DNA of 11,133 bases from a virus (lineage: Duplodnaviria > Heunggongvirae > Uroviricota > Caudoviricetes), in the IMG/VR virus record IMGVR_UViG_3300044591_001876, positions 1 to 11,133 of that record. The stretch is one strand, 5' to 3'. The notes beneath the pieces are model-generated. The model did not search any database and was not told where the DNA came from. It saw only the letters and a list, made by a program, of their open reading frames with translations. The stretch's first letter is position 1. Every line of letters begins with the position of its first letter. Both the position numbers and the translations under genes were made by a program. Of this stretch, positions 1 through 11,133 are shown in pieces.

Positions 1-57
1 GCTCAGAAATTAAACTTTATGAAAAAAACATCGAAAGCAAAACTTATGCTTGTTTAA
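1..57 (+). CDS. gp33: 3' end of late-transcription coactivator gp33 (partial; ...AQKLNFMKKTSKAKLMLV*)
   Basis: Frame 1 is open from the window start to TAA at 55-57. The peptide resembles the cyanophage gp33 C-terminus (recalled as LNFLKxTSRAxLP). Position upstream of gp32 fits. Only 18 codons are visible. Confidence 0.6.
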   Translation, partial: AQKLNFMKKTSKAKLMLV

Positions 58-59
58 TT

Positions 60-401
60 ATGGGAAACTTTTTTAAATCTGAAATGGTGAGAGGGGACCT
101 TCAAGAAATGGCAGAACTTCAACAGTTTTGTATGAGATCGATGGTTGCCTTTGCTGTCTTAAATAAAGAAAAGAAACTTCAATATTTTGAAGTGATGGAA
201 CAACTGATTGAAAAACAGAAAATTTTTCATGCTAGAATTTGTTTGAGCGATGATCCAGAAGCAATGGAGATGGCGGAAAGTATGAAGCAGGCTGCTGTAA
301 TGCTTGGTGCCACCCCAAATCAAAGCATGGGTTCCATGTTCGATGACCTTCTGGAAAAAGTCCGTGTCATGAAAGAACAACTAGAGGTTCAGGAGGATTG
401 A
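60..401 (+). CDS. DUF1825-like conserved cyanophage/cyanobacterial protein (113 aa)
   Basis: Contains FFxSExVR..L.E..ELQ near the N-terminus and LIEKQKIFHARICLSDDPEA. This matches the small helical protein that typically precedes gp32 in T4-like cyanophages. Confidence 0.7.
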   Translation: MGNFFKSEMVRGDLQEMAELQQFCMRSMVAFAVLNKEKKLQYFEVMEQLIEKQKIFHARICLSDDPEAMEMAESMKQAAVMLGATPNQSMGSMFDDLLEKVRVMKEQLEVQED

Positions 402-426
402 CGCTACCCTGAACCTGTGCTATGAT
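398..426 (+). promoter_or_regulatory. sigma70-type (early) promoter for gp32
   Basis: -35 TTGACG at 398-403, a 17-nt spacer (404-420) and -10 TATGAT at 421-426. The -35 box overlaps the TGA stop of the upstream gene. Confidence 0.8.
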
Positions 427-480
427 GTCTAGGTGATACAGCGTCACACAAGCCAAATCCAATTATCCAAGGAAATCCGT

Positions 481-1362
481 ATGTCTTTTGCTGATCTTAA
501 GCGTAAGTCCCAGAGCAATTTTGAGTTTCTTCAGAAGGAACTTGAAAAGTCCAGCACTCAATCAGGTGCCGACGAGAGGCTCTGGAAGCCCGAACTTGAC
601 GCTTCTGGTAACGGCTATGCCGTTATTCGTTTTCTGCCTGCTCCTGAAGGGGAGTCAGTGCCGTGGGCTAAACTTTATACTCATGCCTTCAAAGGCACTG
701 GTGGATGGTTGATTGATAACTGTCCCACAACAAACGGTGATAAGTGTCCCGTTTGTGCTGGCAATACTAAACTGTGGAACAGTGGTCATGAATCTGATAA
801 AGCAGTTGCTCGTGATCGTAAGCGTAAACTGTCTTACTACAGCAACATCTATGTTGTGAATGATCCTAAGAATCCTGACAACAATGGTAAGGTGTTCTTG
901 TTTAAGTATGGTAAGAAGATTCATGATAAGATTCTTGCTGCTATGCAACCTGAGTTTCAAGATGAAACTCCTGTGAACGTCTTTGACTTCTGGGAAGGCG
1001 CCAACTTCAAGATTAAAATCAAGACCGTTGGTGGTTACTGGAACTACGATGCTTCTGAGTTTTCTTCGCCAGCAGTGCTCAGTTCTGATGATGATGAAAT
1101 GGAAGCTATCTGGAAACAAGCATATTCGTTGGAAGCATTTGTTGCTCCTAGTGAGTTCAAATCTTATGAAGATCTTGAGACTCGAATGAATAGTGTTCTT
1201 GGTGCTGCTCCTGCTACTCGTCAGGCTCAGCAAGAAGAAGAGCAAGATCCTGCTCCTGTTGCTGCTTCAACTCGGCAACGTGATGTTGATCTTCCTTCGT
1301 TCAAGTCAGACGATGACGATGATGCTCTGAGCTACTTCGCTCGTCTTGCTGAAGAAGATTGA
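481..1362 (+). CDS. gp32: single-stranded DNA-binding protein gp32 (293 aa from ATG 481)
   Basis: MSFADLK start, DERLWKP, GNGYAVIRFLP, Zn ligands H/C/C/C (HAFK...NCPTT...KCPVC), RKRKLSYYSNIYVV, FKYGKKI and an acidic tail DDDDDALSYFARLAEED. ATG 481 follows AAGGA (469-473). The ORF-track GTG at 433 lies at about the predicted transcription start and is unlikely. Confidence 0.97.
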   Translation: MSFADLKRKSQSNFEFLQKELEKSSTQSGADERLWKPELDASGNGYAVIRFLPAPEGESVPWAKLYTHAFKGTGGWLIDNCPTTNGDKCPVCAGNTKLWNSGHESDKAVARDRKRKLSYYSNIYVVNDPKNPDNNGKVFLFKYGKKIHDKILAAMQPEFQDETPVNVFDFWEGANFKIKIKTVGGYWNYDASEFSSPAVLSSDDDEMEAIWKQAYSLEAFVAPSEFKSYEDLETRMNSVLGAAPATRQAQQEEEQDPAPVAASTRQRDVDLPSFKSDDDDDALSYFARLAEED

Positions 1363-1369
1363 TAAAAGT

Positions 1370-1395
1370 AAAGGGGGCTTACGCCCCCTTTTTTT
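1370..1395. terminator. bidirectional intrinsic terminator between convergent gp32 and gp53
   Basis: Stem GGGGGC (1373-1378), loop TTAC, GCCCCC (1383-1388), then T7 (1389-1395) on +. On - it reads GGGGGC-GTAA-GCCCCC-TTTACTTTTA, with a GNRA tetraloop. The gp53 TAA overlaps the T tract. Confidence 0.92.
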
Positions 1396-2731
1396 ATATG
1401 CCGGTTTTCTTTAATCTATTATTAATAAAATCACTTGACTTGCCATAAAGATTTGTCTTTCTAAAATCAGATAAAAAGGCATCTAAGTATGTTGGTTTGA
1501 GTAAATAAATTTCTCTCTTTTTTTCATTCTGTTCTTCTTCGTATTCAAATACATATACTGGTCTACATATTTGAACCCCATTTATTTCTACTGTAGTAGT
1601 GCCATTAAAATATTTGATTCCATTTCCGGTTTTTCTTTTCCAATTTTCTCCATCGTACTTCCAGTAAACTCCATCAATTAAATACGACGTTGGGCTTAAT
1701 TCTACCACTTCATAATCTAATGGAGTGGTTTTTTGGTATGAACCAATAAATTCTATACTACGTATTCCATAATGATCGTTTCCTGGACCACTACTATTTG
1801 CTTGATATAATCTAAAGTAAGTATTATTTTGCTTGGCTCCTTGAGGTATATTAACCGAGTATAGATTCAATTCATTTCCAGCATTTCCGGCTCCATCGTC
1901 TGTTGTTGGTACAATAATACCCATATTAATCCAACCAGATGGGTTAGTAGAACCGACTTGATATTGTATTCTTAGTTCTTCTTGACCAGCAATGTCTGGT
2001 GTTTCTCCACCATTAAGATCGTTTCCACGAATTACTAATCCAGTTATTGTATTCAAATTTGTAGCATCAATTGGTTTTAATGTTGCCCATCTTTCGCCAC
2101 TTTTAATCTCACCAAATTTTAGATGATTGCCAATACCAAAGCCACCATCATCTCCTGCTCCAGTTCCGTTTGTAGCAATGTATGTACCATTAAAATCTAA
2201 AATGTTTCCTGGAATTCTTGTATCTATAATTTTAGATATTGGTATTGTTTCTACCGTAGGTTCTGTTTGTGGTAACGTATCGATAACAAATGTCTCTTCT
2301 GAGTTATAAAAATTTTCATCTACAATTGTGCCACCTTTCAATATTACTTGACCAAACATTTGTGTTTGTTCTTTATCATCGATAACTTTATAATGTTTTA
2401 TTGTTGAATAAGGATCGTCGTATGTAGATTCTAAAAATTTTCTTAGGTCATTCTGACTTAATGGTAAATCAAATAATGGATTTATCATATTGTTTGTCAA
2501 AGCAATAACCCAATCAAAGAAAGGATTTCCATATGCTTTTTCTGCTATAGTATCTAAACGCTCTCCTTCTTCTATAGAATACTTTTTAAAGTATACTGCA
2601 TAAGAAAATACATCTGGGTTAACTTGATATCTTCTGAAGAAATTTTTAGCTACAACAAAATCAGATTCAGAGAATGGATACTGAATTGGTTTTTTATCGT
2701 ACTCGATATTAGGAATGAATGAGAAATACAT
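1394..2731 (-). CDS. gp53: baseplate wedge subunit gp53, enlarged by an internal accessory domain (445 aa)
   Basis: N-terminus MYFSFIPNIEY...KNFFRR, LysM-like YSIEEGERLDTIAEKAYGNPFFDWVIALTNN, and C-terminal PVYVFEYEEEQNEKKREIYLLKP. Position after gp48 fits. Confidence 0.92.
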   Translation of the reverse strand: MYFSFIPNIEYDKKPIQYPFSESDFVVAKNFFRRYQVNPDVFSYAVYFKKYSIEEGERLDTIAEKAYGNPFFDWVIALTNNMINPLFDLPLSQNDLRKFLESTYDDPYSTIKHYKVIDDKEQTQMFGQVILKGGTIVDENFYNSEETFVIDTLPQTEPTVETIPISKIIDTRIPGNILDFNGTYIATNGTGAGDDGGFGIGNHLKFGEIKSGERWATLKPIDATNLNTITGLVIRGNDLNGGETPDIAGQEELRIQYQVGSTNPSGWINMGIIVPTTDDGAGNAGNELNLYSVNIPQGAKQNNTYFRLYQANSSGPGNDHYGIRSIEFIGSYQKTTPLDYEVVELSPTSYLIDGVYWKYDGENWKRKTGNGIKYFNGTTTVEINGVQICRPVYVFEYEEEQNEKKREIYLLKPTYLDAFLSDFRKTNLYGKSSDFINNRLKKTGI

Positions 2732-2732
2732 T

Positions 2733-3845
2733 TTAGATACCCTCTCCTGTTTCTGTATCTACTTCGCCAGCAAATACTAACTTTGATTCTAGGAATGATA
2801 TGGTTAATTCTGTTGCCACTGGAGAACCGTCTCCCATTGTGGCGTATGCCCCAGCAGCAGTGTAGTTAATACTTACGTCAGTAATACCACACAATTTATA
2901 TTTTGGTAAGAATGGATGAATGCCAGATCCTTTCATAAAAAGAACTTGACAAAGATCTGGAATCGTTATTAGATTTGCTGTTTCTTGAGAAGCGCCAAAA
3001 ATTGCTTGACCTCCAAATTTAGGAAGCATTGCTTTTTTAAATATATTACAAATTTGTTTTATATCTTTAGCTTCTTTTCCTGTCCGAGGAACCAGTTTAA
3101 ATTTCAAACTAAAGTTTCTTAGTTTGGGTGCTTCGTAAGCAAGTTCTACGTTAGGGTTTAAGATTGTTCCTGTAACTGTTCCTAAGGCTTGATTTAAATT
3201 AATATTTGCTCCAGCAACAGCATTTATTCCAGAAATAAGAGCATTAAACGTAGCTGCTTTTACCCCACCCATAGCTGAGCTAGTTCCTGCTTGAACTAAA
3301 GCACTCCAATCTTTTTGGTTATTGATAGATCCAGCAACTCCAAGCATACCAGCAGCCGCTGCTCCAAACCCAGCTCCATTCCATCCAGCCCCAAATTGAG
3401 TTTGAATATCTTCTGGCATATAAAGAATAACTGATTTTAAACCAGAAGGATTTTTATATGATCTATCACTGGAATCTTGGTAGTTAGAATATCCCCATGG
3501 GTTACTGGGAGATTTTGATGCTGAATTTGCATCTGCTCTATTTGGAGTATCTCTTCCTCCTCCAAAAGGTGGAGCGTAGCTATAAAAACTAAACAATACA
3601 TAATCACTATCTGCTTCGATTGCCGCTGGGTCAGAAGGATATCTTACAGAACTGCTTCGATTATTTGGTAGTTGTATGTTTAATTTAATTGGTTCTTCTT
3701 TTGTTGGGTTGCTGCCTCCTCCCGATTTATTAGCAGGATTGTTTTCACTTTTTGCCCACACTGCTTCCGGCACATACTTAGTACCATCCCAAAATCCAGG
3801 AACTGTGCCAGCGGCGTTTTCTTTTTTTTCTCCTAACTGTGGCAT
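2733..3845 (-). CDS. gp48: baseplate tail-tube cap gp48 (370 aa)
   Basis: YP...DYVLFSF, VILYMPEDI, NPNVELAYEAPKLRNFSLKFKLVPR, KKAMLP, PDLCQV, KLCGITDVSINYT, PVATELTISFLE. The ATG overlaps the gp2 stop (TAATG). Confidence 0.9.
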   Translation of the reverse strand: MPQLGEKKENAAGTVPGFWDGTKYVPEAVWAKSENNPANKSGGGSNPTKEEPIKLNIQLPNNRSSSVRYPSDPAAIEADSDYVLFSFYSYAPPFGGGRDTPNRADANSASKSPSNPWGYSNYQDSSDRSYKNPSGLKSVILYMPEDIQTQFGAGWNGAGFGAAAAGMLGVAGSINNQKDWSALVQAGTSSAMGGVKAATFNALISGINAVAGANINLNQALGTVTGTILNPNVELAYEAPKLRNFSLKFKLVPRTGKEAKDIKQICNIFKKAMLPKFGGQAIFGASQETANLITIPDLCQVLFMKGSGIHPFLPKYKLCGITDVSINYTAAGAYATMGDGSPVATELTISFLESKLVFAGEVDTETGEGI

Positions 3846-4708
3846 TACTTGACCCTCTCTATGTCTTTCCTGTTAGTTCCTTTTATGATCCTTGTGCCTT
3901 TGATACGATCATTCCAGTGTTGGTTAATCTCTTCCCAAACATATTCTTTTGGGTATTCAATTTTTCCATCACCTTTCATTAGCACGAAATCTTCTACAGG
4001 AAGAGCAGAAGCAGACACCCATTCTTCTTTCGCTAAATCTAAGAACAAACTTTTACATCTTTTATAAAGATATTTATGAATGATTACTTTGGGAATATCT
4101 ATCTGACCTTTCTCCAATTTATTCACAACGATTAATCTTTTCTTTGGTTCTAGATAATGTAAATTAGCTCCCCAAAATTCTCCACCAGATACTTTCATTA
4201 CATATAATAAAGGATACTTATCATAGTACGGAAGGTCTGGTGTTTCTGCTTTATATTCGAAAAAACATAAGTGACCAGGAAATAATTTACGACGATTTAC
4301 ATTCTGATCTTGGTTAACCAACGCTCCAATTGAATCAAATTTTTCCTGCTCATTCATACGAGAGGGCTCTGTTTGAACACTAGCACTTAACGTTTTAAGT
4401 TTTGCTTTGTACCATAGTAAATTTTTTGCTTCTCCCTCAGTTTCTTCTTTTATTTTTTCAAATATCGTTAATCGCCTTTGTTTTTTTCCTGCTTGTTTAA
4501 ATCCCTCAGTTTCACTTACCGCTTGTGCTAACTCATTCATATCTTTGTATGAAGAGTAACGTTTTATGCCATACTTAGAAGCAAGAGCACGTATTTGATC
4601 ACGAGTGTAATTACTTAATGATGGTAACTCATGACCGCTCAAATAAGACCATCTATCAATAGCATCTTTAGCATATGATTTTGGCTTTAAATTATTCTTA
4701 GCTGCCAT
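3845..4708 (-). CDS. gp2: DNA end-protector protein gp2 with an N-terminal extension (287 aa)
   Basis: PGHLCFFEYKAE..LPYYDKYPL, FWGANLHYL, IHKYL and EW..A..LPVEDF are gp2 motifs. RBS AGGAG lies at 4715-4719 on the - strand. Confidence 0.88.
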   Translation of the reverse strand: MAAKNNLKPKSYAKDAIDRWSYLSGHELPSLSNYTRDQIRALASKYGIKRYSSYKDMNELAQAVSETEGFKQAGKKQRRLTIFEKIKEETEGEAKNLLWYKAKLKTLSASVQTEPSRMNEQEKFDSIGALVNQDQNVNRRKLFPGHLCFFEYKAETPDLPYYDKYPLLYVMKVSGGEFWGANLHYLEPKKRLIVVNKLEKGQIDIPKVIIHKYLYKRCKSLFLDLAKEEWVSASALPVEDFVLMKGDGKIEYPKEYVWEEINQHWNDRIKGTRIIKGTNRKDIERVK

Positions 4709-4709
4709 G

Positions 4710-5147
4710 TTATACTCCTAGATGATCTTCTGTGAGAATTAAAAACTTCATCTGTCTATCTTCACAGAAGTCTTCTGCTGCTGCCCACTTGGCACGGTTC
4801 TTCATGTAGGTTAGGACTTCTCTTTTCCAAGCAGCAGTTTTTCTTTTTGGTTTCTCGACTGGACCAGCAACTTGTTTTTTTGGTTTAACTTCAATCAAAT
4901 ACTTATTAATATTTCCTTCTTTATTTTTAACTTTGATGTAGAAGTCTGGAAAGTATCTATGAACTCTACCATCAGTAGGACAACGATAGGGAATAATTAC
5001 TTCTTCACTTCCCCACTCTACAATACTATCGTTGCCATCACAAAACACCATAAACTTCCGCTCCCACATAGAACGGTAGATAATTCTTGTAGGGTTTCCT
5101 CTATATTTTTTTGGATTCTTTGGTTTGTAGATTCCAGAATAAGCCAT
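4710..5147 (-). CDS. gp4: head completion nuclease gp4 (145 aa from ATG 5147)
   Basis: MAYSGIYKPKNPKKYRGNP..IIYRSMWERKFM..CD, WGSEE..IPY, HRYFPDF, LIEVKPKKQ (PD-(D/E)xK-type) and NRAKW.AA. The start is moved from the ORF-track 5234 to the MAYSG codon, which has GGAGG (5161-5165) upstream. Confidence 0.95.
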   Translation of the reverse strand: MAYSGIYKPKNPKKYRGNPTRIIYRSMWERKFMVFCDGNDSIVEWGSEEVIIPYRCPTDGRVHRYFPDFYIKVKNKEGNINKYLIEVKPKKQVAGPVEKPKRKTAAWKREVLTYMKNRAKWAAAEDFCEDRQMKFLILTEDHLGV

Positions 5148-5176
5148 AAATAAATATATCCCTCCGACTATATTTA
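5146..5176. promoter_or_regulatory. pair of oppositely oriented T4-type late promoters in the gp4/gp54 intergenic space
   Basis: The + strand has ATAAATA at 5146-5152 and 5150-5156, facing gp54. The - strand has TAAATA at 5171-5176, facing gp4. The T4 gp55-dependent consensus is TATAAATA. Confidence 0.75.
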
Positions 5177-5178
5177 GA

Positions 5179-5886
5179 GTGGCAAAAGGATCAATAGACA
5201 ACTTCATATCAGCCATAGCTAAGAATGGCGGCATGGCAATGTCGAATGGCTATGATGTTGAATTTGATTTTCGTGGAAAAGTTGATCTAGAAAAATATAT
5301 AAAAACTATTGGAGTAGATTTGCCTGCTAAAAGTGATAGTGGGGAAGCCGGAGCATTAATTAATTTGTTTTGTGACGAAGCACAACTACCGAATATTTCC
5401 GCTGCTACTGGGCAAATTACTGGAAGGTATTTGGGAGAAGGTACTATCAATTATCCTCATACTAGAATAGTAAGTGACTTCAATCTTTCGTGGATGTGTG
5501 ATGCTAACATGATCCCATTTAAATTTTTAAACGCTTGGCACGAGTATATTTTTGGGCAAGATAAAATTGAAAATCGAGTTGGAACCGATAGATTTTTGAG
5601 AGATGCTAAAGCAAATGACGCCAAAACAAAACTAATTAACAGAACAAATCGCCTTAGATATCCTGATCAATATCAAACTACGTTAAGAATATCAAAAGCA
5701 GAACGAGGAGCTAATGCTCCAAATGAAAGAGTTTCTTTAGTTTGTGTGCTTGAAAATGTATATCCATATTCCATAGATGCTGTTCCTATGTCTTATGGAT
5801 CATCACAAATAACAAGAGTGAGTGCTAGCTTTTATTATACTCGCCACACATATTACAACTACGACATCCGTAATTATAGAGGATAA
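5179..5886 (+). CDS. gp54: baseplate tail-tube initiator gp54 (gp19-like fold; 235 aa, GTG start)
   Basis: FCDEAQLP, YPHTR...FNLSWMCD, FLNAW..YI, YPDQY...I and LENVYPYSIDAVPMSYG..QI.RV...FYY fit the gp19/gp54 family. It precedes gp26. Confidence 0.82.
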   Translation: MAKGSIDNFISAIAKNGGMAMSNGYDVEFDFRGKVDLEKYIKTIGVDLPAKSDSGEAGALINLFCDEAQLPNISAATGQITGRYLGEGTINYPHTRIVSDFNLSWMCDANMIPFKFLNAWHEYIFGQDKIENRVGTDRFLRDAKANDAKTKLINRTNRLRYPDQYQTTLRISKAERGANAPNERVSLVCVLENVYPYSIDAVPMSYGSSQITRVSASFYYTRHTYYNYDIRNYRG

Positions 5887-5889
5887 ATA
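5883..5889 (+). promoter_or_regulatory. T4-type late promoter for gp26
   Basis: ATAAATA overlaps the gp54 TAA stop and lies 25 nt upstream of the gp26 ATG. Confidence 0.7.
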
Positions 5890-5914
5890 ATTACACGAAT
5901 TGAAATAAAGTTTT

Positions 5915-6628
5915 ATGGCATTACCAAAAATTGGAATTCCTACTTACGAATTAGAGTTGCCATCCACAGGCAAAACAATTAAGTACAGACCTTTTGTAGT
6001 GAAGGAAGAAAAGGTTTTACTACTGGCATTAGAATCTGAAGATGAAAAAGAGATTAAAAATGCCGTCAAAGATCTGATTAAAAATTGTGTTCAAACTAGG
6101 ATTAAAGTTGATGACTTGCCTAGCTTTGATTTGGAATATATCTTTTTACGAATTCGTGCTGCTTCGGTTGGAGAAGAAATTAGTATGATTGTCACTTGTC
6201 AAGATGACAATAAGACTCAAGTTGAAGTAACCATTAATTTGAATGAAGTTAATGTGTTTAAACCTGAAGGACACACTAATAAAATTATGCTTGATGATAT
6301 CACAGGCATTGTTTTGAATTATCCTGGCATGGATAGATTTATTGATTCTGAATTTTTGAATAAAGATATTAAAACTGATGAAGTAATTAATTTTATTGCT
6401 GATTCGGTTGATCAAATTTTTAACAGTGAAGAGGTGTGGGATTCTTCTACAACTTCTAAAAAAGAAATGAGAGAGTTTATAGAAGGTCTTACTGCTAAAC
6501 AATTTGAACCATTACAAAAATTCTATGAAACTATGCCTAGGCTAATTCATAAATTCAAAGTAATTAATCCAAACACTGGCGAAGAATCCGAATATACAAT
6601 TGAGGGACTACAGAATTTTTTCGTATAG
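5915..6628 (+). CDS. gp26: baseplate hub subunit/assembly protein gp26 (237 aa)
   Basis: MALPK...PTYELELPSTGK.IKYRPF.VKEEK.LL.A.ES, FDLEYIFLRIRA.SVGE, F.ETMP.L and C-terminal EGLQNFF. Confidence 0.93.
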   Translation: MALPKIGIPTYELELPSTGKTIKYRPFVVKEEKVLLLALESEDEKEIKNAVKDLIKNCVQTRIKVDDLPSFDLEYIFLRIRAASVGEEISMIVTCQDDNKTQVEVTINLNEVNVFKPEGHTNKIMLDDITGIVLNYPGMDRFIDSEFLNKDIKTDEVINFIADSVDQIFNSEEVWDSSTTSKKEMREFIEGLTAKQFEPLQKFYETMPRLIHKFKVINPNTGEESEYTIEGLQNFFV

Positions 6629-6655
6629 CACTCTTCCAGAATAGCCTGGAGGGGT
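6602..6655 (+). promoter_or_regulatory. putative programmed -1 ribosomal frameshift cassette (internal SD, slippery heptamer, stimulatory hairpin)
   Basis: GAGGG at 6602-6606. T_TTT_TTC at 6616-6622 is phased X_XXY_YYZ in the gp26 frame. After a 7-nt spacer, a 10-bp stem pairs 6630-6639 with 6646-6655 (two G-U pairs) around a 6-nt loop AATAGC. Confidence 0.72.
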
Positions 6656-6804
6656 ACTTTAGAACTAATTTTGCTTTGATTCAGTATCATAAATACTCTT
6701 TAGCAGAAGTAGAAAATCTTATTCCTTGGGAAAGAGAAGTGTATACATCTTTGTTAATTCAACATCTTAAGGAAGAGGAAGCAAAGAGAGCAGCTAATCA
6801 ATGA
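6625..6804 (+). CDS. gp51: baseplate hub assembly chaperone gp51-like frame with no ATG; probably expressed as the C-terminus of a gp26-gp51 frameshift fusion
   Basis: Absent from the ORF track. It translates as IALFQNSLEGYFRTNFALIQYHKYSLAEVENLIPWEREVYTSLLIQHLKEEEAKRAANQ*, with the gp51 signature NF.L.QYHKYSL.E.EN..PWER.VY. Its TGA (6802-6804) overlaps the next ATG (6801-6803). The frame is closed upstream by TGA at 6601-6603. Confidence 0.88.
   Translation: MALFQNSLEGYFRTNFALIQYHKYSLAEVENLIPWEREVYTSLLIQHLKEEEAKRAANQ
6689..6695 (+). promoter_or_regulatory. possible internal late promoter within the gp51 frame
   Basis: ATAAATA is formed by the His-Lys-Tyr codons (cat aaa tac), 105 nt upstream of the ATG at 6801. 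Confidence 0.4.
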
Positions 6805-9800
6805 TACCCGAGAAGGCGATAAAACCAATAATAAAAAACGGCAGGGACAATACTGAAATTGCTGTTGGAACTCTTATTGCCTATGGTGTTTTTCCTCACA
6901 CAACTGAGGGCATAGAAAAAGCTAAGAAGCTAATTGAGGAATCTGAAAATTGGTTGGTGCCATCACAACTACCAGATTATTATGATGGTATTGATAGTGA
7001 TTTAATTGTTGGTAGAGAGACTCCAGGTATTTTATCAATAAGAAGAAAATTAAAAGAGTTTTATAAAATCTCTGCTGGCACAGAAGAATTTATAGATACA
7101 ACTGTATACACTCCAGCAGATAAATTTGTTGATGATGGTAAAGAATTTGCTGTAAAAATAGAAACTGATCTTGAAGATGCTTTAGAAAAAACATCTGACG
7201 AGATCATGGATTCTATTGATGAGATTCTTAGACAAGATCAGGAAAAGTTTGAAGAGTTTAAAAGAAAACAAGAAGAAGAATTAAAGAAAAAAATTGAGAA
7301 ACTTAATACACCAGAAAGAGTTTCTCAAGAACTTACAATAAAAATTCCTCCAGCTCATTATATACAGGGAACTGCTGGTAGATGGCAACCAGAATTTGAA
7401 AATGATATTGATCATGCCGTATACTTTGCTGGCAAATCTTCATTACCGAAAGGAGCAAAGCAAAGAGAAGTTCTTGATTGGTTAAAAAGTTTAGGCTTAA
7501 CGTTTGAACAAATACATAACCACCGTGAGAAAGTATTAGATCAAATTCGAGAAACTATTTCTCTTCCTGGTGTGGAAGAAGAGTATCCATATGTTTATAT
7601 TGATGCTGTCGATCAAGATTTTGTACTGGAAGATGATGAGGAAGACTATGAAGATCTTGAAGAAGATTTTGATGGATTAGATGATCTATTAAATGAGGTT
7701 AGAAATGAAGAACAAATTTCCGAAAAAGAAGTAGCTGATAATATTGAAGAAGAAATCATCGATGCTGCCGAGGATGAAGAAGATCCTATGGCTGATGCTG
7801 ATGTAGACATACAAGCCATATTGGATGGGGATGAAAACGAAACAAAAAGTATTACTGAAAAATTAACTGACACAATAAACAAACCTAAGAAAGAATCTTC
7901 TTACGCTAGCAACAAAAAAATTCTGGATTCTATTACCGTAAACTTTGGAAGAATACAAGAAACATTAAACATTGTAAATCGTAATTTAGAAGAACAGAAT
8001 ACATTAATAAGAGCAAACATTGATACACAACTTGCTGTCGGTGATTTAATAAGTAATCAGACAGATCTTTTGGCATCTAAATTTGATTTGATATTGGAAC
8101 ATTTTGAAAGACAGTTACAACATTCTGAAGAACTTGATGAAGCAGAAAAAAGAAAGGCGAATGAATCTAAATTAGAAGCACAGCGTGATGCTGCTGGGTC
8201 TTCTGACTTTCGAGATCTTACACAAGGTGGTGGTAAATCAAAAAGGCAATCTAAAATTGGATTATATTATAGAAGAAAACTTCTCAGAAAATTATACAGA
8301 AAAACTCCAAAAAAATTAAGATCCTTAAGGACTAAAGCAAGAAAACTTCAAAGGGTTCCTGACAAATTAAAAACTTCTGCTGCTAATAGAGTTACCCAAA
8401 TGTTGCCTAAGCGAGCAGGTAAAGCTGTTGGTAATTTGAGATCAGTAAAATCTGTTGGAACAAGACTTCCTGGAGTAAGACAAGCATTTGCTGCTTGGGA
8501 ATATTCTGATAGAAAGGCTGCCGGACAATCCGATGTTCAAGCGTTGGCTGGTGTTGGTGCTGGCCTAGGTGGGGCTGCCGCTGGGGGTGCTGCTGGAGCT
8601 GCTACAGGGGCAGCGATAGGTGCTGCTTTAGGATTACCTTTCTTTGGTATTGGAGCTGCTCCTGGAGCTGCTATAGGCTCTGCCATTGGTGGAATTCTTG
8701 GGCTTGTTGGTGGATTTTTTGCTGGAAATGCCGCTTCCGATGCTGCCGATAAGCTTACTGGAGCAGATCAAATTGATAATCAGTATGAAACTGGTGGATT
8801 AACTAAACCAGGAACGGCAATACTTCATGGTACTGAAGCAATTATTAATCGTGATGCTATTGATATGTCACCATTGAATACTCTTGGTGGCATAATGATT
8901 GCTTCGACCACAGAGTATATTAATTCTGCTGGTGCTGTAGCTGCTCCCATAGCACCTTCATTGAGAGGTGTATCAACACAAATGGCGAGACAATATGATG
9001 TTCCTGCTACTTTAGCTCAAACCAATGTTGGTGGTACTTTGCCTAAGATAGATAATGAATTGAAAAAAGTTAGGGAAAAAAGAACAGGTGGTGATCAAGA
9101 AGAATTCTCTGGTCAAGAAAAACAATTATTAGAAACAACAGATGAAGATAATTTTGCTGAAAAATTATTAAAGATGATAGATCCAGATGAAAAATTCCTT
9201 AGTATACTAAAGAATATTAATAACAGAAACCCTTTGTTGCCCCCAGAAGATTATGATGGCACAGGAATTGATGGAGATTTGGAAGGAAATATAGTAAACC
9301 CAATGGAAGGTGGGGTTATGGAAGATTATCCTGGTGCTAAGTTTGGTGCTTCTAGAGATGGAGGAAAGAGAAAACATAAAGGTAGGGATCTTGTTGGTCC
9401 TCCTGGAATGAAAGTTGTATCTGCTTTGCCAGGAACTGTCACTGGTATAATTGATGTTGGCAAATTACCTGGAGGTGGGTGGAGCAAAGGAATATATGTG
9501 AAACATTCTAATGGTATGGAAACCCGCTATCTACACGTACATCCATCTGTAAAAGTTGGCGATCAAGTTAAAGCTGGACAACAAATTGCTAAAATTACAG
9601 CAATGGATGATATTAGTTCTGTACCACACCTACACTTTGAAGTTATTGTGAATGGGCGACATGTTGATCCAGAACCAATTGTGAGAGGATCTTTAAAGAT
9701 GAGTGATATAGCGGCAGGAAAAGTTCCTGGGCTTTCTGTGAAAGCACCTAAAAATCCAGCTGAAATTGAAAACCATAGTGGAACTGAAGTTTCTGATAAA

Positions 9801-10268
9801 ACTCCGCCGTCATCTCCACCATCTTCTATGGCAACTCCTCAGCAAGTATCTTCTACTTCTACAATTGCTGAGAAATTAGTAGCACAAACATTAGAATCCG
9901 ATGGAAGCATGGATGGCATGGTTGCTGCTACGTATGGAGCAGGAGTTCCTAAAACTCCGAGATGGATGCAAGAAATAGAAAGGCAATATAATGAAGTTAA
10001 AGATAAGCCATTTAGTCCAGGAACACCGAAGCCAGGAAGAGGAATGGGAGATACGTGGCTCCCTAAGGCGTCATTGGATCAAGGTAGTCAAATTGCTAGT
10101 TTATCTAGATACGAACAAGAATCTGAAAGCAATACGGTATTAATTAATAATCAATCTTCGCCAATGCCAGCAATGCCTTCTTCCGGAGGAACAGAAATTA
10201 TTCAAATGGGTGGAGTTAGTTCTTCTGAGTTATTAAAAAGTTTGATGTTACAAAGATTAAACGCCTGA
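6801..10268 (+). CDS. tape-measure/baseplate-hub (gp29-like) virion protein with a C-terminal-half M23 peptidase domain (1155 aa)
   Basis: It follows gp26/gp51 and contains coiled-coil and low-complexity stretches and a Gly/Ala hydrophobic zipper (8541-8727). M23 motifs are HKGRD (9375-9389), YLHV and HLH (9627-9635). The tail is P/S-rich and ends NNQ.SPMP. The M23 call is stronger than the gp29 label. Confidence 0.72.
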   Translation: MIPEKAIKPIIKNGRDNTEIAVGTLIAYGVFPHTTEGIEKAKKLIEESENWLVPSQLPDYYDGIDSDLIVGRETPGILSIRRKLKEFYKISAGTEEFIDTTVYTPADKFVDDGKEFAVKIETDLEDALEKTSDEIMDSIDEILRQDQEKFEEFKRKQEEELKKKIEKLNTPERVSQELTIKIPPAHYIQGTAGRWQPEFENDIDHAVYFAGKSSLPKGAKQREVLDWLKSLGLTFEQIHNHREKVLDQIRETISLPGVEEEYPYVYIDAVDQDFVLEDDEEDYEDLEEDFDGLDDLLNEVRNEEQISEKEVADNIEEEIIDAAEDEEDPMADADVDIQAILDGDENETKSITEKLTDTINKPKKESSYASNKKILDSITVNFGRIQETLNIVNRNLEEQNTLIRANIDTQLAVGDLISNQTDLLASKFDLILEHFERQLQHSEELDEAEKRKANESKLEAQRDAAGSSDFRDLTQGGGKSKRQSKIGLYYRRKLLRKLYRKTPKKLRSLRTKARKLQRVPDKLKTSAANRVTQMLPKRAGKAVGNLRSVKSVGTRLPGVRQAFAAWEYSDRKAAGQSDVQALAGVGAGLGGAAAGGAAGAATGAAIGAALGLPFFGIGAAPGAAIGSAIGGILGLVGGFFAGNAASDAADKLTGADQIDNQYETGGLTKPGTAILHGTEAIINRDAIDMSPLNTLGGIMIASTTEYINSAGAVAAPIAPSLRGVSTQMARQYDVPATLAQTNVGGTLPKIDNELKKVREKRTGGDQEEFSGQEKQLLETTDEDNFAEKLLKMIDPDEKFLSILKNINNRNPLLPPEDYDGTGIDGDLEGNIVNPMEGGVMEDYPGAKFGASRDGGKRKHKGRDLVGPPGMKVVSALPGTVTGIIDVGKLPGGGWSKGIYVKHSNGMETRYLHVHPSVKVGDQVKAGQQIAKITAMDDISSVPHLHFEVIVNGRHVDPEPIVRGSLKMSDIAAGKVPGLSVKAPKNPAEIENHSGTEVSDKTPPSSPPSSMATPQQVSSTSTIAEKLVAQTLESDGSMDGMVAATYGAGVPKTPRWMQEIERQYNEVKDKPFSPGTPKPGRGMGDTWLPKASLDQGSQIASLSRYEQESESNTVLINNQSSPMPAMPSSGGTEIIQMGGVSSSELLKSLMLQRLNA

Positions 10269-10274
10269 TGAGAA

Positions 10275-10293
10275 ATAAATACTGTGATAGGAG
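10275..10293 (+). promoter_or_regulatory. T4-type late promoter and RBS for the final ORF
   Basis: ATAAATA at 10275-10281 and AGGAG at 10289-10293, 10 nt before ATG 10304. Confidence 0.78.
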
Positions 10294-10303
10294 AATAGTA
10301 TAA

Positions 10304-11133
10304 ATGTCGGCAGGCACACAGGGTTTTACAGATACTCGAAAAGATACTAATCACATTGGTGCTGTTATTAGTAAGGTGCTTGAGGCAAGAAAACTTGCTG
10401 AGCAAGAAAGGGAATACGCTGAATCAGTAGCAGAAAAATATCAAACCTCACTAGAAGAATCTGGAATACAACGAGGATATTTTTTCAAGAAAGCATTAAG
10501 ATGGAAGTTTGGCGGGGAATTTAAAGCTAAGAAACAAGCACAGTTACAAACTTGGAAATCTCGTGCTGACTTATTTAAATCTGCTGCCACTGGCAAATCA
10601 GGCAGGAATAAACTAAACAAGTTTGAAAGATCACAAGCGATCTTTGATATGTTTAAATCTGGTGATAAGCCAAAAACATTTAGAGATAAATTTAAACTAT
10701 TATACGAAGGATTTGTAGACGATCCGATGACTAGACCACAAAGTCATTGGGTTAAGCCAGGAGCAAGAAAGAAAATACAAAAAGCAACTTCCAGAAGTAA
10801 TCGTGTAAGTAAAGAAGATATTTTAAATTCTCTTTCTGCTATTACTGATTCAATTGAGAGAGTTGCTGAATCTATATCAGAAAAAAATAAAGTAATTGCT
10901 GATCAGATGGTTCATTCATCTGTCTTACAAGGCATGATGCACCAGCAGCTTAAGACAAGTAATGATTCTTTAGAAGATAAATTACAAAAAATTGTTGATG
11001 TTTTATCTAATCAAACTCAATACCAAAAACAATCTGTAGATAAAATTGAAGCAAAATCTGCTGAAAATAAATTAGAAAGACAAAAAGATGCTGCTAGTAT
11101 AGTTAATTTTGATGACCTCACTACTAAAGAAGA
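10304..11133 (+). CDS. second tape-measure/hub-like virion protein, partial (>276 aa; paralog of 6801-10268)
   Basis: Absent from the ORF track because it runs off the window. Translated by hand, it is open from MSAGTQGFTDTRKDTNHIGAVISKVLEARKLAEQER to ...KDAASIVNFDDLTTKE. It has a late promoter and RBS, and shares a coiled-coil module with the upstream protein. Confidence 0.8.
   Translation, partial: MSAGTQGFTDTRKDTNHIGAVISKVLEARKLAEQEREYAESVAEKYQTSLEESGIQRGYFFKKALRWKFGGEFKAKKQAQLQTWKSRADLFKSAATGKSGRNKLNKFERSQAIFDMFKSGDKPKTFRDKFKLLYEGFVDDPMTRPQSHWVKPGARKKIQKATSRSNRVSKEDILNSLSAITDSIERVAESISEKNKVIADQMVHSSVLQGMMHQQLKTSNDSLEDKLQKIVDVLSNQTQYQKQSVDKIEAKSAENKLERQKDAASIVNFDDLTTKE

Follow-up and report, generated by a model that had tools for sequence, protein, structure and literature searches.

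A predicted programmed -1 frameshift joining gp26 to gp51 in a T4-like cyanophage

Introduction

Cyanophage and marine vibriophage gp51 proteins lack the first ~200 residues of T4 gp51 (Sullivan et al. 2010, PMC3037559). The T4 proteins gp26 and gp51 are counted among the chaperones of hub assembly; the hub cannot be assembled without both, and the virion contains no gp51 (PMC3004832). The stretch of DNA analysed here (11,133 nucleotides, called the window throughout) has a lake-water T4-like cyanophage as its source. It carries a gp26 gene followed by a gp51-like reading frame, -1 relative to gp26, without an ATG. A preliminary description, made from sequence alone, had proposed that ribosomes slip from the end of gp26 into the gp51-like frame. 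On the basis of sequence comparison, a programmed -1 frameshift joining gp26 to gp51 is very likely and by far the best explanation; it is inferred without protein, ribosome-profiling or RNA data from the phage or any relative.

Results

The gp26-gp51 junction and neighbouring genes

The features of the locus are listed in Table 1. The zero frame encodes a gp26 protein that matches Pfam T4_baseplate (PF12322) over residues 9-236 (E 2.3e-69; profile positions 2-218 of 219) and phrog_150 (E 4.5e-75). It is the predicted short product, and its role as a T4 gp26-type chaperone in hub or tail assembly is inferred. The gene ends AAT TTT TTC GTA TAG, which places T_TTT_TTC in gp26 phase. UUU and UUC are both phenylalanine codons, so both tRNAs would be able to re-pair after a slip. 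The -1 frame, between TGA codons at 6601-6603 and 6802-6804, contains no methionine codon, reads ALIQYH, and has no ATG, GTG or TTG before codon 19; there is a TTG at 6676. Its stop codon overlaps the ATG of the next gene at 6801, as ATGA.

Table 1. Features of the gp26-gp51 locus, with positions in the window.
Feature	Positions	Strand	Basis or remarks
Upstream neighbour, tail-tube-family protein	5179..5886	+	Pfam Phage_TTP_2 E 2.2e-53; phrog_45 'tail tube'
gp26 gene, zero frame	5915..6628	+	237 aa; ORF list and translation
SD-like GAGGG	6602..6606	+	Read directly; ends 9 nt 5' of heptamer
Slippery heptamer T_TTT_TTC, X_XXY_YYZ phase of gp26	6616..6622	+	
-1 frame extension RIALFQ...ANQ, 60 aa, and stop TGA 6802-6804	6622..6804	+	'gp51' part of predicted fusion
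Zero-frame stop TAG of gp26	6626..6628	+	One codon past heptamer
Candidate stimulatory hairpin, 10 bp and 6-nt loop	6630..6655	+	Spacer of 7 nt from heptamer
Downstream neighbour, 1155 aa	6801..10268	+	Coiled-coil stretch, Gly/Ala-rich hydrophobic stretch, M23 peptidase domain

By its position, the upstream neighbour would encode a T4 gp54-like tube initiator; genes in the corresponding position of Vibrio Va3, Aeromonas AsFcp_4 and Agrobacterium OLIVR6 carry the annotation 'baseplate-tail tube initiator'. The downstream product matches Pfam Peptidase_M23 at 858-957 (E 3.5e-20), its PDB matches are confined to M23 domains, and weak Atlas leads point toward tape-measure clusters. BLASTP found no similarity between this protein and T4 gp29, and the Pfam T4_Tape_measure family was found only in T4 among five genomes. 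A search for relatives returned just five close ones, and the neighbouring gene in other cyanophages has N-termini made of unrelated modules, so no useful alignment could be obtained. The protein is inferred to be a candidate tape-measure-like protein; it has no family match and its identity as a tape measure is not shown. No Rfam family matched in 6450-6850.

Conservation of the slippery heptamer

The junction was compared across 85 cyanophage sequences including the window, representing 78 unique junctions; the gp26 proteins concerned are as little as 59% identical. Of the 85 sequences, 84 carry exactly this heptamer, and across the unique junctions both the heptamer and the following G have zero entropy. 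Its three synonymous (wobble) sites show no parsimony changes, compared with 6-26 changes at 20 upstream wobble sites. TTT-TTC is the rarest spelling of Phe-Phe elsewhere in gp26 (1/35). The codon ahead of TTT TTC is only ever AAT, AGT or TCT, and the position of the gp26 stop is fixed in all 78 junctions (TAG in 67, TAA in 9 and TGA in 2). This comparison shows a slip signal conserved beyond chance expectation.

Contigs from four independent metagenome runs contained no indel in the T run. An assembly error in the run was ruled out, with 84 independent sequences and four further assemblies in agreement.

Coding and start codons in the -1 frame

The switch of the most variable codon position, from position 3 of the zero frame to position 3 of the -1 frame, falls exactly on the heptamer and persists from there on. 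Across the whole 180 nt, variation shows a clean three-base period in the -1 frame. Conservation begins at the first post-slip codon (R-I/V-A-L/V-F-Q/H-N-S-L-E-G-Y-Y), and the first 18 codons are under strong purifying selection. The -1 frame is closed 3-66 nt 5' of the heptamer in 78/78 junctions, with no start codon between that upstream stop and the heptamer in any of them. No ATG occurs before residue 19 of the -1 peptide in 61 of the 78 unique junctions; of these, 55 have their first ATG at +54 or +57 and one at +96, and five, including the window, have none. In the remaining 17 relatives an ATG occurs within the first nine codons of the frame, and TGATG or TAATG overlaps are seen in several distant lineages; there, a small free-standing gp51 may be produced as well. 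Coding in the -1 frame and the absence of start codons are thus shown by comparison, with the counts given here.

The -1 peptide matches phrog_634 'baseplate hub assembly catalyst' (E 1.3e-25) and positions 238-281 of phrog_150, directly behind the positions matched by gp26 (5-232). The comparison also shows homology to T4 gp51, at residues 210-239. The gp51-type C-terminal tail is present in the window in the -1 frame only.

A late-promoter-like ATAAATA, with reduced synonymous change, lies at 6689-6695.

Candidate stimulatory elements

Folding returns the hairpin (6630-6639 with 6646-6655) as the structure of minimum energy (-15.5 kcal/mol, z -2.19); 7 of 200 shuffled sequences were as stable. 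Eight of its ten pairs form in at least 64 of the 78 junctions, and the natural variants 6646 C>T and 6651 G>A maintain pairing. The pair +15/+38 is CG in 41 junctions, GC in 20 and AT in 4, reflecting only 2-3 independent events. With so few independent pairs, a covariation test on the tree was underpowered, and the stem lies over conserved codons. At the equivalent place S-PM2 forms another hairpin, of 14 bp (z -6.8), and no significant hairpin was found in three distant relatives, PhiW-14, BUCT608 and P-TIM68. An SD-like 4-mer is present in 62 of the 78 junctions, compared with 10% of background windows, and is missing in 16. GAGGG also encodes a conserved Glu-Gly; a role as upstream stimulator is possible.

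All five features that the preliminary description had listed for this junction are present in the sequence at the stated positions. Four of them are a gp51-like frame without ATG that reads ALIQYH, a heptamer in X_XXY_YYZ phase, a stop overlapping the next start, and a 10-bp hairpin with a 6-nt loop and a 7-nt spacer. The fifth, the SD-like GAGGG ending 9 nt before the heptamer, is exact in just 47/78 unique junctions. The claimed lengths, a 296-aa fusion beside a 237-aa gp26, held by translation; the fusion protein itself is unobserved.

Relationship to T4 gp26 and gp51

Residues 1-201 of T4 gp51 match PF12322 end to end (E 3.9e-52), as T4 gp26 and the window gp26 likewise do. In T4 gp51, a single frame joins a gp26-type PF12322 domain to a C-terminal tail that is homologous to cyanophage "gp51", an argument that goes beyond the preliminary description. 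Against a profile built from virtual fusions, T4 gp51 residues 125-244 form one uninterrupted match that spans the junction. The window gp26 is a full-length PF12322 protein like T4 gp26 (208 aa) and gp51 (249 aa), and the predicted fusion would share the domain order of T4 gp51, in which PF12322 precedes a tail of ~50 aa bearing the motif ..Y..N..L....YSL..I..-.P.ER.

There are two PF12322 genes in T4 and a single one in each of S-RSM4, S-PM2, Vibrio Va3 and Sinorhizobium phiM7, heptamer-bearing phages with complete genomes. The heptamer is absent from the gp26 genes of the two-gene phages T4 and Acinetobacter Berthold. In T4, genes 26 and 51 are divergently transcribed paralogues with ~20% identity and are not neighbours; T4 gp26 also has a Phe-Phe near its C-terminus. 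Whereas T4 uses two separate genes and no slippery site, the window has one gene whose predicted forms would share an identical N-terminal 236 aa. One GenBank record labels gp26, gp51 and gp28 'tape measure protein assembly chaperone'.

Predicted fold of gp26

An AF2 model of gp26 had a pLDDT of 91.6. Against 48,161 PDB representatives, model residues 1-90 gave YqbN 3klu (Z 7.0), the HK97 tail assembly chaperone 2ob9 (Z 6.7) and 3fgx (Z 6.3) as top matches, followed by matches at Z 4.8 and 3.7. Values of Z below 8 lie in the range where a merely common arrangement cannot be excluded. Foldseek gave a probability of 0.77 for gp26 against 2ob9 with an E-value of only 0.6, and a search of the whole model against the PDB returned nothing at E <= 0.001. 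gp26 also aligns with an AFDB 'Phage tail assembly protein' (TM 0.55, rmsd 2.4 A). The first ~90 residues of gp26 best resemble solved tail assembly chaperones, which fits the lambda G/GT analogy; with Z below 8, chaperone function is an inference.

Spread and public annotation

The heptamer, as T_TTT_TTT in one case, extends to eight other phage lineages. T_TTT_TTC with a gp51-like -1 frame is also present in S-CRM01, Vibrio Va3, Stenotrophomonas BUCT608, Aeromonas AsFcp_4, Delftia PhiW-14, Pseudomonas Astolliot, Agrobacterium OLIVR6 and Xanthomonas X1, and Sinorhizobium phiM7 has the variant T_TTT_TTT (seven T). GenBank records annotate a separate gp51 of 37-60 aa whose start varies by record, and several annotate nothing. 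We found no report of the slip in GenBank annotation and no description of it in the full-text literature searched, which did not cover subscription journals.

Discussion

Proposed mechanism

In the proposed mechanism, most ribosomes would read TTT TTC GTA and stop at TAG 6626-6628, producing the 237-aa gp26. A minority would move back one base while two tRNA-Phe occupy U_UUU_UUC (6616-6622), re-pairing with UUU, and would translate 60 further -1-frame codons up to TGA 6802-6804; the efficiency of the slip is inferred. The product would be a gp26-gp51 fusion of 236 + 60 = 296 aa with the domain order of full-length T4 gp51, and tryptic peptides at its predicted junction would be one ending ...GLQNFFR and a next one starting IALFQNSLEGYFR. 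Slippage would probably be promoted by the hairpin 7 nt downstream and, in most relatives, by the SD-like GAGGG 9 nt upstream; the zero-frame stop close by may contribute too. If the parallel with lambda G/GT and P2 E/E+E' holds, the gene would supply a single assembly chaperone in two versions, one abundant and one rare, to serve the tail hub or a tape-measure complex, and the extra C-terminal tail of the long form may provide a second contact. This chaperone mechanism is inferred.

Alternative explanations

The same fusion protein could arise by transcriptional slippage, in which RNA polymerase adds an extra U on the T6 run and recoding occurs at the RNA level. The site is indeed a homopolymer run, with seven T in Sinorhizobium phiM7, and RNA reads cannot exclude this possibility, as the stretch occurs only in DNA contigs from lake or waste water. 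Against it, the last base of the heptamer is C in 78/78 unique cyanophage junctions, keeping the run short, the run lies in exact X_XXY_YYZ phase, and a hairpin at 7-nt spacing with an SD-like motif 9 nt upstream is the layout of a ribosomal frameshift. Six T is shorter than the runs known to give efficient polymerase slippage. We consider transcriptional slippage very unlikely, although the ribosomal nature of the slip is itself inferred.

Public annotations assume independent translation, with gp51 a separate small gene of ~40-60 aa (37-60 aa in GenBank) re-initiated past the gp26 stop at a non-AUG codon or, in the window, at TTG 6676. Some relatives do have an ATG at most nine codons from the gp26 stop, or TGATG/TAATG overlaps. 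However, the window frame has no ATG, nor any ATG, GTG or TTG before codon 19 despite strong purifying selection on those 18 codons, and no non-canonical start is shared, the +3 codon being ATA, GTA or GTG. Annotated starts are inconsistent across records, several of which annotate none. Separate initiation would also leave unexplained both the invariant synonymous sites of the heptamer and the in-frame gp26 domain of T4 gp51, and we judge it to be very improbable. A further possibility is that the -1 frame is untranslated, with 6622-6800 conserved as RNA or DNA (for example as the leader or promoter of the next gene) and the T run kept only for a C-terminal Phe-Phe. The Phe-Phe near the T4 gp26 C-terminus and the ATAAATA with its reduced synonymous change would be consistent with this. 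But the clean three-base periodicity over 180 nt and the protein-level homologues of the peptide, including the T4 gp51 C-terminus, argue against it, and Phe-Phe conservation fixes neither the codon spelling nor the wobble T ahead of Phe-Phe. This explanation is all but excluded.

Comparison with known frameshifts

A programmed -1 frameshift, the preferred reading, has parallels in other systems. The -1 frameshift of tail assembly chaperone genes is reportedly conserved in long-tailed phages, as in lambda gpG/gpGT (Xu, Hendrix and Duda 2004). As in lambda, the window is predicted to make two products from a single start, the longer one extended at its C-terminus through a -1 slip close to where the short ORF ends; the gene sits past a tail-tube-family gene and ahead of a very large gene, and the gp26 N-domain fold best matches solved tail assembly chaperones. 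Unlike typical chaperones, gp26 is ~100 aa longer, with an extra C-terminal domain, and lacks sequence similarity to G/GT families; the extension is merely 60 aa, and a tape-measure identity has not been shown for the gene that follows. Phage P2 reportedly uses a T-run for its E/E+E' tail chaperone frameshift (Christie et al. 2002). P2 is likewise a contractile-tail phage with a -1 slip on a U run in a chaperone gene 5' of the tape measure, but the protein belongs to a different family from gp26. The P2 site is T7G rather than the T6C of the window. The E. coli dnaX gene combines an upstream SD, a heptamer and a downstream hairpin, a layout shared with the window, where the spacings (9 nt and 7 nt) are similar. 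The dnaX heptamer, however, is A_AAA_AAG, and a stop very soon after the slip makes its -1 product the shorter one, whereas the slip in the window would yield a longer one, and the SD-like element is not universal among relatives of the window.

The frameshift interpretation of the preliminary description is supported by the junction alignment, with an invariant heptamer, a retained hairpin and 61/78 junctions without an early ATG, although its suggested check of hairpin covariation yielded 2-3 independent compensatory events only. An assembly indel in the T run would have refuted it, and four independent assemblies showed none; so would lack of conservation, and the heptamer was kept in 78/78 junctions and the hairpin in most cyanophages, though not in three distant relatives. 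The proposed lambda G/GT analogy is supported by the gp26 N-domain fold (Z below 8) and fits the T4 literature and a GenBank record naming gp26/gp51 chaperones, with chaperone function inferred. The placing of the chaperone genes just upstream of the tape measure held only in part, as the gene at 6801-10268 is not shown to be one. The statement that T4 genes 26 and 51 are separate held, and our searches are consistent with the claim that the slip is not known to have been described for T4-like cyanophages.

Implications for the T4 superfamily

A bolder reading, towards which we lean with limited confidence, is that the short/long tail-chaperone rule of long-tailed phages extends to the T4 superfamily. 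Under this reading, gp26 and gp26-51 would correspond to G and GT, and most T4-like lineages (cyanophages, KVP40-like vibriophages, and rhizobial, Stenotrophomonas, Delftia, Aeromonas, Pseudomonas and Xanthomonas phages) would produce them through -1 slippage on UUUUUUC; T4 and its close relatives would have hard-wired the pair as paralogous genes 26 and 51. If true, this would account for T4 as an apparent exception and for cyanophage 'gp51' as apparently truncated: in the frameshift reading, the missing ~200 residues of cyanophage and vibriophage gp51 would be supplied by gp26 through the slip. It would also correct annotation across hundreds of phage genomes that lack gp51 or give it an arbitrary start, and would offer a hypothesis for the poorly understood T4 gp26 and gp51, as abundant and rare forms of one chaperone like lambda G/GT. 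The catalogue of recoding would gain a deeply conserved U_UUU_UUC site, in phages of both cyanobacterial and proteobacterial hosts.

Organisation of the gp26 locus

The window, from a T4-like cyanophage found in lake-water metagenomes, contains late structural genes in the order gp32, gp53, gp48, gp2, gp4, tail-tube-family gene, gp26 and a gene for a 1155-aa M23 protein. The preliminary description had predicted a -1 frameshift fusing gp26 to gp51 from a slippery heptamer in phase, a -1 frame without ATG, a hairpin, an SD-like GAGGG and a -1-frame stop overlapping the next start. Each feature was found where it had been placed, so all five points are correct. The -1 frame encodes no methionine, and the hairpin is the minimum-energy fold (-15.5 kcal/mol, z -2.19). 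The length of the fusion also held: slippage, if it occurs, would give 236 + 60 = 296 aa.

Features of the gp26 locus and ATAAATA motifs in the window
Feature	Position	Detail
Tail-tube-family gene	5179-5886	GTG start as listed
gp26	5915-6628 (+)	3' end AAT TTT TTC GTA TAG
SD-like motif	6602-6606	GAGGG
-1 frame (gp51)	open from 6604	TGA 6802-6804, sharing bases with the following ATG
Heptamer	6616-6622	T_TTT_TTC, X_XXY_YYZ phase of gp26
Hairpin	6630-6639 / 6646-6655	7-nt spacer
1155-aa protein	6801-10268	M23 peptidase domain
ATAAATA motif	5146-5156	
ATAAATA motif	5883-5889	
ATAAATA motif	6689-6695	inside gp51 frame
ATAAATA motif	10275-10281	

As listed, the tube-family ORF overlaps the 5' end of the opposite-strand gp4 (4710-5234) by 56 nt. 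Relatives are annotated with shorter versions (552-801 nt), so its true start probably lies downstream of the GTG.

ATAAATA, the core sequence of T4-type late promoters, precedes the starts of gp26, an ORF at 10304 and the tube-family gene by 22-33 nt. The copy in the gp51 frame falls on His-Lys-Tyr codons ~106 nt before the 1155-aa gene, and its wobble sites show only 2 changes versus 10-18 nearby. This copy may act as a late promoter within coding sequence. Overall, ATAAATA motifs are no more frequent in the window than expected by chance.

Conservation of the proposed slip site

The junction was compared with 80 related loci from viral contigs and a dozen cyanophage GenBank records. Of 85 cyanophage sequences, counting the window, 84 share the identical heptamer, the sole exception being a contig with a disrupted gp26 frame (L062, IMGVR_UViG_3300002040_000003). 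No other related contig lacks the expected gp26 end; in L062 the frame breaks earlier and the match, at 710 nt, falls one base short, probably because of an assembly indel. Across 78 unique junctions, with gp26 proteins down to 59% identity, entropy is zero at the heptamer and the next G. On the gp26 tree, 20 upstream wobble sites changed 6-26 times each and the three inside the heptamer did not change. The preceding codon can be AAT, AGT or TCT, so that different amino acids are encoded while the final T is constant. Elsewhere in these gp26 genes Phe-Phe is spelled TTC-TTT (20), TTT-TTT (9), TTC-TTC (5) or TTT-TTC (1). No indel in the T run was seen in contigs from four independent sequencing runs. 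This comparison shows that the heptamer is under selection at the nucleotide level.

Inferred translation of the -1 frame

Variation is greatest at zero-frame position 3 as far as the heptamer, and at -1-frame position 3 starting with the first block beyond it. The -1 peptide is strongly conserved from its beginning at the slip. Going upstream from the heptamer, the -1 frame of each of the 78 junctions meets a stop after 3-66 nt (15 nt for most), and none has an ATG, GTG or TTG between that stop and the heptamer. The first -1-frame ATG lies at +54 or +57 in 55 junctions and at +96 in one; five, including the window, have none. Sequence comparison, without protein data, thus shows that the -1 frame codes for protein from the slip site onward and lacks its own start. 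In keeping with the missing start, public annotations of gp51 are inconsistent (37, 44, 57 or 60 aa, or unannotated), and no GenBank record inspected has a joined gp26-gp51 CDS.

Candidate stimulatory elements

Of the ten stem pairs, eight can each form in 64 or more of the 78 junctions. The pair +15/+38 is C-G in 41, G-C in 20 and A-U in 4, but only 2-3 independent events lie behind these changes, so covariation of the hairpin is suggestive and not proven. Two natural substitutions, C>T at 6646 and G>A at 6651, occur in other metagenomes from lake and waste water; they fall in the 3' arm of the hairpin, and pairing survives both (G-C to G-U and U-G to U-A, respectively). A different 14-bp hairpin is found at equal distance in S-PM2 (z -6.8), and S-CRM01 has yet another (z -2.9); no significant hairpin was detected in PhiW-14, BUCT608 or P-TIM68. 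In 62 of the 78 junctions, compared with 10% of background windows, there is an SD-like 4-mer 6-18 nt upstream; 16 junctions lack it. The motif also encodes conserved Glu-Gly codons.

Distribution among phages and relationship to T4 gp51

T_TTT_TTC, a gp26 stop within 0-2 codons and a gp51-like -1 frame were found in eight further lineages: S-CRM01, Vibrio Va3 (KVP40-like), Stenotrophomonas BUCT608, Aeromonas AsFcp_4, Delftia PhiW-14, Pseudomonas Astolliot, Agrobacterium OLIVR6 and Xanthomonas X1. Sinorhizobium phiM7 has the variant T_TTT_TTT, and the spelling GAT TTT TTC is kept even in some GC-rich genomes among these lineages. Two Ackermannviridae, Vibrio phage VAP7 (L108) and Serratia phage 3M (L109), retain a gp51-like -1 frame after the gp26 homologue; both lack the canonical heptamer, the T run being just GTTTTTC or GGTTTTC. 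In 3M no annotation covers this frame, and no start codon occurs early in it.

The Pfam domain T4_baseplate (PF12322) spans T4 gp26, window gp26 and residues 1-201 of T4 gp51, each end to end, and the last ~48 residues of T4 gp51 can be aligned to the cyanophage -1 peptide. PHROG 150 covers both parts in order (gp26 at positions 5-232, -1 peptide at 238-281), and a profile from virtual fusions aligned T4 gp51 residues 125-244 as a single piece through the junction. This homology shows that T4 gp51 is the in-frame counterpart of the gp26 plus -1 tail arrangement. T4 has two PF12322 genes; a single one is present in each of four complete genomes (S-RSM4, S-PM2, Vibrio Va3 and Sinorhizobium phiM7). 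The 3' end of T4 gp26 reads TTC TTT GAG, and the T run is absent from Acinetobacter Berthold gp26. Thus, one-gene phages carry the heptamer and -1 tail, and two-gene phages carry neither. Sullivan et al. 2010 noted that gp51 of cyanophages and marine vibriophages lacks the first ~200 residues, without giving an explanation.

Function of gp26 and the neighbouring large protein

According to a review of the T4 tail (PMC3004832), gp26 and gp51 are hub assembly chaperones, and gp51 is not in the particle. The GenBank record of Acinetobacter Berthold names gp26, gp51 and gp28 all "tape measure protein assembly chaperone". We compared an AlphaFold model of gp26 (pLDDT 91.6) with 48,161 PDB representatives. 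The top three matches, all over residues 1-90, were 3klu (Z 7.0), 2ob9 (Z 6.7) and 3fgx (Z 6.3), followed by Z 4.8 and 3.7. 3klu is B. subtilis YqbN, a skin-prophage tail assembly chaperone of the XkdN type, and 2ob9 is the HK97 tail assembly chaperone. Foldseek gave 2ob9 a probability of 0.77 but E 0.6, and an AFDB "Phage tail assembly protein" aligned with the model at TM 0.55. A chance arrangement cannot be excluded at such scores, so the match is supportive only.

The order tube-family gene, gp26/gp26-51, very large protein is in keeping with lambda V-G/GT-H. Besides the M23 domain, the 1155-aa protein contains a stretch of coiled coil and a hydrophobic stretch rich in Gly and Ala. It gave weak Atlas leads to tape-measure clusters, nothing stronger, and no similarity to T4 gp29 was found. 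It might be the tape measure by inference, and is not identified as such. This protein (also L100 and L102, handles of related loci) evolves very fast: only five close relatives were found, and in two of them the protein over this span is longer by ~290 aa. Among other cyanophages, the genes at this position start with at least six unrelated N-terminal modules, behind which a coiled-coil motif IL..I..NL..IQ..L..I...L..QN.LI..N recurs.

Alternative explanations and significance

Transcriptional slippage would be expected to produce the same fusion protein, and ruling it out would require RNA reads. We consider it unlikely, as the short T run, fixed C and flanking elements favour the ribosome. 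Independent initiation of gp51 may supply an extra free small peptide in relatives with an early ATG; it cannot account for the window, the T4 architecture or the absence of change at the synonymous sites, and is very improbable as the full explanation. A purely non-coding role of the -1 stretch is contradicted by codon periodicity and protein homology and is all but ruled out.

We therefore consider ribosomal -1 slippage, which remains inferred, very probable. We found no description of a gp26-gp51 slip in the open full-text literature (subscription journals were outside our reach), and none of the GenBank records inspected annotates one. Slippage of this kind in tail chaperone genes is already well known, and gp26-gp51 is probably a further example. 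The gp26-gp51 slip would place the T4 superfamily under the short/long tail-chaperone rule.
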